DNA of 64,000 bases. Source: a virus. How positions within the stretch are numbered: position 1 is the stretch's first letter; each line of letters begins with the position of its first letter. The DNA lies in UHGV virus genome UHGV-0134778, one strand, 5' to 3'. Positions 1 through 64,000 of this stretch are shown piece after piece. The notes under the pieces were generated by a model, which worked only from the letters and a program-made list of their open reading frames with translations, did not search any database and was not told the origin of the DNA. Made by a program: the position numbers and the translations under genes.

Positions 1-256
1 CAAGATTTTAAATAACTCTTCAATAGAGTTATCATCAAGTTCTTGAAACAGGTAAGCCAGGGCTGTAGGAAGGACCTCTGCCATATTCTGACCACCTGAG
101 AGAATAGATCCGCCGACAGCTCCTAGCGGGACAGCTACAATCTTACCGATTTTAGGCATGTTTTTCATTGCTTTCATCGGTCCCCAGTGGGTGATCACAA
201 AGTTGTGCCCTGCTAAATCAATCTCTGTTGTAGGTCTAAAGTTTATAGCCATTTTA
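1..256 (-). CDS. hypothetical tail-module protein (partial; C-terminus lies outside the window)
   Basis: ATG at 256 on minus strand, open frame running off the window edge; sits downstream of the putative tail tube gene. Confidence 0.4.
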
Positions 257-414
257 TAGCATCCTTATTAGTCATGTTGTGCACCATATTTGTGTATTTT
301 ACCATGATTATGGTGCATTGTCAATTTAACCTTTCAAGCAATCCAAAAGAGTTTGTCAAAACCATAAAAGCAAAAAGCCCCACCCGAAGGTGAGGCTTAT
401 ACTAAAGTGTGCCC

Positions 415-888
415 TTAGATAATACCTGCAAGACCTGCGAGGCCAGTGAGAGCACCAGTGATGTTGTCACGGTTGAGCCATGCATCCAGAATACCGATAT
501 CCCAGTCCAGCTGACCTACTTCGGTTCCGTAAGTGAGGTCAGGCTGTTTTTGGATCCAACCGATTGTAGCAATACCAGGACCCTGGCTACCTTCCAGTAG
601 AACCGGGAAGAATACCAGACCAGTAATAGATGCCTGTTTCTGCCAGTCAGAAAGGTAGGCGTTCCATACAGAAGTGTTCTGCAAAGACACAGTCATAACA
701 CCAGATTGGTTACGAGACAGGGCTGCAGACATTTCGCCATCCACACCAACGTGAGGGTAGATGTTGTCTTCGTTTCTTGAAACAACGATCTTGGTGTCAG
801 CAGCGAAGCCAGTGACACGCTGCTGCATCAGGTACAGTTTGACCTTTTTAGGGTCATAAGCATAAGGAGTTAAAATTTGAGTTTCCAT
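415..888 (-). CDS. putative tail tube protein
   Basis: 157-aa ORF immediately downstream of the putative sheath gene; size and position typical of contractile-tail tube proteins; no motif verified. Confidence 0.4.
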   Translation of the reverse strand: METQILTPYAYDPKKVKLYLMQQRVTGFAADTKIVVSRNEDNIYPHVGVDGEMSAALSRNQSGVMTVSLQNTSVWNAYLSDWQKQASITGLVFFPVLLEGSQGPGIATIGWIQKQPDLTYGTEVGQLDWDIGILDAWLNRDNITGALTGLAGLAGII

Positions 889-898
889 CTAGTCTTCC

Positions 899-2275
899 TT
901 ATTCAGTCATTGCAACAGCATTGGTGGATTTAGAACCAACTTTGTCCAGAAGGACGTTGATCCGGATACGAACGAAGTGCAGGGCGTTGTTATACACCAG
1001 TTCTACTTTCACACCTTCCAGAACACGAGCAGCCAACTGATTGGTTGGGATCTCTGCACGTTTAGGAACTGTGATGATCGGGTCGTAGAACACATTGTTG
1101 TCTTCGTCAAAACCTGTCAGGATCGCGCCATTCTTAATGCCAGTATTGATCGGGTTGTTCATCAGAACAGATTTGATAACCGGAAGATCATCATCAGACA
1201 TCTTCATGCTTAAACCCATGTTGGAGCGGCGATGCATGTACCCAAACATGGATTCTTCAGATCTGAACTTGATCCAGTGTGCAAAACGAATAGCGTCTGC
1301 ATACTGACCTGAAGCACACTTACCTTCCCAGAAAGCGCCAACACCGTTAATCATTCTGTAGAAGTTAACGTGGTTTTCCCAAATCGCCATACGCTGAGTT
1401 AAAGTCAGAGATGGTGCAATCACACCCGGCATCTGTTTTAAGTGCAAGCTGTCACCGTAGGACGGATCGTTGGATGCCATAGCACCTATGATACCACCCT
1501 CCGGGAAGTCCTTATCTGCACGAGGATCGTACATGCCAACACTGTCATATTGTGCAGCTTTCAGTTTGGTAGCGATGTTACTATCTTTGCCAGTCACATC
1601 TTCTGCAGTAGAGTAGACATGGAGCTTGTAGTTAGCCTGAGCCCACTTAGCACATGCTTCAATGTCGGTGTGGTCTTCATGGCACAGGAAGTACCAATTG
1701 TCACGCTCAGCATTGATCTTATCAACTACTGTAGAAGGTTTTTCAGTATTGGCGATATTTTTGATTGTATAGTTACCAGTATGATAACCAACAGTACAGT
1801 CACCAGTGATGGTGATAACACCTTCAGAAGCCTCCACAGTGATATCTTCCAAGTTATCATCTGCTTCGATTTTAGTCTTCATTGATTCTGCAATCTGAGT
1901 TGCAGCTGTTCCACCAGAGATAGGAACTATCAAAGAGGTATTGTAGCCACCTTTTGCAATAGTCATTACGACATCGGTATCGGCTGCGGCAGCAATACCC
2001 TTAAAGTCTACAGTGGTTTTTTCTTTGGCCTGTCTGCCGATCATAACATATTGTGGAGGGAATACACCACCAAAAGCTTTTGCTGCAAACTCATACGCTG
2101 CAGAGCCTTGTGCGAAACCATCTTCCACCATCTGATCCAGCTCCGCATATACGCGAGCTCGCTCAGTAAAGTTGTTGTGGATAGCGATGAACAGGGGAGT
2201 TTCGAAACCTACAGTGTCAATAGGTTGGGTTCCGAGGTTAACTGTAACATCTACCACTTTATCTAAATATGGCAT
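899..2275 (-). CDS. putative tail sheath protein
   Basis: 458-aa ORF at the distal end of the head-to-tail gene order, followed by a ~150-aa ORF; assignment by synteny and size only; alternative is another major structural protein. Confidence 0.45.
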   Translation of the reverse strand: MPYLDKVVDVTVNLGTQPIDTVGFETPLFIAIHNNFTERARVYAELDQMVEDGFAQGSAAYEFAAKAFGGVFPPQYVMIGRQAKEKTTVDFKGIAAAADTDVVMTIAKGGYNTSLIVPISGGTAATQIAESMKTKIEADDNLEDITVEASEGVITITGDCTVGYHTGNYTIKNIANTEKPSTVVDKINAERDNWYFLCHEDHTDIEACAKWAQANYKLHVYSTAEDVTGKDSNIATKLKAAQYDSVGMYDPRADKDFPEGGIIGAMASNDPSYGDSLHLKQMPGVIAPSLTLTQRMAIWENHVNFYRMINGVGAFWEGKCASGQYADAIRFAHWIKFRSEESMFGYMHRRSNMGLSMKMSDDDLPVIKSVLMNNPINTGIKNGAILTGFDEDNNVFYDPIITVPKRAEIPTNQLAARVLEGVKVELVYNNALHFVRIRINVLLDKVGSKSTNAVAMTE

Positions 2276-2347
2276 TTGTTTCCTCTTAATATCTGTGCAC
2301 GGATATCAAACACGCAGTGTAATCATTACACTACACAATTATAACGA

Positions 2348-2899
2348 TTACTGACCACTGTCTGTAACCGCTTTACCAGAATTGGGTGAAGGGAAATGTG
2401 TGGTTATTTCAGCCTTAATTCCCTGAAGATCCTCAAAAGCCCCAATGTCTGTCTCAACAAACCTTACGTTAAATGTCAGCATTACGGTAGCTCTATTTTC
2501 ATACGTCTGCTTATTCAACGGCACCCTTTGAGGTGAAATTGTTGAATTGTTAGAGTAGGCAAAGCACGATCCCAGAGGGAAATACTTGTCATAAAACATT
2601 GGAAGGTTTATTGCTTGCAATACTCTGCTAAGTGCAGCATATGCCCTGCCGCGATAAGCTGTTAACAGATAAGTAACAGTATAACTGTGGGTGACGTAAG
2701 CATTACCCTCCGCATCTTGAAACTCATTATCTTCCCAAGTGGTGGGATTGATCGCCAGGGTTTGCAAAAGTACAAACTCACCTTCCGGCTTCGGTATGGT
2801 AGAGCTTTCTGCCAGAACTACAGTTCTTCCTGTGGCAACCATGACAAGCTTAGCGATGGTTGTTTCAAGATCAGAAAAAACTTTTTCGAAAGCTTCCAT
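2348..2899 (-). CDS. hypothetical virion protein (neck or tail completion)
   Basis: 183-aa ORF in the co-directional late array between capsid and sheath genes. Confidence 0.45.
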   Translation of the reverse strand: MEAFEKVFSDLETTIAKLVMVATGRTVVLAESSTIPKPEGEFVLLQTLAINPTTWEDNEFQDAEGNAYVTHSYTVTYLLTAYRGRAYAALSRVLQAINLPMFYDKYFPLGSCFAYSNNSTISPQRVPLNKQTYENRATVMLTFNVRFVETDIGAFEDLQGIKAEITTHFPSPNSGKAVTDSGQ

Positions 2900-3324
2900 C
2901 AGTTTTCTCCTTCAGGCTCTTCTACCACAAAAAATCTATATCTTCCACCACCAGATGTGACATATGCATCGCATTTTAAAACGGTAAACCATTTCAAGTC
3001 ACCACGGATGTCAGGTAGTTGAATTTGATCAGCCATTGCATATGTTCCTTCATCTGGACTATACAACTTGGTTGATGAGTAAACTGTAAAAGCCTCGTAC
3101 TGTCTGTCACCCTCAGGATTTATCTGGGAGGAGTAATCTTTAGCTGCTCTTCCTGTCAACGGCTGCACAACACACTCTAAGACATCAAACTCTTCATACT
3201 CAAGTTCTAACCCCTCGTTAGCAAAAGGACTGCCAACTGTTTTGTTATACACTCTGTGGCGACCTTTGAATGTTTTACGAGGTATTAGCCTGTTCTTTCC
3301 TATCAGCTTATAACCTGCTGCCAC
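2899..3324 (-). CDS. hypothetical virion protein (head-tail joining region)
   Basis: 141-aa ORF, start/stop overlap with neighbour, late array. Confidence 0.45.
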   Translation of the reverse strand: MAAGYKLIGKNRLIPRKTFKGRHRVYNKTVGSPFANEGLELEYEEFDVLECVVQPLTGRAAKDYSSQINPEGDRQYEAFTVYSSTKLYSPDEGTYAMADQIQLPDIRGDLKWFTVLKCDAYVTSGGGRYRFFVVEEPEGEN

Positions 3325-3343
3325 TCAACCACCCCCTTATTTT

Positions 3344-3814
3344 TTACTGTCCAATTTTAAAGGTTGCAGATTCAAGCAGCACATCGTAATGCCGCATAGC
3401 CTCGTTGAAGCCCTTCTCTTGTGCCCACTGCTCACTAACAGTAGGGTTACTAAACTGACCAGCCTCAATAACAAACTGGATAGCTTTGGCCCCTGTGTCC
3501 CCCATCTGCCTAAGAACAGCCTCTGCACTTGATCCTCTAGCCATAGCTCTCAACAATTTTTCTGTCAAGGTCTGTAGTTGCGTGCTGTGAAATGCAAAGG
3601 CCGTCTCCATGAAATTGCGAACAGGCAGCCCGTTCCAACCGAAGTTGTGAATAGCTGCCAATGTTGCCATATTTAAGCCTGACGGGTGAGGTTCATCATA
3701 AAAGCCGTAGGTTATTGTTTTGCTTTCAAGTTTCACAAGGTCTTTATAAAAGCGATCTAAACGCTTTAGGTTGAACCTTGTTTGACATTTAACCTTTAGC
3801 ATTATATTCCTCAC
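3344..3814 (-). CDS. hypothetical virion protein (head completion or neck)
   Basis: 156-aa ORF in late array. Confidence 0.45.
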   Translation of the reverse strand: MRNIMLKVKCQTRFNLKRLDRFYKDLVKLESKTITYGFYDEPHPSGLNMATLAAIHNFGWNGLPVRNFMETAFAFHSTQLQTLTEKLLRAMARGSSAEAVLRQMGDTGAKAIQFVIEAGQFSNPTVSEQWAQEKGFNEAMRHYDVLLESATFKIGQ

Positions 3815-3855
3815 TAATGTATTTTACCACAAAGATACATCAAAAGCAACAATTT

Positions 3856-4476
3856 TTAAAAACTGCGTTTGCGTCTTGGGTGGCGAGGAGGTTGATTATT
3901 TAGACCACTAATAGGTGTAATCCCCTGAACATCGAACGGGCCGTTACTGTTTTCATTAAATTTAACCCGAATTCCTTCGTCTACACGAACACCGCCAATG
4001 ATAATCATTCTGCTATAAGCATCTAGCTCAGAGTCTACATAATCTGGGTGTGCCAGCAGCCAATCAAGAAAATCTTTCCACTGAGCGTAGGAAGATCCAC
4101 CACGAATCTCTATGGTCTCATCACCTATTTTTTCCAGACGAGAAGTTATACTTGCATTACCGCTGGAAACTTCCTGCATCATCAGCCACCGCACAAGCTG
4201 CACAAGCACATTGTACTTAAGCAGGGGTAGCTTATCAGGGTCTGCCGGATAATTTAGTTTCAGCTTCTCCATGTCAAGGAATGTTTTAATTACCTCATCA
4301 GGGAGTGTTTCCTCATCAACATTGCCAAGCAATAACCTCATAATATCGATAAGAGGTTGGTCTGGATCAGGTTCCGGAGGCACAGGATCTTCTTTTGGTG
4401 GTTCTTCTGGGGTATCGACTACACCATCATGGTTAGGCGGTGACGGGATAATCTCTTCATCTTCATACCATGCCAT
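3856..4476 (-). CDS. hypothetical virion protein, Pro/Asp/Glu-rich N-terminus
   Basis: ORF-track ORF trimmed to the internal ATG (MAWYEDEE...) that has a GAGGT RBS 8 nt upstream and lies just past a terminator-like hairpin. Confidence 0.45.
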   Translation of the reverse strand: MAWYEDEEIIPSPPNHDGVVDTPEEPPKEDPVPPEPDPDQPLIDIMRLLLGNVDEETLPDEVIKTFLDMEKLKLNYPADPDKLPLLKYNVLVQLVRWLMMQEVSSGNASITSRLEKIGDETIEIRGGSSYAQWKDFLDWLLAHPDYVDSELDAYSRMIIIGGVRVDEGIRVKFNENSNGPFDVQGITPISGLNNQPPRHPRRKRSF

Positions 4477-4490
4477 TTGAAAATACCTCG

Positions 4491-4528
4491 TAAAAATAAA
4501 GCCCCATTCCTGATTTGGAAGGGGCCTT
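4491..4528 (-). terminator. putative rho-independent terminator or attenuator after the 4536-5390 gene
   Basis: On minus strand: GC stem GCCCC...GGGGC followed by TTTATTTTT, directly after the stop codon. Confidence 0.5.
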
Positions 4529-4535
4529 AACAAAA

Positions 4536-5390
4536 TTATGCCAGTGCAGCCTCAAAATCTTTCATCATATTTTGGAAAGTTTTTGCCTTACTTAAGGTAA
4601 CACCGTGCTCTTTAGCGAAGGTTTGGAGTGCATCTTTCGAACCACTCTTGTCATCTTCGTTGTTAAGAGCTGCGGCTTGCTGCAGTATGGCATCAACATC
4701 GCCGTGAGAAGATCTTGATTCTTGTGCCTGTTCAGGATCCTGCTCAGTACCTTCCGTACCCTCCGGTGCGGTCGGACCTGGTGATTCCTCACTGCCACCA
4801 CCAGGTTCAGTAGGGCCTACAGGTGGCTCCGGCTCTGGTTCAGGTTCTGGGGCTACTGTAGAAGTCAGCCCAAGATTTACAACCTGAGAACGTTTCTTAG
4901 GCCACTCAATGGTGAAAGTCTGGGTATCTTCTGCATAAGCAACATCGCATTGCTCATCGTTTATGGTCACTTTTTTAGGCATCCCTTCAGGGTCCCACAG
5001 ATGGCCCTCTGCCACTGAAACTTTGAAAGCGGCATCTACCTCTTTAAACACTGACGGGGTGAGTGTGATATTGACATCACCGCTTTGCAGTGTTAAAGTG
5101 CTTTCATCAAGGTTCTCTGTGAAGAACAGAAGAATAACACCCATACGGATAGTTGAAATACCAGTATCAATTGGCAGACCTGTGTGTTTTGCAATCTTCT
5201 CGAAGAAGTCTACAATCGTTCTGCATGGATAGTGAACACTGCCAATAACGAACTCTGTTGGTGGCAGCAGGGCTGATAAACCAACATTGATTTCTGGATT
5301 GTATTGTGCTAAAAATTGATAAAAACTTAACTGATTGTTGAAAACTCTTAATAGAGGATCATACTCGACTGGATATACGGCTCTCTTCAC
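4536..5390 (-). CDS. hypothetical capsid-associated protein with PEPEPEPEP linker
   Basis: 284-aa ORF directly downstream of the major capsid gene; low-complexity Pro/Glu linker and acidic region. Confidence 0.5.
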   Translation of the reverse strand: MKRAVYPVEYDPLLRVFNNQLSFYQFLAQYNPEINVGLSALLPPTEFVIGSVHYPCRTIVDFFEKIAKHTGLPIDTGISTIRMGVILLFFTENLDESTLTLQSGDVNITLTPSVFKEVDAAFKVSVAEGHLWDPEGMPKKVTINDEQCDVAYAEDTQTFTIEWPKKRSQVVNLGLTSTVAPEPEPEPEPPVGPTEPGGGSEESPGPTAPEGTEGTEQDPEQAQESRSSHGDVDAILQQAAALNNEDDKSGSKDALQTFAKEHGVTLSKAKTFQNMMKDFEAALA

Positions 5391-5471
5391 GGGACACTCC
5401 TGTTAAACCCTAATAAATAAAAAGGGGAGGGGGAGAACCCCCTCCCCATATGGGATGAATCACCTTAGTGA

Positions 5472-6479
5472 TTAGTCACCTTTCAGAGTTGCTTTAACAA
5501 CCAGCTCTGGGCGGGTGTTAACTGCCAGCATTGAAGTTTCAGATTCAATCTTCTCTTCACGCAGGTATGCAGAGTGTTTATACCACATGTACAGTTCCTG
5601 TGCAGGGGTATTTGCTTCGTTAACATCATCTGCCGGAGCAAAGTGCAGCTGGAACATCTGATCAATACCCATCGGCAGGATGCGAGCCTCTTTCTTAGGA
5701 ATATTGCCAGAGATATCTTCGATAAAGGTGATACCTTTATGTTCAAACACACGGTATACGCTGTCTTGACCGCCAGCACCCAGACGGCGACGCAGAGGTT
5801 CCTGAGCAGAGCCGTAATAGGTGTATGCCAGTTCTACCAGTGGGTGATGGGTAATAGCACTGAAGAACTCCGGTGAGCACAGAGCTACAATACGATAGCC
5901 AGCTGCGTTATCACCAGCTTGCAGTGCGATGTGCAGACGAGCTTCTTCCAGAACCTCCATAGGATCCTGATCTGCTTTTGCAGGGTCGATCTCAACAGAC
6001 TTCTGAGACACACCCCACAGAGTGTAGTAGTCATACTGACAGGTTGTGTCACCCGGTGCATAGGATTTACCCAGAATAGCCTGGAACAGCGCTTTCTCAC
6101 GCAGTGCTTCATGAGAAACACGGATACGGCGAACAACGCGGGTTACTACGTCCTGAACAGTTTTCGGAGCGTCAGGGGTGAAGTAACGACGGAAGTTCTG
6201 AACATCTGCGGCAGTGATGCCTTTGTCCAGAGGGAAGAACGGGATGTTCAGGTTTTTAACCTGGGCACGTTCACTACCAACGTAGTTACGCTCACCACCA
6301 CGACGGCGTGCCGGAATGTCGGTTACAACTTCATCAACACGCTCGATCTGAGCAATTGTTGAGGTGCCGAGACGGGTTTCGAACAGATCCATACCAGTGA
6401 TCAGTCGGAATTGGCGCGGAACAAGGTCCAGAGTAGCACCTAAATCAACAATGCCAAATTCATCTTTACGAGTAATCAT
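5472..6479 (-). CDS. major capsid protein (lambda gpE-like family, tentative)
   Basis: 335-aa ORF downstream of portal, protease, scaffold and decoration genes; R-RGG and A-L-GK-Y segments resemble lambda E as recalled from memory. Confidence 0.6.
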   Translation of the reverse strand: MITRKDEFGIVDLGATLDLVPRQFRLITGMDLFETRLGTSTIAQIERVDEVVTDIPARRRGGERNYVGSERAQVKNLNIPFFPLDKGITAADVQNFRRYFTPDAPKTVQDVVTRVVRRIRVSHEALREKALFQAILGKSYAPGDTTCQYDYYTLWGVSQKSVEIDPAKADQDPMEVLEEARLHIALQAGDNAAGYRIVALCSPEFFSAITHHPLVELAYTYYGSAQEPLRRRLGAGGQDSVYRVFEHKGITFIEDISGNIPKKEARILPMGIDQMFQLHFAPADDVNEANTPAQELYMWYKHSAYLREEKIESETSMLAVNTRPELVVKATLKGD

Positions 6480-6529
6480 TTATTTCTCCAAAGTAAAACT
6501 TAAATATTTCCCGAACAATTTAGGGCTTA

Positions 6530-6916
6530 TTATTCACCAATAGTCTGGACGTGAACTTTGTTACCTAAAGCTTCCAACTTATCCAGAATTCTTTGGTCTG
6601 CTTTAGCTCCGTCTGCACCTAACAGCATATCTTTTGCAAAGGTAACACCGTGGACGGCAACAACCAGGTTATAGGACTGTCCCACTTCTAATGGTTTTGC
6701 AAGATGAACCGTACCAGCATCTTTGACAAGAGCACGGTCAACAAGAACGCCGTACACATCAGAACCGTCTGCGTTAGCGATAGTCCCAGTTTTTGTTACA
6801 ACAGTACCAGCGTGGTGATGCTCTGTCAGTGTTACCTTGATCTCTTTAAAATTGTAGCCCGCATCGCTAGAATCAACTTTGCCGAGCACGATATCAGAAT
6901 ATTGAGCGGTAATCAT
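6530..6916 (-). CDS. putative head decoration protein
   Basis: 128-aa ORF between scaffold and major capsid genes, Gly/Val/Thr-rich; assignment by position. Confidence 0.4.
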   Translation of the reverse strand: MITAQYSDIVLGKVDSSDAGYNFKEIKVTLTEHHHAGTVVTKTGTIANADGSDVYGVLVDRALVKDAGTVHLAKPLEVGQSYNLVVAVHGVTFAKDMLLGADGAKADQRILDKLEALGNKVHVQTIGE

Positions 6917-6936
6917 TTATTTCCCCCGTTAATGTC

Positions 6937-7914
6937 TTATTTGTTAGATTCTGCACGTGCACGAGCAAGTGCTTTTGCAACGTTTTCAGCAAGAATTTCT
7001 TCTGCGGATTTTGCAATATCATCCACAACAGGTTCGCCATCATTACCATGTTCAGTGGTGGCAAACTCTTCTTTGGTTTTATGCACCTCTGCTTCCAGCT
7101 CTTCAATTTTGGCTTGAGCTTTCTCCAGCATAGCTACAATAGGTTCGTTAGCTTTTTCCAGCATGAAGTCAACCAGGGTTGCATGATCTTCTTCACCAAC
7201 AAAGCTTAAAGCTTGAGCTTTAGCCAGCATTTTAGCTTTTTCAACTTCAACCTGGGCCTTGATGATTTCTTCAGCTTTACTCTGGGTTGCTTTCAGCTCT
7301 TCTACTTGCTTCAGCAGATCCAGATACTCTTTAGTTTTGGTTACGTCCACCGGATTCTCCTCGGTATTTGCGGATTTTGCAACATCATCCACCTCGGTAG
7401 TTTTATCCACCTCAGTAGGTTCCTGTACCGCCTTGATCAGGTTCCCTTCTTTATCGAAGAGATCAGCGGTTACTTGTTCAAAAATCTGTTGTGTTTTTAA
7501 CAGACTGTACTGATCTACCACACTAAGCTGCTTGCCTTCTTTTGCAGCTTTATGAATGGTCACGTTATCACAACGCTCTTCCAGCCATGCAATGCAAGAC
7601 TCTGCGTCAGCTTGTGCCCATTCCCAATCAGGATGCTCTTTAGCCCAAGCTTCCTCTTCAATCTCAAAACCAAGCATGTGTGCAAGTGCTTTGGCATCAT
7701 CATACCACATATCGAAGAAACGACGCAGGTATTCTTCAAAACTCAGCTCCACAGTAACTTGGCGAAGTGCCTTAACAATATCGTCTGTTAACTGCTCAGG
7801 CTGAAGATCACTCTTCATCAAAAGAGATACAGGTCTGTTGTTAGCGCTATAGCCTTGCGCCTTATGGCACAGGGCAATCCCCTTCTCTTTAATAGTAATC
7901 GTTTTTTCAGACAT
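6937..7914 (-). CDS. putative scaffolding protein
   Basis: 325 aa, strongly Glu/Lys/Ala-rich with heptad-like coiled-coil character; sits between protease and capsid genes. Confidence 0.5.
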   Translation of the reverse strand: MSEKTITIKEKGIALCHKAQGYSANNRPVSLLMKSDLQPEQLTDDIVKALRQVTVELSFEEYLRRFFDMWYDDAKALAHMLGFEIEEEAWAKEHPDWEWAQADAESCIAWLEERCDNVTIHKAAKEGKQLSVVDQYSLLKTQQIFEQVTADLFDKEGNLIKAVQEPTEVDKTTEVDDVAKSANTEENPVDVTKTKEYLDLLKQVEELKATQSKAEEIIKAQVEVEKAKMLAKAQALSFVGEEDHATLVDFMLEKANEPIVAMLEKAQAKIEELEAEVHKTKEEFATTEHGNDGEPVVDDIAKSAEEILAENVAKALARARAESNK

Positions 7915-8345
7915 TATTCATTGCCCTCTTCTACAACACTGATCCCGAAGTTTACGTTGGTAATTTCACCAGTTTCTTCATCAACATTACCTGTTGCCTG
8001 AATGCTTAGGCCACCAACAATGCCAGCCTTCTTAGCTTCCCATAATTCAGGATTATTGTATTTAACTTTAGCAACCCAAGAGCCAGCCTTGATGACCTGC
8101 TCAGTGCCAATTACTACAACATCAAACTCTTCTTGAATCCACGTCTTTTCAATGGTGAAAGCATCTGTGGAGGTCAAGTGGAAAAGGTTTTCAGAAACTA
8201 GGCCTGCGGCGTATGCTGCGTCCCAATTATCTTTAGCCTTTTTGATGGTGTCTTTACTCATCCACTCACCGTGAGCATCTTTAGTGTCAGGTTCGTAGAT
8301 GATTTCGTAGGAAATCATTTCTTCCTGTGGCATCTTATTCCCCAT
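7914..8345 (-). CDS. putative prohead protease (XkdF-like, S78 family)
   Basis: Segment YEIIYEPDTKDAHGEWMSKDTIKKAKDNW resembles the conserved N-terminal region of XkdF-type phage proteases; lies between portal and scaffold; start trimmed to ATG after the portal stop. Confidence 0.5.
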   Translation of the reverse strand: MGNKMPQEEMISYEIIYEPDTKDAHGEWMSKDTIKKAKDNWDAAYAAGLVSENLFHLTSTDAFTIEKTWIQEEFDVVVIGTEQVIKAGSWVAKVKYNNPELWEAKKAGIVGGLSIQATGNVDEETGEITNVNFGISVVEEGNE

Positions 8346-8400
8346 GTGGATTATTTTATCACGCCAAAGGAGGTTTTGCAACCCCCTGTGTTGATAATTT

Positions 8401-9957
8401 TTAATTTTCCATGTTAGATATGGAATTATCTCTGGTCGATGACATCTTAGAAGTGCCGTTGCCAGTGGATCCTGCAGCCATACCATCACCAGCCCTGCTG
8501 ATGTCCTGGCCCAAGAGCTTCATCAGCTCTTCCTGATCCATGTCTTCGTCAAATCTTTCATCAAACCCGCCTACTTCAAGAATCTTATTAATTACTGCAG
8601 GAGTTTTTGGCAAGTAACCTACAGCACCGATCCTCTGGACAAACTTGGAGAAGCTCTCCATGTCCACTTCTTCAATCAGACCAGGTTTCAGTTTAGGCAT
8701 ATCATCATCTTCAAGGATGATACCATTCAATGCCAGAAGCTGTGGAATAAGATCTTTATTGAAGGCCTCAGTGATAATATCTATATCACGCTGAACAAAA
8801 TGACCATGAATGGACTGTTTTGACTCAGACAGAGAGAAGGATCCGACGTTATCGTTACCGAGGTTAATAAATCCAGCACCGAAACGGTCAAGAATCGCCT
8901 TCTTACGGGCATCAATCAAATCTTTAGTAGAATACTGCTTACCCATACCATCAACCCCCTTCAGGGTCATGGAGTAAAGCTCTTTACCAGACTTATCTCT
9001 ATCAGACGGAAGTATAAAGAAACTTTGCTCCCCACTATGGGCGTTTGCTGCGTCCAACATAAGATCTGCAACCATTCTCCCTTCCATCGAATTCGGGTCA
9101 ATGCTGGCCTTGTTCAAAATATTGGAAGGAATTTTCAGCTCAAGCACACCACCAAGGTCTTTGGAGCAGCCAACAACCTCAAGGTTTTCAATCAAAACTT
9201 TCTCACGGAAAGATCTGTAGCAACCTATCATCGGTGACACACCTGCAGGATTAGATTCTGTTCCTGACAGAGTCATGAGCATAAGCTTTTTAGCAGGAAT
9301 GAAAATTTCAGGCTCATTAAAGCCTTTTGAAGGCATTGCAGCGAGAGGTCCAGCCCAGCGTGCATTCTGAGTGTTTAGAAATGCATTAGGTGACTGATAA
9401 ATACCTGTCAGTGTTCTGCTATTCTTGTCAAAGACAAACGGCTCTGATCTGGACAAACTGGCCTGTGGTCGGAATGCAATTTTATCAATAAGAAGCATCC
9501 CGGCATATTTACCTTCTTTCTCTCTGCGGTATACTTTCTCAAACAGTGAAAAACCATACTCGTTAAAGGTAGCTGCGCTTCTTGCAATATCTCGAAGAGT
9601 TTGTTGGTTTGCCAAATTACGCAAAGAATACTCTATAAGCTCGGCGGCTTTCTTAGAGTCTTCACTTTTAACATTATAAAGGATCTTAAAATCATTGAAT
9701 GCTTTCGTGATGAAAACATATTTTGTATCTAAGGCAGTAGCAACTGTGGAATCACATTTCATAGTCTCCACTGTGGCAATCAGCTGAGGCCAACGCAATT
9801 CCTCAACCATCATAGATTGTGATTCTGCCATAATTTGGGAAAGTGCGCCAGAACCGATCTCACTCATACGAACATTATGAGTTGGTGCGCCTGCGTTCCC
9901 AGATTTATTCACAGTTTTGGCTGTGGCGTTGTGTTTCCTGCGGTTCTTTTTGGACAC
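8401..9957 (-). CDS. portal protein
   Basis: 518-aa ORF immediately downstream of the large terminase and upstream of protease/scaffold/capsid; size and synteny. Confidence 0.65.
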   Translation of the reverse strand: MSKKNRRKHNATAKTVNKSGNAGAPTHNVRMSEIGSGALSQIMAESQSMMVEELRWPQLIATVETMKCDSTVATALDTKYVFITKAFNDFKILYNVKSEDSKKAAELIEYSLRNLANQQTLRDIARSAATFNEYGFSLFEKVYRREKEGKYAGMLLIDKIAFRPQASLSRSEPFVFDKNSRTLTGIYQSPNAFLNTQNARWAGPLAAMPSKGFNEPEIFIPAKKLMLMTLSGTESNPAGVSPMIGCYRSFREKVLIENLEVVGCSKDLGGVLELKIPSNILNKASIDPNSMEGRMVADLMLDAANAHSGEQSFFILPSDRDKSGKELYSMTLKGVDGMGKQYSTKDLIDARKKAILDRFGAGFINLGNDNVGSFSLSESKQSIHGHFVQRDIDIITEAFNKDLIPQLLALNGIILEDDDMPKLKPGLIEEVDMESFSKFVQRIGAVGYLPKTPAVINKILEVGGFDERFDEDMDQEELMKLLGQDISRAGDGMAAGSTGNGTSKMSSTRDNSISNMEN

Positions 9958-10059
9958 AAGCTTTACCCCTCAAAACAGTATAACAAAATAGCCCTCGTGT
10001 CAGAGGGCTAGTATCTCCGATTACTCTATTCTACCACATCTAATTAAGATTGGCAACAC

Positions 10060-10866
10060 TTAGATAAAACGCTTGAACATAGAAGGTGATGAGATTGATG
10101 GAATCACACAAGGCAGCGCTACCTCCTCTTTCTCCAGGAAATTAATCGCAGAAGCTACACAGTCGGCCCAGTCGTCTTTTCTGTTAAATGTTGATCTTTC
10201 CCCGTTGAACTTTTCAAGTTCAGTCAGAAATGCTTCCAGAGTGTCAGGATGGAAACTGGATTTTACAATCCTCACCATTCCTTGTTGGGCAAGATTGGCA
10301 AAAGGTGAGAACCTTGTCAGTTTAGATTTGTTGGAAGGCATTGGATCTTCTTCAACCCTGAACCCTTCGGCGAGCAAGGATCTGGACGAGGTTAAGAATT
10401 CACTCTTACCTGCCTGACCGGGGTCCACAGAAAATACGATTATGCAATCATCTCCATCAAACTGCGCCTGTTTCCTGATGATCACATCTCGTTCCCCAGC
10501 CTTTTTACAGAACTTGCCTTCCAGACCTGTGGAATACCTACCGTCATCCACGTTCTCAGGACAATAATCCCCGGACAGGTAATAAAAGCCGTCGCTATCT
10601 TTACTTACCTTAACACTGGCGGTAAAGTCAGGAAATTTATTACCGGAAGTTCTCTCGGTTCCTGCCTTATCCCATGCCCTGCAAGATACTGATCCAAGAG
10701 GTACTCTATCGGCATCCCGAAGGAAAGATCTTTGGAAATAGTTTGCACCTTCAGGTTTGGCAAACCAGTTGCCATGAAGAAGCTGGGCTTTTTCAAGCTC
10801 TGGCAGACCTTCAAGGAAAGCAAGGTATTCTGGGTTGTCTCTCAAGCAGACAGGATTATCGAATCC
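10060..10866 (-). CDS. terL: terminase large subunit, C-terminal nuclease part (exon 2 or separately translated fragment)
   Basis: Open frame continues upstream of the ORF-track TTG start to a stop at about 10867; no convincing RBS of its own; acidic residues spaced as in terminase RNase-H-like nuclease domains. Confidence 0.6.
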   Translation of the reverse strand, partial: GFDNPVCLRDNPEYLAFLEGLPELEKAQLLHGNWFAKPEGANYFQRSFLRDADRVPLGSVSCRAWDKAGTERTSGNKFPDFTASVKVSKDSDGFYYLSGDYCPENVDDGRYSTGLEGKFCKKAGERDVIIRKQAQFDGDDCIIVFSVDPGQAGKSEFLTSSRSLLAEGFRVEEDPMPSNKSKLTRFSPFANLAQQGMVRIVKSSFHPDTLEAFLTELEKFNGERSTFNRKDDWADCVASAINFLEKEEVALPCVIPSISSPSMFKRFI

Positions 10867-11837
10867 TTATATTCAAGGGTGGTCGCAACACCACCCTCCG
10901 CACCATTACGTGCTGCTGCATGTTACCATGCAGAGTAGACTATATCACCACCCATCTCAGGGGTGCTTCGCTTTTCGAGCGCCATAAGCTTGCGCCCTAC
11001 TCCCTCTCGGGATAGTCGTTGAACTACATTACCAATCATAATTGTTTGAAATATAGGTGTAAGTCTTACGGTCTTTTATTCCTTTAACAACACTAAAACT
11101 TACTCCCCACTTCTTAGCTATTTTATTTACACACAAAGCCCTACCACTAAGATCCTCGCAGATACCTATTATCTTGTGCTCACTTATCCTATTAGAGGTT
11201 GGCACTTTTCTAAAGTTAAATTCTTTAGAAATATCTGGGTATACTGAGCCATTCTTTATACCACTTACAAGTGGTTGATTGACACCAAACATTTCACAAA
11301 TGTCTTTTACCCTTGCACCTTGCTCTAACAGCCTACATATTTCAAGAGCAGTGGCATCATCTAGGGACCTGTATTTATTGACATAGTCCTTTTTAAGTCC
11401 CATTTCATGAGCGTGATGTGTGTTTTCCTCAGGCGTTGTCCACTCAAGGTTCCATGCGGCGTTATTCAACTTATTGCCATCCAGGTGGTTTACTTGAGTT
11501 TTCACACTGGGGTTATCATTATCTACAAAAGTCATAGCAATAACTCTGTGGACTAGCACTTGGAACTTTTTCCCGCCCTCGCACAAAGTGACCATAGCAT
11601 AGCCAGTCTTTTTCTGCACATTAGGATGGAGGAATTTATTAGAATACAGGCTGTAAATTCTGCCATCGTATGTAGCACAATAATGATTGTAACCTAAAAA
11701 GCCTAAATTTTTCATTTCAAACATCTCCCTACTACAGGTTCGGAAGGGTAATTATAGCTGCTGATTGTCCGTTTAGCAATCGGATTTTCCAGCAATTAAC
11801 GAAGTTATTCGACGTGCATTTCTGCACGAAGCCACTA
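10867..11837 (-). mobile_element. putative group I intron carrying an HNH homing endonuclease gene, inserted in the large terminase gene
   Basis: About 970 nt separate the ATPase and nuclease halves of terL; GC-rich hairpin-forming sequence flanks a free-standing HNH ORF; exact splice sites not determined. Confidence 0.5.
11029..11724 (-). CDS. HNH homing endonuclease
   Basis: 231 aa with HNH_3-like motif (QVNHLDGNKLNNAAWNLEWTTPEEN) and a C-terminal DNA-binding-like region; embedded between the terL halves. Confidence 0.7.
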   Translation of the reverse strand: MFEMKNLGFLGYNHYCATYDGRIYSLYSNKFLHPNVQKKTGYAMVTLCEGGKKFQVLVHRVIAMTFVDNDNPSVKTQVNHLDGNKLNNAAWNLEWTTPEENTHHAHEMGLKKDYVNKYRSLDDATALEICRLLEQGARVKDICEMFGVNQPLVSGIKNGSVYPDISKEFNFRKVPTSNRISEHKIIGICEDLSGRALCVNKIAKKWGVSFSVVKGIKDRKTYTYISNNYDW

Positions 11838-12587
11838 TCATTTAATGGTTGCGCCTATGAACGAGAATGACAACGGTCTTGGCTTGATCTCTACGCCAAG
11901 TCCGTTAACCGTGGTGTATTTCTCTATCAACTCTTCTTTAGAGTCTCCCCAGATAAATTCGCCGTCGCGTCGGATAAAATACCTTTTCTTACCGCATTTC
12001 TCCGGATCTGGATACCCTTCATCGTCCAACCACCATCTAACCAGTTTGGCAAGCATGTGTTCTGAGTCTGGGTTACAGCTGATAACCATTCTTGATGGAT
12101 ACTTTGACTGAGATCGCAGACGAGACATCAAATAGTCTATCTGCTCCCATTCGAATTGCGTGCCTTCATCGAAGCAAACCATGGTGTACTCAAGGCCTTG
12201 ATGGTTAAGCTTATCTTGGACATACTCCATGTGGCAGTATTTTACAACGGCCCCTTTTTTGCTCCTGTCCCACTTGCCAGTGCTCGGATCAAACCGTGGA
12301 AAAATAAACTTATGATCCTTCTCTCTGAACTTTGGTTTAATGTTTTCAGGCAGATCACTGTAAATAGCTACTGCTTTAGGCCATAGACCACCCTCACCTT
12401 CCAACTGTGGAGTTGTTCTTCGGAACATAACCACAGAGCTGTGCGGGTCATCAATAATTTTAAGCGGCATTAGCTGCAAGAGGAACGACTTGCCAGACCC
12501 AGCTGCACCTCCGATCACCAAAATATCTGCATCGTTCTCTAGGATCATCTTCTGCTTTTCAGAACACGGTCCGTAAATCTTAGACAT
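11838..12587 (-). CDS. terL: terminase large subunit, N-terminal ATPase part (exon 1)
   Basis: Walker A GGAAGSGKS and Walker B-like MVCFDEGTQ; frame ends in a stop inside the inserted element. Confidence 0.75.
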   Translation of the reverse strand: MSKIYGPCSEKQKMILENDADILVIGGAAGSGKSFLLQLMPLKIIDDPHSSVVMFRRTTPQLEGEGGLWPKAVAIYSDLPENIKPKFREKDHKFIFPRFDPSTGKWDRSKKGAVVKYCHMEYVQDKLNHQGLEYTMVCFDEGTQFEWEQIDYLMSRLRSQSKYPSRMVISCNPDSEHMLAKLVRWWLDDEGYPDPEKCGKKRYFIRRDGEFIWGDSKEELIEKYTTVNGLGVEIKPRPLSFSFIGATIK

Positions 12588-12874
12588 TAACCTCTCTCCT
12601 TTGGAAACAGTGTTCTTATATAGTCTTGCAAAATGATCAATTTAGCTCTATCATTACTACAAGACAGGTTATTATCCCTCATAATGCCAGAATTCACCGC
12701 ATCTGGCGCACCTTTCTTCAAAGGGATAGCTTTAGCAGGTGGTTTCATAGCACCCTCGGGAGGTTTAACAATCAACCTTCCTACATCCGGAGGGTCAATC
12801 TTGTATTCTCTCTCAACGCTGGTTGCACACCCACACAATAACAAGCACAAAACAACCAGTGCAGTAACTCTCAT
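12587..12874 (-). CDS. outer-membrane spanin (Rz1-like lipoprotein)
   Basis: N-terminus MRVTALVVLCLLLCGCATS is a lipoprotein signal with lipobox Cys; Pro-rich; 4-nt overlap with the upstream i-spanin gene. Confidence 0.6.
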   Translation of the reverse strand: MRVTALVVLCLLLCGCATSVEREYKIDPPDVGRLIVKPPEGAMKPPAKAIPLKKGAPDAVNSGIMRDNNLSCSNDRAKLIILQDYIRTLFPKERG

Positions 12875-13269
12875 CGAACCTCCTGATTGATACTCTCATT
12901 ATAAATATCTATTAGCTGATCAGGAAGTGTTGACTTCTTACCTTCAGGAGATTGGAGGTAGATAATCTGCTTTTCTTTACCTGCCTTCTCAGCCATATTT
13001 AATTTATCCTGTAGATCAGAAAGAGATTTTTCAAGGTTTTTAACCTCCTCTGCGTGGCCCATTTTAATTTTGTCGGCCTGCTTTTGTTGTTGGTCAAGGA
13101 TCCGTTCCCACTTTAACTCTGTTGCTGACACACCTTCTTGATAAGCATCATTGAGCTTAGAGTTAAACCAATACACGGCCCCAAGATAAGCCATGCCTAT
13201 AGCCGCTGCAAAAACTAAACCTTTTATGATCCCTCTGTGTTTACTCATCAATGTTAAAACTGAAATCAT
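12871..13269 (-). CDS. inner-membrane spanin (Rz-like)
   Basis: N-terminal transmembrane segment followed by a coiled-coil-like charged region; paired with the downstream lipoprotein ORF. Confidence 0.55.
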   Translation of the reverse strand: MISVLTLMSKHRGIIKGLVFAAAIGMAYLGAVYWFNSKLNDAYQEGVSATELKWERILDQQQKQADKIKMGHAEEVKNLEKSLSDLQDKLNMAEKAGKEKQIIYLQSPEGKKSTLPDQLIDIYNESINQEVR

Positions 13270-13375
13270 TTTTAAGGCTCCAGAAACGAAAAAACCCCGC
13301 AGCTATACAGCTAACGGGGCGGGTTAAAATTGAGTAACCTAAATAGATCGAAACTAACTAAAAGGAGACTAATAC

Positions 13376-13645
13376 TTATCGAGGCACTCGGTGGATGATT
13401 CTGACAGTAACCGCATTCTCATTCATCAAGTAAGCATCCACATCTCTGTAAATATAAAACTTCTGCTCGCTATCAACAACACAAGCTACTGCCCCTTCAG
13501 AGTTGTCTTCAAAGAAGACCACAACTGCATCGCAGCTTAGTTCATGATACGACTCTCGAAGATTTACAGCAAGAGGGTTGAAATCGTCACGAAGATCTAA
13601 AGTATGGGTTGGATTTACACGTTCTACAATTTTAAGTGTATACAT
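13376..13645 (-). CDS. hypothetical protein
   Basis: 89-aa ORF between the tRNA cluster and the spanin genes. Confidence 0.45.
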   Translation of the reverse strand: MYTLKIVERVNPTHTLDLRDDFNPLAVNLRESYHELSCDAVVVFFEDNSEGAVACVVDSEQKFYIYRDVDAYLMNENAVTVRIIHRVPR

Positions 13646-13691
13646 TTTAAAGGTTCCTTTTGTGTGTATATATTTAAAGTATAACTAAAGG

Positions 13692-13768
13692 TGGTCTCCA
13701 CGGAGTGATTCGAACACTCGACCTCCTGATCCCAAATCAGGCGCTCTACCAAGCTGAGCTACGCGGAG
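13692..13768 (-). tRNA. tRNA-Pro (anticodon TGG)
   Basis: Hand-folded cloverleaf: 7-bp acceptor stem, D arm GCTC/GAGC, anticodon loop TTTGGGA, T loop TTCGAAT, encoded CCA. Confidence 0.85.
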
Positions 13769-13779
13769 TATTTATTATT

Positions 13780-13854
13780 TGGTGGCCCTGGGTGGAATTG
13801 AACCACCGTCTGGCGATTATGAGTCGCTTGCTTGAACCTTCCAGCTACAGGGCC
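13780..13854 (-). tRNA. tRNA-Met (anticodon CAT; elongator type, could be lysidine-modified Ile2)
   Basis: Acceptor GGCCCTG/CAGGGCC, anticodon loop CTCATAA, T loop TTCAATT, encoded CCA; G1-C72 pair argues against initiator. Confidence 0.8.
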
Positions 13855-13855
13855 A

Positions 13856-13931
13856 TGGTGCTGATGGCAGGACTTGAACCTGCAACCTATTGATTACAAA
13901 TCAATTGCACTGCCAATTGTGCTACATCAGC
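13856..13931 (-). tRNA. tRNA-Thr (anticodon TGT)
   Basis: Perfect 7-bp acceptor stem GCTGATG/CATCAGC, anticodon stem-loop ATTGA-TTTGTAA-TCAAT, T loop TTCAAGT, encoded CCA. Confidence 0.85.
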
Positions 13932-13935
13932 AAAA

Positions 13936-14034
13936 GGTGCTAGGTGATGGAATCGAACCACCTATGTATTCAACGACTACCTCGTCTATTTTCAGGATTA
14001 AAAATCCTCGCCCTTGCCAAAGGGCTTACCTAGC
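13936..14034 (-). tRNA. atypical tRNA-like element (99 nt): possible non-canonical tRNA or tRNA pseudogene
   Basis: Perfect 7-bp acceptor stem (GCTAGGT/ACCTAGC), canonical D arm and T arm (GGTGG-TTCGATT-CCATC), but A8-A9 instead of U8, an AGGATT-TTT-AATCCT hairpin in place of a standard anticodon arm, and a ~31-nt insert containing a second hairpin; no CCA encoded. Confidence 0.35.
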
Positions 14035-14132
14035 GCAATATGTTGACCATGTGGCTAGTCGGCGATGACGACTGTAACATTTGATAATCCGGTTCTGCTT
14101 CCGGCTTTCGCTTAATTACAAGGTCAACAATG

Positions 14133-14223
14133 TGGCGGAGAGTAATGGAATCGAACCATCATCGAGTCATCCTCAACGGGACGGTTTTCAAGACCGCTTG
14201 AGCACCATTGCTCCCTACCCTCC
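14133..14223 (-). tRNA. tRNA-Ser (anticodon TGA), class II with long variable arm
   Basis: Acceptor GGAGGGT/ACTCTCC with one G-U pair, anticodon stem-loop GCGGT-CTTGAAA-ACCGT, ~20-nt variable arm, T loop TTCGATT, encoded CCA. Confidence 0.8.
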
Positions 14224-14337
14224 TTTATAAATTACACTGATAATGACACTGATTTTCGAGCAGTTAGTGACTAGTATAAACGACGATAAATATCAATGTC
14301 ATTATCTGTATGATTTATGCATTTAAAAATATAAATT

Positions 14338-14424
14338 TGGTGGGGAGTGGTGGAGTCGAACCACCCGAGTCGCAATGACAATAGATTTACAGTCTACACC
14401 GCTACCTCTACGGGATAACTCCCC
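14338..14424 (-). tRNA. tRNA-Tyr (anticodon GTA), class II
   Basis: Acceptor GGGGAGT/ACTCCCC, anticodon stem-loop GTAGA-CTGTAAA-TCTAT, variable arm, T arm GGTGG-TTCGACT-CCACC, encoded CCA. Confidence 0.8.
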
Positions 14425-14428
14425 AATT

Positions 14429-14503
14429 TGGCACCCCGTACTGGACTCGAACCAGTGTCAACGGCTTAGAAGGCCGCTGCTTTATCCACTAAGCTAACAG
14501 GGC
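14429..14503 (-). tRNA. tRNA-Arg (anticodon TCT)
   Basis: Acceptor GCCCTGT/ACGGGGT with two G-U pairs, D arm GCTT/AAGC, anticodon stem-loop GCGGC-CTTCTAA-GCCGT, T arm ACTGG-TTCGAGT-CCAGT, encoded CCA. Confidence 0.8.
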
Positions 14504-14599
14504 ACTGGGTGGCTTTCTTTTACACCTGAGCCGCCAGAAAAGGTGGGAGACCATGTTTATAATATTACACTGTTAGGCAAAGTTTGTCAAGAAAATATT

Positions 14600-14938
14600 T
14601 TAACTATTGCCAACAGGCTGTATTTCTGTGGTAAATGGCATAAAAGGTGCTGGTTTTTCAGCCTCTTCTACTACCACCTCTTCCTCTTCACCAAACATCT
14701 CATCATATTCTTCCTGCATTCGGTCTGCCTTATCAAGAACATACTCTGCAATGCTTTGACGAATATTTTGTTTGGTTTTCGGGTCCAACATCAGCTCTCT
14801 TAAAACTTTGTGAGCTTCTGGAACCATCGCTATAAAAGATTCCTTCATATCAAGAATGTTCTTCTCTAGCTGAATGGCGTTGGACTCCTCTTTCAGAGGT
14901 CTGCCTCTACGGCGACGCTTTTTAGTTGTATCCGCCAT
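14600..14938 (-). CDS. hypothetical basic/acidic protein, possible DNA-binding (KKRRRRGRP N-terminus)
   Basis: ORF-track ORF trimmed to the ATG (MADTTKK...) preceded by GGAGG; Arg/Lys-rich N-terminus with RGRP AT-hook-like motif and acidic C-terminus. Confidence 0.5.
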   Translation of the reverse strand: MADTTKKRRRRGRPLKEESNAIQLEKNILDMKESFIAMVPEAHKVLRELMLDPKTKQNIRQSIAEYVLDKADRMQEEYDEMFGEEEEVVVEEAEKPAPFMPFTTEIQPVGNS

Positions 14939-14966
14939 GTTTCCTCCATTATCACGTGATAGGTGG

Positions 14967-14995
14967 ATTTTATCACGGCAAATACTGATTGTCAA
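14967..14995 (-). promoter_or_regulatory. sigma70-like promoter for the 14600-14938 gene, with a 10-bp palindrome downstream
   Basis: On minus strand TTGACA-N17-TAAAAT; perfect palindrome ATCACGTGAT (14951-14960) lies between the -10 element and the RBS. Confidence 0.5.
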
Positions 14996-15283
14996 GTTCG
15001 CCGCAGGGTGGTATTCCCTGCGACTTGCCCAGCGTCCTGGACCAGCAAGACCCAACAAGTGGGTTACCAGATACCCATTACCGCGCTCTGGCTCGACCTT
15101 ATTACAGGTTGGCTGGGGTCACATCGTCATGTGCTGGCTGCCCCTACCATTTTAAGTGTGGTGCACTATCAAGCCCTCTAAGGGGAACTCAGACTTCTCC
15201 GAACCCTGTTTCAAAGCATCCGGAGATAAAGCCATCAAACTCATCTTTAAATTGGATATTCATCATGATACACGAAAACAACC

Positions 15284-15526
15284 TCATTGTAAAGCACAAA
15301 TAAATAAAACATACTTAATTTGTTTGTTATCGGGCTCAGGGTAGAAGTAGAAGATCTTGCTATCACCAATCTGAACACCACCATCCCAACAACATAAACC
15401 ATAACCAGTATTCATACAAGCTAAGTCGTTGGCAAAATCTATTGCATCATCTAGTGCACGAAATTCACCTTCATCTTCTAAATAATCCTCATTCATGGAA
15501 CGGAAAACGAGCTTAACCTTAAACAT
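15284..15526 (-). CDS. hypothetical protein
   Basis: 80-aa acidic ORF. Confidence 0.45.
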   Translation of the reverse strand: MFKVKLVFRSMNEDYLEDEGEFRALDDAIDFANDLACMNTGYGLCCWDGGVQIGDSKIFYFYPEPDNKQIKYVLFICALQ

Positions 15527-15602
15527 AGCATTACCTGTAGACCTCGTAAGTTAAAATTGTATCACATCATATTGCAGATCTTATCAGGTAACATTATTTT
15601 TG

Positions 15603-15791
15603 TCAACAGATTCCGGCCTTATCCTTCCTGTCTGCGTATTCTTTAATCGCAACCTCACCTGCATTGGTAACCAGATCTTCAAAGTAATTCTCAAGCTCCT
15701 CGTCAATGTCCGGTGACCAGCTCTTTTTCCTGTCAGTGTGAATTGCAGACTTGTTGAACTTATTACAATTCTTTGCTACCGGATTGTTCAT
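15603..15791 (-). CDS. hypothetical protein
   Basis: 62-aa ORF in co-directional array. Confidence 0.3.
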   Translation of the reverse strand: MNNPVAKNCNKFNKSAIHTDRKKSWSPDIDEELENYFEDLVTNAGEVAIKEYADRKDKAGIC

Positions 15792-15801
15792 TAAGCTCTC
15801 C

Positions 15802-16380
15802 TCAACGTTCGTAGTAAATCTTATTCAACATTACCTCATCGTTTGCAGAAAGGATATCAAGATATGCATCACCAAATCTGCCTGCAACAACCTCTGCATG
15901 ATACATCACTTCGTTAACATCGTCAAGAGTGATAACAGGATGACCATATCTTTCTGAATATTGTCTCAGTGTGCGATGCAACGAGTCGTCATCATATGCA
16001 GACTTTTTAATATCACAAACACGACGAATGGCCTTGATGTCGAAAAAACCTGTGCGATACCACCCAAGAAAAAAGTTCCGTGTAGTGTCAACATCTACAT
16101 CAATACCATTAAGAACCTTATCTACAAGATAGCTGTCATCCTTTGGACTAGCGTCCTTAGTGCGAATGTAGTTGCCATCTTTTCCAGGTGATAGCTCCTT
16201 CTCATCACCAACCTGCATGCCATCATTTGGCGGTGTTAGCCACTTATCAGGATGCTTACGATCACGAGCGTTAGAATGATTACGCTGGAAACCTGGCTTC
16301 CACTTGAAAGTTTTCTCCATCTGTTCTTCATTCTGATAACGTTTTGCAATCTTTTCACTGGCATCTTTGCGTGAACTCAT
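15802..16380 (-). CDS. hypothetical protein
   Basis: 192-aa ORF; no recognised motif. Confidence 0.5.
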   Translation of the reverse strand: MSSRKDASEKIAKRYQNEEQMEKTFKWKPGFQRNHSNARDRKHPDKWLTPPNDGMQVGDEKELSPGKDGNYIRTKDASPKDDSYLVDKVLNGIDVDVDTTRNFFLGWYRTGFFDIKAIRRVCDIKKSAYDDDSLHRTLRQYSERYGHPVITLDDVNEVMYHAEVVAGRFGDAYLDILSANDEVMLNKIYYER

Positions 16381-16884
16381 AGCAGCCTCCTCTTCAAGTT
16401 ATAGAAAAACTCACTGTATCGCTTTGTAACGAGCTTTTCTATCAAACTGGTGCGATTGCCTTACTTGGTATAGTTTATATAGCTGTGGAGCGATTTAGGG
16501 GACTTCTTGTCAGTTTCCACACATAACTTTATCCGAACTCGCGCGGGAGGCTCTCAACCGACTCCTTCCGGCGCTGGCAAGCTTTCGTCGGTGGTCCACA
16601 TTAGTGCTCGGCCTTTGGCCTGCGCTATCGCTTCGCTCCCACACATGTTAACAGTCCTGCATGTATGCACTTCTGTTATTGTGTGCACTATGGAGGCCCG
16701 GCATCTCGCCCCCCCCGTAGGCGAGTGCCAATGAAGGGCCGACACTACCCATAATAAGTAATAAATTTAAAACATGGTACTTAGGATCTAGTATATTCTA
16801 CATAAGTTAAGTATATGTACTTTAGTACCATAAGTACTAGATCTTTTATTTTTATTATTTAGTTATTTTAGTTATATTCTTTAT

Positions 16885-16970
16885 GTGTCCGTATCACGGA
16901 CAGTTAGTGTCCGTATTACGGGCAGATGTGTCCGCGTGACGGACAGTAGTGTCCGTATCACGGACAGTTA
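16885..16970. repeat. iteron-like array: four tandem 21-22 bp repeats, each with the palindromic core TGTCCGTATCACGGACA
   Basis: Copies at about 16885, 16907, 16928 and 16949 (GTGTCCGTATCACGGACAGTTA and close variants); immediately preceded by an AT-rich tract at ~16790-16880. Confidence 0.8.
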
Positions 16971-17041
16971 CTAACCTCTGTTCCAGAGTGAACATAAAAC
17001 ATACAAATCCTTATAGTACAGATGTTTAAGTTTTTACTGGT

Positions 17042-17392
17042 CTAACCAGTTGTTGACATTCGAATAACTTCTTCTGGTGGCAAAACTTTGGAAAATGTGC
17101 ATCTTTTACCTCTCCCTTGTGTGGATATTTCAACCACTCCTGCACATTCTAAAGTTTTAACGCACGCTGCTGCTTTTGTTTTCTTTATCCCAACATCTGC
17201 TGCAATTTTCCTTGTGCTTGGTGTGAAGCGTGAATTTTCTCCAAGCTTATACCAGTTGTGCAGGTAGCAGTATACGATCTTGTCATATAAGTCAAGAACA
17301 ACAACCTCCCCAGTTGTGTCATTCAAAACTTTTGACATAGACAGTATTTCAAGGGGGACTTTAAGATATAGCAGCTTATCCCCATCTTTCAT
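17042..17392 (-). CDS. putative HTH DNA-binding protein
   Basis: 116 aa; segment TRKIAADVGIKKTKAAACVKTLECAGVVEI has a helix-turn-helix-like pattern; AGGAGA RBS; gene ends ~70 bp from the iteron array. Confidence 0.45.
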   Translation of the reverse strand: MKDGDKLLYLKVPLEILSMSKVLNDTTGEVVVLDLYDKIVYCYLHNWYKLGENSRFTPSTRKIAADVGIKKTKAAACVKTLECAGVVEISTQGRGKRCTFSKVLPPEEVIRMSTTG

Positions 17393-17439
17393 ATCTCCTG
17401 ATTCTCCTTGTGTGGCAATTTTCTTTAAAATAGCAGGGA

Positions 17440-17994
17440 TTACTCCCCGCTGTCAATAGCAAGACTCATTGCAATACGGTATGCCTCTTCTAATGGTAAG
17501 AGTCTCCCCCACACATCCCAACCGACATCAAACTGCCTGCCAAACAACTGCTGTGTGGTTCCGTGAGCATGACCGAACAGTTGGACTGATCCGTGAGGCT
17601 TTCTGTTCCACTTTGCAAACTGGTAATGGCTCATACAGATCAAATTCTTGTTGTGGCGAAGCTCGTAATAATCTACAACCTCATGACCGAACTCTTTCAT
17701 AATTCTGACAGTCGTCCTTGTGTCATGGTTACCACGAACAAGAATAATATGTCCGTTCAACATATTTAGAACATCTGGAAGCAATTTGTTGATATTCTTA
17801 TCATTAGTGCACGCAATATCCCCCAAGTGAAACACAGTGTCTGCAGGTGACACAACAGAGTTCCACTTGGTGATGATTCCCGCATTCATACTGTCAAGAT
17901 TGTGATCATACTGAGATCTGTGTTTTTGACATGAGTCGAACTCCATTACCCGCTGGTGGAGAAAGTGTGTGTCGCTTGTTACAAAGTATTTCAT
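17440..17994 (-). CDS. calcineurin-like metallophosphoesterase (candidate RNA end-healing 2',3' phosphatase or Ser/Thr phosphatase)
   Basis: Motifs DxH (SDTHF), GDIA, GNHD and downstream His residues characteristic of binuclear metallophosphoesterases; start trimmed to MKYF with GAGGAA RBS. Confidence 0.6.
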   Translation of the reverse strand: MKYFVTSDTHFLHQRVMEFDSCQKHRSQYDHNLDSMNAGIITKWNSVVSPADTVFHLGDIACTNDKNINKLLPDVLNMLNGHIILVRGNHDTRTTVRIMKEFGHEVVDYYELRHNKNLICMSHYQFAKWNRKPHGSVQLFGHAHGTTQQLFGRQFDVGWDVWGRLLPLEEAYRIAMSLAIDSGE

Positions 17995-18001
17995 ACATTC
18001 C

Positions 18002-18412
18002 TCATTTAAGTTTAATGCAGTTTTTAAGCTGGCGTTCCATACGATCCACAACCCTGTCTGGAACATCATGAATGCTTTTATTACCATGGCGGTTTTCAAC
18101 CACGATCACGGTATAACTATATCCATGACTGATCGCCATGTCAATATATTCTTGCACATATTTTTCTTTTGTAAACGTATTACTTACCACGATACGGTCG
18201 TAGCCCATACGCATCATATCTTCTACGTTATCTTTGCACCATTTTGCTGCAAGTGTTACTTTACTTGCATCCCAATTGTAATTGCCGTCATCGTCGTACC
18301 AGAACATATCGTTCTCAAAATGTGGATACAGACCTTCTAAAGATAGCGCATTTGCCAGTGTTGATTTGCCAGACCCTGGTAGACCACGCACGATATATAG
18401 CATTTTAGACAT
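18002..18412 (-). CDS. polynucleotide 5'-kinase-like P-loop kinase
   Basis: Walker A GLPGSGKST plus IVVSNT segment resembling the T4 Pnk kinase domain (CPGSGKST ... ISDTN); start trimmed to MSKMLYIVRG. Confidence 0.55.
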   Translation of the reverse strand: MSKMLYIVRGLPGSGKSTLANALSLEGLYPHFENDMFWYDDDGNYNWDASKVTLAAKWCKDNVEDMMRMGYDRIVVSNTFTKEKYVQEYIDMAISHGYSYTVIVVENRHGNKSIHDVPDRVVDRMERQLKNCIKLK

Positions 18413-18533
18413 AGTAACTCTCCGTTTTAATTTTAATGATAGTATACCTAACTGTTTTGTTAATTTCAAGTGTTGACACCAAGTTATTTGTGTGGCAGGA
18501 TAAAGGGACAAAATGACAAATGAGGAATGTATA

Positions 18534-19448
18534 ATGAAGTATTTTAATGCAGACGACCTAGTTGACAAAGGTCTTGTAACCAGCAGATATTACCCGGATC
18601 TTGGGTTAAAGATCTATAAATATGCCAGAAAAGTATTCTACAACAATTTATGGCATTTGTCTCCTCGTTTGCTGGAGTGCCGAGGCATTGTTGTCGGTAA
18701 TGAAGGAAATGTTGTGGCATGGCCCTTCACAAAAGTGTTTAACTTGGGAGAAAATTCCACCAACCTGCCTGACAATAAACTTGTGACGGCGGTAGAGAAA
18801 AAGAACGGATTCCTTGGTGTGGTATCATCTCATAAAGGTGAACTATTGTTCTCAACAACCGGGTCTCTTGATTCTCCATATTGTAACCTTGCAAAGGAAA
18901 CAATCCAGGAGCAATGTGGTAATTTAGATCTTATCAAGAGGGTTATGGGCCATGAAAACATGACATTCATGTTTGAAATTTGTCACCCTTCAGATCCGCA
19001 TATTGTTCAGGAAGATCATGGCGCATATTTGATAGGTTGCAGATATAATGATTCTGGAATAATGCTACCAGAAGCAGCTTTAGATGGGATTGCCAAATAC
19101 CTTGGTGCAAAACGTCCTCACACTGTGCGTGAAATTCCGTTCAGCTATGCAAAAGAATTAGCTGCAGAAACAAGAGGTGAAGGGTATATGATTCGTAAGC
19201 CTTACTACCCTTATGATCTGCAGCTGAAGATCAAGTCTCCATACTATTTGGCACGGAAGGCCGTAATGAGGGGTAAAGCTTGGAAGATTTGGGATGATGA
19301 TATCTTTAAACGTGTTGACGAAGAGTTTTATGGCATGGTAAACTTCATTCGTAGCAATTACACAGAAGATGTGTGGAACTGCCTCCTGGAGCAAGAACGT
19401 CGTGAGATACTTGACTGCTATTTCCACAACGAGGACTATATGCAATGA
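18534..19448 (+). CDS. putative RNA ligase (covalent nucleotidyltransferase superfamily)
   Basis: Ligase motif I KxNG (EKKNGFLG), motif IV-like EGYMIRK, motif V-like LKIK; ~300 aa, too small for a DNA ligase and a separate DNA ligase gene exists; start at second ATG with GAGGAA RBS (ORF-track start 18513). Confidence 0.5.
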   Translation: MKYFNADDLVDKGLVTSRYYPDLGLKIYKYARKVFYNNLWHLSPRLLECRGIVVGNEGNVVAWPFTKVFNLGENSTNLPDNKLVTAVEKKNGFLGVVSSHKGELLFSTTGSLDSPYCNLAKETIQEQCGNLDLIKRVMGHENMTFMFEICHPSDPHIVQEDHGAYLIGCRYNDSGIMLPEAALDGIAKYLGAKRPHTVREIPFSYAKELAAETRGEGYMIRKPYYPYDLQLKIKSPYYLARKAVMRGKAWKIWDDDIFKRVDEEFYGMVNFIRSNYTEDVWNCLLEQERREILDCYFHNEDYMQ

Positions 19449-19795
19449 AGAAGTTGATTGTGTGGCTGGATGACTTGAGAGATCCGTCAAATTATGGGCT
19501 CCCAGATGCTCTTTGGCTAAAGAATTCCTCTGAGTTTATGGATTTTATTAACGATAAGGGAAAGCTCTACAGGCGCGTTTCTGAGTGGCACATGGACAAC
19601 GATCTTGGAGAGGTATTTGAAGGGTACGATTGCCTATCTATGTTGGAGGAAAAATTTGTATTTGGTAAGCCTCCTGTAGTTGACAACGTGAAGATTTTCG
19701 TGCATACTTCTAACCCATCAGCGGCTCGTAAATTCATGATTGCTGCTGACTCGTTTAAAAAGTTTGGAATAGAGATTAAACAAAACATCTACTGA
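19445..19795 (+). CDS. hypothetical protein
   Basis: 116-aa ORF overlapping the ligase stop; no motif recognised. Confidence 0.45.
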   Translation: MKKLIVWLDDLRDPSNYGLPDALWLKNSSEFMDFINDKGKLYRRVSEWHMDNDLGEVFEGYDCLSMLEEKFVFGKPPVVDNVKIFVHTSNPSAARKFMIAADSFKKFGIEIKQNIY

Positions 19796-19803
19796 GGACA
19801 CTT

Positions 19804-20565
19804 ATGCGACGACTGATCATTATCTCCGGTGCTGGTTTGAGCGCTGAATCTGGTATCCCCACTTTCCGATCTGGTGGCACTGCAATGTGGGAGAATTTCA
19901 GCATCGATGAGGTGTGTAACATCCACACCTTTGCCAAGAACTACTATAAGGTGCATGACTTTTACAATGCACGGCGTGTAGCTCTGGGCAGTGTTGATCC
20001 TAACCTTGCACATCTCCGGATCGCTGAGTGGTATTCACGCTGGTCTGGTCGTGTGATCAACCTGACAACCAATGTAGATGATTTGCTGGAGCGTGCTGGT
20101 GTAAAACATGAAGATATTTTACATGTCCACGGATATTTGCCAGAAATAGTCTACGAGGATGATGAAGGGAGTAACGTCATTAAAGACATTGGATACTCTG
20201 AGGTAGACGCAAGCAAGTATACTTGGGTTAAGCCTAATGTAGTGTTTTTCGGAGAAGTAGCTCCAAAGTATACAGACATGTATGACCTGTTGACTTCTCT
20301 GACGAGCAATGATATGGTTATCCTTGTAGGGTGCTCCAACACAGTTATCAATTTTAACTGGGAGCTATTCCCTGCCTGTAATAAGGGAACCAAACTGCTG
20401 ATCGTTAACAAATACGACTCACAGCATTTAGGGGAGAATGGCATTTCACGTAGTGACATTTACCAGTATGAGGATCGCGGCATCCCAGTTTGGTTTAACG
20501 GGGCGGTTGACGCTTTCTCTGATAAAACATTTATTGACATCGTAGAAAACTTTATGGAACTGTAA
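19804..20565 (+). CDS. Sir2-family (sirtuin-like) NAD-binding protein
   Basis: Canonical sirtuin motifs GAGLSAESGIPTFR, TTNVDDL, catalytic His in HVHG, VVFFGE; no Cys-rich zinc ribbon visible between the HG and FGE motifs. Confidence 0.8.
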   Translation: MRRLIIISGAGLSAESGIPTFRSGGTAMWENFSIDEVCNIHTFAKNYYKVHDFYNARRVALGSVDPNLAHLRIAEWYSRWSGRVINLTTNVDDLLERAGVKHEDILHVHGYLPEIVYEDDEGSNVIKDIGYSEVDASKYTWVKPNVVFFGEVAPKYTDMYDLLTSLTSNDMVILVGCSNTVINFNWELFPACNKGTKLLIVNKYDSQHLGENGISRSDIYQYEDRGIPVWFNGAVDAFSDKTFIDIVENFMEL

Positions 20566-20579
20566 GCGGAGGCCTTTTA

Positions 20580-21293
20580 ATGCTGAATACTAAACTGATC
20601 GACAACCTGGAAAAACTGTCTCAGCCTGAAAACTACCTTTGGTCTGCCAACTGGGTGGAAAATTGGAACCGTGTAGCAGCTAAAGTGAAAAAATCATACA
20701 CACCATTCGAACTTCAGCTGAGTTTCATTGAGGAAGAGTTCAATGAAGTTTTGGAAGAGTTGGAGAAAGGTGATGGTGGGGATCATCTCCTAAAAGAGGC
20801 CTGCGATCTTCACGTTGTCACAAGTTATGCCGCTTATCTTGTTAACGATAACCATGAAAAGTGGTCAAACCTGTTTGATAATCCGCGAGGTCTTAAGTTT
20901 AAGATCGGTGAATTTTATGATACACTGATCGCTGCGAAAAATACCTCTAAGCAAAGAGCGTCTGCTTACCGCTTAGCAGAGCTGTCAACGGCTTTACTGT
21001 TCCAGCTTCGCGGTGATGTGTGCGGGATGATGCGGAAGGTTCTAAAATCTAATGACAGCAAGTTTGCACGTGTCAACCATCTGCGGCATTCACACGGTGC
21101 CAGTGCAGATATGCCTGCTGAACAACTCATCGAGTTGGAGATTAAAGATCTTGAGCGACGCTTTGATGGTCGCTATGAAGGTTTTGTTGCTAAAGAAGAA
21201 TTCTACAACGGAAATAAAGTTATCATATTCCTCGACAGTAAAGGTAAGATTATGAAGCCTTCAAGCTTCAAGGATGTAACAGAATATATTTAA
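20580..21293 (+). CDS. hypothetical protein, possible MazG-like nucleotide pyrophosphohydrolase fold
   Basis: Acidic EExxE-like helix (FIEEEFNEVLEELEKGD) reminiscent of MazG/HisE all-alpha NTP pyrophosphatases; weak. Confidence 0.3.
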   Translation: MLNTKLIDNLEKLSQPENYLWSANWVENWNRVAAKVKKSYTPFELQLSFIEEEFNEVLEELEKGDGGDHLLKEACDLHVVTSYAAYLVNDNHEKWSNLFDNPRGLKFKIGEFYDTLIAAKNTSKQRASAYRLAELSTALLFQLRGDVCGMMRKVLKSNDSKFARVNHLRHSHGASADMPAEQLIELEIKDLERRFDGRYEGFVAKEEFYNGNKVIIFLDSKGKIMKPSSFKDVTEYI

Positions 21294-21299
21294 TAACAT

Positions 21300-21320
21300 A
21301 GCCGGGGCGATCCCGGCTTT
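21300..21320 (+). terminator. putative terminator hairpin
   Basis: GCCGGG-gcgat-CCCGGC followed by TTT, directly after the stop codon. Confidence 0.45.
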
Positions 21321-21357
21321 ACTTGTTTCGGAAAGTATGCAAGTGAGGTAGAAAGTT

Positions 21358-21666
21358 ATGTACAAGCACTCCAGAGATCTTGAAAACGATGATGTGTTTG
21401 GGGATCAGATGAAAGAATTGGTTAAACTTATAGGTAGGATAGAGGATAAGTTTGACACTAAGATCTACATCGACAGCAAAGTATTCAACCACAAAATATG
21501 GACAAATCTGTGTGTTGGACTGCATGGAGATAAAGATGTGGTAAATTTAGTTGTAATTAAGTTCATAGTGTGGCAGAATAAAACTATAAATTATTACGAT
21601 CCACACCTACTTGTTTACCCGATAAAAGACCTATTAGAGAAGGAGGACTGCAATGCCGTTATTTAA
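21358..21666 (+). CDS. hypothetical protein
   Basis: 102-aa ORF. Confidence 0.45.
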   Translation: MYKHSRDLENDDVFGDQMKELVKLIGRIEDKFDTKIYIDSKVFNHKIWTNLCVGLHGDKDVVNLVVIKFIVWQNKTINYYDPHLLVYPIKDLLEKEDCNAVI

Positions 21667-21922
21667 TCTTGCTAGACCTGTAGAAGCACACCAGTTTGAC
21701 GGAAGCTCTTCATCAGTATCTGATCTGCAACGGTGGATTGATACAGGTGTGTTTACACCGTCACCTGTTCGGACCAGAGATATTCTTCGCATGTGTGAGC
21801 TTGTCGAGCCGTTTGGTAACCTGGTCTTGTACCAAGGGGATTGGTTAGTTGACTTTATGGGAGACTGGTTGGTAATGAGCAAAGAAGAGATGTTTAAAAT
21901 TTTTAAGGAAGAGGCTGAGTAA
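21653..21922 (+). CDS. hypothetical protein
   Basis: 89-aa ORF with short overlaps to both neighbours. Confidence 0.4.
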   Translation: MPLFNLARPVEAHQFDGSSSSVSDLQRWIDTGVFTPSPVRTRDILRMCELVEPFGNLVLYQGDWLVDFMGDWLVMSKEEMFKIFKEEAE

Positions 21923-23205
21923 TGCATCAGATCAAAACAACACTGTACGCACTGAACAAAGATGGCAGCTACCAACAGTGGAAAGTATTCACGGATGGTG
22001 ATAAGGTTATCGTAGAGTTTGGCAAGCTTGATGGTAAACTGCAATACAAAGAGACGATCTGCACACCTAAGAACGTGGGTCGTGCCAATGAAACTACAGC
22101 TGAGCAACAGGCTGAGCTGGAAGCGATCAGTAAGTGGGAAAAACAAGTCCGTCTGGGGTATGTTGAAAATATGGAAGATTGCGAGCAGGGTGTTGACCTT
22201 TTACCCATGTTGGTGCATGACTACCTGAAGCGTGGAAAGGCACTTAAATTACCTTGCTGGATTTTGCGTAAGTTAGATGGCCTTCGTCTACTGGTTGTTT
22301 TCCAAAACGGTGAGCCTAAATTTATTTCCCGTGGTAATAAGTCCTACCCTATTCAAGGAAAGCTTCTGGAGCAACTTCGTTCTTTCCACTTCACCACCGG
22401 GATTAAACAGCTCGACGGAGAGATCTATATTCATGGTCTGCCTCTGCAGAAAATAGTGTCTCTTGCTAAACGTTGGCGCACACAGGAAGAGATTCAGGCC
22501 GAGATCGATAAAGACTACGAGGCAGATAAAAAACGCCGTCATGCCGCAATTAAGGCAGGCTTATCAACATACAAAAACTTCAATAAGGTAGATATTCCTG
22601 TTGATGTTGAGCCTGTTCGTGATGATTTGCGTTACGGAGGGTACTGTAGCTATGACTTAGAGTATCATATTTTCGACATCCCTAGTGACAAGGTATGGTG
22701 GGATCCAGAAACAGAATCTGGACGATGCAAGGATCTTATGGATGCAGAAGATACCATTACCACCCTGATGCTTGACCATATCAAGGTTGTTGACGCAGAG
22801 CTTGCGTACACAGTTGATCATTGCGAAGAATCTGTTGGTGTATTCATGTCCGAAGGATATGAAGGTACTATCATGCGTAACTTCTGCGGTAAATATGAAT
22901 ATGGTCAGCGAACATCTGAAGCATTGAAATGGAAAAAGTTCAACGATGCTGAGGTGAAAGTTATTGACGTTGAGAAAGATAAGAATGATGAAGGTGTTCT
23001 TATCTGCGTTGACAAGGAAGGTATCGTTGTTAAAATGAAGATGAAAGGCACGCACGAGGAGCGTAGCTATGACAGGATGCAGGAAATGATCGGCAAGTTT
23101 GTCACCTTCAAATATCAAGCAAGGACAGAAGACAACAACTACCAATTCCCTGTCGGCATCTGCGTCCGAAATGTTAACCCTGACACTTGGGAGGTTCTGG
23201 AATGA
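21922..23205 (+). CDS. ATP-dependent DNA ligase
   Basis: Motif I KLDG (ILRKLDGLR), motif III-like FDIPS, motif IV EGTIMR, motif V LKWKKF, followed by an OB-fold-sized C-terminal region. Confidence 0.7.
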   Translation: MHQIKTTLYALNKDGSYQQWKVFTDGDKVIVEFGKLDGKLQYKETICTPKNVGRANETTAEQQAELEAISKWEKQVRLGYVENMEDCEQGVDLLPMLVHDYLKRGKALKLPCWILRKLDGLRLLVVFQNGEPKFISRGNKSYPIQGKLLEQLRSFHFTTGIKQLDGEIYIHGLPLQKIVSLAKRWRTQEEIQAEIDKDYEADKKRRHAAIKAGLSTYKNFNKVDIPVDVEPVRDDLRYGGYCSYDLEYHIFDIPSDKVWWDPETESGRCKDLMDAEDTITTLMLDHIKVVDAELAYTVDHCEESVGVFMSEGYEGTIMRNFCGKYEYGQRTSEALKWKKFNDAEVKVIDVEKDKNDEGVLICVDKEGIVVKMKMKGTHEERSYDRMQEMIGKFVTFKYQARTEDNNYQFPVGICVRNVNPDTWEVLE

Positions 23206-23329
23206 TGTAGGAAGGTTTAGTAGGTAACGGTAGCCAATTGAATGATGGTTTTTCAATTGGCACCTACATAACCACATTATGCAGTGTTGTTGATCGGGTT
23301 AGTTATGAGTAAATTGGAGAGTATGAAAA

Positions 23330-23800
23330 ATGAAACTTGATAAAAATGTTCAACGAAAAGCTTTCTTGGATATGATCGCATATTCAGAAGGTACAGATAA
23401 TGGTAGACAACCTACCAAGGATCGGGGCTATGATGTCATAGTCGGTGGCAAGCTGTTTAGCGATTACAGTAAGCATCCAGGTGTGTACGTTAAGCTAAAT
23501 GCTAAACTTACCTCCTCTGCTGCGGGGCGCTACCAAGTTTTGGAGAAGTTTGCTAAACACTATATGAAACAGTTAGGATTACCAGATTTTGGCCCTGCCA
23601 GTCAGGATAAGATCGCACTACAATTGATCCGTGAGTGCAAGGCGCTCGATGATATTGATGAAGGTCGTATTCATCAGGCCATCCATCTTTGCAGATCCCG
23701 ATGGGCAAGCCTTCCTGGTGCAGGGTATGGTCAGCACGAACAGAAGATCGAAAAGTTGATCGAGGTGTTTAAAAAGTCAGGCGGTGTTGTCCTAGATTAA
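23330..23800 (+). CDS. endolysin, lambda R-type lytic transglycosylase
   Basis: Near-collinear similarity to lambda R as recalled (QRKAFLDM...SEGTDNGRQ...GYDVIVGG...WASLPGAGYGQ). Confidence 0.9.
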   Translation: MKLDKNVQRKAFLDMIAYSEGTDNGRQPTKDRGYDVIVGGKLFSDYSKHPGVYVKLNAKLTSSAAGRYQVLEKFAKHYMKQLGLPDFGPASQDKIALQLIRECKALDDIDEGRIHQAIHLCRSRWASLPGAGYGQHEQKIEKLIEVFKKSGGVVLD

Positions 23801-23803
23801 TCA

Positions 23804-23832
23804 TTGACATGACCACACGGATGTGGTATTGT
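23804..23832 (+). promoter_or_regulatory. sigma70-like promoter with palindromic spacer
   Basis: TTGACA-N17-TATTGT; spacer contains the palindrome CCACA-CGGA-TGTGG. Confidence 0.6.
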
Positions 23833-23863
23833 TACCCAGTAAAATGTTAAGGAGAGTTTAACC

Positions 23864-24070
23864 ATGAAAGATTTTCTGTTGGCAATTTTATTCATGGCAG
23901 CATGCTTTGCCTGTGGTGTCGTGTTTGCAGGTGAAACAGCGTATCTTGTAGATGTATATCGGGACAATGGTAAACGTATTTGCCTTTATGAAACAAGCCA
24001 AGGTGAGCTCTACGAGCTTGTGAAACAAGGCGAGGCTGGATCTTGTCCTCGGACTCACTTCTTCGAATAA
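23864..24070 (+). CDS. small membrane or secreted protein (possible lysis-associated)
   Basis: 68 aa with hydrophobic N-terminal segment LLAILFMAACFACGVVFA; directly downstream of endolysin; GGAG RBS. Confidence 0.45.
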   Translation: MKDFLLAILFMAACFACGVVFAGETAYLVDVYRDNGKRICLYETSQGELYELVKQGEAGSCPRTHFFE

Positions 24071-24080
24071 TGGTGGTAAT

Positions 24081-24299
24081 ATGGCTTTAGAAGGCACTGA
24101 TTATATTCACGATTATCGTGGGAGTGCAGTGTATGTGGGAGATACTGTTGCAGTATACTACGGTTATGGTTCCCTAGAAACAGCGAAGGTCATACAGATC
24201 AAGAATGACCGTGCTAAGCTTGAAGTTTATTACTCTAATGGCGAAAGATCGATTTCTAAGTGGAAAGATGGTCATTGTATGGTCAAATTGGAGGGCTGA
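24081..24299 (+). CDS. hypothetical protein
   Basis: 72-aa ORF. Confidence 0.4.
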   Translation: MALEGTDYIHDYRGSAVYVGDTVAVYYGYGSLETAKVIQIKNDRAKLEVYYSNGERSISKWKDGHCMVKLEG

Positions 24300-24763
24300 T
24301 GGAAGACGGACGTTTAATGAAGTCTGAACGCAGGCTTATTGTGCAACTGATCCCGGAAACAGCTTGGTATAATAACCTCAGAAACGCTGTGAAGAAGAGT
24401 GAGTGGGATAAGATCCGTAAGAAGTGCTACAGAGAAGCCAACTACACTTGTGAGGTGTGCGGTGGTAAAGGCAGCAAACATCCGGTGGAGTGTCATGAAC
24501 TTTACACTTTCGAAGAGGGAGTGATCCGGCTTGTCGGACTGATAGCGTTGTGCCCAGATTGTCACACATCGGTGCATCCTGGTTTAGCAAATATCCGTGG
24601 AAAGTATGCTCAGGCAGTTAATCAGTTGGCTAAGGTGAATAAGATCACCAAGGGTATGGCAGAGGCGTATTACCGAGACTGCTTTGCAGAGTGGCGTGAG
24701 CTTAGTAAAGTTCCAGAATGGAAGACTGACTTTTCGTGGATAGAGGGTTACCTTGATGGCTAA
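24299..24763 (+). CDS. putative HNH-family endonuclease (zinc-binding)
   Basis: CEVCG ... HPVECHELY ... LIALCPDCHTSVH matches the Cys/His spacing of HNH nucleases; start set at the ATG overlapping the upstream stop (ORF-track start 24260). Confidence 0.45.
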   Translation: MEDGRLMKSERRLIVQLIPETAWYNNLRNAVKKSEWDKIRKKCYREANYTCEVCGGKGSKHPVECHELYTFEEGVIRLVGLIALCPDCHTSVHPGLANIRGKYAQAVNQLAKVNKITKGMAEAYYRDCFAEWRELSKVPEWKTDFSWIEGYLDG

Positions 24764-25046
24764 GAAACCTGTAAAAGAGAAATTCGATAAGACAGCTTTT
24801 GTATTTGATACGCCTCTGGACGACATTATCAGAGGTATGCAAGCACTGTATCGAAAGGCTGAATCTGAGCAGTTGTCTGAATCAGAACTTTACTGGCTTG
24901 GTTGGTGGGAGTTAAACCTGCCTAAAGCTGAAAGTTCTTGTCTGAGAACTGTTAAAACGTGCGCCCAAGAAAACGCCGCACTTGGAATCTACCACAAAAG
25001 GAAAAGACCAACAAAAAGCTCTCCAAGAAAGACTAAAAAGTCTTGA
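24753..25046 (+). CDS. hypothetical protein with basic C-terminus
   Basis: 97-aa ORF. Confidence 0.45.
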   Translation: MMAKKPVKEKFDKTAFVFDTPLDDIIRGMQALYRKAESEQLSESELYWLGWWELNLPKAESSCLRTVKTCAQENAALGIYHKRKRPTKSSPRKTKKS

Positions 25047-25071
25047 CAAAAGTGCTATTAATCTGATATTA
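25043..25071 (+). promoter_or_regulatory. sigma70-like promoter
   Basis: TTGACA-N17-ATATTA upstream of the 25106 gene. Confidence 0.55.
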
Positions 25072-25105
25072 TCAGTCAGATATTTATAAACTAGGAGAAC
25101 TAGAC

Positions 25106-25414
25106 ATGCTTAAAATTTTTATTGTTGAAGATAAAGATATTGTCCAGTTGTATGCAAACGAGAATCATAAAGGTATGATCCTGAAGAAGGCAAGCAACCT
25201 TCATGAAAACACCATTCAACCTGGCGATGTAATTAAGATCTGTGGCTATCTGATACCAGACTCCTTGATGAAAATAACCCACCACTGGGGGTCTAATCCG
25301 TTCCTTTTTGAAAAATATTGGGATGTTGAGTCACTTATTGCAGAGAGTGATGATGCATTCCATTACAGCATCCAACCATCTTGCAGAATAACTAACAGGA
25401 GGGTCTTTGAGTAG
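25106..25414 (+). CDS. hypothetical protein
   Basis: 102-aa ORF with AGGAGA RBS. Confidence 0.5.
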   Translation: MLKIFIVEDKDIVQLYANENHKGMILKKASNLHENTIQPGDVIKICGYLIPDSLMKITHHWGSNPFLFEKYWDVESLIAESDDAFHYSIQPSCRITNRRVFE

Positions 25415-26546
25415 AGAATATCCGCTTATTGAGTCCATAGATTGTCTAGCTGATCTTCTTGAACCTGACGCTATAGTTTATTATGACTTCGATCAGGTTG
25501 CATATCAAGCTGCAGCAAGTTGTGAAAAAAGGACAATTGAGGTAACACATAAAGCCTCAGGACGTAAGAAGGTGTTTAAAACACGAACAGAGTTTTGGGG
25601 GAGACAGAAGAACGCAGTTGGTGGTTGGTTAAAGGCTGAGAACACCAACCGTGAAGCTGCATGTAAAAAAGCTGGTAAGGAGTTTATTCCGTGGACACGA
25701 GAAGATTTCGATGTCTTGGATATCCAAACCCCTGATCCTGTAGAGAACTGCTTGCACACAATTAAGTGTAAAGCTAATGCAGTCCTTAACTATCTCGGTA
25801 TTCCTGAAGATCGGTGCGTAGGAGTGCTTGGGGGTACTGGTAATTTCAGACTAGATCTTCCCATGCCGGAACGATATAAAGCCAACCGTAACAATACTCT
25901 TCGACCACTGTTGCTTGAAGATGCAAGACAGTATCTCCAAAAGCAATATAACGCTCAAGTGATCAACGGTATTGAAGCTGACGACTGGTTAGCTATCCAG
26001 CAATTTGAAGGTTGGAACCACTACCAGAAAACAGGCAAGTTCAACAAGTTTATTATCTCTATAGATAAGGACCAGCGAACACTTCCTGGGCTTGTATTCG
26101 ATCCGATGAGGAACGATAAAGGTGATTTTGTAAGAGAGACACCTATGCTCATTGATAACGGTATGGGTAACATATTCATGAAACCAAACGGCGATGTTGG
26201 TGGGTATGGAATGTTGTTCTTCGGTTATCAAATGCTATGTGGTGACTCAGCTGACAATATTAAGCCTTACCAAGGTCTTATTGGTAAAGGGAAGTTTGGA
26301 GATGCATCTGCATTCTCCTTGCTGTCCCAGTGCAGCACACCGAAAGAGATGTGGTTAACAATCATTGATCAGTATAAAAAATGGTTTCCGAAAGGTGCTG
26401 TTAAGTATACCGATTTCAATGGTATCGACCGTAGGATTTCCGTAGGTCAGTGGATGAGTATAATTTTTGACTGTTTGTATATGAAGCGAACATTCAATGA
26501 TCAAACAAAACTTGTTAACGTTCTTAGAAATGTTGGAGCAATTTGA
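25407..26546 (+). CDS. 5'-3' exonuclease / flap endonuclease (FEN-like)
   Basis: GIEADDW motif and H3TH-like motif GDSADNIKPYQGLIGKGKFG, with acidic clusters typical of 5' nucleases. Confidence 0.65.
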   Translation: MSREYPLIESIDCLADLLEPDAIVYYDFDQVAYQAAASCEKRTIEVTHKASGRKKVFKTRTEFWGRQKNAVGGWLKAENTNREAACKKAGKEFIPWTREDFDVLDIQTPDPVENCLHTIKCKANAVLNYLGIPEDRCVGVLGGTGNFRLDLPMPERYKANRNNTLRPLLLEDARQYLQKQYNAQVINGIEADDWLAIQQFEGWNHYQKTGKFNKFIISIDKDQRTLPGLVFDPMRNDKGDFVRETPMLIDNGMGNIFMKPNGDVGGYGMLFFGYQMLCGDSADNIKPYQGLIGKGKFGDASAFSLLSQCSTPKEMWLTIIDQYKKWFPKGAVKYTDFNGIDRRISVGQWMSIIFDCLYMKRTFNDQTKLVNVLRNVGAI

Positions 26547-26869
26547 TGACTAAAAATTCTGTAGATAATGCAATTATGGAAGCTGTTTTTGAGGATGATC
26601 ATACAACAGGGACCCTTAAAACAAAAAATACATTTATTGTTGCTACAGGTATGTGGCGGTTGTATGAAGATGACACTATTGCATACATCTTGTATACTGA
26701 TGATTACGCAGATGATCGTGTATGGTCTGCTGTTTTAAAAGAAGATTGTGAGCTGATTGAGGGCGAGCGGTTATGCATGTTTACCAGCGTGGAAACAGAC
26801 GTTAAGCTTTGCTCTCTTGTGCTATTCAAAGACAAAGCTTATTCCCCAGATGAAGAGGAAACAGCATGA
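26543..26869 (+). CDS. hypothetical protein
   Basis: 108-aa ORF. Confidence 0.45.
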   Translation: MMTKNSVDNAIMEAVFEDDHTTGTLKTKNTFIVATGMWRLYEDDTIAYILYTDDYADDRVWSAVLKEDCELIEGERLCMFTSVETDVKLCSLVLFKDKAYSPDEEETA

Positions 26870-27495
26870 GAGAAAGACTGCTGTCTATAGACCAGTCTCT
26901 TACCCACACAGCCTGTGTTGTATGGGACGATGGTAGGCCTGTTCATAAGGTTGTGTTACGCACCCAAAGCTCATCTGCAAAAGAGAAGAAACCAGGGACG
27001 GTTTCTTTTGCAACAGCGGCTGAGCGTATTGACTGGATCTGCAAACAGGTTAGATATTATATCCACACGCACGGCGTTGACACCGTGGTTATGGAAGGGC
27101 TCTCCTTCGGATCGCGAGGAGATGCCACACGTGAACTGGCTGGGTTGTTTTACGGTCTTGAAGTTATGCTTTGGGATGCTTTAGCAGATTGTGAAAATGA
27201 CGGCCTGTTTAAGGTTCACACAGTGACACCAACAACTGCCAAAAAGTTTGCTCGTAGTCATCTTCCTGAAGAACTTGCTTTTGAGGAGAAGAAAAAGCTT
27301 GACAAAAGGACAGGTAAAGAGCATACTGTGAAGAAACCTGTTACGATGGATAAAAAGTTGATGGTTAAGGCCTGCGAAGTATCTGAACCCGGGTTCCTGG
27401 ATGGGATCAACTTGGTACAAGGTAAGGCCGATCTCGCAGATGCTTATTGGATAGGTAGGGCGCATCTGGAGGGATTATCGCAAAGCGTAAAATAA
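26866..27495 (+). CDS. putative RuvC-like Holliday junction resolvase
   Basis: N-terminal LSIDQSLTHT, VVMEG and DLADAYWIG segments fit the RuvC acidic-residue pattern; tentative. Confidence 0.45.
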   Translation: MRERLLSIDQSLTHTACVVWDDGRPVHKVVLRTQSSSAKEKKPGTVSFATAAERIDWICKQVRYYIHTHGVDTVVMEGLSFGSRGDATRELAGLFYGLEVMLWDALADCENDGLFKVHTVTPTTAKKFARSHLPEELAFEEKKKLDKRTGKEHTVKKPVTMDKKLMVKACEVSEPGFLDGINLVQGKADLADAYWIGRAHLEGLSQSVK

Positions 27496-27572
27496 GAAAG
27501 AAAGCTGTCAAAGCCCCCGTCCATAGCGGGTGGCTAAAAGATTCTAAGGACATAGCCGACTTTCGGAAAGAA

Positions 27573-28052
27573 TTGTCAGAAGAGCAGGATGGTCTTGATC
27601 CAATCTTGTGCGAACCACTTCGTAAGCCTTGTTTAGATCATGATCATCTGACTGGTCGTTGCAGGGGTGTTTTGTCCCAATGCACTAATACCTTTGAGGG
27701 GTATGTGCTTAAATACTGGATGAAATACTGTAACGAGTATACAGATTGCAGTTTATCAGAGGCGTTACGCCGGATGGCTGACTATCTGGAGAAAGACTAC
27801 AGCGACTTCCCGCTCCACAAAAACTACAGAGATGATATGACAAAGTTCTTGAGGAGATGCTCTAAAGCTACGATTATTGCACGTGCAGAATCAGATCTCG
27901 GTCTTGTCATTAATTCAGAGTATACCAAGCATGAGGCTATTGAGTCCTACATGCAGGAGTTTATAAAGAAAACTGAGGAGAGAGATTTCTATGGGGACGA
28001 AAAAGGTATTCAATCCTTGCGATTCAGTTCTGATCAGGATGAAATACCGTAA
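27573..28052 (+). CDS. endonuclease VII-like protein
   Basis: CLDHDHLTGRCRGVLSQCTN matches the Endo VII signature (C-x-DHDH-x-TG-x-x-RG-x-L-x-x-CN); apparent TTG start. Confidence 0.6.
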   Translation: MSEEQDGLDPILCEPLRKPCLDHDHLTGRCRGVLSQCTNTFEGYVLKYWMKYCNEYTDCSLSEALRRMADYLEKDYSDFPLHKNYRDDMTKFLRRCSKATIIARAESDLGLVINSEYTKHEAIESYMQEFIKKTEERDFYGDEKGIQSLRFSSDQDEIP

Positions 28053-28212
28053 CTGGAAAGGTGTTGTTGCAGATCGCTGCGTTACTGAGCCTAATTTATG
28101 GTTTGGCTCTACAGAGTATCATAAAGAAGAGCAGTGGTTGATGCATGCATTTGACGTAGATAAGGGCGAATACCGTGACTTCGCTTTAAAAGACATTCTT
28201 CAGTTTTACTAA
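28039..28212 (+). CDS. hypothetical small protein
   Basis: ORF-track ORF trimmed to the internal ATG (MKYRNWKG); overlaps the Endo VII-like gene end. Confidence 0.3.
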   Translation: MKYRNWKGVVADRCVTEPNLWFGSTEYHKEEQWLMHAFDVDKGEYRDFALKDILQFY

Positions 28213-28224
28213 GGAATCTTAACG

Positions 28225-29208
28225 ATGATGACAAAGTTAACTCTTGAGCAAATTTTAACACTAAAGCAACAGGGATACACTAATAGACAAATTGCTCGTG
28301 AATTTTTAGGGCGTGAGTCGCGTGAAAGCTGGATCCGACTACAGCTTAAACGTGCACAAGAGAATATGTCAGAGATTGTAGGAGAGGCAACGGAGCGCTT
28401 CCTTGAAGAACATAAAGGTGCTAAAGTTTGGGTGTATGACACAGAGACATCTCCAACAAACGGCTGGTTCTTTGGGCATTATAAGACCAACATTCAAACC
28501 TGCGGTATTGAAATTATGCCCTATATGCTGACTTTCGCAGGTAAGTGGTTAGATAGCCCTAGCGTGGTTGACTGTGGTCTTCCTGATTACAAAATGTGGG
28601 ACGAGGATATCCACAACGATCTTGAACTGATTCAAGATTTGTGGTATTATCTGGATAAATGTGATGTAGCAGTAGCGCACAACTCCGGTTTTGACTGTGG
28701 GTGGGCCAACCAACGATTTGCATTTCACGGTTTGCCGCCAACAAGTCCATACAAAGAGGTTGACACCCTCAAGATGATTAAAAAGGCATTCCGTTTGAAT
28801 GCAAACACGTTAGAGTATGCATGTAAATACTTCCAACTGGCCCGACAGAAGCTGATTGACCACACATTTGAAATGTGGATCAAGTGTGTTCATGGTGATC
28901 TTGAGGCGTTTAAACAGATGCGGGAGTATAATGTTGGGGACATCTTGTCTCTGGAAGGCCTGTATTTGCTGGCGCGTCCGTTTGCTAAGCAGCACCCCAA
29001 CATGTCATTGTACTACCAAGATGAGGAGTCAAAAGTTCGTTGCCCACGTTGTGGTGGAGAACACCTTCACGAGGAAGAAGCTTTGGCGTATACTCAGCTG
29101 AGTGCATTTAAAACATACCGCTGCGAAGGTTGTGGATCTGTTGTTCGTGATCGTAACAACATCCGTACTAGGGAAGAGATGAAAAACACCCTTATTCAGA
29201 TAATCTAA
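28225..29208 (+). CDS. DnaQ-like 3'-5' exonuclease with N-terminal HTH and C-terminal zinc ribbon
   Basis: HTH-like LTLEQILTLKQQGYTNRQIAREF; Exo I VWVYDTETS, Exo II AHNSGFDCGW, Exo III YNVGDILSLEGLY; C-terminal CPRCGG ... CEGCG. Confidence 0.55.
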   Translation: MMTKLTLEQILTLKQQGYTNRQIAREFLGRESRESWIRLQLKRAQENMSEIVGEATERFLEEHKGAKVWVYDTETSPTNGWFFGHYKTNIQTCGIEIMPYMLTFAGKWLDSPSVVDCGLPDYKMWDEDIHNDLELIQDLWYYLDKCDVAVAHNSGFDCGWANQRFAFHGLPPTSPYKEVDTLKMIKKAFRLNANTLEYACKYFQLARQKLIDHTFEMWIKCVHGDLEAFKQMREYNVGDILSLEGLYLLARPFAKQHPNMSLYYQDEESKVRCPRCGGEHLHEEEALAYTQLSAFKTYRCEGCGSVVRDRNNIRTREEMKNTLIQII

Positions 29209-29216
29209 CAAATAGA

Positions 29217-29244
29217 GGGAGGCTTGCGCCTCCCTTTTCCTTTT
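29217..29244 (+). terminator. rho-independent terminator
   Basis: GGGAGG-cttgcg-CCTCCC followed by TTTTCCTTTT. Confidence 0.65.
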
Positions 29245-29253
29245 GGAGGCACT

Positions 29254-30060
29254 TTGAGCAAGAAAGAGTCCAACGACAAATATTACACAGACCCCGAGTA
29301 TGCAGAATATCTTGTTGGTAAAGTAAAAGGTAAGTATGGGAATTGTGCATACGTTGAGCCTTCTGCTGGAAAGGGTTCTTTTTCAAAACTATTTTCAGAG
29401 ATACTGTCGTATGATTTGGTACCAGATCCTGAATTTGAAGGCCCAACCCCGTGTATTAAGGCAAACTTCTTAGAGGTGTATCCCAAGGCCGATGTATTCA
29501 TAGGTAATCCTCCATTCGGCAAAAATTCGTCTTTAGCTTGCAAGTTCTTTAACCACTGTGCATCATTGCTAGAGCCTGGTGGAGCTATAGCCTTCATCTT
29601 GCCACGGACTTTTGAAAAAATATTTTTTGCAAACAAACTGGACATGTCGATGCACCTTATTTACAGTGAAAGGTGCCCCAAGAACTCGTTTTTACTTAAC
29701 GGCAAACCTTATGACGTGCCATGTGTTTTCCAAATTTGGGAGAAAAAGGTGTGCAGTAGGGATCCTGTAGAGATCGGGGAGAATAAGTTATTTTCTTTTG
29801 GCACACCGAATGATTATGACTTCTGTATAAGACGTGTTGGGTATAATGCTGGGAAAGTATTGGGAGATGATGACCCAAAATCTGAAGAATCAACATATTT
29901 CATAAAATCTTTAGTTGATGGTATTGACAGAGTGTTTGTTGAGTGCTATTCTTCTTTTCAAGAAGAAGCAGGTAAGACTGCTGGAATGAAGAGTATAGGC
30001 AAGAAAGAACTACAATACATTTTGGAGACCAGGTATGATCAAAAGCATAGACTTGACTAA
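29254..30060 (+). CDS. DNA methyltransferase (N6-adenine or N4-cytosine class, NPPF motif)
   Basis: SAM-binding-like VEPSAGKGSF and catalytic motif IV IGNPPFG; start set at the in-frame TTG after the terminator hairpin (ORF-track start 29224 lies inside the hairpin). Confidence 0.6.
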   Translation: MSKKESNDKYYTDPEYAEYLVGKVKGKYGNCAYVEPSAGKGSFSKLFSEILSYDLVPDPEFEGPTPCIKANFLEVYPKADVFIGNPPFGKNSSLACKFFNHCASLLEPGGAIAFILPRTFEKIFFANKLDMSMHLIYSERCPKNSFLLNGKPYDVPCVFQIWEKKVCSRDPVEIGENKLFSFGTPNDYDFCIRRVGYNAGKVLGDDDPKSEESTYFIKSLVDGIDRVFVECYSSFQEEAGKTAGMKSIGKKELQYILETRYDQKHRLD

Positions 30061-30493
30061 AGAGCTTTCCGATGCAAAAGCTTTTGGTGAGACAGCCGTG
30101 CAAAGGGGGCAGGCTATGGGGCTGGCACTACCTTTTGTCTTAAAAGAGCATTTTACAGATTTTCAGCTTATCCGGGGTGAAAAGGGTATGCTTATTCTGG
30201 AACATAAGCTGAGTAAGAAACGTTATAAAGTTGTTTTTAATTCTAAAGCTCCAACAAAACTTGGATTCAGAACTTACAATCTCAACCCTTCTTATACTAA
30301 GGGTGTTGGAAGAGTGGAGCAGCAGCATTTCAGTGCTAGAGCTTCTTTAGCACCTTTGATGGTAAATTTCTCAGGTGTGGCTTTAGGATACCTAGATAAG
30401 AAAAGAGTTCTTCATGTTCGTTTTACAGACTTTATAACGCTTTTAGCTAACAACGAAGTAGATGAAAAGGGACGTGTAAAAACAAACTTCTAA
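30035..30493 (+). CDS. hypothetical protein
   Basis: 152-aa ORF with GGAG RBS; overlaps the end of the methyltransferase gene. Confidence 0.45.
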   Translation: MIKSIDLTKELSDAKAFGETAVQRGQAMGLALPFVLKEHFTDFQLIRGEKGMLILEHKLSKKRYKVVFNSKAPTKLGFRTYNLNPSYTKGVGRVEQQHFSARASLAPLMVNFSGVALGYLDKKRVLHVRFTDFITLLANNEVDEKGRVKTNF

Positions 30494-30508
30494 TAACGTG
30501 CAGTATGA

Positions 30509-30712
30509 TTGGAGACCGCAATGACACCAGAGTTAACAATTCCAGACAGCTTTTCAGAAAGCTTTATCCCAGAAATGATGAAGAAGATGCGATCACTGCT
30601 TGATCAGATTGAGGAGGCTGTTTGGGAAGACGATGCTGTAGTAGCTAACGAGCTGGTAGATAAGTGTAAAAGTATTATTGATGCAGTTGAAGAATACCAC
30701 GGAGGTTTTTAA
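30509..30712 (+). CDS. hypothetical acidic protein
   Basis: 67-aa ORF. Confidence 0.4.
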   Translation: METAMTPELTIPDSFSESFIPEMMKKMRSLLDQIEEAVWEDDAVVANELVDKCKSIIDAVEEYHGGF

Positions 30713-31314
30713 TGGATATTATTGTTCTTAATGCTCCACCAAGTTCTGGAAAAGACCATATCGCAGATCTTTTGTTGGAAGCCATTCCAAACTCGCATCA
30801 CCGAGAGGTAAAGGAAATGCTATTCAGTGTGGCAATTAAGGCAGCTGGTATTTCACCGCAGTTGTGGAATGCACTCTATGATCGCCGCTACAAAGAAGAA
30901 CCGTGCCCGTTCTTAATGATAGACGGCAAGCATGTTTCTCCGCGAGAATGGATGATCCATTGTAGTGAAAATCTGATTAAACCTATCTTTGGTGAAGACG
31001 CTTTCGGTAAGGCCGCAGTCGCATCCTTGAAGAAAGATTTCCCTGAAGGTAAAGGGGTTGTTGTTTACTCCGATGGTGGCTTCAAAGAGGAGCTGGCATG
31101 CCTTGGCGAGTACGCATACAGCACAGGTGGCGATCTTCTACTGTTCCGTATCCACCGTGCAGGATATGATTGGGGAAATGATTCCAGAACTTACCTTAGC
31201 CTAGAGAAGAACGGGATAAAAGGTATCGAGTTTGATGTTGTTAACCCTGAGGGGTCTCCTTGGGAGTGCGCATCTGAGATTGTGTGCAAGTATATTGATG
31301 CTAAAGAGGTCTGA
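30712..31314 (+). CDS. deoxynucleoside monophosphate kinase-like P-loop kinase
   Basis: N-terminal IIVLNAPPSSGKDHIADLL resembles T4 gp1 dNMP kinase (LSGVKRSGKDTTADF). Confidence 0.55.
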   Translation: MDIIVLNAPPSSGKDHIADLLLEAIPNSHHREVKEMLFSVAIKAAGISPQLWNALYDRRYKEEPCPFLMIDGKHVSPREWMIHCSENLIKPIFGEDAFGKAAVASLKKDFPEGKGVVVYSDGGFKEELACLGEYAYSTGGDLLLFRIHRAGYDWGNDSRTYLSLEKNGIKGIEFDVVNPEGSPWECASEIVCKYIDAKEV

Positions 31315-31319
31315 GAACA

Positions 31320-31913
31320 ATGCTGATCGGAATTGATGTAGATTTAACACTGGTAGACTCAGGAACAGCATGGTGGGAGTGGCTAGAGCGTTTATATGGT
31401 CCAGCCAGCAAGACAGTCGCTAAACCTTCTAACGGACTGATGTATTACGATCTGTCAAAGTATTGGCCTGATCGCCCCAAAGAAAACATCATAGGGCCTT
31501 TTGATTTCTGGAGTGACCCGTTCCTCTACGACTTTCTTAAGCCTGAAGAGGGGGCTATTGAGGTTATGAAAGATTTGGTGGCTCGTGGTCACAAGCTTGC
31601 ATTTATCTCTGTATGCAAGAAAGGTCACCTTGCATCTAAATCAAGGTTCTTAAAGCGTTGGACCAGCGATTTTATGGATCTTGACGATCACACCCAGGGC
31701 CACGGCTTCTATGCCACACATTTCAAAGGTAATGTGGCTGTAGATGTTATAATTGACGACAGGCATGAATACCTGAACCAATTCGCTTCACGCCCTGAAG
31801 TTATTAAAATCTTAAAAGACACTCCTTATGAGCAATTCGAGGAGTTGAAGGTCAGTGTTGACTATACCACCAATAGTTGGTATAAAATAGGAAAGTTTTT
31901 AGAAGGTATTTGA
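31320..31913 (+). CDS. HAD-superfamily hydrolase, probable 5'(3')-deoxyribonucleotidase
   Basis: HAD motif I IGIDVDLTL (DxDxT) and C-terminal VIIDD. Confidence 0.55.
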   Translation: MLIGIDVDLTLVDSGTAWWEWLERLYGPASKTVAKPSNGLMYYDLSKYWPDRPKENIIGPFDFWSDPFLYDFLKPEEGAIEVMKDLVARGHKLAFISVCKKGHLASKSRFLKRWTSDFMDLDDHTQGHGFYATHFKGNVAVDVIIDDRHEYLNQFASRPEVIKILKDTPYEQFEELKVSVDYTTNSWYKIGKFLEGI

Positions 31914-31914
31914 A

Positions 31915-32115
31915 ATGGGCAGATGTTCTAAAGGTGGCGATCCTGTAGTCAGATACGGTGACTGGCTAGAGGTATATGATCTTGGAGGTAAGCTAGTGTA
32001 TGCCTCTAGGATCACCCAAGACATGTGCTCTGATATGTTTAACAGATACCTTGCATTTAAGGCCAACATAAACCCAGACGAAATTTCCAAAATTAAAACA
32101 AGGAGAGCTAAATAA
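31915..32115 (+). CDS. hypothetical protein
   Basis: 66-aa ORF. Confidence 0.4.
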   Translation: MGRCSKGGDPVVRYGDWLEVYDLGGKLVYASRITQDMCSDMFNRYLAFKANINPDEISKIKTRRAK

Positions 32116-33098
32116 TGCTAAAACTGTGCACTGCAAAGATTATTGCCGACAGTATTTCCGAGAAAGGTAAGCGTATCACCACTTTTGAGCTAGAGTATCC
32201 TCGAATTATTCACTCAGAGCTTATGACACATCGAGTGTTCAGCCGAAACGCCATGTCTTCTCGCGCAGTTCCTGTCGGTAAGATGCTGCAGCAGATCGTG
32301 GAGAATCCGGCAATGCCAGTTCGCTTCGGTGTAAATAAGCGAGGGATGGAAGATGGTGGGGAACACGATCAAAAGATCCGTGTAGAGTACACTGACATGG
32401 AGCTAACCCCTGAAGAGTTTTGGAAAGAAGCTGCAAAAAACGCCGCTTGGCATGCAGAGAAGTTCGCCCTTGCTGGTTACCATAAACAAGTATGTAACCG
32501 CTTAGTGGAGCCGTTTCAGCGCATGAAAACAGTTGTAACAAGCACAGAGTGGAATAATTTTTTCCATCTCCGTTGCTGGCACGATGCGGATCCTACGATT
32601 CAGATGTTGGCTAATTGTATGTGGGAAGCTCTTGTGAATAGCACTCCTGAAATCCTTAAACCAGGTCAATGGCACACTCCATATGTAGAGCACGTTTATT
32701 TGGACGGAGAGTTTAACTACGCTGTACGTGACACAGAAGGGAAGCTATGCATTCTCGATACTAAAGAAGCCCTATCTATTAGTGCTAGTTGCTGTGCACA
32801 AGTATCTTATCGAAATATTGACAGCACGTTTGAAAAGGCAGACAGTGTGGCTAAAAAATTGATTGGCGGGGATCGTATTCATGCAAGCCCTTACGAGCAC
32901 CAGGCAACACCTATGGATCACGATAACGCAATGGAACGTTTAAACTACTACCTGTCTTCATGTGAAATCACACAGGACAGCTGTGTTTGGCAGGAAGGTG
33001 TAACCCATCAAGACCGTGATGGTAAATTCTGGTCTGCCAACTTTTGTGGGTGGGTTCAGCACAGACAGCTGCTTAATAACCACTTCATGAAAGGTTAA
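32115..33098 (+). CDS. thyX: flavin-dependent thymidylate synthase ThyX
   Basis: ThyX signature (SELMTHRVFSRNAMSSRAV, i.e. the RHR-x7-S-type motif). Confidence 0.85.
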   Translation: MLKLCTAKIIADSISEKGKRITTFELEYPRIIHSELMTHRVFSRNAMSSRAVPVGKMLQQIVENPAMPVRFGVNKRGMEDGGEHDQKIRVEYTDMELTPEEFWKEAAKNAAWHAEKFALAGYHKQVCNRLVEPFQRMKTVVTSTEWNNFFHLRCWHDADPTIQMLANCMWEALVNSTPEILKPGQWHTPYVEHVYLDGEFNYAVRDTEGKLCILDTKEALSISASCCAQVSYRNIDSTFEKADSVAKKLIGGDRIHASPYEHQATPMDHDNAMERLNYYLSSCEITQDSCVWQEGVTHQDRDGKFWSANFCGWVQHRQLLNNHFMKG

Positions 33099-33127
33099 TC
33101 CTATCACAGCGATAGGTAACTTTTGTG

Positions 33128-33156
33128 TTGACTAATAGTATTAGATAATCTATAAT
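33128..33156 (+). promoter_or_regulatory. strong sigma70-like promoter
   Basis: TTGACT-N17-TATAAT; followed at 33160-33180 by a perfect hairpin GGCTCAC-tttgttg-GTGAGCC at the predicted transcript 5' end. Confidence 0.7.
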
Positions 33157-33196
33157 AATGGCTCACTTTGTTGGTGAGCCAGAAATGGAGACAGGT

Positions 33197-33658
33197 ATGA
33201 GTAATGTTATGATTCCTAAAAAGACATTTATTTCAGTTACTTTAGATTTCCTATCTACTGTTCCCGGATTTAACGTTCGCACACGAAACGGTCTCCGAGC
33301 TGCACTCTTTGCTGTAGGGTTTGATTTAAAAAATATTGATGTTCTTCGTGGAAAAAACGTTCGATGCAAAAATAAGCCAACACATTATAGAAAGGCAGAT
33401 GTATTTGCTGGTGTCATGCGTGCAGACTTTAGATACCCGCAAATGTATAACGGTGTAGATATTTTAGATGTAGATAAAGCACCCGATGAGGCAATGCTTG
33501 TTCAAGATCTTCCCTATGATATCCCTGTAGAAGATCGTGTTAATGTAAGAAAGTATACAAAACAATCTGAAAAGGCTGAAGATATTCATATTGTTGATGA
33601 ACCTTTCAATTTTGAAGATCTGCATCGCCTGGAAAAATTATTCGGTATTGAAAGCTAA
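33197..33658 (+). CDS. hypothetical protein
   Basis: ORF-track start 33158 lies 2 nt after the -10 element, so the start is moved to the ATG (MSNVMIPKK) preceded by GGAG. Confidence 0.45.
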   Translation: MSNVMIPKKTFISVTLDFLSTVPGFNVRTRNGLRAALFAVGFDLKNIDVLRGKNVRCKNKPTHYRKADVFAGVMRADFRYPQMYNGVDILDVDKAPDEAMLVQDLPYDIPVEDRVNVRKYTKQSEKAEDIHIVDEPFNFEDLHRLEKLFGIES

Positions 33659-33668
33659 GGTGGTGAAG

Positions 33669-33899
33669 ATGAGTCATAACTCCAAGTGGAAGGATCTTGG
33701 TTTTGCAAGTCGGGCAGAATATGTTGGTTGGCTTTGGTTCAACGGTCTGACAAACGATATTAAAATGTATGATGATGTTTACTATGACGAGTATACAGGT
33801 AAAATTATAAATATCTCTGTAGAAGAGGATACCTTTGTCCAGCAAGATACTGATACCTGCCTTGATAAATACGTTGATGAAGTGGAGGAAGCAAATTGA
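33669..33899 (+). CDS. hypothetical protein
   Basis: Trimmed to ATG (MSHNSKWK) preceded by AGGTGGTGA; ends at the nrdA start. Confidence 0.45.
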   Translation: MSHNSKWKDLGFASRAEYVGWLWFNGLTNDIKMYDDVYYDEYTGKIINISVEEDTFVQQDTDTCLDKYVDEVEEAN

Positions 33900-36211
33900 T
33901 CACCAAGGTAATTAAAAGCAACGGATGTGAAGTGGCATTCGATCCAGAACGTTTAAATAAGGCGGCTATTTTCGGTGACGACGGTAACGGCAATTGGTCA
34001 CATATTGCACTGGATGCATACAAGCGGCTGTATGATGGATGTACAACCAAAGAAGTTAACCAAGCTATTATAGACTCTTGTGTTAGCCGTAAAGACGAAG
34101 CACATTCCCGTATGGCTGGTCGTGTTCTTATTGGTCAGATTTATAAAGAGGCTTTTGGAGGGTTTACAAAGATCCCTTCCTTACCATCATTTTACAATAC
34201 CATGGTTGAGAAAGGGTATTGGGAGGATATGGGTTATAGCTTTACCGAGCTAAACACTTTAGACGCTGTTATTGACCACAGTAAAGATCTCGGTTATGGC
34301 TATGCAGTCCTTAAACAGTTTCGAGACAAATACGGGATCAAGGATACTCTTAAAGACACCCTGTTCGAATCTCCACAGATGATGTTTATGGGGATAGCGA
34401 TGGCTGTCATGAAAAATATGCCGAAAGAACGCCGTATTGACGATGTTGTAAAATTATACACTTATCTGTCAGACTTAAAGATCAATGCCCCGACACCGTA
34501 CTTAAACGGGCTGCGCACAGGCAAGACAGGGTATGCATCTTGTTGTGTAATAAAAGCTGACGATACAGCAAAATCTATTGGTGTGGCACGTGAAGTTGCA
34601 TACACAATGACGGTTAACCAAGCAGGTATTGGCTACTATTTATCATCAAGATCTGCAGGTGATGGTGTTCGTGGTAACACTATTAAACATATGGGCAAGA
34701 TTCCATATTATCGAGGTATTGATGCTGGGGTTAAGGAGAACAGACAACAATCACGTGGCGGTTCTGCAACAGTATCATTCCTTGCACTGGACCCGCAGAT
34801 TGATGAGCTAATCCGTTTGAGAAACCCTATGACTGTTGCTTCAAAAAGAATCAACACCATGGACTACTCTATAGGTATTAATAGGTCGTTTATCAACCGT
34901 GTGGCTAAAAATTTAGATTGGATGCTTGTTTCTTATAAGCACGCGCCTCAACTGCATGAAGGTATCTTCACCATGTCTATGGAGGAGTTTGATGCCGAGG
35001 TTGATCGTATCGCTAAAGATGACAGTATTCCTAAAACATGGATCCGAGCTAGAGATCTTGCTGTTGAGCTGATCACGCAGCGCACCGAGGTTGGAAGGTT
35101 GTACGTATACTGGACAGATGAGATGAATAGACATACACCTTTTAAAGATGTGATCTATTCAAGTAACCTGTGTGCAGAAATAGCCCTCCCGACAAAAGGC
35201 TATTCAGATATGCGTAATATCTTCAAGTACGATGTTGATGATGGCGAAGTTGCATTGTGCTTCCTGTCATCTCTTGTAGCTGGAAGGGTTACCCCAGAGG
35301 AGTATGAGGATGTTGCATACTACACGGTGCTTATGATTGACAATGTTATGGAAATCATGACATATCCGTATGAAAATATGGAGAGCACTGTTAAAAAACG
35401 CAGATCCATCGGGGTTGGCCTTACCAATGTTGCACATTTTATTGCCAGCCACAAGGTTGCTTACGGGTCTCCTGAAAGTAAACAGCTTGTTCACGATCTT
35501 GCAGAGCTCCACAGCTACAGCTTGCATAAGGCAAGTTTACGATTGGCAAAAGAGCGGGGTGTCTGTGAGTGGATGCATAAAACAAAATACCCGGAGGGTT
35601 GGTTACCAATCGACACTTATAACAAAGAGGTCGATAGTGTGGTGAAAGATCCTTCTCTTAAGCAGGATTGGGAAGGGTTACGTAAAGAAATCATTGAAAA
35701 TGGTGGGCTACGTAATAGCGTTCTTGAAGCATATATGCCTAATGAAAGCTCTTCGCTGGCAACAAACACCACTAACGGGGTTTATCCTGTCCGTGAGCAC
35801 ATTATCTTTAAAAAGTCGCCACAAGGGCAGGTGCTGTTTATCGTTCCTGAATATGATGAACTGAAAGAGTATTATACCTCGGCTTGGGACGTTGATACTA
35901 ACGACATGATTGATATGTATGCTGTGATTCAAAAATTCACAGGACAGGCAATTAGTGCTGACCTATATATTGATTACACCAAGTTGAAAGATGGTAAAAT
36001 TTCAATGAAGGAGCAGCTGGGGTATCTTATCCGTGCTACTAAATTCGGGATGAAGACATGGTATTACTTAAACTCTCGGGTTGGTGCTGGTGACTCTTTG
36101 ACAGAGGAGCTCCACGCGAAGAAACAGGCTGAAGATGAAACCAGAAAGAACTATCCTTTGATTGCAGATAGTTCAGTTGAAGATCCATATTGCGAAAGTT
36201 GTGCACTGTAA
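33896..36211 (+). CDS. nrdA: ribonucleoside-diphosphate reductase alpha subunit (class Ia NrdA)
   Basis: 771 aa; ATP-cone N-terminus, catalytic NLCAEI motif, C-terminal CESC redox pair; TTG start with GGAGG RBS. Confidence 0.9.
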   Translation: MITKVIKSNGCEVAFDPERLNKAAIFGDDGNGNWSHIALDAYKRLYDGCTTKEVNQAIIDSCVSRKDEAHSRMAGRVLIGQIYKEAFGGFTKIPSLPSFYNTMVEKGYWEDMGYSFTELNTLDAVIDHSKDLGYGYAVLKQFRDKYGIKDTLKDTLFESPQMMFMGIAMAVMKNMPKERRIDDVVKLYTYLSDLKINAPTPYLNGLRTGKTGYASCCVIKADDTAKSIGVAREVAYTMTVNQAGIGYYLSSRSAGDGVRGNTIKHMGKIPYYRGIDAGVKENRQQSRGGSATVSFLALDPQIDELIRLRNPMTVASKRINTMDYSIGINRSFINRVAKNLDWMLVSYKHAPQLHEGIFTMSMEEFDAEVDRIAKDDSIPKTWIRARDLAVELITQRTEVGRLYVYWTDEMNRHTPFKDVIYSSNLCAEIALPTKGYSDMRNIFKYDVDDGEVALCFLSSLVAGRVTPEEYEDVAYYTVLMIDNVMEIMTYPYENMESTVKKRRSIGVGLTNVAHFIASHKVAYGSPESKQLVHDLAELHSYSLHKASLRLAKERGVCEWMHKTKYPEGWLPIDTYNKEVDSVVKDPSLKQDWEGLRKEIIENGGLRNSVLEAYMPNESSSLATNTTNGVYPVREHIIFKKSPQGQVLFIVPEYDELKEYYTSAWDVDTNDMIDMYAVIQKFTGQAISADLYIDYTKLKDGKISMKEQLGYLIRATKFGMKTWYYLNSRVGAGDSLTEELHAKKQAEDETRKNYPLIADSSVEDPYCESCAL

Positions 36212-36215
36212 TTTA

Positions 36216-36238
36216 AAAAGGGGCTTCGGCCCCATTTT
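36216..36238 (+). terminator. putative terminator or attenuator after nrdA
   Basis: GGGGC-ttcg-GCCCC followed by ATTTTAG. Confidence 0.5.
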
Positions 36239-36250
36239 AGAGGTAGAATA

Positions 36251-37339
36251 ATGGCTGTATTTAATACTGAGAACACTGCTCATAAAACTGGTGATTATCC
36301 GCTGTTTTTAGGACAGCAGATGGGGATGTACGACTCTATTAACAAAAAGTACCCACAGCTGTTTGAACTATACAAAAAACAAAAAGAACAAGATTGGGCA
36401 GAGGACGAAGTAGATTTGTCACAGTCTATTTCGGATTTCGTAACATGCTCAAAGTCAACTTACGATGTGATGGTGCAGACACTTATGTGGCAATGGGAGG
36501 CAGACAGTGTTGCAGCAAGATCTATCATTTGTCTGTTTTCACCATTTATCACCAATAGTGAACTTTTCACCTTGTTGATGAAGCAGTCTGAGATTGAGGT
36601 TCTTCATGCATTAACTTACTCAGAGATTGTTAGACAATGCCTTCCTAATGCTCGTGAGATTATAGAAGAGATTCAGGAAAACCAGAACGTGCTGAGCAGA
36701 TCTGGAGTTATTGTCAAATATATGCAAGAGCTTGAGGTTATTGGTGCAAAATACCGACTGGATCCTTCCAGTGTTGAAGAGGATGTTGTACGGAAATGTA
36801 TCCTTAGAGCACTTTTTGCACTTTTAGCTCTAGAAAGTATTGAGTTTATTGCAAGTTTTGCATGTACGTTCGCAGTAGCTGAGCAAGGTATTTTTGTTCA
36901 AGTTGCACAACTCGTTCAAAAAATTATGCTTGATGAAATGCTGCATTCGAAAGGCGATTTTGCTATCATCGATATCCTGGTTGATGATCCTGCATGGGAG
37001 CAAAGCTTTCTTGAGATTAAGGGTGAGTTAAAAGAAATTCTTGACGAAGTGCGAATCAAGGAGTACGGTTGGAGTGACTATATTTTCAGCGAAGGAAGAG
37101 CAATTATAGGTCTTAACTCACCATTACTTAAAGAATGGGTTGACTATAACTGCTCACCGATTTATGATTACTACAACATCGACAAAGACTTTGTGCCGCC
37201 AACAAAGGACCCGTTACCGTTTATGCAGGTGTGGATGAAACCTTCACTGCAACAGACGGCTAACCAGGAAATGTCTAACACCGACTACCGCGTCAACACA
37301 ACTGTTAATGACGCTGAAGAAGAAATTTGGGAGTTTTAA
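36251..37339 (+). CDS. nrdB: ribonucleoside-diphosphate reductase beta subunit (NrdB)
   Basis: 362 aa; FLGQ, EDEVDLS and iron-ligand helix EIEVLHALTYSEI parallel E. coli NrdB. Confidence 0.85.
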   Translation: MAVFNTENTAHKTGDYPLFLGQQMGMYDSINKKYPQLFELYKKQKEQDWAEDEVDLSQSISDFVTCSKSTYDVMVQTLMWQWEADSVAARSIICLFSPFITNSELFTLLMKQSEIEVLHALTYSEIVRQCLPNAREIIEEIQENQNVLSRSGVIVKYMQELEVIGAKYRLDPSSVEEDVVRKCILRALFALLALESIEFIASFACTFAVAEQGIFVQVAQLVQKIMLDEMLHSKGDFAIIDILVDDPAWEQSFLEIKGELKEILDEVRIKEYGWSDYIFSEGRAIIGLNSPLLKEWVDYNCSPIYDYYNIDKDFVPPTKDPLPFMQVWMKPSLQQTANQEMSNTDYRVNTTVNDAEEEIWEF

Positions 37340-37342
37340 TAT

Positions 37343-37621
37343 ATGAGTTGTGAAAAATCTTTTTTCATTATCATCTACGGTAAGGATAACTGCCCACATT
37401 GTGTAAGAGCAAAAGAATTTGCAGTAAGCAAAGGTATACCTTTCGTATACAAGACGCTCGGTGAAGGATACACAAAAGAAGAGCTTATTGAGAAGTGTAG
37501 TCCATTTGTTCCCAGAACGTTGCCTCAGATCTTCTTGGAAAGCAACCTTGATAGTGTCCACATAGGTGGTGCTGACGATTTCATCTCTTTTGTTAAGAAT
37601 GGTCTTGGAGAGAAAAAGTGA
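37343..37621 (+). CDS. glutaredoxin-like protein (T4 NrdC-like)
   Basis: CPHC active site and C-terminal LPQIF ... HIGG pattern. Confidence 0.8.
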   Translation: MSCEKSFFIIIYGKDNCPHCVRAKEFAVSKGIPFVYKTLGEGYTKEELIEKCSPFVPRTLPQIFLESNLDSVHIGGADDFISFVKNGLGEKK

Positions 37622-38469
37622 AAGTTGTAAAACGGGACGGCAGAGAAGAGGTCTATAACGGAGTTAAGGTAATCAAGGCGGCAGAGTCCGCCTTACTTGA
37701 GTCTGGGCATACTGAAGAAGAAGCTTACCGGATCGCTTGTGCGGTTAATGAAGTTGTTGCCAACAATCTACCAACCGACCAGTGCACGATCTCTGTAAAA
37801 AATATCCATATCCTTGTTGAAGATGCTCTTATGGATATGGGTTTAAAATGTGCAGCCAGAGAATATATCCAGTATAGACAGACAAGAGATAATAACAGAG
37901 AGGCAGGTGGAAAACTGCTTGCAGATATTAGTGGCTTCTTGGATCGAACTTGTGATGAATTTACAAAAGAAAACGCAAATAAGCCCACTAATCATGTACA
38001 TACTCATCGTGACCTGCTTGCAGGTATCCTTAGCAAACACCTTGCATCAACACAGATACTGCCAGATCGTGTCTCCGAAGAGCACAACAAGGGATTCATC
38101 CATGTGCATGATCTTGACTATCTGATCAGTCCGTTAACAAACTGCTGTTTGGTGAATTATCCGGATATGCTGGAAAACGGATTCAACATTGGCAACGCCC
38201 ATGTCAGTAAGCCGAAGTCAATAGGGGTTGCAACAACAATCCTCAGCCAAATCTCTAGTGCAGTAGCTAGTGCTCAATATGGTGGTCAGACCATGAGCCA
38301 TATTGATCATTATCTGGCGCAGTATGCTGAAGCAACCTATGAGAAGAATCTTAAATTTTGTCAGGAACATTGGTTGCCAGATGCTGAGACTGTTGCAATG
38401 CAAATGACAGATAAAGACGTGTTTGATAGTATGCAAACTTTGCTCTACCAAATCAATACGTTAACTTCT
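37618..38469 (+). CDS. nrdD: anaerobic ribonucleoside-triphosphate reductase NrdD, exon 1
   Basis: ATP-cone N-terminus (VVKRDGREEVYNGVKVIKA) and NrdD N-terminal domain; frame hits a stop 9 nt later; 3' boundary inferred, approximate. Confidence 0.75.
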
Positions 38470-39270
38470 GTCAACGGTTAACAAACTGGCCGTTGTAAAA
38501 CTCTCCTAACCTCATAAGAGGGGTCGGTAAATCCGGCTAACGGGGAACGCTAAGGCGAAAGCTATGCCAATCCCGTGACTAGTTCTTACAGGAGTTGGAA
38601 CGGTTGTAACGACTAACGAAAGGCAGAGATGCTTGACAAACATTTCTGAACCGAGTAGTGTAGGGGTTAGTTGAAATACTAACTTCGAAATGGAGAGACT
38701 CTATGAAAAAGATCATTCTTAATGGTGAAGAATCGAACTACGTGATTGATGAGGTTGGAAACGTATACGGAAAACGTGGAATGCTGCACCCCATATTGTG
38801 GGGAGGTTATGGAAAAGGTAACAAGCATGTCAAACGCCGCTATATGTATTCTTTCAACCACAAAGGTAAGAAGATTCGAATCCAAACTTCAAGGGTTGTT
38901 GCCTTGTATTGTTTGCCAGATGTCCCAGAAGACCCTGAAAACTGGGAAGTGAATCATAAAGATGGCAATACATTGAATGATCATCCGTCTAACCTGGAGT
39001 GGGTTTTGCCGGAAGATAATAAGAGACATGCTTTCCGAACAGGGCTTTGTCCAGGCAAGTGCTACAGGAAAGTGCAGGCATACCGAGGGAAAACCTTGGT
39101 GGGTGAATATCCTTCACTCTATGCCTGTGCAAAAGCCTTAAATTTGAACGTAGGGAACGTCCATAGGGCTATCGAAGGAAATGCCGAAGGTAAGCATCTC
39201 ACAATAAAGGGTTATTATCTTATTGAAGTAGAGTAAGAGATAGTCTGGCCCTGTGGAAACACAGGGGTGG
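38470..39270 (+). mobile_element. putative group I intron in nrdD carrying an HNH homing endonuclease ORF
   Basis: ~800 nt separate two collinear NrdD halves; 5' portion is GC-rich with hairpins, then an HNH ORF, then a short structured 3' segment ending in G before the exon-2 frame; boundaries approximate. Confidence 0.6.
38703..39236 (+). CDS. HNH homing endonuclease
   Basis: HNH_3-like motif WEVNHKDGNTLNDHPSNLEWVLPEDN; own GGAG RBS. Confidence 0.7.
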   Translation: MKKIILNGEESNYVIDEVGNVYGKRGMLHPILWGGYGKGNKHVKRRYMYSFNHKGKKIRIQTSRVVALYCLPDVPEDPENWEVNHKDGNTLNDHPSNLEWVLPEDNKRHAFRTGLCPGKCYRKVQAYRGKTLVGEYPSLYACAKALNLNVGNVHRAIEGNAEGKHLTIKGYYLIEVE

Positions 39271-40539
39271 AGACAGCAGACTCCATTCATCACATTAAGT
39301 TTAGGACTGGATACCTCAATCTTTGGTAGAATGATTACCAAAAACTACCTGAAAGTCCACAAAATGGGTCTTGGTGAAGAACGTATCACACCTGTGTTCC
39401 CTAAGGTGTTGTTCTTCCTGGAGGAGGGTATCAACATGAACCCCGAGGATCCTAACTATGATTTGAAACGATTAGCTCTGGAATGCTCTGCAGAGCGGAT
39501 TTATCCTGACTTCGTATCTGTACCACTAAATAGAAAAGTGACAGGTTCAACAGAAGGTAATGTCACAAGCATGGGTTGCCGGAGTTTTCTTAGCAAATAC
39601 AATGACTTGGAAACAGGAGAGGAGAAATACCTTGGCAGATTTAACTTAGGTGTTGTTAGCCTTAACCTACCAATGATTGCAGCCAAAGCTAAAACGGAAG
39701 GTGTTGATTTCTTTGCAGTTCTTGACGAGTACTTGGATCTGGCCTACGAGGCTCACCTTGTAAGGGTTAACCGTCTAAAAGGAACAAAGGCAGGGCAGAA
39801 CCCCATCATGTGGTGTGAAGGAGCCCTTGCTCGCCTGGATCCTGAAGAGAGTATTGATAAACTTTTCTATGACGGGTATGCTTCCATAAGTATTGGATAT
39901 ATTGGTGTGTATGAAACCTGCCAGATTTTAGGCAGAGAGGGAGACAAGTCCTTAGCTCTTGGGATCCTTCAGCACATGAAAGACGCTTGTGATCGGTACA
40001 AAAAAGAAAGTGGTCTGGCATTCAGCTTGTACGGCACTCCTTCAGAGAGCTTGTGCTATAAGGCTGCAACATGTCTAGATCGTGAATATCCTGAAGTGTT
40101 GAAGCACGAGCACGAATACCTTACCAACAGTTTCCACCAGCCCGTGTGGATCAATAGTTCACCTTTTGACAAGTGGAAGTATGAGGAAGGTTTTGCTATG
40201 ATCTCTTCTGGCGGCAACATTGGATACATAGAAACACCTAACCTGAAAAACAACCCGGATGCTTTGGAAGCCCTTGTCGATTTCGGGTATAAACACATTA
40301 TGTATTTTGGTATTAACCAACCTGTGGATAAATGCCTTAAGTGTGGATTCTCTGGTGAGTTCAGTGCAACAGCTAAAGGCTTTGTATGCCCAGAGTGTGG
40401 AAACCATGAAGAAGGAACGATCAGCGTGATTAGACGTGTATCTGGGTATTTGTCTAGTCCAAACTCCCGTCCTTACAACAAAGGTAAGCAAGCGGAAGTT
40501 ATAGAACGGGTTAAGCACTACGGAAGTTGTGGTTGCTGA
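39271..40539 (+). CDS. nrdD: anaerobic ribonucleoside-triphosphate reductase NrdD, exon 2
   Basis: Glycyl-radical motif RVSGYLS near the C-terminus and zinc-site cysteines CLKCG ... CPECG; continues NrdD sequence from exon 1. Confidence 0.75.
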   Translation, partial: RQQTPFITLSLGLDTSIFGRMITKNYLKVHKMGLGEERITPVFPKVLFFLEEGINMNPEDPNYDLKRLALECSAERIYPDFVSVPLNRKVTGSTEGNVTSMGCRSFLSKYNDLETGEEKYLGRFNLGVVSLNLPMIAAKAKTEGVDFFAVLDEYLDLAYEAHLVRVNRLKGTKAGQNPIMWCEGALARLDPEESIDKLFYDGYASISIGYIGVYETCQILGREGDKSLALGILQHMKDACDRYKKESGLAFSLYGTPSESLCYKAATCLDREYPEVLKHEHEYLTNSFHQPVWINSSPFDKWKYEEGFAMISSGGNIGYIETPNLKNNPDALEALVDFGYKHIMYFGINQPVDKCLKCGFSGEFSATAKGFVCPECGNHEEGTISVIRRVSGYLSSPNSRPYNKGKQAEVIERVKHYGSCGC

Positions 40540-40602
40540 TACTTGACAAAAGCCACAAGGATGTGGCATATTGTTATCACACAGTAAACTAGGAGGTGCA
40601 GT

Positions 40603-40719
40603 ATGTCTACAGGTATTTATAAAATTTGCAAGTGCGGTTGTCATTGCAATCTTCGTTGGTGTAAGGCACTGGACGATTTTATTTGGCATTGTCCTAAATG
40701 CGATGCGGAGTACTTATGA
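40603..40719 (+). CDS. small Cys-rich protein (38 aa; putative zinc ribbon), not in the ORF track
   Basis: Strong RBS AGGAGGTG 7 nt upstream; MSTGIYKICKCGCHCNLRWCKALDDFIWHCPKCDAEYL; its stop overlaps the nrdG start (ATGA). Confidence 0.5.
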   Translation: MSTGIYKICKCGCHCNLRWCKALDDFIWHCPKCDAEYL

Positions 40720-41189
40720 ATATTGTCGGATACACAGAAATATCCTACACCGAAGGGCCGGGTCTCAGGACGGCCTTGTGGGTATCTGGGTGCCCACACG
40801 CTTGTCCTGGTTGCTTTAATCAAGCATTTTGGTCAAAAGATAAGGGAAGAGAATTCACCGAAGAAGATTTGCAGAGAATTTTGTCAGATTTAGACAATGA
40901 ATCTATATGCGGTATTTCTTTGCTTGGTGGAGAACCTTTGGCTACGTATAATGAGCCCGGTATTATTAAACTTATGAGGAGAATTAAGGAAAAGTTTGGT
41001 GACAAGAAAACTATTCTTGTGTATACTGGGTTCACATTTGAGCATATCTCTAGTGATGTTCTTGAGCTGGCTGATATCATCATTGATGGCAAGTATGTAA
41101 AAGATTTACCAACAAAGAAACCATTCCGAGGCAGCGATAACCAAAGAATGTTTAAAAAGGTAGCAGGCGGTTGGGTTCAGGTTGACTAG
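40716..41189 (+). CDS. nrdG: anaerobic ribonucleotide reductase activating protein NrdG (radical SAM)
   Basis: Radical-SAM Cys motif CPHACPGC; start set at the ATG (MNIVGYTE) coupled to the upstream micro-ORF. Confidence 0.8.
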   Translation: MNIVGYTEISYTEGPGLRTALWVSGCPHACPGCFNQAFWSKDKGREFTEEDLQRILSDLDNESICGISLLGGEPLATYNEPGIIKLMRRIKEKFGDKKTILVYTGFTFEHISSDVLELADIIIDGKYVKDLPTKKPFRGSDNQRMFKKVAGGWVQVD

Positions 41190-41192
41190 TCG

Positions 41193-41222
41193 TTGACAAA
41201 GCTTTGGTAAGTTGGTTATAAT
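41193..41222 (+). promoter_or_regulatory. sigma70-like promoter
   Basis: TTGACA-N17/18-TATAAT upstream of a strong GGAGGTG RBS. Confidence 0.6.
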
Positions 41223-41251
41223 TATCGTAATGAAAGCAGAGGAGGTGCCAA

Positions 41252-41365
41252 ATGGCTAAAAAAGCCTTGAAGAAGGCGTACAAGAAAGAGATTGCGCTTG
41301 AGCTTAAGAAAAAACACAAGCGTGAAAAGAAATGTCATGAAGATGAAGAGGGGGTGCAACAGTGA
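41252..41365 (+). CDS. small Lys-rich basic protein (37 aa), not in the ORF track
   Basis: MAKKALKKAYKKEIALELKKKHKREKKCHEDEEGVQQ; GGAGGTG RBS; stop overlaps the GTG start of the next gene. Confidence 0.4.
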   Translation: MAKKALKKAYKKEIALELKKKHKREKKCHEDEEGVQQ

Positions 41366-41712
41366 CACAAGAGCGTATTGATTTAGCCAGTAAGTTTGTA
41401 GATCTCATTTTGCCACGGTTGGTTACTCAACATGCAGACGCTATTTCTACCAATCTTGATGGCTTACGCCTAATGCTGAACCGAACAGATGATCCACGTA
41501 TTCGGGCCGATTTAGAGGCCTCTGCCAACAAACTGGAAAAGTTCTTGCAAGTAGATACGCAAGAAGCCTTGCACAAGATTATGGTGGAAGGTTTCTCTAA
41601 AGAATTCACCGTTAAAGAGCTTAAGGAGCTGATCCGCCAAGAAGAGATGAATATCCGAGTTCAGGCTGTTGCAAGCAGCATGGAAGCGGCTATTGAAAAA
41701 CTGTTGCAGTAG
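41362..41712 (+). CDS. hypothetical protein
   Basis: 116-aa ORF, apparent GTG start. Confidence 0.45.
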   Translation: MTQERIDLASKFVDLILPRLVTQHADAISTNLDGLRLMLNRTDDPRIRADLEASANKLEKFLQVDTQEALHKIMVEGFSKEFTVKELKELIRQEEMNIRVQAVASSMEAAIEKLLQ

Positions 41713-41750
41713 AAGTTCTTGACACATCTCAATCTGAAAGGAGTCCCAAC

Positions 41751-42539
41751 ATGGGTCGAGCTAAAGAAACAAAACGCATGCGTGATGAAGCCAAAGAGGC
41801 TCGCAAATCTGATCGTCTGCGTAAGGCTGCTGAGAAATTTGCTGACGAACGAGAGCACACAGCTCCAGCTCTCAGACCAATGAACAAAAAGCAGCAAAAG
41901 TATCTTGATTATCTAGGATCGCGTAAGATTATTATTGTAAACGGTGTGTTTGGATCCGGTAAGACATTCATGGCATCCGCATATGCAGGTGATCTTTTGC
42001 GTAAGAACGAGATTGATAAGATCATTGTTGCACGCCCTTACGTTCAGACAGGAAAGACTTCAGGGTTTAAACCTGGAAACGCAATGCAGAAACTGTGGCC
42101 CTATCTCCGAAGCATGATGGACACGATTTGTCGTCGTGTTGGCAAAGGTGCTTTTGCCGCAATGCTGGGAGATGGTCAGAACAGTCGTATCGAGATCTGT
42201 GAAGTTGAAAGCATTCGTGGTCGTAGTTTCGATGAGCGGTGCTTTGTCCTAATTGACGAGGCACAGCAAACTAACCCTGAAGAAATGTTATCAATTATCA
42301 CAAGGATCTCTGATCAGGCCACACTTGTAATCATGGGTGATAATAGCCAACGTGACATCCCTGGTAAGTCTGGGCTTGCATGGGTAACGGATTTCTTTAC
42401 TCGTCATCCAGATCCTGAGGTTGGGATGATTAGCTTTGATAGTCCAGACGATGTCGTTCGTTCTGGGTTGGGTCGTCAGATCGCACTCAATCTTATTGAG
42501 GATCGTGCAAATCATATTTGGACCCCTGTTTCCGAGTAA
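41751..42539 (+). CDS. phoH: PhoH-like ATPase
   Basis: Walker A GVFGSGKTF within a PhoH-like arrangement (IIIVNGVFGSGKTFMA ... IVARP). Confidence 0.85.
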   Translation: MGRAKETKRMRDEAKEARKSDRLRKAAEKFADEREHTAPALRPMNKKQQKYLDYLGSRKIIIVNGVFGSGKTFMASAYAGDLLRKNEIDKIIVARPYVQTGKTSGFKPGNAMQKLWPYLRSMMDTICRRVGKGAFAAMLGDGQNSRIEICEVESIRGRSFDERCFVLIDEAQQTNPEEMLSIITRISDQATLVIMGDNSQRDIPGKSGLAWVTDFFTRHPDPEVGMISFDSPDDVVRSGLGRQIALNLIEDRANHIWTPVSE

Positions 42540-42583
42540 TACAGAAGGGTGGTTATTCCACCCTTAAATATCTAAAACAGTTG

Positions 42584-42612
42584 TTGACAAATAGGTAAGC
42601 TTTAGATATTAT
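42584..42612 (+). promoter_or_regulatory. sigma70-like promoter
   Basis: TTGACA-N17-TATTAT; preceded by hairpin GGGTGG-ttatt-CCACCC at ~42547-42565. Confidence 0.55.
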
Positions 42613-42640
42613 TATCGGACAAAACAGAGAGAAGGACAGT

Positions 42641-42952
42641 ATGGCTACAATACAAGAGAAACTGAATAAAATATACTGCCTGTTTGTCTATAACGGCGAG
42701 ACAATTTTGGCAAATAAGGGATCCAAGAATGTGTGGACCAAGGACAGCGGTGGTAATATAATTAACTTAGCGTTGCTACGTGAGCGCCGACACAGATTCT
42801 TTATCGAGTCTCGAATTATTGAAAGCAGCACTTGCTACAGAACAGGCGATAAAGTAATTGTTGACAATGATACGTGGTATGTGGTAGACTGGCAATCATT
42901 GAGCTGTGATGCTTCTGACAATCGTAAGTATTCCATAGTGATTGCTAAATAA
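42641..42952 (+). CDS. hypothetical protein
   Basis: 103-aa ORF. Confidence 0.45.
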   Translation: MATIQEKLNKIYCLFVYNGETILANKGSKNVWTKDSGGNIINLALLRERRHRFFIESRIIESSTCYRTGDKVIVDNDTWYVVDWQSLSCDASDNRKYSIVIAK

Positions 42953-43012
42953 AGGTAAATGTGAATCAGGTTTAAATAAATAGCTTTCAACTTCCAATAT
43001 TAAGGATTTCTC

Positions 43013-44062
43013 ATGAATTTAACACCTCGCAGAACCATGGTACACGGCATGAAAGAAAAACAGAACGGTTTCGAACCTATGAGTAATAAAATGTTTGGTA
43101 TGCCGGGCGGTATCATGGAAACATACAGCTACCCAACACCTGTTGTTGACCACGTTCTTTATATCGACGATTTGGAAGACTTACAAGACCATATGTCTCG
43201 TCTGCAGACGATCCGTATGGCTCAGCCGGAAGAAAGCATTCGGGTGATCATCAATAGCCCTGGGGGTTGCGTGCACATTGCAATGGCTTATCTGCAGGCA
43301 TTCCGAGAGTCTCAGGCAAGCGTTGTCGTACACGCTGAAGGGATGTGCTGCTCAGCAGGAACAATCTTATGGCTGGGTTGCAAAGAACGCACTGTGGCTC
43401 CGGACACAGAATTTATGTTCCACTACTATCAAGGTGGCACTTATGGTAACGGTGTGAACATGAATACTCAGGTCAGCTACTGGAAAAAACGTTTTGAACG
43501 CCTGATTGAAAAATACTACGGTGGGGTGCTGACAGAAGATGAGATCGCATCCATCACAGCTGGCGGTGAAGTGTGGTTGGATGGAGAAGAGCTGGCATCT
43601 AGAACTGGTGCTATCATCTTGGACGATGAAAACATTCAGCGCATTCAGAATGGACAGAAACCGAAAAAGCTTTTGGCAAAAAGAGATGAAGAAGGTGTGT
43701 TAGGTGAGGCAGGCCTTCCAGAGATTCACCAATGCACATCTTTGGACGAGCTGGTTCATGCTGTTGAGTCTGCAAAAGAAAATGGTATGAAAGGTGATGT
43801 TCACACTGTGTTCCTGAATCTACAGATGGAGAGTGGTGAGACCGTTAAGATTGCACTAGGTGAGATTACCTCGGAAGATCTGCAGCGATTCTCTGTGGTA
43901 GAGCTTCAGGACATTTTGTCCCAATTGAAAACTACCCTGAACGGAGGTGAAGAAGTTCAGGTGAAAGATAAGACTCGCAAGCGTCTGGTGGACAATATTA
44001 TTAAAACAGCAAAAGAGCTTAATGAAAAAATCCTGGGCGCAGGAATTGTCGAAGAAGCTTAA
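43013..44062 (+). CDS. ClpP-like serine protease with ~140-aa C-terminal extension
   Basis: ClpP/S14-like core: IINSPGG, active-site-like GMCCSAG, conserved His and Asp positions (FMFHYYQGG; EVWLDGEE). Confidence 0.6.
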   Translation: MNLTPRRTMVHGMKEKQNGFEPMSNKMFGMPGGIMETYSYPTPVVDHVLYIDDLEDLQDHMSRLQTIRMAQPEESIRVIINSPGGCVHIAMAYLQAFRESQASVVVHAEGMCCSAGTILWLGCKERTVAPDTEFMFHYYQGGTYGNGVNMNTQVSYWKKRFERLIEKYYGGVLTEDEIASITAGGEVWLDGEELASRTGAIILDDENIQRIQNGQKPKKLLAKRDEEGVLGEAGLPEIHQCTSLDELVHAVESAKENGMKGDVHTVFLNLQMESGETVKIALGEITSEDLQRFSVVELQDILSQLKTTLNGGEEVQVKDKTRKRLVDNIIKTAKELNEKILGAGIVEEA

Positions 44063-44074
44063 ACATTAATTCTA

Positions 44075-44098
44075 AAGCCCTCTTCGGAGGGCTTTTAT
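44075..44098 (+). terminator. rho-independent terminator
   Basis: AAGCCCTC-ttcg-GAGGGCTT followed by TTAT. Confidence 0.6.
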
Positions 44099-44113
44099 GA
44101 TCTGGAGATTTGC

Positions 44114-44647
44114 ATGACTTGTGCTAGAAAACCTGACGAACAACGTAACGCCTATGATGAATATGTGACACCAGAGTGGTGTGCAGAAGGGTTGTATGAC
44201 CTCATTCCGTTCCCAGAAGATTGGACCTATTTGGAGCCTTGCAGGAATAGCGCCTCAGGTGTGTTCTACTCCCGTATGCCGTTAGGATCTGCATGGGGAG
44301 AAATCCAAGAAGGTGTTGACTATCTGAATACAGAATACAACCATGTTGACTGTATTATCACCAACCCGCCGTACAGCCTGGCTCGTGAGTTTGTGGACAA
44401 GGCGTTGAAAGATGCCGACGTAGTTATTATGCTTTTGCGTCTTAATTTTCTGGAAAGCAAGGCCAGATTTGAATGGTGGCTTGATAATGCCCCTACCACT
44501 GTGATCACAATATCTAAGCGTCCATCATTCCAATCGAATGGCAGAACTGACGGGCAAGCATATGCATATTTTGTGTGGGACAAGAAGAACCGTTTAGACC
44601 TACCGCCATTTATGTGGTTGGCACCTCCGGAGGCAGACTTGAAATGA
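44114..44647 (+). CDS. DNA methyltransferase (NPPY motif; N6-adenine or N4-cytosine class)
   Basis: Catalytic motif IV DCIITNPPY; small phage Dam-like size. Confidence 0.55.
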   Translation: MTCARKPDEQRNAYDEYVTPEWCAEGLYDLIPFPEDWTYLEPCRNSASGVFYSRMPLGSAWGEIQEGVDYLNTEYNHVDCIITNPPYSLAREFVDKALKDADVVIMLLRLNFLESKARFEWWLDNAPTTVITISKRPSFQSNGRTDGQAYAYFVWDKKNRLDLPPFMWLAPPEADLK

Positions 44648-44928
44648 AAATGAGTGCTAAGGACAAGTTGCACCAGTTAGCGCTAAAACGTCCTGTAACT
44701 CTCCCTGACGAGCTTAACTCCATTTATGATGCGATTGTAGGGGAGATACAAAATAAGGCGTTAGCAGGCTTTCTGGGATGCGGATTTTCGATAAATCTTC
44801 CATCACACCTCTCAGACTACTTACCACACATCGTTGGGGATTTGAGGGCAGGAGGTCTGCAGGTGGATGTTGTTGGCATCTCCCCGGAGAAAAATAACAC
44901 AGTTGCCTACTTGACAGTGACCTGGTAG
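44644..44928 (+). CDS. hypothetical protein
   Basis: ORF-track ORF trimmed to ATG (MKMSAKDK) with GGAGG RBS. Confidence 0.45.
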   Translation: MKMSAKDKLHQLALKRPVTLPDELNSIYDAIVGEIQNKALAGFLGCGFSINLPSHLSDYLPHIVGDLRAGGLQVDVVGISPEKNNTVAYLTVTW

Positions 44929-44963
44929 TAGTGTATTTTGTTTTCAACAAGAGGGGGTCATCT

Positions 44964-45203
44964 ATGTATAAGTCATTTTCAATCTACTCAAGACAGACAA
45001 AACACTACACAGAGATTCTGATCACTCAGAAAAAATCTGTGGAAGGTGAGTGGGAATATCATCATAAAATGTTGCGTCCAGACTGGGTTTTTGACAGGCT
45101 TATTGCTATGATCCCTCTTGGAGAAGTATACCCTCTGACAGGTCATAGGGATGCTTGGGATTTAATTGACTATATAGATTCATTTAAGGAGCCTAGATTA
45201 TGA
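44964..45203 (+). CDS. hypothetical protein
   Basis: Trimmed to ATG (MYKSF) with AGAGGGGG RBS. Confidence 0.4.
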   Translation: MYKSFSIYSRQTKHYTEILITQKKSVEGEWEYHHKMLRPDWVFDRLIAMIPLGEVYPLTGHRDAWDLIDYIDSFKEPRL

Positions 45204-45598
45204 AGATTGAGATTACTGAAGAAGGTAAGAAAGTCTCTGGTAACTATGCAACAGTTATCCGTGATGTAATGTTCGAAGTCACTAAGATTGGCACATCCAA
45301 GGTTGGTCAAACGGTGAGTGTGCAAGGTAATATCACCTCAGGAGAGAAGATATTCATCGTAATAAAAGGCCAGGACCCTGTAGAAGGGACAGTTGGACGT
45401 GGCGGATACCTGTGTATCTCTGAAGAGCCTCGCATGCTAGTTGCTGATAACTCTACAGGTAAAAAGCGGGTATGTAACACGGACGAGGTGATGATTATCT
45501 ATCCAGTCAACCCGGATGATCCGGCAACATGGATTGTGGGAAATGAAATCTTCTCTTTAGAAGAGTTATCCTTCCCAGCTCCGCGATCTGTTCAGTAA
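45200..45598 (+). CDS. hypothetical protein (MKIEIT-type N-terminus; paralog group)
   Basis: 132 aa; N-terminus resembles the 50469, 52620 and 56064 ORFs. Confidence 0.5.
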   Translation: MKIEITEEGKKVSGNYATVIRDVMFEVTKIGTSKVGQTVSVQGNITSGEKIFIVIKGQDPVEGTVGRGGYLCISEEPRMLVADNSTGKKRVCNTDEVMIIYPVNPDDPATWIVGNEIFSLEELSFPAPRSVQ

Positions 45599-45637
45599 TA
45601 ATTTATCTTACCAGGGACGGTAAAAGTAGGAGGTAGC

Positions 45638-45871
45638 ATGAAAGTTAAATTTCTTACAGATTTAGGGTACCCTTCCTTGGTTGACTGTGTTGGTAAAATT
45701 GTGGAAGCAAAACGGCTATCTGCAAACGATAATGTTGTCATGGTTAAGGGAAAAGATTTACTAGCTGCAGGTGCAGAGTCTGGCAGGATCTCTCCTGACT
45801 ATACGTATTACCTGTCTTTAAGTAATCTACCAGAACGAGGCGGCAAAGGCCTTGAAGTTGTGGAGGAGTGA
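45638..45871 (+). CDS. small protein of the MKVK...EVVEE paralog family
   Basis: 77 aa; shared N-terminus MKVKFL and acidic C-terminus EVVEE with the 49196, 50925 and 52362 ORFs. Confidence 0.55.
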   Translation: MKVKFLTDLGYPSLVDCVGKIVEAKRLSANDNVVMVKGKDLLAAGAESGRISPDYTYYLSLSNLPERGGKGLEVVEE

Positions 45872-46413
45872 CAGGTATGCTTCTGATTAACTGGGAAGAC
45901 CTCTATGGGGACAAAGACCCTGTTGCGTTTGTTGATCGTAGGTGGAGGTACACTGAAGAACAACTGGCTGCAAAAAATTTAACTGCAAAACGCAGAAAGA
46001 TCATCCAGTGCAAGTACAAATACGCACAGTTTGCTGCAAAAGTGTCTCCACAAATCGAGAGTTTTGTACTTAAATTGTATGACGAGTACCTCAAATTCAA
46101 ATTGGATTTTGTACAGGTATACCGTGCACAGGTACGTCCAGATACCAACATCTGTAGATGGAAGGTTGTTTGTGATGGTAAAGATTTGCCGCTCAGTTTG
46201 ACAATTGAGTGGCGTTGGGGGTATCATGAGTGCGGTTTGTATGATATTTGGGATGTCATTGTAGATCCTGCTAAGTACCTGAACACAGAGGAGCTGGAAT
46301 ATATCAATAAGGTTATTCTAGATATGTTTTTCAGCTACACCCATGAAAACTCTGAGAAAGAACGGGATAATTTTCTTGACACCCTCGGCAACCACCTGCA
46401 GTGTACAATTTAA
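45868..46413 (+). CDS. hypothetical protein
   Basis: 181-aa ORF. Confidence 0.5.
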   Translation: MTGMLLINWEDLYGDKDPVAFVDRRWRYTEEQLAAKNLTAKRRKIIQCKYKYAQFAAKVSPQIESFVLKLYDEYLKFKLDFVQVYRAQVRPDTNICRWKVVCDGKDLPLSLTIEWRWGYHECGLYDIWDVIVDPAKYLNTEELEYINKVILDMFFSYTHENSEKERDNFLDTLGNHLQCTI

Positions 46414-46431
46414 CCTACAAAGGAGGAGCCA

Positions 46432-46635
46432 ATGAGTATAGATGCTGTGCTGATAGGTTACCTGGTAGTAGCTGTTATAACAGCAGTAATCTTGGCAGGT
46501 ATATGCATCGTGTCTACCCGAAGGGTGAAGTTTGATGATTTTATCACCATCATCACTGCTGCGCCCTTTTGGCCTGTTGTTATCTTCATCGTAATAATGT
46601 GCCTAGTTGATTACCACAAGAATATCCGTAAGTAG
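46432..46635 (+). CDS. small membrane protein with two TM segments (holin-like topology)
   Basis: 67 aa; two hydrophobic stretches and a charged C-terminus (HKNIRK); AGGAGG RBS. Confidence 0.45.
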   Translation: MSIDAVLIGYLVVAVITAVILAGICIVSTRRVKFDDFITIITAAPFWPVVIFIVIMCLVDYHKNIRK

Positions 46636-46650
46636 AAAAAGGAGAGTAGG

Positions 46651-46804
46651 GATGGATACCGCACCTAAAACTGTTTATACTGTTCTTAAAGAGATTGCAT
46701 TCTACGCAGATCTTAGCCGGGCACCTTTATGGGAAAAGAATATGTATTTAAAATGGTGCGTGAAATTAGGGGGGCCTTCTAATGTTTCAAGCCATGTTTA
46801 TTGA
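46651..46804 (+). CDS. hypothetical small protein
   Basis: Trimmed to ATG (MDTAPK) with AGGAGAG RBS. Confidence 0.35.
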
Positions 46805-46887
46805 AATGCTCTCTGGGGTATTACTGCTGGTAGCCATTTTAGGTGGCGCGGCGCTGATGTATAATTATCTTGAAAAAGGGGACAGTA

Positions 46888-47073
46888 ATGACAAAAAATA
46901 AATCCTTAGAACAGGCTGAAAACCTTCTCCACGAGCTGGTAAAGGAGTGGAAAGTTGAATACTCAGATTTTAATGCAAGAGAGGGGGAAGATTATTGGCC
47001 TACGGAGCGCTCAGAGGGAGAGTGGTATCAAGATTTCATAGAATGGCTATATCAGACGTGCGATGAGGGGTGA
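46888..47073 (+). CDS. hypothetical small acidic protein
   Basis: Trimmed to ATG (MTKNKSLEQ). Confidence 0.4.
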   Translation: MTKNKSLEQAENLLHELVKEWKVEYSDFNAREGEDYWPTERSEGEWYQDFIEWLYQTCDEG

Positions 47074-47075
47074 CG

Positions 47076-47531
47076 ATGTTTGTTAAATATGTAAAAACGT
47101 GCCTCAACAACCTTGGTAGAGAGCATTGGTACACACTGCTTGAAAAAGGAGAAATTTTAACAAAATCTGGAAAGATAACTTTGATACCTTTGGACGATAA
47201 AGACCCGTCACTACTTGTCATAGATGATTACGTTACAGGTGTGTCGTACGAGGTATCTGTGGAGAGGTTAATACGCAGATCTGGAGGTCCTTATGACCGA
47301 AGAGAGTATGTTTTCGATTCCGTTACAGAGAAGGAAGATCCGTCTCTAATGTTTAGGATGGTAATCAGGGATATGAAATCATCTATAAATAGGATCGTAA
47401 AGGACATTAAGGAGCCTTTTAGGGTAAAAGTTAAGAAGTTTTTTGATTCTAAGATCAACATACTTGCAGTTGTGCTAGGCGTAATTCAACTTCTGTTAAT
47501 TTTGCACTATTTTGAACTGTTGTTTAAGTAA
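47076..47531 (+). CDS. hypothetical protein with C-terminal TM segment
   Basis: ATG with GAGGGG RBS; C-terminal hydrophobic tail LAVVLGVIQLLLIL. Confidence 0.45.
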   Translation: MFVKYVKTCLNNLGREHWYTLLEKGEILTKSGKITLIPLDDKDPSLLVIDDYVTGVSYEVSVERLIRRSGGPYDRREYVFDSVTEKEDPSLMFRMVIRDMKSSINRIVKDIKEPFRVKVKKFFDSKINILAVVLGVIQLLLILHYFELLFK

Positions 47532-47591
47532 TGTGCATTATGGCACAAAGGATGTGCCATAACTAAATAAACTAAGAAAGAGGTAGAGAGA

Positions 47592-47939
47592 ATGTCAAAG
47601 ATTAAATCGATATTAATGTGGGTGGCTGTTGTAGCTTTTGTAGGATACTGGACTTGGGAAACTGAATTAAAAGATATTGGGTATACCAGTCTTGAGAGTA
47701 AGGCGTGCATTGGCATAACCGATGCATTCAGGCAGAATGCTATGGATCACGAATGTGTCGATGCAGATATAGATGAGAAACTGTCTAAGGACAAAGATTT
47801 TTACCATGGTCATGCCTTGCTTGATAGTGGTGATACTGTAGAATTCTGGTCGTGGTTCCGTGAAGATGGGACAATAAAGACAGCAGTAAAGATTTCCAAC
47901 AAAGAGTTGATGCTGTTGCAGCAGAAGGAGGTGCAATGA
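47592..47939 (+). CDS. hypothetical protein with N-terminal signal/TM segment
   Basis: AAGAGG RBS; N-terminal hydrophobic segment ILMWVAVVAFVGYW. Confidence 0.5.
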   Translation: MSKIKSILMWVAVVAFVGYWTWETELKDIGYTSLESKACIGITDAFRQNAMDHECVDADIDEKLSKDKDFYHGHALLDSGDTVEFWSWFREDGTIKTAVKISNKELMLLQQKEVQ

Positions 47940-48205
47940 TCTGGATATCCTACGCTGATGGCACCATGCTGTATACTGCAGGTACTAGATATGAAGTTAA
48001 GGAGGACGATAAAAAATTTATCGTAAAAACATTTGACAAGGACGACAACCTTTTGCTAGAATTGACTTACAAGGTTGGGGATGTATCTAGCATCCAATTG
48101 GATTGCGGTCATAAAGATAACCCGCTCAAGAAACCTGGGGTAGGTAAAGCTTCAGAAGAACGCCTGTCTCGTATTGCAGAAAGCGTTTCTGCACAAAAAA
48201 TCTAA
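47936..48205 (+). CDS. hypothetical protein
   Basis: 89-aa ORF, start/stop overlap. Confidence 0.45.
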   Translation: MIWISYADGTMLYTAGTRYEVKEDDKKFIVKTFDKDDNLLLELTYKVGDVSSIQLDCGHKDNPLKKPGVGKASEERLSRIAESVSAQKI

Positions 48206-48220
48206 AAAGGGGACTAGAAA

Positions 48221-48415
48221 ATGAAAAACTTACATTTTAACACTTATTACTACAACACTTTGAATGATTTGTATTATATTGTTCGAAGTAAAAATCCTGA
48301 AACAGTCCTATTCTGCCGCGAACCTTTCAAAGGAGAGGAAGTGGAGTCTGAGATGAATGTTAGCCAGATTACCTCTTTGTTGCTCTCAGGTGCAATGGAA
48401 GAAGCAATATTCTAA
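48221..48415 (+). CDS. hypothetical protein
   Basis: 64-aa ORF. Confidence 0.4.
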   Translation: MKNLHFNTYYYNTLNDLYYIVRSKNPETVLFCREPFKGEEVESEMNVSQITSLLLSGAMEEAIF

Positions 48416-48433
48416 ACCAGGCGGGAGGGTTTT

Positions 48434-48622
48434 ATGAAGCACTATTGTCTGTCTGGTAGGATGGGGGTGGATTGTGATTGGGTTTTCTTAAAACTTGTCA
48501 GCGTTCGAGAGTCCATCCCAGAGGAAGAGCAAGAAAGCGAGCTGATGTCATGGATCAACCATTACGGTAACACTTTTCGGCATGTTAAGGTAGAAGAGTT
48601 GCCAAGCGAGGCTGAATTATGA
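48434..48622 (+). CDS. hypothetical protein
   Basis: 62-aa ORF. Confidence 0.4.
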   Translation: MKHYCLSGRMGVDCDWVFLKLVSVRESIPEEEQESELMSWINHYGNTFRHVKVEELPSEAEL

Positions 48623-48915
48623 AACTTTTTGAGTGGTTTAAAAAGTTTAAATATAAAGCTGTAGCCATCGTGCCGTGGTCCATTCAGTGGGTTGATGAAG
48701 GTGGTCTACCGATACCTGGTGACAAAGATACTGGGTACTGGATTATGATGGAGAACGGGTTTGGAAAGCGAAAGTATACGTGCACAAACTCTACTCGATC
48801 TGCACTTAATAGAGTGCCTGGTTACAAACTTATGGTTGTGTGGAAAATGTCAGGCGTGCCTCCAGCCAATGCTCAATTTCTTACTGACAATCCGACCACG
48901 GTAGAGGGAGATTGA
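48619..48915 (+). CDS. hypothetical protein
   Basis: 98-aa ORF. Confidence 0.45.
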   Translation: MKLFEWFKKFKYKAVAIVPWSIQWVDEGGLPIPGDKDTGYWIMMENGFGKRKYTCTNSTRSALNRVPGYKLMVVWKMSGVPPANAQFLTDNPTTVEGD

Positions 48916-49199
48916 TAATGAAAAAGATTAACAGTAGTGAAGTAGAGTTTAAACTTGTCGGAAAAGGCACTTACTGGGAAGTTCGTCAAAAGGTATATTT
49001 GTTCGGTCTTATTCCCTACTGGTCTAAATTCTACTGGGGAGCTAACGAGTTGGGAAGATACGCCACCAAATCAATGGCACTTATTGGTATAGCAGAGTAC
49101 ATTGCAGCCCGAGACAGGGTTGGAACCACTTATTACTACACTGCTGACGATATTCGTAACAGTGTTTACGTCCCACAACCACCTGATGGAGACCGTTGA
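48912..49199 (+). CDS. hypothetical protein
   Basis: 95-aa ORF. Confidence 0.45.
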   Translation: MIMKKINSSEVEFKLVGKGTYWEVRQKVYLFGLIPYWSKFYWGANELGRYATKSMALIGIAEYIAARDRVGTTYYYTADDIRNSVYVPQPPDGDR

Positions 49200-49423
49200 T
49201 GAAAGTTAAAGTTTTAGATTCAAGCTTCTATATTGGTCAGGAGCCTTTAGTAGGAAAAGTGTTTACTGCTGTCCCTAACGAAGATTACCCTGACCTTTTA
49301 AAAATAAAAGGAGCAGATCTTATTGCCGCTGGTGCATCTCAGGAATGCTTTGACAGTCAGTGGACCTATAACTTTGCCCTAGGTGAGGATGTAGAGGTAG
49401 TGGAGGACGATCATGAAGGTTAA
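49196..49423 (+). CDS. small protein of the MKVK...EVVEE paralog family
   Basis: 75 aa; MMKVKVLDSSFYIGQ ... VEVVED. Confidence 0.5.
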   Translation: MMKVKVLDSSFYIGQEPLVGKVFTAVPNEDYPDLLKIKGADLIAAGASQECFDSQWTYNFALGEDVEVVEDDHEG

Positions 49424-49667
49424 AATTCTTGATTCTAACGTCTACTTGGGACAATCCTTCCTGAATGGAAAGGTCGTTCCTGCGGTATACTTTGAAGGGT
49501 TGCCGTGGGATGATCCTGTGCGGCAACATCACAGTTATGTAGGCCACAACGTGGTGTTTATCTTGGGATCAGACCTGATCACCGCTGGTGCACCTGAATA
49601 TTATTTCGGGGAAGAGTCCTACTATGCCTTTGGGGTAGGGTCAGATGCAGATATTGTAGAGCTGTGA
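49413..49667 (+). CDS. small protein of the MKVK paralog family
   Basis: 84 aa; MKVKILDSNVYLGQ, closest to the preceding ORF. Confidence 0.5.
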   Translation: MKVKILDSNVYLGQSFLNGKVVPAVYFEGLPWDDPVRQHHSYVGHNVVFILGSDLITAGAPEYYFGEESYYAFGVGSDADIVEL

Positions 49668-49679
49668 TGGGTAACCGTT

Positions 49680-50078
49680 GTGAAAAATAAACTGTTTAAA
49701 GTTACAATGAAAATTCGCGGAGCTTGGAGCGTAAAGCAAGGGCGCATCCCAGAGTTTGAGAAAGACTTCTACGTAGTCTCCACCTCTGAAGAGGCTGCAT
49801 GCTGGCAGGCTGGATATGCCTATGCAAGAACCTGGTACGAAGGATACCAGACTGGAGGCTATGACGGAGAAATTGTCAGCAAGGGTGTGGAAGAAATTAA
49901 TGTGTTGACAAGTGAAAAAGTTTTTGTTATAGTGCATCCTGATTCTAGAGTGAAGCATTACTGGAATGCCAGAACAAAAACCTGGACACCGTTTGCAGAT
50001 TCTGCTACACCGCTTTTAAACCAGAAAGCTCTTGACTCTGCCCCAAGCTATGGGGTTGTTGAAGAAAAGATAAGCTGA
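49680..50078 (+). CDS. hypothetical protein (paralog of 51887-52282)
   Basis: 132 aa; shares VIVHPDSRVKHYWNARTKTWTP-type segment with the 51887 ORF. Confidence 0.5.
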   Translation: MKNKLFKVTMKIRGAWSVKQGRIPEFEKDFYVVSTSEEAACWQAGYAYARTWYEGYQTGGYDGEIVSKGVEEINVLTSEKVFVIVHPDSRVKHYWNARTKTWTPFADSATPLLNQKALDSAPSYGVVEEKIS

Positions 50079-50095
50079 AATAGTGGGGTACTTAC

Positions 50096-50386
50096 ATGAT
50101 GGATTTAGTTTTGGACACTGATAACACCGAATCGTTTAAAAAAGATGGTGTAATAAGCATGGACCAACCCTGCCATGCCAAGATTGACTCAAAATGGACC
50201 TACAAGTTTGACGGTGAGATCTTCGCAAATGATGAGAAGGTCGTGGATGCTGTAGCCATTTTAAACGCTTTAGGGTATGACCCTGTGAACTCATTGATCA
50301 AGGATCCTGTTGAGTTTGCAGAGTATGTTCGTAAAATGGCAGATCTTGCAGTAGATATTTTAAAAACTATCGACGACAAGCTGTAA
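50096..50386 (+). CDS. hypothetical protein
   Basis: 96-aa ORF. Confidence 0.45.
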   Translation: MMDLVLDTDNTESFKKDGVISMDQPCHAKIDSKWTYKFDGEIFANDEKVVDAVAILNALGYDPVNSLIKDPVEFAEYVRKMADLAVDILKTIDDKL

Positions 50387-50392
50387 AAACTG

Positions 50393-50421
50393 TTGACACA
50401 ACACTTGATCTTTAGTATCAT
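50393..50421 (+). promoter_or_regulatory. sigma70-like promoter followed by a leader hairpin
   Basis: TTGACA-N17-TATCAT; hairpin AGAGGG-tttggtt-CCCTCT plus T-rich tail at ~50431-50455 between promoter and RBS. Confidence 0.55.
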
Positions 50422-50468
50422 TATTTTCAAAGAGGGTTTGGTTCCCTCTTCTTTAAAAGGAGCACGTT

Positions 50469-50786
50469 ATGCAGATTGAAATCACTGGCAACGTAGAGAT
50501 CACTGAAGGTATGGTGTCTTTCATTTCCCACAAAATGTCCAAACTGGAGCGTTTGCACCCATCTGCCAACTATGCACGTGTGAGTGTAAAAGTTGAAAAT
50601 GATCACCAGGAAGTTATGGCTTTTATTTTTGACAATTCTGGGAAAGAAGTTATCGCCAAAGCTAAAGGTAGCGATGCTTACGAGGCAACTGACCGTATGG
50701 TGGATGTTGCAGCACGCCAGTTGGCTAAATGCGGTGGAAAGAAAGGTAAGGGAAAAGGTAAAGTAAAGATTGACTTTTTAGATTAA
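50469..50786 (+). CDS. hypothetical protein with Gly/Lys-rich C-terminus
   Basis: 105 aa; MQIEIT N-terminus; GKKGKGKGKVK tail. Confidence 0.5.
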   Translation: MQIEITGNVEITEGMVSFISHKMSKLERLHPSANYARVSVKVENDHQEVMAFIFDNSGKEVIAKAKGSDAYEATDRMVDVAARQLAKCGGKKGKGKGKVKIDFLD

Positions 50787-50924
50787 GGTGCTACAATGGG
50801 CATGATTAAGAAATTAGTCCCAAATGTAGAGATTGCATGCTTTGAAATTATGTTTGCAATCGCAGTTGTAGTTAATGTGTTAGGTTACGGCTATTAATTA
50901 TCAAATAATTGAGGAGACCTCTAA

Positions 50925-51194
50925 ATGAAAATTAAATTATTCAAAACTGAGCTGGCAGACAAAAACTGCGGACTGGTTGAAGGCATGATCGTTGAAGCAC
51001 AACCAGTTGACTACATGAAGGTGGTTCGTGATGCCCTGGGTGAAGGTTTTGATCTGATGGAGCCAGCTCTGCGAGAAGATGTCATCGAGATGGCTAAAAA
51101 GCACACACCGGAAGGTTTGGTAGTGTTTGTTGCACCAGGTAACGGGGAAGAGTTGATTGTAACTCCGGATGTGTATGAGGTTGTAGAAGAGTAA
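50925..51194 (+). CDS. small protein of the MKVK...EVVEE paralog family
   Basis: 89 aa; MKIKLFK ... YEVVEE. Confidence 0.5.
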   Translation: MKIKLFKTELADKNCGLVEGMIVEAQPVDYMKVVRDALGEGFDLMEPALREDVIEMAKKHTPEGLVVFVAPGNGEELIVTPDVYEVVEE

Positions 51195-51286
51195 TCCTGC
51201 TTGGGTTGGAATACTTTCCTCGACAAGAAAGGTTTATAATTATTTGTGGGAAAGGAATCCCCATCTCTTACCAGAGGTGATACTAT

Positions 51287-51550
51287 ATGATTGTTTATTT
51301 TAAAACTTCAGGTGGATACCCTGATTCTCAAAGCTTGATTGGAAAAACGTGCACAGCATACTCACCTCTTGATGAGGAGGTAAGTGGTATCCTACGAGAT
51401 ATGTATCGGATTGATCCACAAGAAGCTTTTGATCAAAACCTTGTATTTGTCAAGGGATCAGACATAAAGTCTTTGGGGGCATTCCCTGAAGCAGATGATG
51501 ATGCTGTTTATTCGTTTATGACACCTTTTGAAGCTATGGTTGTGGGGTAA
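51287..51550 (+). CDS. hypothetical small protein (distant member of the paralog family)
   Basis: 87-aa ORF. Confidence 0.45.
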   Translation: MIVYFKTSGGYPDSQSLIGKTCTAYSPLDEEVSGILRDMYRIDPQEAFDQNLVFVKGSDIKSLGAFPEADDDAVYSFMTPFEAMVVG

Positions 51551-51554
51551 GAAT

Positions 51555-51887
51555 ATGAAAGTACGCTTTATTGGTGAAACAATTCCTGTGCATCTCCGGT
51601 CTCCTGAAGACTCTGCAGATCTTGCATCTCAAAAGGCGAGAGGGTATGATAAGAAAGTGATCTCAAGCAATGTAGAGCTTGAGGCCACCAGTCTGCCTGA
51701 CCCAGCTGCATTCTTCAATCATTATGGCTACTATTTTAGCAATCTGATGAATATTGGTGAGCTTGTGTTTATTAGTGGTGGAGAGATAGTTAGCAAGCTT
51801 GGTGGAGATCCGGATATCTTTCATGAAACCTGTCCTTTTGCATTTGTGGTGGGTTCAGATGTGGAAGTTATTGAGGAGGTTCGGTAA
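51555..51887 (+). CDS. small protein of the paralog family
   Basis: Trimmed to ATG (MKVRFIGE); C-terminus VEVIEEVR. Confidence 0.5.
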   Translation: MKVRFIGETIPVHLRSPEDSADLASQKARGYDKKVISSNVELEATSLPDPAAFFNHYGYYFSNLMNIGELVFISGGEIVSKLGGDPDIFHETCPFAFVVGSDVEVIEEVR

Positions 51888-52282
51888 TGGTAAGTCTATA
51901 CCGTGTTGAGTATAGCTCGGATACTGTATACAACGTAAGAAGCAAAGATCGCAGTGATAGAGTGCAAGAAATGTATGTTCTTGCAGATAGTCCGTTATCT
52001 GCAGCGTTCAAGGCAGGAGCTCTTGCATCTCGTTGGAAATTTGAGGGTGGATCTTTCTATGAAGAAACCCTCGAAGATTCTGTTGTTATTTCTTCTGTAG
52101 AGGTTTCAACCGACTACGAAGGGAAAAAGTTCGTAATGCGGCACCCACACAGCAACATTGCGTACTACTGGGATGTTCTGAACAATGAGTGGACACCTGA
52201 TCTTCAGAAGGCCACTGTTCTAACCCCATTCCTGGCAGATAAGTTCCCACCAGAAGGTAATTTATCTGCACTGTTTCAGTAA
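51887..52282 (+). CDS. hypothetical protein (paralog of 49680-50078)
   Basis: 131 aa; FVMRHPHSNIAYYWDVLNNEWTP segment. Confidence 0.5.
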   Translation: MVSLYRVEYSSDTVYNVRSKDRSDRVQEMYVLADSPLSAAFKAGALASRWKFEGGSFYEETLEDSVVISSVEVSTDYEGKKFVMRHPHSNIAYYWDVLNNEWTPDLQKATVLTPFLADKFPPEGNLSALFQ

Positions 52283-52361
52283 TTTTATGCCACACAGGTG
52301 TTGACAACACCAACCCTGTGTGCAATAATACCTTCATCTTAACAAGATAGGAGACCGATTG

Positions 52362-52619
52362 ATGAAGATTAAATTGAAAAACCTTGAAACGGCAGAGATT
52401 CAGGAAGGTGTTGATTTCCGTTCTAAAGATGGAGACATCCTAGAGGCGAATGTCCCGACATATAAGTTGATTAAAGGTTTTGGCAACGTTCCGGAGGAGG
52501 ATATTACAGACATTCTTATGATGTTGATCCTTGACGGGACTGTGTTTGTAGGTGAAGGTGAGAACGCTATTGCAATCCCGAGCCATTTTTATGAAGTAGT
52601 TGACGAAGAGGTGCTGTAA
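52362..52619 (+). CDS. small protein of the MKVK...EVVEE paralog family
   Basis: MKIKLKN ... YEVVDEE; GGAG RBS. Confidence 0.5.
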   Translation: MKIKLKNLETAEIQEGVDFRSKDGDILEANVPTYKLIKGFGNVPEEDITDILMMLILDGTVFVGEGENAIAIPSHFYEVVDEEVL

Positions 52620-52970
52620 ATGAAAGTAGAGATCACAGGTTTTGATATGAATGCGGTTCCGGAAGATATTTTAGCTAAACTCCCGGAAGGTTTTGGTAAC
52701 GGTGTTGTGGTTGATGCTGTTCCTCCTACCAAAGACATCCTGCTGCAGTATGGTGTGGCAGAGGAAGATGTTGATAAAGTTCTTACAATGATGGCAATCG
52801 ACCGTGTTGTCGTTGTTAAAGGTCTTGAAGGTTTTGATAACGATCCTCTGATTATTCGTGGTGATGACTATCGTATCATCGACAACGAAGGTCAGGGGTT
52901 CTACGAACCTTCTGCTGAAGATGTTCTTAACTTACTACTGGAAGCAGGTACCGTAGAGGAGGCAGAATAA
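52620..52970 (+). CDS. hypothetical protein (paralog-family-like)
   Basis: 116 aa; MKVEITGF ... TVEEAE. Confidence 0.5.
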   Translation: MKVEITGFDMNAVPEDILAKLPEGFGNGVVVDAVPPTKDILLQYGVAEEDVDKVLTMMAIDRVVVVKGLEGFDNDPLIIRGDDYRIIDNEGQGFYEPSAEDVLNLLLEAGTVEEAE

Positions 52971-53299
52971 TGAAAATTGATCCGTTACTGAAGGCTCGTG
53001 CAGAAAAAGCATACACTATTAAGCTGACCTCTCTGGTTCCTACTTGTCATCCAGATGTAGGTTGGCCTGAAGGTCTGGTAGAGGGGACTGTAACAGCCGC
53101 ATATCTCCCTAACATCAAATACCTCATGGAGATCTTGGAGATGGATGAGGAAACGGCAGAACAGTTCCAGTTAGACATGAAGCAAAGTGGGACTCTGGTT
53201 ATTCACGGGTGGTATAATACTAAAGATGCAGAAGATCCCCTGGTAACTTCTAATCTGGCATATGAGATCTTAGGGCCTTTGAACTTGGGGGAAGACTAA
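52970..53299 (+). CDS. hypothetical protein
   Basis: 109-aa ORF with start/stop overlap. Confidence 0.45.
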   Translation: MKIDPLLKARAEKAYTIKLTSLVPTCHPDVGWPEGLVEGTVTAAYLPNIKYLMEILEMDEETAEQFQLDMKQSGTLVIHGWYNTKDAEDPLVTSNLAYEILGPLNLGED

Positions 53300-53586
53300 T
53301 GAAAGATTTGGTTAAGATCAAGATTAAAGACACCAATGGAGAACTCAGCCATTTTGGAATTAACGATGGTGACGAGCTGATCGCCCACCTGCCTACCAAG
53401 GAAGTTGTAAGCAAAGCGGTTGCCGGAGAAGAAGATGCAATGCAGGCTGCAGGTGTGGATGAAAACTATGTAGCAATGTGTATGTGCCGAGATCAGGTTG
53501 TTCTGTATAAAGCGTATCGACCAAATGGAGCACCTGAGTGGCTTGTTTTCCGACCCGAAGGATATGAAATTTTAGAGACGCTATGA
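53299..53586 (+). CDS. hypothetical protein
   Basis: 95-aa ORF. Confidence 0.45.
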   Translation: MKDLVKIKIKDTNGELSHFGINDGDELIAHLPTKEVVSKAVAGEEDAMQAAGVDENYVAMCMCRDQVVLYKAYRPNGAPEWLVFRPEGYEILETL

Positions 53587-53675
53587 TAAATCTTGCCAAG
53601 GTTGCAACGGCACTGTTAATTATTTGCTGGATAGTGACCTTGGCACTATGTCTTGTATTTCATTAAGGGGGCTGT

Positions 53676-53939
53676 ATGAACATCTTGGTGTGGGTTGTAG
53701 CAGTAGCGTTTGTTGCGTGCCTCTCTTGTTGGGTTGCTGTGAGGATTTCTATAGCCACTCTTCGGAAATTAGGGTTCTCAGAGTGGGATATTAATATCCT
53801 TTCTTTTCGCAATGAGACAATCTCAGCCGCCCTGCTGTGTAAGAAGTTTAAGTGGGAACCTTGTGAGGTCATGAACTATCTAAGAACAGGAGATATTCCT
53901 GAGAGATTTAAAAAAGTTCTTGACGGCAAAGACAAATGA
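53676..53939 (+). CDS. small membrane protein
   Basis: 87 aa; N-terminal TM segment VWVVAVAFVACLSCWVAV; GGGGG RBS. Confidence 0.45.
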   Translation: MNILVWVVAVAFVACLSCWVAVRISIATLRKLGFSEWDINILSFRNETISAALLCKKFKWEPCEVMNYLRTGDIPERFKKVLDGKDK

Positions 53940-53967
53940 TAGTATAGTGACTAACAAGAGGTGAGGA

Positions 53968-54108
53968 ATGACTGATTTTACTGAAGCTTTAATGATGGCC
54001 TTATCTGTTTTAGCGCTATCGGTGTGTTTTGGGGCGTTATTCACATCTCTGGTTAAAGTTTTACATACCATATTCTCACCCAAGGAGCACAGTAATGACG
54101 AAGATTGA
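53968..54108 (+). CDS. small membrane protein (46 aa), not in the ORF track
   Basis: Strong RBS GAGGTGAGGA; hydrophobic core ALMMALSVLALSVCFGALFTSLV; stop overlaps the next start. Confidence 0.4.
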   Translation: MTDFTEALMMALSVLALSVCFGALFTSLVKVLHTIFSPKEHSNDED

Positions 54109-54346
54109 CTTAAATGCTGGCGACCATGTTGTTGTCAAATGCATCGGGGATTATCTTGGATTCACAATCGGCAATACTTACGAGGCAGTGGTGGCGAAGG
54201 TTTATCATGATAAAGTCCTTAGCCTTGTATTTGACTGTGATGATGACGGAGATGACCGCTACGTCTGTGAGGTGCTGGCACGTGACGATAGTGAAGACCA
54301 GAAATTCCTGGTTATCGAACTGAACGGTATTTTTGTAGAACGTTAA
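54095..54346 (+). CDS. hypothetical protein
   Basis: ORF-track ORF trimmed to ATG (MTKIDLNAGD) with AAGGAG RBS. Confidence 0.45.
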   Translation: MTKIDLNAGDHVVVKCIGDYLGFTIGNTYEAVVAKVYHDKVLSLVFDCDDDGDDRYVCEVLARDDSEDQKFLVIELNGIFVER

Positions 54347-54374
54347 TTTAAAACAATATAAGGAGACTCTTACT

Positions 54375-54680
54375 ATGGCTAAATCTAAAGTTGAACTGTT
54401 CACCTCTCTGCCTTCTGACACTGCAGAGCGTGATCGCCTCCGTAAAACAATTGAAGAGCTGGTGGAACTTCAGCTTCAGATTAAAGATCTGAAAGACGCT
54501 ATCAAGGATATTATTCTTGTAGAGAAACAGGATCACCTGTATTCTCCTAAGTTTATCAAGTCATTGGTGGCTACCGAATTCGATATCCGCTATGAAGCTG
54601 AAAAACGTCGAGCTAAAATCGAAGAAGAGGTTGAGCACATGTCTGAAGCAGACATTCTGTTCAAACGCTCTGCAGAATAA
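54375..54680 (+). CDS. hypothetical protein, coiled-coil-like
   Basis: 101 aa with AAGGAGA RBS; followed by a strong terminator. Confidence 0.5.
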   Translation: MAKSKVELFTSLPSDTAERDRLRKTIEELVELQLQIKDLKDAIKDIILVEKQDHLYSPKFIKSLVATEFDIRYEAEKRRAKIEEEVEHMSEADILFKRSAE

Positions 54681-54685
54681 CAACG

Positions 54686-54711
54686 AAGAGGGGTCTTGGC
54701 CCCTCTTTTTT
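54686..54711 (+). terminator. rho-independent terminator
   Basis: AGAGGGG-tcttggc-CCCTCT followed by TTTTT. Confidence 0.75.
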
Positions 54712-54734
54712 ACTATCTATGAAGGAGATTAGAG

Positions 54735-55061
54735 ATGCTAATGCCGATTACTGTAAAAGAACTAAATGAACGTGATGCAGGAGGCCTGTGGCCTGCACGG
54801 AAAATACGCTGCGTTTATATGAAAGAGAATCTTGAACACCTTGATCAACAGATTGCGGTTGGCGATATTTTCGAAGTTCTCTATTCTAATCGTCGCAACT
54901 GGGAAACCATTCAACCTTCCGGTTTTGTTCTTGCCAGACTTGATACCGGAGAAGTGATTATCCCTGGGCTGGATATTGTCTTCGAAATTATCCAGGAGTG
55001 GGATCCTGATAAGATTAAATATGAAGAGTTATTCGGTGAAGGTATTATCAGGCCTGTATGA
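54735..55061 (+). CDS. hypothetical protein
   Basis: 108-aa ORF with GAAGGAG RBS. Confidence 0.5.
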   Translation: MLMPITVKELNERDAGGLWPARKIRCVYMKENLEHLDQQIAVGDIFEVLYSNRRNWETIQPSGFVLARLDTGEVIIPGLDIVFEIIQEWDPDKIKYEELFGEGIIRPV

Positions 55062-55369
55062 GGTGGATTATGTCTACAACGACAGCTAAATACTCCTATA
55101 TGCCAGCAACCTCGGCAGAAATAGACTTCAGTTTTGATGTGTTTCCATTGTTTGAGGTGGTTCTGGCATACCCAACAATACTATCTACTCCTGAATCCCT
55201 TGTACCTGTTAAGTTGCAGAACGCTATGCATTCCATGCATTACAACAATAAATGTAGGCACAGATGGTGTCAAGACGAGGAAAAAGATCTGGAGAGTTTG
55301 AAAGATTTTGACAGTCACCTTTTGACACCTTTTAGTTACTCAAACCTAGACAAGCCTTCATGGGTATAG
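55058..55369 (+). CDS. hypothetical protein
   Basis: 103-aa ORF. Confidence 0.45.
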   Translation: MRWIMSTTTAKYSYMPATSAEIDFSFDVFPLFEVVLAYPTILSTPESLVPVKLQNAMHSMHYNNKCRHRWCQDEEKDLESLKDFDSHLLTPFSYSNLDKPSWV

Positions 55370-55394
55370 CAAAATATCAAATTTAAGGCACATA

Positions 55395-55420
55395 GGACGC
55401 TATGTGGCGTCCTTTTCTTT
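55395..55420 (+). terminator. rho-independent terminator
   Basis: GGACGC-tatgtg-GCGTCC followed by TTTTCTTT. Confidence 0.7.
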
Positions 55421-55582
55421 ATCTGGTGCACGATTCCATACCTTAAGCAGTTAATCTCATTACAGAGCGTTTAAAGGCGGCTTACAAGCAACTCTCTATT
55501 TCGAGCGTAGCGAGAACGCACGTCCGTTTTGACCCAAATCACCATACGCTCGGATTTTAACCAAACCCTCGCGGCGTTTCTG

Positions 55583-55611
55583 TTGACACATTACCGCTCC
55601 AGTGATAATAT
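55583..55611 (+). promoter_or_regulatory. sigma70-like promoter
   Basis: TTGACA-N17-TAATAT; lies inside the N-terminal part of ORF-track ORF 55529-55942, arguing that part is not coding. Confidence 0.5.
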
Positions 55612-55643
55612 CCACACATCATTTGGAGAATATGGGATACACA

Positions 55644-55733
55644 ATGAAAACATTGTCAGAGGTTTTGGTGGTGATCCTGATGATCATTACGTCCATAGTG
55701 GCTGTTGCCGGAATACTCACGGGTGGAACATGA
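55644..55733 (+). CDS. small hydrophobic peptide (29 aa), not in the ORF track
   Basis: MKTLSEVLVVILMIITSIVAVAGILTGGT; GGAG RBS downstream of the promoter; stop overlaps the next ATG. Confidence 0.35.
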   Translation: MKTLSEVLVVILMIITSIVAVAGILTGGT

Positions 55734-55942
55734 TAAACACACATGCATCTGAAGAGACATCCAAAGGAGTGACTATATGTCCCTTGGCTGAGCCAGTGAA
55801 AGAGGAAAACTTAGATTCTGAAGATTCTCCATCTTCGCTCCAGGTAGATCCTGAGGCTGATGACCTAACGTGGGAAGACATCGTAGACATCTGGTTCTCC
55901 ATTATGCCTGAGCACGAAGAGTTCAGAGGTGGCAGACTATGA
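55730..55942 (+). CDS. hypothetical acidic protein
   Basis: C-terminal 70 aa of ORF-track ORF 55529-55942, starting at an internal ATG coupled to the upstream peptide; alternative is the full 137-aa ORF. Confidence 0.35.
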   Translation: MINTHASEETSKGVTICPLAEPVKEENLDSEDSPSSLQVDPEADDLTWEDIVDIWFSIMPEHEEFRGGRL

Positions 55943-56063
55943 AGCACCGAGCCCACACAGGTTCCTCATGCTAAAGCATGGCCTGAAGAGGCAAACGTGC
56001 ATAATTCCTGTGCATTGGAACGTATAAAACCCTGTTCACACTCTCATTTCTAGAGGAGATTTC

Positions 56064-56279
56064 ATGAAGATAGAAATATTTGGTGGAGCTGACAACACTT
56101 GTGGCCTGATTTACCTCGAATTCGATGAATCGTACCTGCCAGAAGTGTTAAACATGGATTCTGTTGCTGAGGCTTTGGGAGTAAGTCCTAAAGATCTCTA
56201 CTCTGGTGCTGAGATTGATGGTTGGGAGGAGACCATGAACATCGATTTCAGTGAAGTAGGTGATGAACCGCTGGACTGA
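56064..56279 (+). CDS. hypothetical acidic protein (MKIEIF N-terminus)
   Basis: 71-aa ORF with GGAG RBS; last plus-strand gene before the non-coding region. Confidence 0.45.
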   Translation: MKIEIFGGADNTCGLIYLEFDESYLPEVLNMDSVAEALGVSPKDLYSGAEIDGWEETMNIDFSEVGDEPLD

Positions 56280-57804
56280 CACACAATTAGTTGCCCGGCT
56301 AAAGTGCTGGAAGCACCCATAACATCTTCCAACTAAATTTCCTACCAACACAGTTACTTACCCACCACACATGACTGTTTGCTTGTTTAGTGAGCAGTCA
56401 TCCCTTGACATTCTTGCCTATCTTGATAAAATTAAGTTCTTCTCTTTTCTTTTACCGAGTAATTCGGGTTTTCTGTTCTCTTCGGTTTGAAGGGGTATGG
56501 AGATACACCTGAGTGAACAGGGTGAACAACCGAACCTTTAGCTATGGCATTAGCATGGCGAAGCGGACGGGTGACGAAAGAGGGGCCGGAGGACACCAGT
56601 CACTGCCATATAGTATATGGGTGATAACCTGAAGAGTCTGAATAAGTGTTTAAGTACCAGTCAGAGGAAAAGGTGAATGGTAGCCGAAGGGGGAGGGGGG
56701 TTTCTTATATCTTTAATTTGTATACTTTATATACACTTGTAAACCAATTCAATTAGGATCTGTTTACCACACAAAGTGGATGGAGACAAATATCACCTAT
56801 TAAACTTGAATTATTTATAGAAAATACCACAACACTACTTAAGTCTTTGATTTTACACACAAATCCTACAGATACTCACCCTCCATATTTAACATACTTG
56901 TAACATATCCCATACTCTACCTGTCTGATCAATTTACCCAACTACATCCCCATATTTTTCCTGTCTGTACTACCCCTGCCCCGCCGGGAGTCCCGTCATA
57001 TCTGGCTTCCCAGCAAATATCACACCCACAAATATCATTGCCTGAAGAGGGTTTCATCCCATAATACACACCTTGCCTGAAGAGCGATTCATACACCAAC
57101 TAAATTTTTTAATTGACCCCTCCCCGCCGCCGGAGAGGTTGGCTTTTCCCACACAGGCCTGAAGAGTCAGCCAGAAATATCTGAACAGGCCCAGTTATAC
57201 CACGATTTTGACATGACCGACAGGAGTGCTACCCTGTCAGGAGCCGGTAGCGACTGGAGTGCTGCCAGGCGGACGAAATGGGAATACTTCTCATTCTTAT
57301 AACAATTCTCAAATATCGAGGCAGTGAGGCAAATTAATAGGTGAGGCCGTTCACACAGTGGCACAACATTTGCAACCTATCTTGTGGGGTGAATGAGAAT
57401 ACCTATCATTGTGAGAATAGTTATCATTACGGGCAATTTAACATAATACCCATTATGCGCACCACTGGCGATACATACAGGGATTGATAACATGGGTTAC
57501 TGTTTACGCACATAACAATTATATTTCTTACTATTTGTGCGGGATATAGTTAGCAACCAATAGATTAGATATTGACCTGCGGACTTCTGACCGTCCAGAC
57601 GTCTAAACGCCCACACAACAAGGGTTATACATACATTCCTGAATGTAAACAGGGCCGCAAAAATGCTACCATACCAGTTTGTAAATTTTTCATGCAGCAC
57701 TTGACAAAGAGGAGAAAAACTTGTCTGACACTTTTGCCACTTTTGACACTTTTACCTTTGACACAATATGACACAATAACGGCTGTTACTATTCCATATC
57801 TCAC

Positions 57805-57858
57805 TGTTTACGCATAGACTGTTTACGCCTGAATAGTTTACGCCCAAACTGTTTACAC
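57805..57858. repeat. four direct repeats of TGTTTACGC-like 9-mers with 15-bp period
   Basis: Copies at 57805, 57820, 57835 and 57850 (TGTTTACGC, TGTTTACGC, AGTTTACGC, TGTTTACAC). Confidence 0.8.
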
Positions 57859-57869
57859 AGAGATGATGA

Positions 57870-58163
57870 GCCATGCCATTCGTTTGCATGAAAACAATTA
57901 ACAAGATAACAATTAACAAGTTAATAATCTTTCGCTGGCTATGCCAGGTGACTAGGTCACCCCTTCGGGCGTTTATATGACATAATATAAAAGCAGGGCA
58001 ACTATTAGAAGATCTATAGTTGCCTTGCTTGTTATGTCATGATTAACTAAATACAAGGCAACTATGATCTGAGTAATAGATTGCAGAAAAACTATCACGG
58101 GGGTGATGGTTACTGCTTTTATATTATGTCGCGACTCCGTCGCGCCATGCCATTCGTTTGCAT
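57870..58163. repeat. composite repeat locus: 20-bp direct repeats flanking inverted repeats and a 28-bp palindrome
   Basis: GCCATGCCATTCGTTTGCAT at 57870-57889 and 58144-58163; inverted 18-mer TGACATAATATAAAAGCAG at ~57978-57996 vs ~58113-58130; palindrome GGCAACTAT-N10-ATAGTTGCC at ~57997-58024. Confidence 0.75.
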
Positions 58164-58823
58164 AGTTGCCTTATTGTTACAGGTAAAATAATTACATTAT
58201 TAATTATTTCTTATCTTTCTCTTAGTCATCTAATGATTCCAGTCAGTATAGTAATGTACAGTAAACATTAGACGACTAAAGATTTCTCTGTTTATGATAA
58301 CTCATCGTGATAATTTCGGGCTGTTTACGAAAAATGTTGACACCTGAGCTGATTTATGTTATGCAGTCTACACGAATAATTATTTTATGCAGGTATTGAC
58401 TATTCCGTTATTCTGTGGTTGGAATAAATACTTTGCAGGCTATAGAATGGCGTGCGTACGTGAATTCTGAGATCTGGCGGCTATAGTTATACTCGATTTT
58501 TCGCGTAGAACACGCTTTAGATGCTGTGTAAGTGTATGACTTATAAAGATTTTTAGTTGTTGACAAGATATTGGAGATGTGCATCAGGTTAAAATTTGTG
58601 CAATAGCGGCATTACGTGCACTTTTGGGAGAGAAAACGGGTAAAAATGGACTTGCTACCACACAATGAAAAATTATGCAATAGTTATTTTCCATGTATAT
58701 TTGTACAGTATGTGGGATTGATGGCTAGTCAATTATTCCACTTGCCAGGTAGGGCCGTTTATGGTAGGAGAAGAGCAGACAAAAAGAAAGGGGCCTAAGC
58801 CCCTTGATAATTCAGTTAAAAAA

Positions 58824-59243
58824 TTATAATGATTCGTATATTTCAAAAATCCGATTTGCCAGGTCGTTACGGTAGCTGAATTTTTCCTCACGTTTGATCA
58901 TAAGATCTTTATAGCCGTACTCTTTAAGCACTTCATTAACTTTATGGCGGCATACTTTCATATTATCCTGCGCGTCACCAATAAATCTGTTGCTATGGTG
59001 CATGGCTTTAATTTCTTCTTCCAGGACCAGGGCAACTATGCGGACCGGATCAAGCTGATAGGCGGTAACATCCATGCGGCATTGTAAACGGCTTTTTACG
59101 TCTGCCACCGGATATACTGCAACCTCTTCCCCGTCAACATTGACAATAATTAGTTTACCATCGATTTCGAATCCTTTCGCCGCCGGACCGTGACAAAAAG
59201 CGTTATCAAAGCTATATGCCGGATTATTAGATTTAATGTTCAT
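58824..59243 (-). CDS. hypothetical protein
   Basis: 139-aa ORF with AGAGGT RBS and promoter-like element upstream. Confidence 0.5.
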   Translation of the reverse strand: MNIKSNNPAYSFDNAFCHGPAAKGFEIDGKLIIVNVDGEEVAVYPVADVKSRLQCRMDVTAYQLDPVRIVALVLEEEIKAMHHSNRFIGDAQDNMKVCRHKVNEVLKEYGYKDLMIKREEKFSYRNDLANRIFEIYESL

Positions 59244-59292
59244 GGTGTTTTTACCTCTTAGTTAATTTTCTTACAACTTCCCTTCAAAAAAG

Positions 59293-59322
59293 AATATAGC
59301 AAAACTGCCGATCCCTGTCAAC
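59293..59322 (-). promoter_or_regulatory. sigma70-like promoter with palindrome over the -35 element
   Basis: On minus strand TTGACA-N18-TATATT; -35 embedded in inverted repeat ATCCCTG-gttgac-AGGGAT. Confidence 0.5.
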
Positions 59323-59387
59323 CAGGGATAGCGTAATTTTTATGTGATCAAGGGGCTTTATTGCCCCTGACCATGTAACTTGTTGTA

Positions 59388-59651
59388 TTATTTGTTGCTC
59401 ATCCAGTTTTCCCAAGCTGCCTGATAATCTGCCTCACTACGGCGGATCTCTTCTTGCTCTTCAAGGCGGATCTCTTCTTCCAGGTACCCCAAGATGTCAG
59501 CCTTTTTAGTCTGGCGTAGCATCCAGTCATCTTTTTTGCGAGTGAAGATCTTATAAGCTTTCTCGCAAACCTCTTTTTTGCTACCTTTCTGGACTTCAAG
59601 AACACGATAAGCCATATATTGAACTAATTTGAGCTGATCAAGACGTTTCAT
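59388..59651 (-). CDS. hypothetical protein
   Basis: 87-aa ORF with GAGGTAA RBS. Confidence 0.5.
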   Translation of the reverse strand: MKRLDQLKLVQYMAYRVLEVQKGSKKEVCEKAYKIFTRKKDDWMLRQTKKADILGYLEEEIRLEEQEEIRRSEADYQAAWENWMSNK

Positions 59652-59711
59652 GATGTTTACCTCTTTGTGCGGTTCTGATTAGTGGGCCTTTTGGCCCGTG
59701 TCATTATCTTA

Positions 59712-59984
59712 TTACTTATGGCGGCAGAATTCAAGCGTTTTTAATTGATAATCTTCCTCAGCTTGGAGTACGACCGCCTCGATCATTTCGTTGGCATTGT
59801 TAAAGCCATAACCTTTAGCGAACTCATCCGCGCCACCTTCGTGATCATGTTCTGCGTTCATCGCTTCCACAAAATGGAATTCCAAATTGTTGAGGTAGGG
59901 GCTTGATGTTCCGTCCTCTTTTTCGATGAGATCCCAAATAGCATTAAAACGTGATTCGACTTCTTGATTAATCCAGCTTGACAT
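59712..59984 (-). CDS. hypothetical acidic protein
   Basis: 90-aa ORF. Confidence 0.5.
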   Translation of the reverse strand: MSSWINQEVESRFNAIWDLIEKEDGTSSPYLNNLEFHFVEAMNAEHDHEGGADEFAKGYGFNNANEMIEAVVLQAEEDYQLKTLEFCRHK

Positions 59985-60201
59985 AGTGTTTTCCTCTCTC
60001 CTGGTTGTTGTGTGGGCACTTTTGCCCCTTCAAGATAAATGTTACCTCACCCCATGGCAGATGTCAACGGTTTTTATAGTTCTTATATGACAGGCAGGCC
60101 CGGTGATTGTCTCCCCCTGTTCCCAAGTGCCGCCCGTTTAATAAGAATAGCAAAAGGGGCCGAACAAGTCAACCCCAAAATCAGTACCAAAACACTTTTA
60201 T

Positions 60202-60513
60202 TTATACGGTCCGATCATTGGCCTTTGTCCAGGACCTGGCGATCCGTTTCCCGGTCACCTGGAACGGAGGCTGCATTGTGTGTAATGAGTCCAGAGTAAG
60301 GGAGGACCGTTTACGGCGTATCTTCAGGATCGCTAACGTATTGTCCATCTCACGGCCAGGTCCTGGGCGGTATGGTGTGCCTCCAGCGTTAAGGTTGATG
60401 ATCTCATGTATTGAGATCCGGCGTTGTTTTGCTTCCGCATCTTTGAAGATAGCCAGCGGAGGCGCTATGCGTTGCCGATACCAATCTAAAACGGTTGGCG
60501 TAATAGCGATCAT
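60202..60513 (-). CDS. hypothetical protein
   Basis: 103-aa ORF whose ATG overlaps the stop of the upstream gene; GC-richer than neighbours. Confidence 0.35.
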   Translation of the reverse strand: MIAITPTVLDWYRQRIAPPLAIFKDAEAKQRRISIHEIINLNAGGTPYRPGPGREMDNTLAILKIRRKRSSLTLDSLHTMQPPFQVTGKRIARSWTKANDRTV

Positions 60514-60701
60514 ATTTTACCCCCTATGTAGTCCGGTCGGTTTTTCTCTGTCATACGCTTAAGCAATTCTTGCATGTTGCTTATGGCTTGTAGTGTATCC
60601 TCTTCAAGGGATGAATCAAGATAATCAGGATCATTCTTCACCTTGCAATGATTATGATAACGCAGCACCGCCAGTACTTTTTTAACTTCTTCTGCTGTCA
60701 T
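60510..60701 (-). CDS. hypothetical protein
   Basis: 63-aa ORF. Confidence 0.45.
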   Translation of the reverse strand: MTAEEVKKVLAVLRYHNHCKVKNDPDYLDSSLEEDTLQAISNMQELLKRMTEKNRPDYIGGKI

Positions 60702-60709
60702 TATTCCAC

Positions 60710-60844
60710 CTAAAACAATGAGTTAATATATAACATTAGATCGCTGACCACCAGGACAACACTGATCAGCACATGCCTAACCATAAAGGGAAAGATCGCC
60801 AACATTGCCACCACGATCCCCATGGTAATAATTATCTTTCTCAT
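60710..60844 (-). CDS. small hydrophobic protein (44 aa), not in the ORF track
   Basis: MRKIIITMGIVVAMLAIFPFMVRHVLISVVLVVSDLMLYINSLF; tightly packed between flanking genes. Confidence 0.35.
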   Translation of the reverse strand: MRKIIITMGIVVAMLAIFPFMVRHVLISVVLVVSDLMLYINSLF

Positions 60845-60846
60845 GG

Positions 60847-61131
60847 TTAACGGTTCACGTAAGTTTTCCCGTTTACGGTTATCGGCAGATCCTCCAGGTC
60901 TGGATCTTCTTTAAGGTCGCGAGCAAGTTCACCGCACCGGACGCCCTCGAATCCGTAGTACTCTGTCGTTCCGTCCTTAAAAGTTTTTGCGGCAAGGCAT
61001 AAGCGATAAGTAACACCGATTTGATTGACGGCATGGATATCAGTTAGATCTACCTCTTTTGCCAGCTCTTTGGCCATTACAGGCGCATTAAGTCCAATAA
61101 CCAAGGCAACCACTGCGATCATCTTTTTCAT
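60847..61131 (-). CDS. secreted or periplasmic protein with N-terminal signal peptide
   Basis: MKKMIAVVALVIGLNAPVMA signal-like N-terminus, 94 aa. Confidence 0.5.
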   Translation of the reverse strand: MKKMIAVVALVIGLNAPVMAKELAKEVDLTDIHAVNQIGVTYRLCLAAKTFKDGTTEYYGFEGVRCGELARDLKEDPDLEDLPITVNGKTYVNR

Positions 61132-61220
61132 GTTTTCTATTCTCTTTCTGTTGCGTTTAAGGCGGCGACAACCGCCTGTTTATGCTTTGTCGGTTAATAG
61201 GGCGTACGGTATAGATTAAA

Positions 61221-61445
61221 CTATGCTGTACGCTCAACTATGACAACGGCTTGAGGGATCTCACCTTCCACCACTATCAAGGCTTTTTTCTGCGTAATAG
61301 ATATCTTTACCCGCTTCAGCGTGGCGGTAAAGTCTTTCATTTCGTCACGTGGTGTTTTAGTGCAATGCCAGATCTCAGGCTTACCTATTTGCAAGCCGCG
61401 TAAAAATTCCGTTTTTCCTGTTTTGTTCGTGATCATTTGTTTCAC
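61221..61445 (-). CDS. hypothetical protein
   Basis: 74-aa ORF. Confidence 0.45.
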   Translation of the reverse strand: MKQMITNKTGKTEFLRGLQIGKPEIWHCTKTPRDEMKDFTATLKRVKISITQKKALIVVEGEIPQAVVIVERTA

Positions 61446-61446
61446 C

Positions 61447-61551
61447 TTACCCGATACCGTTGGAAGACAAGATCATATTAGCCATGGTTGCAATCAGGCC
61501 AATACCCAGGGCAATAACCAGGATCACCGCATCAATTAATTTCTGTTTCAT
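61447..61551 (-). CDS. small hydrophobic peptide (34 aa), not in the ORF track
   Basis: MKQKLIDAVILVIALGIGLIATMANMILSSNGIG; stop abuts the start of the downstream gene. Confidence 0.35.
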   Translation of the reverse strand: MKQKLIDAVILVIALGIGLIATMANMILSSNGIG

Positions 61552-61640
61552 CTTGTTTTCCTCTTCTTGTTCCAGGTGGCGGACCATTCCGCCGCCTTAT
61601 GTATTATGCTTTGTTAGATGGTTGTTTGTTGTCAAACTGT

Positions 61641-61820
61641 TTTAACGATAATCATCGTACGCTTTATTAACCTGGCGAATATAACATTCAAAAGCCAGAT
61701 CAATAGATTTATATTCACGGATATATTCACCATAGGAAACTACATACATTTCTATAGCCTCCTCATATGCGAGGAGAATAGAATCCAAGCCTACGATCTC
61801 AGTCTTTGCAATAATAGCCA
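61641..61820 (-). CDS. hypothetical protein (59 aa), not in the ORF track
   Basis: ATG preceded by AAGAGGA RBS; MAIIAKTEIVGLDS ... QVNKAYDDYR. Confidence 0.4.
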
Positions 61821-61897
61821 TGATTTTTTATCCTCTTTGTGGTTGGTGGGGCTTGTTGCCCCCTTTGATTTATATACTACAGTCTTATAGGGTCATG

Positions 61898-62131
61898 TCA
61901 ACTATTTTCAAAAAATTTTTCTGCTGTGATATTTTTCCCGGTAGGGTTCGCTACTTTTAAAATTCTATCATGCACCGGACGCCCGAAAGAATAAGATCCG
62001 TATACAGTAAACCAATAATCACCGTCAGGCTGTACTATTACCGCCGCATATGGTACGCCTTTTTCATTATTGCTCACAAAATAGATCACATTGCCATTAA
62101 TAGCCTCAGCGCGTTTAATTTGTTCCATCAT
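61898..62131 (-). CDS. hypothetical protein
   Basis: 77-aa ORF. Confidence 0.45.
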   Translation of the reverse strand: MMEQIKRAEAINGNVIYFVSNNEKGVPYAAVIVQPDGDYWFTVYGSYSFGRPVHDRILKVANPTGKNITAEKFFENS

Positions 62132-62187
62132 GATGATTTGCCTCTCTTTATTTTCATAATTGGGGGGCCTTTTCGGCCCCGCCAGGT

Positions 62188-62472
62188 TTATTTATTGATA
62201 GCGTGCAGCGGGAAAGGTACGCCAGGTTGATAGATAACTTTTACAACCTCATCAGGACAAAAGAAGTTGCAGAACTCACCGCAATAGGCCTCATCCTCTT
62301 TCAACTCTTCATCAACATACTCAAAAAAGTAGTCGATGCTTGGATAATCCTGGCCGGGATTATAGTCGACCATCGTTAATAGTAACTCTTGATCATTCCG
62401 TAGGATATGCATACCCGCTTTTAAGTATTTTGCTTCCATTTCTACTACATCGCCAACGGTAACAATAGCCAT
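62188..62472 (-). CDS. hypothetical acidic protein
   Basis: 94-aa ORF with GGAG RBS. Confidence 0.5.
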   Translation of the reverse strand: MAIVTVGDVVEMEAKYLKAGMHILRNDQELLLTMVDYNPGQDYPSIDYFFEYVDEELKEDEAYCGEFCNFFCPDEVVKVIYQPGVPFPLHAINK

Positions 62473-62696
62473 GGTTTTAACTCCTATCTATCCGGTTAAT
62501 GATTGGGGGCCGCCCCCCTGATACGTCCTATTATCCATATTGTAGGGCTTGATGCAAGTACTTCTTTAAATTTTTTTAAGCGCCTTGGGGGCCGCTGTAA
62601 CGCTAAAATAATAAAGGCCATGCAACCGCATAGCCTTTATGTGATTATATCGCTTCAGGCCCTGCTAGGGGCCTTATTTTGCATCATTTGCCGGAA

Positions 62697-63017
62697 TTAT
62701 TCAGAGAAAACATCGTTCACAATAGCGATCACAATGCCGCCCACCTTGTCACGGTCAACAATGCACAAATCACCATAGATCATGTGGTAGTCTGGATGAT
62801 CTTTCACGGAATAGTCAATGAGCGTTTTCTTGTCGTCCAGCTTTGTAACTTCCATTCTCATAACGATACGAGAATCATCAAAGGCATTATTCCGAAAAGT
62901 CATAGCCTGACCACCAGGGCACCCAGTGATCTCCACTTCCACGCCGTCTACGATCTGACCATCAAAGAAATAAAGATTATTGGCGGGTATAAACATGATC
63001 ATTGCTCCTTTTTGCAC
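62697..63017 (-). CDS. hypothetical protein
   Basis: 106-aa ORF. Confidence 0.45.
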   Translation of the reverse strand: MQKGAMIMFIPANNLYFFDGQIVDGVEVEITGCPGGQAMTFRNNAFDDSRIVMRMEVTKLDDKKTLIDYSVKDHPDYHMIYGDLCIVDRDKVGGIVIAIVNDVFSE

Positions 63018-63087
63018 TGATTATTTTAACAGGGTTTAAATTTACTTTATTGATGGCCCTGGAGTCAAGGCCATCTAAAAATAAATT

Positions 63088-63288
63088 TTACAGATCTACA
63101 ATCTCTTTAATTCGTTTTACTGCTGCCTCAGCGCCTTGAGGGTAGAAATTATGATAACCAATCACGCGGGTAATACTGATCGCCGCTTGGTGGTCCTCGT
63201 AGTCGCCTTTGAATATTTCTTGACCATCAACCAGCACAGCAATTTTTTCTTCTTTTTTGAAGTTAATAACGCGGATATTGTTGCTCAT
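63088..63288 (-). CDS. hypothetical protein
   Basis: 66-aa ORF with GGGGAAA RBS. Confidence 0.45.
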   Translation of the reverse strand: MSNNIRVINFKKEEKIAVLVDGQEIFKGDYEDHQAAISITRVIGYHNFYPQGAEAAVKRIKEIVDL

Positions 63289-63536
63289 TTTGTTTCCCCT
63301 TTTGGAACTTTGTCTGTGTGGTGGGGAGTGTCTCCCCGTTGATTGTTATTATCCATATTCTGGACCGGATTGCAACACTCAGGAAGAAAAATTTTTTGAA
63401 AAAAGTTAGGCCCCCAGGGATCGGGGGCCGTTATCAGTTGCTTACAGCGATAAAATACATCCCTACGCCTAACAATATTTCAAGGGCGATGATCTCCAGC
63501 CATACCATAACACGGCGCGCCTTATCGGTGCGGGGC

Positions 63537-63662
63537 TTATCCTTGGGTGTCATCGTCTCCCTCTTTCCTCCTGTTAGTAGTGACGTGGTTTACAATGGTC
63601 CCCAGGAGTACTATCGCCACGCACATTACGAGAAAAATTATTTCTTCCGTTGTTCGGTCCAT
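63537..63662 (-). CDS. small membrane protein (41 aa)
   Basis: ATG with GAGAGGT RBS; MDRTTEEIIFLVMCVAIVLLGTIVNHVTTNRRKEGDDDTQG; shorter than the ORF-track version 63537-63722. Confidence 0.3.
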   Translation of the reverse strand: MDRTTEEIIFLVMCVAIVLLGTIVNHVTTNRRKEGDDDTQG

Positions 63663-64000
63663 TGTTATAAAACCTCTCAAGATCAGGCCTAAAAGTAAAT
63701 CTTTCGTTATTGAATCCGTCACGCCAGGCGGCTGGCTTCAAATCTTCACTAAATGGATTAATTAACGTGGCATTATTTAAACGGTTGGCCCACATATTTT
63801 CTATTCCTCTCAAATAGGCGATCCGCCTCAGTTAAACATATCTCATGGGCGTGATCTCTGGTTTTAGCTTCATCAAAAACCTGTTGTGCAAGGCTGCAAC
63901 GTAGGGAGACTGGAAGATCACTATAATAGGCGTTGACAAACGTTTGAGCGTCGTACAGGTCTGAAAATACTTTACCCTTTCTATTATTCCCCTTGTCAAC

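What the first reader, a model, noticed from the sequence alone, without database searches (positions are those of the whole stretch)
23804..23832. Recurrent palindrome CACA-N-GGATGTG embedded in promoter regions of several plus-strand genes
A TTGACA-N17-TATTGT promoter carries the palindrome CCACACGGATGTGG in its spacer. Near-identical palindromes occur upstream of the Cys-rich micro-ORF and nrdG (GCCACAAGGATGTGGC, ~40552-40567, also after a TTGACA) and upstream of the 47592 gene (TGGCACAAAGGATGTGCCA, ~47541-47559). A conserved dyad at a fixed place in promoters suggests a shared regulator or a promoter-specificity element.
Basis: seen in the sequence. Interest (0 to 1): 0.45.

Follow-up and report, generated by a model that had tools for sequence, protein, structure and literature searches.

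The report
CsrA-type RNA hairpins inside phage promoters
Three short palindromes between genes of an rV5-like E. coli phage are real and conserved, and they look like RNA hairpins that display the binding motif of the host translation regulator CsrA, set inside promoter-like cassettes, so the phage may tie a few of its genes to the host's physiological state.

Summary
CACA-N(1-2)-GGA-TGTG occurs exactly three times in the window, at 23814, 40554 and 47544, against 0.16 expected. The complete genome of the nearest relative has the same three sites and no others. All three are intergenic, on the coding strand, and start 10-13 nt after the upstream stop codon. The window is a Vequintavirus (rV5-like coliphage).

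Two sites lie in TTGACA-N17/18 promoter spacers, and site 1 is the published predicted promoter P090 of rV5. All three abut a -10-like hexamer through TGTG. However, about ten other sigma-70-like promoters in the window lack the dyad, the arm spacing varies, and the conserved centre (GGA) is asymmetric. A dimeric DNA operator or a promoter-specificity element therefore fits poorly.

The sequences fold as RNA hairpins whose apical loops read A-N-GGA-X, closed by ACA/UGU. This is the SELEX consensus for host CsrA (RUACARGGAUGU). A second GGA or AGAGA lies at the Shine-Dalgarno sequence 32-35 nt downstream. GGA is kept in 70 of 71 site-by-genome instances.

The best reading is CsrA-type sites nested in PeSL-like promoter/stem-loop cassettes. 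No binding has been tested. Confidence is about 0.45.

The parts
23812..23827 (+). Site 1 hairpin ACCAC-ACGGAU-GUGGU. In this lineage an A-U pair closes the loop to CGGA. GGA is at 23819-23821.
   Evidence: Sequence. RNA fold -5.9 kcal/mol, or -12 with flanks. Orthologs: 13 of 14 genomes keep GGA and all 14 keep the 5-bp stem.
23804..23832 (+). Sigma-70 promoter-like cassette around site 1: TTGACA (23804-23809), a 17-nt spacer holding the hairpin, then TGg-TATTGT (extended -10, 23827-23832).
   Evidence: Promoter scan, 10 of 12 matches with TG. Annotated as P90/P090 in rV5 and predicted by PhagePromoter in Gotham. TTGACA is invariant in 14 genomes.
23849..23866 (+). Shine-Dalgarno AAGGAG (second GGA at 23851-23853, 32 nt after the loop GGA) and the ATG of the 68-aa signal-peptide/membrane protein gene (23864-24070).
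   Evidence: The protein falls in phrog_4641, function unknown.
40552..40567 (+). Site 2 hairpin GCCAC-AAGGAU-GUGGC. GGA is at 40559-40561. It matches 10 of 12 positions of the CsrA SELEX consensus.
   Evidence: Fold -7.8 kcal/mol, z -3.3. Invariant in 10 of 11 genomes; NHEP1 has GUCAC, which pairs as G.U.
40543..40572 (+). Promoter-like cassette around site 2: TTGACA (40543-40548), an 18-nt spacer, then TGg-CATATT (40567-40572).
   Evidence: Promoter scan. Conserved in relatives except JEP1, where an ORF is inserted directly after the hairpin.
40590..40719 (+). Shine-Dalgarno UAGGAGG (GGA at 40592-40594, 33 nt after the loop GGA) and the 38-aa Cys-rich micro-ORF (40603-40719), which overlaps the start of nrdG (40716-41189).
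   Evidence: The micro-ORF is phrog_20137. NHEP1 annotation.
47538..47562 (+). Site 3 hairpin UUAUGGCAC-AAAGGAU-GUGCCAUAA. GGA is at 47550-47552. The 17-nt core GGCACAAAGGAUGUGCC is invariant.
   Evidence: Fold -12.7 kcal/mol, z -4.9. The core is identical in all 17 sequences compared while the flanks diverge.
47558..47594 (+). -10-like hexamer CATAAC preceded by TGc (CATAAT or CATAGT in relatives; no TTGACA), then AGAGA at 47585-47589 (a secondary CsrA motif, 35 nt after the loop GGA) and the ATG of the 115-aa membrane-anchored protein gene (47592-47939).
   Evidence: The list of secondary CsrA motifs is in PMC4066749.
45608..45623 (+). Weaker fourth candidate: UUACC-AGGGAC-GGUAA, 14 nt before the Shine-Dalgarno AGGAGG of gene 45638-45871.
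   Evidence: Loop and GGA are invariant in 15 genomes, and stem changes go only to G.U.
51247..51262 (+). Weaker fifth candidate: UGGGA-AAGGAA-UCCC(C), upstream of gene 51287-51550.
   Evidence: Only loop position X varies (A/G) across 14 genomes.

Best explanation
The palindromes are the DNA image of short RNA hairpins on the coding strand of intercistronic regions.

- Structure: each hairpin presents A-N(1-2)-GGA-U in its apical loop on a 5-9 bp stem whose top reads ACA/UGU. This is the high-affinity recognition element of the host translational regulator CsrA (SELEX consensus RUACARGGAUGU; optimal form an ANGGAX hexaloop on a stem).
- Presence in RNA: each hairpin starts 10-13 nt after the stop codon of the upstream gene with no terminator in between. 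It must therefore be present in the upstream gene's mRNA and in any read-through transcript.
- Proposed action (inferred, not shown): one subunit of a CsrA dimer binds the hairpin and the other binds a weaker site at the ribosome-binding site 32-35 nt downstream (AAGGAG, AGGAGG, AGAGA). This would tune, most likely repress, translation of the next small cistron according to the level of free CsrA in the host.
- Promoter context: two hairpins lie in the spacer of sigma-70 promoter-like cassettes, and all three abut a -10-like hexamer. This is the layout known as PeSL in T4-type phages. Transcripts started at those promoters would lack the hairpin and escape high-affinity CsrA control.

Shown: the motif, its non-random occurrence, its fold, its conservation pattern and the promoter-like context. 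Inferred: CsrA binding, the direction of regulation and promoter activity.
For: 1. Match to the defined CsrA site.
   - ACA and GGA are the 100%-conserved SELEX elements, with GGA in a hairpin loop (PMC4347634; PMC2896534).
   - The highest-affinity form is an ANGGAX hexaloop directly on a stem (PMC4005645).
   - All three sites carry ACA, GGA and UGU in that arrangement.
   - Site 2 matches 10 of 12 consensus positions and site 1 matches 9 of 12. The validated ColE7 cel sites match 9 and 7.
2. Predicted folds put GGA in the apical loop.
3. The motif is non-random.
   - ACA-N(1-2)-GGATGT: 3 in 2,684 nt of + strand intergenic DNA, against 0.03 in shuffles.
   - ANGGAX-loop hairpins: 4-5 observed against 0.03-0.14 in shuffles, with 0 of 2,000 shuffles reaching the observed count.
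   - 4 of 54 intergenic sense hairpins carry such a loop, against 0 of 53 antisense and 5 of 420 coding.
   - Control phages: 1 of 70 and 0 of 16.
4. The ortholog pattern fits ANGGAX.
   - GGA is kept in 70 of 71 site-by-genome instances.
   - The only recurrently variable loop position is X.
   - Stem substitutions go only to G.U, which pairs only as + strand RNA.
5. A second GGA overlaps the Shine-Dalgarno sequence 32-33 nt downstream at sites 1 and 2, and AGAGA lies 35 nt downstream at site 3. All are within the 10-63 nt range for bridging by a CsrA dimer (PMC4066749).
6. Direct precedent: CsrA represses the ColE7 lysis gene through the loop of an intercistronic stem-loop plus the downstream Shine-Dalgarno sequence.
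7. The phage encodes no CsrA homologue, so the partner would be the host protein.
Against: - No binding or expression data exist.
- At sites 1 and 2 the hairpin lies between the -35 and -10 hexamers, so mRNAs started at those promoters would not contain it.
- One relative (A141) has AGA in place of GGA at site 1. Gotham lacks GGA in the site 1 Shine-Dalgarno sequence.
- In most relatives site 1 is ACGGAC, which departs from the SELEX UGU, although it still fits ANGGAX.
- The published CSRA_TARGET rule (at least 3 sites per leader) is not met, because each leader has two.
- Sites 1 and 2 are paralogous cassettes, so the three copies are not three independent events.
- GGA resembles a Shine-Dalgarno sequence, which raises its background frequency in leaders.
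- A distant subfamily member (SSBI34) has a plain promoter and no GGA hairpin before the homologue of the site 1 gene.
Confidence: 0.45

Rival explanations
1. A purely PeSL-like cassette. The stem-loop is a structural attenuator or terminator for transcription arriving from the upstream gene and overlaps a fresh sigma-70 promoter for the next gene. The cassette also serves as a recombination module. On this view the GGA loop has no specific partner.
For: - In the T4-type phages RB49 and phi1, PeSLs are intergenic sigma-70 promoters with a stem-loop most often between -35 and -10 or overlapping -10, followed by a Shine-Dalgarno sequence and ATG (PMC2839356). Sites 1 and 2 have exactly this layout.
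- The intergenic regions of sites 1 and 2 are the most similar of 406 intergenic pairs (score 39 against a mean of 14.2, sd 3.2).
- Site 1 of this lineage differs from rV5-type site 1 at four positions, and all four changes move towards the site 2 sequence.
- Gene insertions or replacements occur right beside the cassettes in JEP1 and A141.
- Another promoter, at 52301, is also enclosed by a stem ending in TGTG.
- Site 2 is flagged as terminator-like.
Against: - The core stems are weak (-5 to -8 kcal/mol) and are not followed by a U-tract.
- Structure alone does not explain why ACA, GGA and UGU are shared by three hairpins with different stems.
- It also does not explain why only loop position X varies among orthologs.
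- There are only three copies per genome, against dozens of PeSLs in RB49.
- This rival is compatible with the CsrA reading rather than exclusive of it.
Confidence: 0.25
2. The dyad is a DNA operator in the promoter spacer for a dimeric transcription factor from the phage or the host, which represses or activates these promoters.
For: - The sequence is palindromic and lies between -35 and -10 at two promoters, abutting -10 at all three.
- The phage encodes at least one predicted transcriptional regulator (54375-54680, phrog_639).
- The block from -35 to -10 is highly conserved.
Against: - Half-site spacing differs (CACA-N4-TGTG at two sites, N5 at the third).
- The inner dyad position is broken in 11 of 14 genomes at site 1.
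- The conserved centre is asymmetric (GGA).
- NHEP1 site 2 breaks the DNA dyad while keeping G.U pairing in RNA.
- The arms are only 4-5 conserved bp with a centre-to-centre distance of 9-10 bp.
- Site 3 lacks a -35 hexamer.
- I know of no regulator with this site (own knowledge).
Confidence: 0.1
3. An RNA hairpin used by something other than CsrA. Candidates are a phage-encoded RNA-binding protein, a processing or stability determinant at the 3' end of the upstream mRNA, or a loop-displayed Shine-Dalgarno-like ribosome standby site.
For: - The strand specificity, the fold and the conservation are the same as for the CsrA reading.
- The hairpins start 10-13 nt after stop codons, where 3' stabilising hairpins are usually found.
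- AAGGA in a loop is complementary to the 16S rRNA 3' end (own knowledge).
Against: - No candidate phage protein was identified.
- The ACA...UGU closure and the A-N-GGA-X pattern are explained specifically by CsrA and not by the anti-Shine-Dalgarno sequence (ACGGAU and AGGGAC are poor Shine-Dalgarno sequences).
Confidence: 0.15

Closest known systems
High-affinity CsrA/RsmA binding hairpins (SELEX consensus RUACARGGAUGU; ANGGAX hexaloop on a stem)
   Same: GGA lies in the apical loop, with an A two positions 5' of it. The loop is closed by ACA/UGU on a short variable stem. A second GGA lies at the Shine-Dalgarno sequence within 10-63 nt.
   Different: The sites are in a virulent phage genome rather than a host mRNA or sRNA. 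They lie inside promoter-like spacers. Each leader has only two sites. Binding is untested.
ColE7 cel leader: T1 stem-loop after cei plus the cel Shine-Dalgarno sequence, repressed by CsrA (PMC2896534)
   Same: An extrachromosomal element with an intercistronic stem-loop just after the upstream gene. GGA in its loop is paired with a GGA at the next gene's Shine-Dalgarno sequence.
   Different: T1 is a true terminator in an SOS-induced plasmid operon. Here the stems are shorter, lack U-tracts and overlap promoter hexamers.
PeSL (promoter-early stem-loop) cassettes of T4-type phages RB49/phi1 (PMC2839356)
   Same: An intergenic sigma-70-like promoter with a stem-loop between -35 and -10 or overlapping -10, followed by a Shine-Dalgarno sequence and ATG. 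The copies resemble one another, and there are signs of recombination and gene insertion beside them.
   Different: The phage belongs to a different subfamily (Vequintavirinae). There are three copies rather than dozens. The stems are weak and not G/C tracts. The loop has a specific conserved sequence. Terminator activity is untested.
Dyad operators in promoter spacers (for example MerR-type promoters)
   Same: A palindrome between -35 and -10. If TATTGT is taken as the -10, site 2 would have a 20-bp spacer.
   Different: The spacing between arms varies, the centre is asymmetric and conserved, the dyad is broken in most orthologs of site 1, and no cognate regulator is known.

Membership tests
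CsrA/RsmA high-affinity RNA site | GGA located in the loop of a hairpin | tested here: met
   The MFE and centroid folds place GGA in the apical loop at all three sites and at the two weaker ones.
CsrA/RsmA high-affinity RNA site | Sequence context A(N)GGA, with ACA and GGA of RUACARGGAUGU present | tested here: met
   The sites read ACA-C-GGA-UGU, ACA-A-GGA-UGU and ACA-AA-GGA-UGU. The consensus is given, and the ANGGAX form.
CsrA/RsmA high-affinity RNA site | [quoted passage not shown] | tested here: met
   GGA-to-GGA distances are 32 nt (site 1) and 33 nt (site 2). Site 3 has only the secondary motif AGAGA, 35 nt away.
CsrA/RsmA high-affinity RNA site | CSRA_TARGET rule: at least 3 sites and at least 2 pairs 10-60 nt apart in the leader | tested here: not met
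   Each leader has two sites (for the rule; sequences).
CsrA/RsmA high-affinity RNA site | The site is present in the transcript of the regulated gene | tested here: inconclusive
   The site is necessarily present in read-through RNA, because there is no terminator between the upstream stop codon and the hairpin. It would be absent from transcripts started at the overlapping promoters. I found no published TSS mapping for this genus.
CsrA/RsmA high-affinity RNA site | Physical binding by CsrA and csrA-dependent expression | not testable with these tools
   This needs EMSA, toeprinting, reporter fusions or CLIP-seq.
PeSL promoter/stem-loop cassette | An intergenic sigma-70-like promoter followed by a Shine-Dalgarno sequence and ATG | tested here: met
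   Sites 1 and 2 have TTGACA-N17/18 with an extended -10, and site 1 is annotated P090. Site 3 has only an extended -10-like element.
PeSL promoter/stem-loop cassette | A stem-loop between -35 and -10 or overlapping -10 | tested here: met
   The definition is.
PeSL promoter/stem-loop cassette | The stem-loop is an effective transcription terminator | not tested
   Sequence alone makes this unlikely: the cores are -5 to -8 kcal/mol, there is no U-tract, and only site 2 passes a lax terminator scan.
PeSL promoter/stem-loop cassette | Many similar copies flanking variable genes and mediating shuffling | tested here: inconclusive
   There are only 3 copies per genome. However, sites 1 and 2 are the most similar intergenic pair, there is a gene-conversion-like pattern, and insertions lie adjacent to the cassettes.
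Dimeric DNA operator in promoter spacer | Fixed half-site spacing and symmetric conservation | tested here: not met
   Spacing is N4, N4 and N5. The inner position is broken in 11 of 14 genomes at site 1. The conserved centre is asymmetric.
Intrinsic terminator | A G+C-rich stem followed by a run of U | tested here: not met
   The tails are UAUUGUUACC, AUAUUGUUAU and CUAAAUAAAC. Only site 2 reaches 5 T in 8.

The most novel reading that the evidence does not exclude
A virulent coliphage genus has wired several early or middle cistrons to the host Csr system with SELEX-grade CsrA hairpins placed inside promoter spacers. The same gene would then be made from two mRNA isoforms: a read-through form with the hairpin, which is CsrA-controlled, and a promoter-proximal form without it, which is CsrA-blind. 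Expression would therefore depend on both the transcription programme and host carbon or growth status. Abundant phage transcripts might also act as a CsrA sponge.
Probability: 0.3. Interest if true: 0.65.

Novelty: new member of a known kind. Interest (0 to 1): 0.5.

Why it matters
CsrA is a global regulator that reports the host's carbon and growth status. Direct CsrA control of genes of a strictly lytic phage has not, as far as my searches of the held library showed, been described. The nearest precedents are a colicin plasmid lysis gene and phage-encoded CsrA homologues whose role is only beginning to be tested.

If these hairpins bind CsrA, rV5-like phages, which are widely used for O157 typing and biocontrol, would adjust a small set of genes to host physiology. 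The genes are a secreted or membrane protein next to the endolysin gene, the leader of the anaerobic ribonucleotide reductase activase, and a membrane protein. The sites would also be compact, testable parts.

The finding also extends the PeSL promoter/stem-loop architecture beyond T4-type phages.

Tried and rejected
1. A phage-encoded CsrA. tblastn of E. coli CsrA against the window and the whole NHEP1 genome gave nothing better than E = 1.7.
2. Rfam. No family matches at the sites. The only hits were tRNAs and a weak group I intron in nrdD.
3. IMG/VR loci found through the downstream proteins. Only one related contig turned up, so conservation was studied in GenBank Vequintavirus records instead.
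4. IS200/IS605 or REP-like hairpin ends tied to the nearby ORFs annotated as 'transposase'. These ORFs have no Pfam support, so the idea was dropped.
5. An extended lower helix in which TTGACA pairs with UGUUA. It is predicted in this window (-12 kcal/mol). It is broken in rV5 at site 1 and in the C9/V18 type at site 2, while the -10 hexamers stay intact. The flanks are therefore better explained as promoter elements.
6. The generic consensus RTACARGGATGT with up to 3 mismatches. It is not enriched (183 against 161 expected). The signal lies in the hairpin context, not in loose matches.
7. Conservation in a distant subfamily member (SSBI34). It has a plain terminator plus TTGACT-N17-TATAAT and no GGA hairpin, so the element is specific to the genus.
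8. Published transcription-start maps for Vequintavirus. None were found.
9. Function of the downstream proteins. Pfam and PHROGs give only 'unknown function'.

Full report
**Identity of the window.** A 4.6 kb segment around the finding is 99.4% identical to Escherichia phage NHEP1 and 93-99% identical to more than 100 other Vequintavirus (rV5-like) coliphage records. The finding lies in the long + strand block of early and middle genes. These include the ligase, endolysin, exonucleases and thymidylate synthase, the aerobic and anaerobic ribonucleotide reductases, PhoH and ClpP, followed by many small ORFs.

- Site 1: TTGACA 23804-23809, CCACACGGATGTGG 23813-23826, TATTGT 23827-23832.
- Site 2: TTGACA 40543-40548, GCCACAAGGATGTGGC 40552-40567.
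- Site 3: TGGCACAAAGGATGTGCCA 47541-47559, with pairing that extends to 47538-47562.

CACA-N(0-3)-GGATGTG occurs three times on both strands of the window against 0.16 expected, and no shuffle out of 100 reached three. In the complete 137 kb NHEP1 genome the same three positions are the only matches. All three are on the coding strand, and each hairpin starts 10-13 nt after the stop codon of the upstream gene (endolysin, nrdD, and a virion structural protein, in that order). The genes that follow are:
- a 68-aa protein with a signal peptide or membrane anchor;
- a 38-aa Cys-rich micro-ORF that overlaps nrdG;
- a 115-aa membrane-anchored protein.

All three have unknown function.

**Promoter context.**
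- The scan scores TTGACA-N17-TATTGT (site 1) and TTGACA-N18-CATATT (site 2) at 10 of 12 matches, both with an extended -10 TG.
- Site 1 is annotated as sigma-70 promoter P90 in the rV5 GenBank record and listed as P090 in Table S4 of the rV5 paper. Both are predictions. Sites 2 and 3 are not listed.
- TTGACA and the -10 hexamers are conserved in relatives.
- Site 3 has no -35 hexamer. Its 3' arm runs into CATAAC, which reads CATAAT or CATAGT in relatives.
- In all three sites, therefore, TGTG-S precedes a -10-like hexamer. This is the TRTGn form of the extended -10 (own knowledge).
- A distant subfamily member, SSBI34, has a plain terminator plus TTGACT-N17-TATAAT before the homologue of the site 1 gene. 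A promoter at that place is therefore credible.
- About ten other intergenic sigma-70-like promoters in the same block have no such dyad. With three copies per genome, the dyad is not a promoter-class signature.

**Why an RNA hairpin rather than a DNA operator.**
- The arms are separated by 4, 4 and 5 nt.
- The stems extend with different but complementary bases: A-CCAC/GUGG-U, GCCAC/GUGGC, and UUAUGGCAC/GUGCCAUAA.
- The conserved centre, GGA, is asymmetric.
- Eleven of 14 genomes read CCACA-CGGA-CGTGG at site 1. This breaks the inner dyad position but leaves a 5-bp stem with the hexaloop ACGGAC.
- Orthologous stem substitutions are all one-sided changes to G.U (NHEP1 at site 2; site 4) or touch only the outermost pair (site 5). 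G.U pairs only as + strand RNA.
- Predicted folds give -5.9, -7.8 and -12.7 kcal/mol for the three hairpins, with GGA apical.
- In this window the flanks (UGACA with UGUUA) could add a lower helix (-12 kcal/mol). That pairing is broken in several relatives while the -10 hexamers are kept, so the flanks are better read as promoter elements.

**What the hairpin resembles.**
- The SELEX consensus for E. coli CsrA is RUACARGGAUGU. [quoted passage not shown]
- Structural work defines the highest-affinity form as an ANGGAX hexaloop directly on a stem. CLIP-seq finds A(U)GGA in apical loops.
- The three sites read ACA-C-GGA-UGU, ACA-A-GGA-UGU and ACA-AA-GGA-UGU.
- Sites 2 and 1 match 10 and 9 of the 12 consensus positions. 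The experimentally validated sites of the ColE7 cel leader match 9 and 7.
- A second GGA overlaps the Shine-Dalgarno sequence 32 nt (site 1, AAGGAG) and 33 nt (site 2, AGGAGG) downstream of the loop GGA.
- Site 3 has AGAGA, a documented secondary CsrA motif, 35 nt downstream. All three distances fall within the 10-63 nt range over which one CsrA dimer bridges two sites.
- The phage has no CsrA homologue of its own.

**Is the class enriched?**
- Relaxing the search to any ANGGAX or ANNGGAX loop on a stem of at least 4 bp adds two weaker intergenic sense-strand hairpins. These are 45608-45623 (UUACC-AGGGAC-GGUAA, 14 nt before AGGAGG) and 51247-51262 (UGGGA-AAGGAA-UCCC).
- In the 2,684 nt of + strand intergenic DNA between 18.4 and 56.4 kb there are 4-5 such hairpins, against 0.03-0.14 in dinucleotide shuffles. 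None of 2,000 shuffles reached the observed count.
- Among real hairpins with 6-7 nt loops, 4 of 54 intergenic sense hairpins have this loop, against 0 of 53 intergenic antisense and 5 of 420 in coding sequence.
- Two control phages give 1 of 70 (a Felixounavirus) and 0 of 16 (SSBI34).
- Over the five sites and 11-17 genomes each, GGA is retained in 70 of 71 instances. The only loop position that varies repeatedly is X, the degenerate position of ANGGAX (U/C at site 1, A/G at site 5). The single exception is A141, which reads AGA at site 1 and also lacks GGA in that gene's Shine-Dalgarno sequence.

**The cassette aspect.**
- The intergenic regions of sites 1 and 2 are the most similar of all 406 intergenic pairs (score 39; mean 14.2, sd 3.2). 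The similarity runs from TTGACA through the hairpin and -10 to a CAGTAAA box.
- Site 1 of this lineage differs from the rV5 type at four positions, and all four changes move towards the site 2 sequence. This looks like short-patch gene conversion.
- In JEP1 a 311-aa ORF sits directly 3' of the site 2 hairpin. In A141 the sequence upstream of site 1 is replaced up to about 14 nt before TTGACA.
- This matches the PeSL (promoter-early stem-loop) cassettes of the T4-type phages RB49 and phi1. PeSLs are intergenic sigma-70 promoters whose stem-loop is most commonly between -35 and -10 or overlapping -10. Their stem-loop acts as a terminator, and they mediate modular shuffling.
- The hairpins here are much weaker than PeSL stems, lack U-tracts (only site 2 passes a lax terminator scan), and number three rather than dozens.

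**Synthesis.** The reading I favour has two parts.
- The element is a PeSL-like promoter/stem-loop cassette.
- Its stem-loop has the specific sequence of a high-affinity CsrA site.

No terminator separates the upstream stop codons from the hairpins, so the hairpins must be transcribed as part of the upstream mRNAs and of any read-through transcript. There they could recruit host CsrA together with the downstream Shine-Dalgarno site and tune translation of the next cistron. Transcripts initiated at the overlapping promoters would lack the hairpin.

The closest functional precedent is the ColE7 operon. There CsrA represses the lysis gene through the loop of the intercistronic T1 stem-loop plus the cel Shine-Dalgarno sequence.

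What is shown:
- the motif and its statistics;
- the fold;
- the conservation pattern;
- the promoter-like context.

What is inferred:
- CsrA binding;
- the direction of regulation;
- promoter activity.

Weak points:
- the nesting of the hairpin inside the promoter;
- the A141 exception;
- the two-site leaders, which fail the published rule of at least three sites;
- the non-independence of the paralogous copies.

**Novelty.** The promoter prediction at site 1 is published, but the palindrome and its CsrA-like nature are not mentioned in the rV5 paper. Literature searches found phage-encoded CsrA homologues and host csrA knock-down effects on phage resistance, but no CsrA sites in lytic phage mRNAs. 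I rate it a new member of known kinds (a CsrA-type site and a PeSL-type cassette), of moderate interest, and directly testable.

Noticed in passing
window 37618-40539: nrdD is a single 2,124-nt gene in NHEP1 and rV5 but is interrupted in this window. The pieces are exon 37618-38481, an HNH (I-HmuI-like) endonuclease ORF at 38703-39236, and exon 39253-40539. There is a weak Rfam group I intron match at 39121-39266 (25 bits, E = 0.0011, below the gathering score). JEP1 has two such interruptions.
   Followed up: partly
window 56400-58400: An ORF-free region carries iteron-like direct repeats. CTGTTTACGC occurs four times at roughly 15-nt spacing (57803-57859), with one more copy at 57499. TGACAC-TTTT-type units occur at 9-nt spacing (57726-57770). 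This may be a replication origin or a regulatory region.
   Followed up: partly
window 52291-52329: Another promoter, TTGACA(52301)-N17-AATAAT, is enclosed by an 8-bp inverted repeat: CACACAGG (52291-52298) and CCTGTGTG (52315-52322). Its 3' arm also ends in TGTG one base before the -10. The loop has no GGA.
   Followed up: no
window 45608-45623 and 51247-51262: Two further conserved intergenic sense-strand hairpins have ANGGAX hexaloops (AGGGAC and AAGGAA), upstream of small genes of unknown function. The NHEP1 genome has similar hairpins outside this window, near record positions 109037-109058, 91129-91146 and 74439-74456 (- strand).
   Followed up: partly
window 26984-27009: A 10-bp hairpin, AGAAGAAACC-AGGGAC-GGTTTCTTTT, lies inside the 26866-27495 ORF (annotated as a RuvC-like resolvase in NHEP1). 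It is conserved in relatives.
   Followed up: no
window 23819-23845 compared with 40559-40589: Site 1 of this lineage differs from rV5-type site 1 at four positions (GGAC to GGAT; CCTCATAAA to CCCAGTAAA). All four changes move towards the site 2 sequence, which suggests gene conversion between the two cassettes.
   Followed up: partly
L010 (JEP1) about 10343-11333, and L017 (A141) upstream of the site 1 gene: A 311-aa ORF (JEP1_174) is inserted directly 3' of the site 2 hairpin in JEP1, and its own Shine-Dalgarno sequence (AAGAGGA) again contains GGA. In A141 a different sequence replaces the endolysin 3' end up to about 14 nt before the site 1 TTGACA. In A141 and D# the sequence directly upstream of the micro-ORF is also the JEP1 type, not the site 2 hairpin.
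   Followed up: partly
window 13695-14503 (- strand): A cluster of six tRNA genes.
   Followed up: no
window 63409-63429: A G+C-rich hairpin, GGCCCCC-AGGGATC-GGGGGCC, probably a terminator. Its loop also contains AGGGA.
   Followed up: no

Follow-up and report, generated by a model that had tools for sequence, protein, structure and literature searches.

The nrdD gene of phage T4 carries an intron (sunY) of 1033 nt, which lies within the Tyr codon of AYEY/EVNT and encodes the GIY-YIG enzyme I-TevII from an ORF located in the 3' P9 region rather than in P8. IA2-like introns are likewise described from the DNA polymerase genes of phages SPO1 and SP82 (encoding I-HmuI and I-HmuII), from Bastille (I-BasI) and from Twort (I-TwoI), and the I-HmuI-type enzymes are proteins of about 175 amino acids with an HNH_3 domain and a C-terminal helix-turn-helix. 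In the Vequintavirinae, Certrevirus CB7 has HNH introns in terL, DNA polymerase, nrdA and nrdB, for which splicing was established by RT-PCR (PMC7344957), and an interruption of terL was described in the rV5 genome paper (PMC3606486). Closest of all to the element considered here are the introns of FV3, FFH2, slur16 and the BASEL phages MaxBurger/Bas54, EmilHeitz and WalterGehring, which occupy the same site in nrdD at 94-98% identity and carry the same HNH ORF, together with an ORF-less form in HeinrichReichert/Bas58, AlexBoehm and SophiaRose. The BASEL records, in which intron boundaries were set through comparative genomics (PMC8594841), give a joined nrdD CDS from which 257 nt (Bas58) or 797 nt (Bas54) are removed, matching the boundaries reported below; they label the ORF within the intron a "putative homing endonuclease", and the FV3 and FFH2 records label it an HNH homing endonuclease. 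The element is thus already known from annotation in sister genomes, and the copy analysed here is another allele that differs from them in nothing material.

We analysed a 64,000-nt stretch of the viral genome UHGV-0134778 (the window, whose coordinates are used throughout). Identity to named phages places it in Vequintavirus (rV5-like coliphages): the 3-kb region around the nrdD split shares 98.4% identity with Escherichia phage EI-SP-GF and 94-96% with FV3, FFH2, slur16 and several BASEL phages, all of them Vequintavirus. An earlier note had read the interruption of nrdD as an intron-like HNH element, and this reading stands, although not with the boundaries that it gave; very probably the element is a group I intron of IA2-like type, mobile and self-splicing, in a Vequintavirus nrdD. 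The genes of the neighbourhood, taken from the ORF list, are as follows.

33896-36211, plus strand: nrdA
36251-37339, plus strand: nrdB
37343-37621, plus strand: glutaredoxin
37618-38481, plus strand: NrdD N-terminal ORF, with its stop TAA at 38479-38481
ending at 40539, plus strand: NrdD C-terminal part
40698-41189, plus strand: nrdG

As the note had observed, nrdD is split, with the N-terminal ORF ending at the TAA and the C-terminal part restarting about 800 nt further on without a credible start or ribosome-binding site. The only start listed in the C-terminal frame is a GTG at 39253, which lies inside helix P9 and has no Shine-Dalgarno sequence; the ORF list and inspection of the sequence gave no in-frame AUG or ribosome-binding site for the second exon.

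The boundaries were resolved by comparison with intronless alleles. The nrdD genes of rV5 (DQ832317) and ECP32 are uninterrupted, at 2124 nt each, and when aligned to the window (...ACTTCTGTCAACGG[G]CAAAC...) their sole difference at the junction is the block 38479-39276. The junction itself reads GTCAACGG[G]CAAAC, or VNG/QTPF in protein. For exon 1 we also aligned the structures of T4 and other NrdD proteins; T4 NrdD reads ...NTLFSSNG-QTPF..., with no space for extra residues, and aligns without a gap at the corrected junction only. From the junction sequences of rV5, ECP32 and T4 it follows that the intron is 38479-39276, inserted between codons Gly287 and Gln288.

37618-38478, plus strand: nrdD exon 1, 861 nt, 287 codons, ending ...NTLTSVNG (from the ORF list, the NrdD structure alignment and the intronless alleles)
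38479-39276, plus strand: group I intron, 798 nt, beginning with the in-frame TAA and ending with omegaG 39276 (from the intronless-allele comparison, sub-threshold RF00028 matches and covariation)
39277-40539, plus strand: nrdD exon 2, 1263 nt, from QTPFITL... to the glycyl-radical motif RRVSGYL and the stop
rV5 and ECP32: intronless nrdD target site, ...TCTGTCAACGGGCAAACCCCATTC...

Since the intronless alleles read VNG/QTPF and the two exons sum to 2124 nt, the CDS length of rV5 and ECP32, the spliced protein is predicted to read ...NTLTSVNG/QTPFITL... over 707 codons. U38478, the last base of exon 1, and G39276, the final base of the intron, both fit group I chemistry. A shift of both junctions by one base would leave the protein unchanged, but the 5' splice site would then follow a G and the intron would end in A; as this breaks the U/G rule, the canonical placement at 38479-39276 is preferred. 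The boundaries of the earlier note, 38470-39270, are off by 9 nt (5') and 6 nt (3') relative to the intronless alleles. The spliced peptide it predicted, NTLTS/RQQTPF, is in frame but one residue short of intact homologues and mismatched at the junction, so that the alignment to intact NrdD that it had proposed as a check produces a gap, whereas the corrected junction fits exactly. The 9 nt beyond the conserved segment that it took for read-through are the exon codons VNG, the stop being the first three bases of the intron, while the residues WRQ (39268-39276) are encoded by the intron; the U and G that it pointed to (38469 and 39270) are coincidental, the relevant pair being U38478 and G39276.

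The intron RNA can be folded into a group I core with the following elements.

38472-38495, plus strand: P1, exon CAACGGU (38472-78) with the internal guide GCCGUUG (38489-95), 7/7 pairs
38486-88 with 39277-79, plus strand: possible P10, CUG with the first three bases of exon 2
38501-38506, plus strand: P3 5' strand, CUCUCC, pairing with GGAGAG at 38692-97
38510-13/38518-21 and 38523-27/38533-37, plus strand: two hairpins between the P3 5' strand and J3/4
38540-45/38571-76, plus strand: P4 (Rfam partial alignment)
38549-50/38566-67, plus strand: P5 (Rfam partial alignment)
38554-56/38561-63, plus strand: P5a, with a GAAA loop; covaries
38582-89/38594-601, plus strand: P6a; covaries, with one mismatch in the window
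38609-38615, plus strand: P7 5' strand (R element), A38609, bulged C38610 and GACUA 38611-15
38617-38652, plus strand: P7.1 region, with the extended hairpin GGCAGAGAUG/CAUUUCUG(AA)CC at 38622-52 (from alignment to the ORF-less form and reading of the sequence)
38663-71/38678-86, plus strand: P7.2, 9 bp; covaries
38692-38697, plus strand: P3 3' strand, GGAGAG, doubling as Shine-Dalgarno sequence of the HNH ORF
38698-703/39229-34, plus strand: P8, ACUCUA/UAGAGU, with the HNH ORF in its loop
38703-39236, plus strand: I-HmuI-like HNH homing-endonuclease gene, 177 aa, in the P8 loop
39241-46, plus strand: P7 3' strand (S element AAGAGAUAGUC), UAGUCU; matches the R/S consensus
39249-55/39260-66, plus strand: P9, with a GAAA loop, followed by a 10-nt tail and omegaG 39276 (Rfam 3' core alignment)

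The layout is that of IA2-like phage introns such as those of T4 and the Twort type: past the P7 5' strand come P7.1 and P7.2, and only then the 3' strand of P3, which directly adjoins P8; the order P7.2-GAAAU-P3'-P8 is one that we take to be common to this intron and the Twort ribozyme (1Y0Q). Two features set it apart from IA2-like introns: there is no P2 between P1 and P3, and the P3 5' strand is not followed directly by J3/4 and P4. The two hairpins that intervene recur, with other sequences, in the related introns L001, L010, L008, L028, L011 and L013, the last four of which lie in other genes; they are absent from L014-type relatives, in which AAAACTCTCT is followed directly by TAACGGGG and, across the P3 5' strand and J3/4, AAAACUCUCU adjoins UAACGGGG with no hairpins between. 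In the literature we found no named subgroup to which this arrangement without P2 and with two hairpins corresponds, and no published structural description of the nrdD intron.

Comparison with relatives extends to the individual helices. One of these relatives, L027, is an IMG/VR phage whose NrdD is 38-56% identical and which has a homologous intron at the same NG/Q site, with an HNH ORF in P8. P1 is a 7-bp helix closed at the 5' splice site by the U38478.G38489 wobble, and its outermost pair covaries, being C-G in the window, A-U in L001 and L010, and U-A in L027. The P7 extension pair changes from A-U to G-C in L008 and L027, and P7.2 holds a constant position across all relatives with different hairpin sequences. 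P7.1 has 2 bp in the ORF-less form versus the extended hairpin of the window, and in the ORF-less intron P8 is a short hairpin closed by GUCUGA/UCAGGC. When IMG/VR was scanned for the pattern of the P4-P5 core, 27 further loci came to light, L027 among them, and the same core is common to Listeria and Bacillus phage introns. For P3, a proximal 5' strand, CGCUG beside J3/4, was suggested by Rfam's alignment of L001; it was rejected because it is unpairable in the window, whereas the CUCUCC/GGAGAG helix forms, with covariation, in all the sequences. Single-sequence minimum free energy folding of the ORF-less intron, a method that cannot represent the P3/P7 pseudoknot, recovered the local hairpins with z = -3.7.

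In each of nine related introns, whose sequences differ, all thirteen helices are paired. Across these nine introns 86.3% of cells contain standard pairs, versus 34-46% after displacement of the 3' partners by 1-3 columns, a percentage that is somewhat inflated since the structure was derived from the counted sequences and the alignment was pruned. The two-sided changes, seen in 35 of the 67 pairs, are not affected in the same way, and none of 500 shuffles matched the observed covariation score. P3 is paired in 100% of cells, with two-sided changes at five of its six pairs, and such changes occur at every pair of P8 (6/6) and at six of seven in P9. The count was made on a MAFFT alignment of cores from which the P7.1 region and the interior of L8 had been removed, because MAFFT misaligned P7.1-P8 in full-length cores; P1 of L011 and L013 was not assignable and was left out.

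The group I identity of the element rests on the R/S core, the P3-P7 pseudoknot, this covariation, the ORF-less homologue and the intronless alleles; the pseudoknot is accompanied by a P4-P6 domain, and within the R and S elements the P7 bulge lies beside a G-C pair. Searching the whole window with Rfam at gathering score returned tRNAs only and no group I intron. The relevant model, RF00028, is broad, and its gathering score of 50 bits is a curated detection threshold, not a biological defining feature. In E-value mode it matched 39121-39266 at 25.1 bits (E=5e-4), of which the S element AAGAGAUAGUC and P9 are the reliable portion, and 38540-38616 at 11.3 bits, covering P4-P6 and the R element GUAACGACUAA. 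The low score arises because the ORF and the extra hairpins interrupt the alignment; the model aligns to the whole of the 257-nt ORF-less homologue, scoring 29.8 bits (E=3e-4). The cmsearch with group I models that the earlier note had suggested therefore does find the intron, but with sub-threshold matches only, so that an Rfam search is not decisive by itself. The in-frame stop with which the intron opens rules out an intein. The R and S elements are those of group I, and the element is too small for a group II intron and is without a reverse transcriptase. In the literature that could be searched we found no published transcript, RT-PCR or in vitro splicing data, and no endonuclease tests, for the nrdD intron.

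The ORF in the P8 loop, reported in the note as an HNH ORF with its own ribosome-binding site, is confirmed as such, with GGAGAG preceding a reading frame of 177 aa at 38703-39236. It matches Pfam HNH_3 (PF13392) at 29.4 bits (cut-off 24.8) and belongs to PHROG 59, HNH endonuclease (E=3e-26). Its alignment to I-HmuI (PDB 1U3E) runs end to end at E=5e-4 and spans the region matched by PF22083, the C-terminal I-HmuI NUMOD-like DNA-binding domain, which scored 18.4 bits, under its cut-off of 27. In the HNH_3 motif (H-x-D/N-G-N...N...N-L-x-W), VNHKDGNTLNDHPSNLEWV of the ORF aligns with VDHKDGNKDNNLSTNLRWV of I-HmuI, and the ORF is 46% identical to that in the L027 intron.

The translation signals of this gene are embedded in the ribozyme. 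The P3 3' strand serves as its ribosome-binding site, the P8 5' strand ends with the A of its AUG, and its stop UAA overlaps the P8 3' strand and J8/7, so that ribozyme folding and HNH translation would be mutually exclusive: the folded ribozyme would mask the signals, and passage of a ribosome would open P3 and P8. Sequestration of the ribosome-binding site has a precedent in the intron-encoded endonucleases of T4 (PMC2988022). The ORF-bearing form further contains an insert of about 34 nt after P7 that is missing from the ORF-less form, and the loop of its hairpin carries TTGACA (38633-38), followed 17 nt on by TAGTGT (38656-61). To read these hexamers as a promoter is speculative; a sigma-70 consensus scan did not flag the site, and the L027 intron has no equivalent of the insert. 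Under this proposal transcripts initiated at the site would be missing the P3 5' strand, so that the HNH ORF could be translated from them, and T4 intron promoters offer a parallel. A search for a T4-like operator, that is a copy of the homing site upstream of the ORF, found none, the best match being 13/20 and equalled in 104 of 200 shuffles. We raise tentatively, and regard as rather doubtful, the suggestion that introns with this combination of no P2, two hairpins after P3 and Rfam scores of 25-35 bits form an undescribed IA2-like branch, perhaps with a switch between ribosome-binding site and promoter governing the endonuclease.

The intron is polymorphic among close relatives. We counted 127 related phage records, in which the nrdD junction region is at least 80% identical: 80 are intronless, 14 have the ORF-less 257-nt intron at the same site (HeinrichReichert, SophiaRose and twelve other phages) and 33 have the intron with its HNH ORF, the first two classes making up the 94 (80 + 14) that are contiguous or nearly so. 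Such a presence/absence pattern is typical of homing, and is what repeated rounds of invasion followed by loss of the endonuclease and of the intron would produce; it supports the note's suggestion of active homing-element traffic in this lineage.

In the mechanism that we propose, transcription would cross the intron, and a ribosome on exon 1 would halt at the TAA formed by the first three intron bases. The RNA would fold, and an external guanosine would attack after U38478, held in P1, whereupon exon 1 would attack after G39276 to yield an uninterrupted 707-codon NrdD mRNA. By analogy with I-HmuI, I-BasI and I-TwoI, the HNH product may nick or cut the intronless nrdD of co-infecting relatives near NG/Q, and repair of the cut allele would copy the intron in, completing homing.

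The window contains a second HNH-bearing intron, which lies in terL; the note, too, had spoken of two such elements.

10060-10845, minus strand: Terminase_6C ORF (terL)
about 10850-11840, minus strand: terL intron
11029-11724, minus strand: HNH_3 ORF in the terL intron
11838-12587, minus strand: Terminase_6N ORF (terL)

RF00028 gave sub-threshold matches in this region as well, at 10916-11161 and 11493-11854. Within nrdD itself, phita32, C2, JEP1 and L027 have another intron, which carries an ORF of its own, some 300 nt further downstream at SMG/CRSF; in the window this site is empty (39574/39575).

Three other readings of the nrdD interruption were weighed against a splicing intron. The intron might have decayed and no longer splice, leaving nrdD a pseudogene in this lineage; the additional P7.1 insert and the P6a mismatch of the window version would fit such decay, and NrdD may be dispensable under aerobic laboratory culture. 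We consider this very improbable, since the core helices are all intact, both exons retain an open frame with the conserved catalytic and glycyl-radical motifs, and 33 independent isolates retain the same version, intron and HNH ORF together, at 94-98% identity. Less probable still is a gene in pieces of the Aeh1 nrdA/mobE type, in which an endonuclease cassette split nrdD without splicing and the halves are translated separately and assemble. Cases of this kind are known in phage ribonucleotide reductase genes (PMC3653736; PMC7344957), several GenBank records list two separate NrdD CDSs, and Rfam calls no intron at gathering score; yet exon 2 has neither an in-frame AUG nor a ribosome-binding site and its sole listed GTG is buried in P9, the insert contains a complete and covarying group I core, and the ORF-less 257-nt form persists where a free-standing endonuclease cassette would leave none. 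We give next to no credence to an intron with boundaries 38470-39270 and the product NTLTS/RQQTPF which, for all that it is in frame with a U and a G before its junctions, is already refuted by the intronless alleles, its product being one residue short and mismatched, VNG/SNG being exonic in rV5, ECP32 and T4, and P1 pairing exon 38472-78 with U38478 opposite a G.

Reading the locus as a single nrdD with a group I intron bears on its annotation. Gene callers and many GenBank records split nrdD into two genes and a hypothetical protein, where the correct model is a single NrdD of 707 codons whose gene is interrupted by an intron at 38479-39276. At gathering score this intron family escapes the Rfam group I model, whereas comparison with intronless and ORF-less alleles resolves it exactly. 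The three allelic states (empty site, intron with endonuclease, and ORF-less intron) represent a textbook homing cycle in a group of phages employed in therapy and biocontrol, and homing elements cause local gene conversion that confuses phylogenies (PMC8594841).

Among known systems, the T4 nrdD intron shares with that of the window the host gene, the conserved region and the initial UAAC, and in both the endonuclease is under RNA-structure control, which for the window is a prediction from the positions of its translation signals. It is nonetheless a different intron with a different endonuclease: it lies 32 nt upstream, and a BLAST comparison could not align the two intron cores. CB7, likened here by description, resembles the window in its HNH introns but differs from it in that no interruption of its nrdD is reported. 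By its endonuclease the window intron is closest to SPO1 I-HmuI, although the host gene and host phylum are others and identity to I-HmuI is low (E=5e-4); it differs from the introns of SPO1, Bastille and Twort in lacking P2 and in the two hairpins that follow its P3 5' strand. With these hairpins, the missing P2, its poor Rfam score and a possible promoter and ribosome-binding-site switch, the nrdD intron is mildly unusual, and otherwise an ordinary member of the phage introns to which it is compared.

The nrdD intron of the window and those at the compared loci L008, L011, L013 and L028 share an architecture in which P2 is missing and two hairpins (38510-38537 in the window) are present instead, between the 5' strand of P3 and J3/4. 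Relatives of the type found at L014, L023, L030 and L033 are without these two hairpins. Against the Rfam group I intron model RF00028, all members of the family score only 25-35 bits, compared with a gathering score of 50.

Confined to the ORF-bearing version of the intron is an insert of about 34 nt, within 38617-38661, which folds as a hairpin. Its loop carries TTGACA, with TAGTGT 17 nt downstream, and the HNH gene may be transcribed from this TTGACA-17-TAGTGT arrangement as from an internal promoter; a promoter consensus scan did not flag it. We took as the putative start of that gene the ATG that follows GGAGAG (38703-39236), while the homing-endonuclease CDS in the BASEL annotation of phage MaxBurger (L037, 1377-1937) begins 27 nt upstream of this ATG. 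Strong sigma-70-like promoters were seen after two genes. The one immediately after nrdD (40543-40572) reads TTGACA-18-CATATT, has the TG of an extended -10 and overlaps a hairpin (40552-40567); the one after nrdG (41193-41222) is a perfect TTGACA-18-TATAAT.

The window also has an empty homing site within nrdD, at 39574/39575 (SMG|CRSF, at the conserved cysteine). In phages phita32, C2 and JEP1, and in a distant IMG/VR contig (L027), SMG|CRSF is occupied by a second nrdD intron; this intron, which carries an ORF of its own, is absent from the window.

Elsewhere in the window, a second group I intron interrupts the terminase large-subunit gene (10060-12587, minus strand) and contains an ORF:

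11029-11724, minus strand, ORF with HNH_3 and HTH, inside the terminase large-subunit intron

Its two matches to RF00028, 31.7 bits at 10916-11161 and 25.6 bits at 11493-11854, are both sub-threshold, and at the 3' end it is similar to the second nrdD intron in phita32 (L002, about 3150-3230). Six tRNA genes are clustered at 13695-14503 on the minus strand; two of these barely exceed the Rfam threshold, one at 13938-14034 with 35.5 bits, whose 97 nt are many for a tRNA, and one at 14343-14422 with 29.9 bits.

The P4-P5 core of the window's nrdD intron recurs, almost unchanged in sequence, in introns of two other phages: Listeria phage LP-114 (L007, 994-4052), where the intron interrupts a DNA polymerase I gene and the record gives a joined CDS and an HNH homing endonuclease, and Bacillus phage S4-2 (L006, about 2440-3160), where it splits an unannotated gene. 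In both, the ORF appears to lie after P6, rather than in P8 as in the nrdD intron of the window.

Follow-up and report, generated by a model that had tools for sequence, protein, structure and literature searches.

Twelve accessory small genes in an rV5-like E. coli phage sort into three families of paralogues, two with a predicted SH3-like fold

Few E. coli phages are isolated as often as the rV5-like phages, which are also components of biocontrol cocktails. About a quarter of an rV5-like genome consists of unannotated small genes. A close parallel is found in large lytic phages such as the T4-like phages, whose hyperplastic variable regions lie between conserved core genes and hold multigene families of small early genes; there too, small, non-core, rightward genes are clustered, differ between related genera and originate by duplication together with horizontal exchange. 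For rV5 itself, a ribosome hibernation promoting factor (HPF) protein has been described (PMC6375957).

We analysed a 64,000-nucleotide stretch of viral DNA (UHGV-0134778; the window), which belongs to an rV5-like phage (Vequintavirus) with 96% nucleotide identity to vB_EcoM-ECP26. The 45.6–53.6 kb segment is a piece of the variable accessory block of small genes of this E. coli phage, downstream of PhoH, ClpP-like and methyltransferase genes. No homologues of the array genes were found within 16 kb on either side of the ClpP-like gene in four other Vequintavirinae genera. All the ORFs listed in a preliminary description of this DNA are present at the coordinates given there on the + strand, and agree with the gene calls in annotated relatives. 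Twelve small genes fall into three duplicated families, A (five members), B (two) and C (five), and the array is a real yet fairly ordinary accessory-gene expansion in a large phage. Pfam, PDB sequence searches and PHROG annotations offered no functional tie for any of the three. Our reading, to which we assign a probability of roughly 0.6, is of an accessory block in which the three families arose by old duplications, with A and C forming SH3-like barrels that act as loop-diversified, early, host-directed binders. The features are as follows.

45638–45871, + strand: A1, 77 aa, rV5 gp122; no loop insert; additional LPERGGKG segment ahead of the last strand
49199–49423, + strand: A2, 74 aa, rV5 gp135; the fold in minimal form
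49413–49667, + strand: A3, 84 aa, rV5 gp136; insert of 14 residues in the strand 2–3 loop
49680–50078, + strand: B1, 132 aa, rV5 gp137; GTG start
50393–50421, + strand: sigma-70-type promoter-like site, TTGACA-17-TATCAT, upstream of HPF; corresponds to rV5 P144
50469–50786, + strand: HPF/RaiA homologue, rV5 gp139; Pfam Ribosomal_S30AE at 48.3 bits (cut-off 23.7)
50925–51194, + strand: C1, 89 aa, rV5 gp141; the weakest family C member by sequence
51287–51550, + strand: A4, 87 aa, rV5 gp142; insert of ~25 residues, probably helical; absent from the preliminary description
51555–51887, + strand: A5, 110 aa, rV5 gp143; insert of ~45 residues, the largest in family A
51887–52282, + strand: B2, 131 aa, rV5 gp144; start overlaps the A5 stop
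52301–52329, + strand: sigma-70-type promoter-like site, TTGACA-17-AATAAT with extended -10 TG; corresponds to rV5 P150
52362–52619, + strand: C2, 85 aa, rV5 gp145
52620–52970, + strand: C3, 116 aa, rV5 gp146; additional acidic C-terminal tail of ~30 residues
52970–53299, + strand: C4, 109 aa, rV5 gp147; absent from the preliminary description
53299–53586, + strand: C5, 95 aa; the rV5 reference record has two CDS here, gp148 and gp149; absent from the preliminary description

Family A was delineated with an HMM built from three members, which then recovered the other two, 51287 (E = 5e-6) and 51555 (E = 6e-5). The hhalign probability was 81–99% in nine of the ten pairs, the exception being 45638 with 51555 (8%), and BLASTP E-values were as low as 2e-14. 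The closest pair was A2 and A3 (99.4%; BLASTP E = 1.8e-14), which also overlap by 11 nt at the A3 start. A1 matched 49199 at 97%, A4 matched A1–A3 at 81–93%, and A5 matched A3 at 94% and A2 at 85%. These comparisons mark family A as a true paralogue family. PHROGs independently group A1–A3 in phrog_5009 (E = 2.5e-36, 1.7e-38 and 3.7e-32, respectively); A4 matches it only at E = 1.6e-4, and A5 does not match it, having its own family, phrog_13661.

The two ~130-residue ORFs proposed earlier to be paralogous through a HP...YW...WTP core behave as expected of such a pair. B1 and B2 find each other at phmmer E = 2.3e-10 and hhalign 97%, align with 27% identity over 128 residues with the core in both, and both match phrog_7379 (E = 2.1e-73 and 4.2e-66). 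The alignments thus identify them as true paralogues.

Family C is less even. The links 52362–52620 (hhalign 95%) and 52620–52970 (88%) are strong, whereas those of 53299 and 50925 are weak (6–34%). C5 reached 34% with 52620 and 20% with 52362 and was regularly a top match of C profiles; C1 reached only 19%, yet was consistently their top match, and its full-length alignment with 52362 shows 42% identity over 77 columns. Taken as a set, the C-by-C scores lie above background (p = 1e-6). Judged by these scores, three members of family C are solid and two weak, and the whole set stands out from background. Each member has a PHROG of its own (phrog_11868, 12359, 12155, 12457 and 12794).

The small genes had originally been recognised by their termini. 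Among the 260 window ORFs of at least 60 aa, five combine an N-terminal MK[VI][KRE][VILF] with a C-terminal [EDA][VI][VIL][EDG]. All five lie within 45.6–52.6 kb; independent motifs would be expected to give 0.34 such ORFs (Poisson p = 3e-5). The acidic C-terminus, which had been taken as a family mark, does co-occur with the N-terminal motif beyond chance, but it is a poor homology marker here, because at tight gene junctions the terminal GAGGAG Glu codons double as the Shine-Dalgarno site for the gene that follows. A chance explanation would trace the resemblance to start contexts in general use and to Glu codons driven by Shine-Dalgarno sites, with no paralogy at all: tightly packed phage operons favour MK starts and EE ends, and three ORFs with a common MKIEIT start, discussed below, illustrate that such coincidences happen here. 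Against this stand full-length alignments within A, B and C (E down to 2e-14, 2e-10 and 3e-4, in search spaces of 36 to 470 proteins), hhalign probabilities within families of up to 99%, and the independent joining of A1–A3 and of B1 with B2 in PHROGs. We give the chance explanation next to no weight; this evidence already rules it out for A, for B and for the core of family C.

The MKIEIT group (45200, 50469 and 56064) did dissolve on inspection. Mutual phmmer E-values exceed 1 and the three proteins belong to three different PHROGs; only their first six residues are alike, by coincidence. Only 50469 matches Ribosomal_S30AE (PF02482), with no match for 45200, 56064 or 50925. The HPF of this rV5-like phage is thus the 50469–50786 product, which is embedded in the array, falls outside all three paralogue families and is unrelated to the other two MKIEIT ORFs. 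C1 orthologues carry the GenBank label 'sigma 54 modulation factor', which is likewise unsupported, since 50925 has no S30AE match.

The preliminary description had also proposed a diverged segmental duplication, each ~130-residue ORF following a pair of small paralogues. Two family A genes indeed precede each B gene, which gives an A-A-B order in two places (49199-49413-49680 and 51287-51555-51887), as a segmental duplication predicts. A duplicated cassette should, however, also pair 49199 with 51287 and 49413 with 51555, whereas 49199 is closest to 49413, and 49413 to 49199 (47% identity), and the cross-segment hhalign scores (31.7, 34.3, 39.5 and 43.7) show no one-to-one pattern. We found no long nucleotide repeats between copies, only matches of 15–30 nt (start codons and the GSDLIxAGA motif); nucleotide colinearity between the segments may have been lost because the copies are too diverged. 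Because the copies do not pair by position, duplication of an A-B or A-A-B unit is plausible rather than shown.

The duplications themselves are old, in line with the lack of long DNA repeats between copies, and each copy is under purifying selection: a divergent relative (L010; 35–60% amino-acid identity for most genes) retains nearly the entire array in the same order, and dN/dS values range from 0.0 to 0.36. Against three closer relatives dN/dS was 0.00–0.23, the exception being 0.36 for 49196 compared with a chimeric gene of L007. B1 is missing from L010. In contrast to the fast-turnover ORFans of the T4-like type, the rV5-like copies are therefore old and individually conserved. The arrays are nevertheless still recombining, because three metagenomic relatives (L007–L009) carry a 70-aa gene that is an exact 49199/49413 chimera: its 5' 141 nt are 96% identical to 49199 and its 3' 72 nt 99% identical to 49413, with the crossover inside the common GCCGCTGGTGCA motif.

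Structure prediction suggested what the small proteins may look like. AF2 models of families A and C (pLDDT 91.7 and 89.4) confidently predict that both are SH3-like, five-stranded small beta-barrels, superposable on SH3, KOW or PsaE, in which the MK(V/I)K N-terminus forms the first strand and the (Y)E(V/I)(V/I) C-terminus the last. Inserts of 0 to ~45 residues in the strand 2–3 loop, the same loop in A and C, tell the paralogues apart. The proteins are single-domain and acidic (pI 4.1–5.4; net charge between -1 and -18, for most -7 or lower). Compared with known SH3-like folds (SH3, KOW, Tudor, PsaE and the integrase C-terminal domain), they stand alone as acidic, phage-encoded domains, and family A carries, after strand 3, a conserved GxDLIxAGA strand-helix element with no counterpart in canonical SH3 domains. 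No Pfam family, the SH3, KOW and Tudor models included, was matched at E <= 1 by the ten window proteins or at E <= 0.1 by 33 family A members, and profile searches of PDB sequences with A and C returned nothing at E <= 0.1. A BFVD search retrieved uncharacterised small proteins of phages (TM-scores as high as 0.86); apart from one weak match labelled 'Exonuclease', none carries a functional annotation.

These models bear on whether A and C are related. The small-paralogue array proposed earlier holds as a cluster of diverged paralogues, with more members than listed (51287, 52970 and 53299 are added), but it comprises two families and not one: similarity extends beyond the termini within A and within C, and not between them. 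A–C sequence similarity is not significant (hhalign 8–23%; A-by-C against background, p = 0.06), so the seven ORFs listed cannot be joined by sequence into one homologous family, and A and C have in common only the predicted SH3-like fold, the MK(V/I)K first strand and the acidic C-terminus. The ten small genes could still be one superfamily from a single ancestral gene, C being A with a helical hairpin in the strand 2–3 loop. The two families have an identical predicted fold class and strand order, carry variable inserts in the same loop, have the first strand in common and are adjacent in the genome; hhalign aligns their first 27–28 columns, up to a G-x-hydrophobic-x-A strand, and A-by-C scores lie slightly over background (p = 0.02–0.06). 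However, hhalign stays at 8–23% even with a broad family A profile, the family A profile scores C members in the window at only E = 0.8–6, and a full HMMER search with the A profile returned no C member. The SH3-like fold is also very common, and the C-terminal EE motif has a second cause in the Shine-Dalgarno function of its codons. We regard a common ancestor as possible but somewhat doubtful.

Family A is widespread and uncharacterised. It comprises 44 clusters and at least 10 PHROGs (phrog_5009, with phrog_13367, 8603, 7345 and others) and has no Pfam family. The PHROGs matched by A, B and C, all of unknown function, split A and C into many clusters, and record neither the expanded arrays nor the common fold. 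The distribution across phages is sporadic: one copy lies between Q and the lysis genes of a lambdoid prophage, another adjoins Prim-Pol in a 42-kb phage, and a third sits between gene 32 and frd in the T4-like phage Merlin, itself a variable region. The nearest relatives of A1 outside Vequintavirus are in lambdoid prophages (P0031). Tandem arrays occur in three unrelated viral contigs (L026, L027 and L030), and fusions of two or three domains in P0099, P0102 and P0127.

The matches to sigma-70-type promoters indicate rightward transcription of the array. The P144 unit would begin with HPF, followed by C1, A4, A5 and B2; there is a terminator at 54685. Early expression is suggested by matches to the promoter consensus and by position in the genome. 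The leading position of HPF in the P144 unit, inside the array, raises the idea of a translation- or transcription-targeting module in which the A/C barrels, co-transcribed with HPF, are KOW/L24-like mimics at the ribosome or the NusG-S10 interface. However, canonical SH3 domains score just as well, there is no Pfam KOW match and family A occurs in phages without a nearby HPF; we consider such a module very unlikely. The rV5 HPF was also not recovered in high-salt ribosome fractions (PMC6375957), which counts against it. That the proteins are virion or assembly components (decoration proteins or chaperones), and not host-directed, seems to us highly improbable: SH3-like barrels are known in phage structural proteins and a neighbouring gene, 47070 (rV5 gp128), has a virion-structural annotation, but the array belongs to a replication/nucleotide-metabolism transcription unit behind sigma-70-type promoters, outside the structural module. 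None of the array genes has a structural annotation in the relatives inspected, and in other phages family A is located in early or accessory regions.

We therefore return to host-directed binders, and infer that the array encodes early-expressed, protein-binding accessory factors. Old tandem and segmental duplications would have produced the three paralogous families, translationally coupled through Shine-Dalgarno sites within the last Glu/Gly codons of the preceding gene at tight junctions, and unequal homologous recombination between adjacent copies still takes place. The proteins would probably form a diversified panel of small protein-binding modules, each paralogue addressing a different host or defence component early in infection with a specificity set by its variable loop. 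Profile searches with A and C against PDB sequences gave no link (E <= 0.1) to a solved structure, whether of an anti-defence protein or otherwise. The low dN/dS, indicating purifying selection, is unlike the usual arms-race signature and speaks against a counter-defence role.

A bolder and, in our estimate, unlikely extension is that family A is a widespread, easily amplified domain whose terminal GAGGAG provides a ready-made Shine-Dalgarno site, the rV5 arrays being combinatorial, loop-diversified binders directed at host-takeover targets or defence systems. If so, tandem duplicates would be translationally coupled from the outset, giving repeated arrays and multi-domain fusions in unrelated phages, and the rV5 arrays (A, and C if related) might also target the translation apparatus alongside HPF. 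As an accessory-gene expansion the locus is conceptually ordinary, and the value of the analysis is chiefly in annotation and hypothesis generation. It sorts twelve unannotated genes into three families, with a confident fold prediction for two of them, and ties family A to a broad unnamed group of small phage proteins that recur as tandem arrays. The three families are a tractable target for functional screens.

The 9-kb stretch compared here shares 96% nucleotide identity with Escherichia phage vB_EcoM-ECP26 and over 90% with most of the ~120 rV5-like Vequintavirus phages, and the ORFs of the preliminary description correspond to annotated genes in these relatives. In the rV5 reference the array genes are gp122, gp135-137, gp139 and gp141-149. 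They lie on the + strand of the window within a long rightward block that also carries nucleotide-metabolism, PhoH, ClpP-like and methyltransferase genes, and GC skew is positive from ~18 to 56 kb. Among the early small genes, window 47070-47531 (rV5 gp128) matches phrog_7821 'virion structural protein', an unusual position for a structural gene. Elsewhere, a cluster of seven tRNAs (Pro, Met, Thr, Ser, Tyr, Arg) occupies 13692-14503 on the minus strand; one call in it (13936-14034) is 99 nt long with a four-base anticodon and may be intron-containing or degenerate.

All-against-all BLASTP of the 36 genes of the region, iterated HMM searches of the window's 470 ORFs of 40 aa or longer, and profile-profile comparison (hhalign) of orthologue alignments drawn from seven relatives resolve three families of paralogues, with genes named by start coordinate:

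45638, 49199, 49413, 51287 and 51555, + strand: family A
49680 and 51887, + strand: family B
52362, 52620 and 52970, + strand: family C, core members
53299 and 50925, + strand: family C, attached more weakly

An HMM built from 45638, 49199 and 49413 recovered 51287 (E = 5e-6) and 51555 (6e-5), with the next ORF at E = 0.75. Within family A, nine of the ten pairs gave hhalign probabilities of 81-99%, the exception being 45638-51555 at 8%, and full-length pairwise identities were 23-47%. The two ~130-aa ORFs proposed as paralogues from their HP...YW...WTP core are indeed related (phmmer E = 2e-10, hhalign 97%, 27% identity), with HPxSxxxxYW....WTP kept in both. In family C the core members matched one another at 88-95%, and 53299 and 50925 joined at 6-34%; the best matches of all five were consistently one another, and C-by-C scores exceeded C-by-other scores (p = 1e-6). 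The N- and C-terminal motifs that had first drawn attention to the small genes occur together in five ORFs, all within the array, against 0.34 expected. Thus the proposed paralogy of the small ORFs holds, but their list was incomplete: 51287 had not been named as a member, and 52970 and 53299 were missed altogether. A further group proposed from a shared MKIEIT N-terminus (45200, 50469 and 56064) proved unrelated (phmmer E > 1, three different PHROGs); 50469 is the sole ribosome hibernation promoting factor (HPF) in this trio (Ribosomal_S30AE/HPF, 48.3 bits). Past the downstream end of the array come two more small acidic ORFs (window 54029-54346 and 54735-55061). The second scored E = 0.017 with the iterated family A profile, below significance; the two may represent further beta-barrel genes that have diverged strongly.

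The preliminary description had placed the A and C genes in a single family, which is not demonstrable by sequence. Family-wide alignments gave an A-C hhalign probability of 8%, rising to 23% once A was broadened by distant members, with the alignment limited to the first 27-28 columns, and A-by-C scores barely exceeded background (p = 0.06). AlphaFold2 models of 49199 (family A) and 52362 (family C), made from 34- and 37-sequence alignments, had pLDDT values of 91.7 and 89.4. Both contain five strands, with the MK(V/I)K N-terminus as strand 1 and the (Y)E(V/I)(V/I) C-terminus as strand 5. The strand 2-3 loop carries a helical hairpin in the family C model, and the inserts of 49413, 51287 and 51555 fall in the same loop. 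By predicted structure A and C are alike. Because the SH3-like small-barrel fold is very common, we hold their common ancestry to be possible only, and somewhat doubtful.

The C-terminal motif proved to be a confounded marker. At junctions with a gap of at most 5 nt, the downstream gene has its Shine-Dalgarno site within the terminal codons of the gene before it:

45860-45877, + strand: tight junction with embedded Shine-Dalgarno
49395-49413, + strand: tight junction with embedded Shine-Dalgarno
51869-51887, + strand: tight junction with embedded Shine-Dalgarno
52602-52620, + strand: tight junction with embedded Shine-Dalgarno
52952-52970, + strand: tight junction with embedded Shine-Dalgarno

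The site is written by Glu and Gly codons, as in VVEE (GTGGAGGAG), VIEE (ATTGAGGAGG), TVEEAE (GTAGAGGAGGC) and VDEE (GACGAAGAGG). Read at the nucleotide level, the acidic motif is dual-coded, and since it encodes the Shine-Dalgarno of the next gene it is a weak marker of homology. A consensus scan placed two promoter-like sites, by sequence match, in the array's only sizeable intergenic gaps, and a terminator downstream:

50393-50421: predicted sigma-70-like promoter, TTGACA-17-TATCAT, coinciding with rV5 promoter P144
52301-52329: predicted sigma-70-like promoter, TTGACA-17-AATAAT with extended -10, coinciding with rV5 promoter P150
54685: predicted strong terminator, coinciding with one annotated in rV5

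The rV5 sigma-70 promoters and terminator have been discussed previously (PMC3606486). The HPF gene (50469-50786) is preceded by its own sigma-70-like promoter; rV5 HPF has already been described as expressed, yet it was not recovered from high-salt ribosome fractions (PMC6375957). Several GenBank records call orthologues of 50925 'sigma 54 modulation factor' (related loci L001 8926-9195 and L002 9019-9288). At E <= 1, no S30AE match was obtained for window 50925-51194, so the label looks like a transfer from the adjacent HPF gene. The rV5 reference also splits the orthologue of 53299-53586, a 95-aa family C gene, into two overlapping short CDS (gp148/gp149, L020 8526-8796), which suggests a frameshift or sequencing error in that record.

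Within the window the paralogue copies are not linked by long DNA repeats and show no sign of recent duplication. In L010, a divergent metagenome relative, nearly all members are present in the same order, with 35-60% amino-acid identity for most array genes. The exception is the family B gene 49680, in whose place stands an unrelated 104-aa gene (L010 10482-10796). A PF27050 (Phage_P22_Y8K6) gene (L010 12867-13163) is additionally inserted ahead of the 52362 orthologue. Between the window and L010, orthologues are much closer to one another than paralogues are, indicating that the arrangement is older than the split from L010. Against three closer relatives, dN/dS was 0.00-0.23 in all twelve members, apart from 0.36 for 49199 against the chimeric gene of L007; by these ratios all twelve are coding and constrained. 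The suggested duplication of a cassette was partly borne out. The A-A-B order does occur twice, which supports a segmental duplication, but the A genes do not pair by position, 49199 and 49413 being mutual nearest relatives.

Recombination between copies is seen in three metagenomic Vequintavirus contigs (L007-L009), where one 70-aa gene (L007 10001-10213, and also in L008 and L009) replaces both 49199 and 49413 (window 49199-49667). The opening 141 nt of this gene share 96% identity with 49199 and the closing 72 nt share 99% with 49413, and the switch point falls in the GCCGCTGGTGCA motif common to the two. The gene is a textbook unequal crossover; recombination between copies is thus ongoing, and the chimera shows hybrid barrels to be viable. 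The two-copy state predominates in GenBank phages (234 places in 118 records). In P0085, a 98-aa protein from a 657-bp ENA contig, an unrelated N-terminal segment precedes a C-terminal half of 52970-family type; the protein has a precomputed PF24132 match and may be another recombinant.

Searches by tblastn and word-indexed methods found families A, B and C essentially confined to Vequintavirus; beyond Vequintavirus orthologues, the word-indexed protein searches gave essentially one lambdoid-prophage member, and a family B scan of viral contigs gave Vequintavirus fragments only. In PVP-SE1, KB57, Av-05 and CR9 no A, B or C homologues occur in the 16 kb flanking the ClpP-like gene on each side. 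Other genes fill the region there, indicating that the array is a genus-specific accessory block. The breadth of family A was visible only when an A-profile HMMER search was run exhaustively, not in word-indexed searches. The HMMER search gave 44 clusters at 50% identity, mostly of 63-87 aa, with the consensus MKVKLLNDGGY...GKVVEA...GxELIxAGA...Y.F...E.EVIEE. A few proteins are fused to uncharacterised C-terminal regions, and in P0102 (264 aa), P0127 (219 aa) and P0099 (136 aa) the domain is repeated two or three times per polypeptide. Ten or more PHROGs, none with a known function, fall within family A, which lacks a Pfam model; Pfam searches gave no match for the members of the array families or for 33 distant family A members. 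Sequence-profile searches of the PDB with families A and C gave no matches, and structural neighbours in BFVD were uncharacterised small phage proteins only.

The Q-to-lysis interval is the classic moron position in lambdoid phages. The E. coli lambdoid prophage (L012-L014) carries a 75-aa family A protein, P0031 (10001-10228 of L012/L013; also L034 3501-3728), in a run of small genes flanked by antiterminator Q and the holin/lysozyme cassette, and its cluster holds 309 member sequences. Phage MagusPhagus has a family A member in the corresponding place. In a 42-kb phage a member adjoins Prim-Pol, with a second copy elsewhere, and in the T4-like phage Merlin one lies between gene 32 and frd. 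In unrelated viral contigs, two to four family A genes stand in tandem, including arrays of three or four genes:

L026 4893-6222: family A tandem array
L027 1184-1926: family A tandem array

Together with the repeated domains, these arrays indicate that the tendency of family A to amplify is not specific to rV5-like phages.

Paralogy, the predicted fold, purifying selection, inter-copy recombination, the translational-coupling geometry and the accessory distribution all emerge from the analyses, and we put the structural and evolutionary part of our explanation at a probability of about 0.85. Nine of ten A and C members have a pI of 4.1-4.7; such small, single-domain and mostly strongly acidic proteins are unlikely to bind nucleic acid directly. 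In several types of phage, A/C-type genes occupy early or accessory positions, and their products differ chiefly in one loop. In the most economical functional reading, itself quite tentative, they would form a panel of protein-binding modules that engage distinct targets, in the host or in defence systems, at an early stage of infection, the strand 2-3 loop determining specificity. A ribosome- or NusG-directed function beside the co-transcribed HPF would instead draw solely on KOW and L24 hits, which are among equally good SH3 matches, and it is weakened by the presence of family A in phages that lack an HPF gene close by.

Large lytic phages are well known to expand small accessory genes within their variable regions, and unnamed PHROG clusters already hold these families (phrog_5009, three A copies; phrog_7379, both B copies). 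Duplications go unmentioned in the rV5 genome paper; literature searches yielded no description of the paralogous arrays, and nothing relevant on paralogues, transcriptomics or counter-defence screens for these rV5 genes. Of modest interest are how widely the uncharacterised family A is spread and its repeated amplification in tandem, together with the naturally occurring chimera and the dual coding of the C-terminus.
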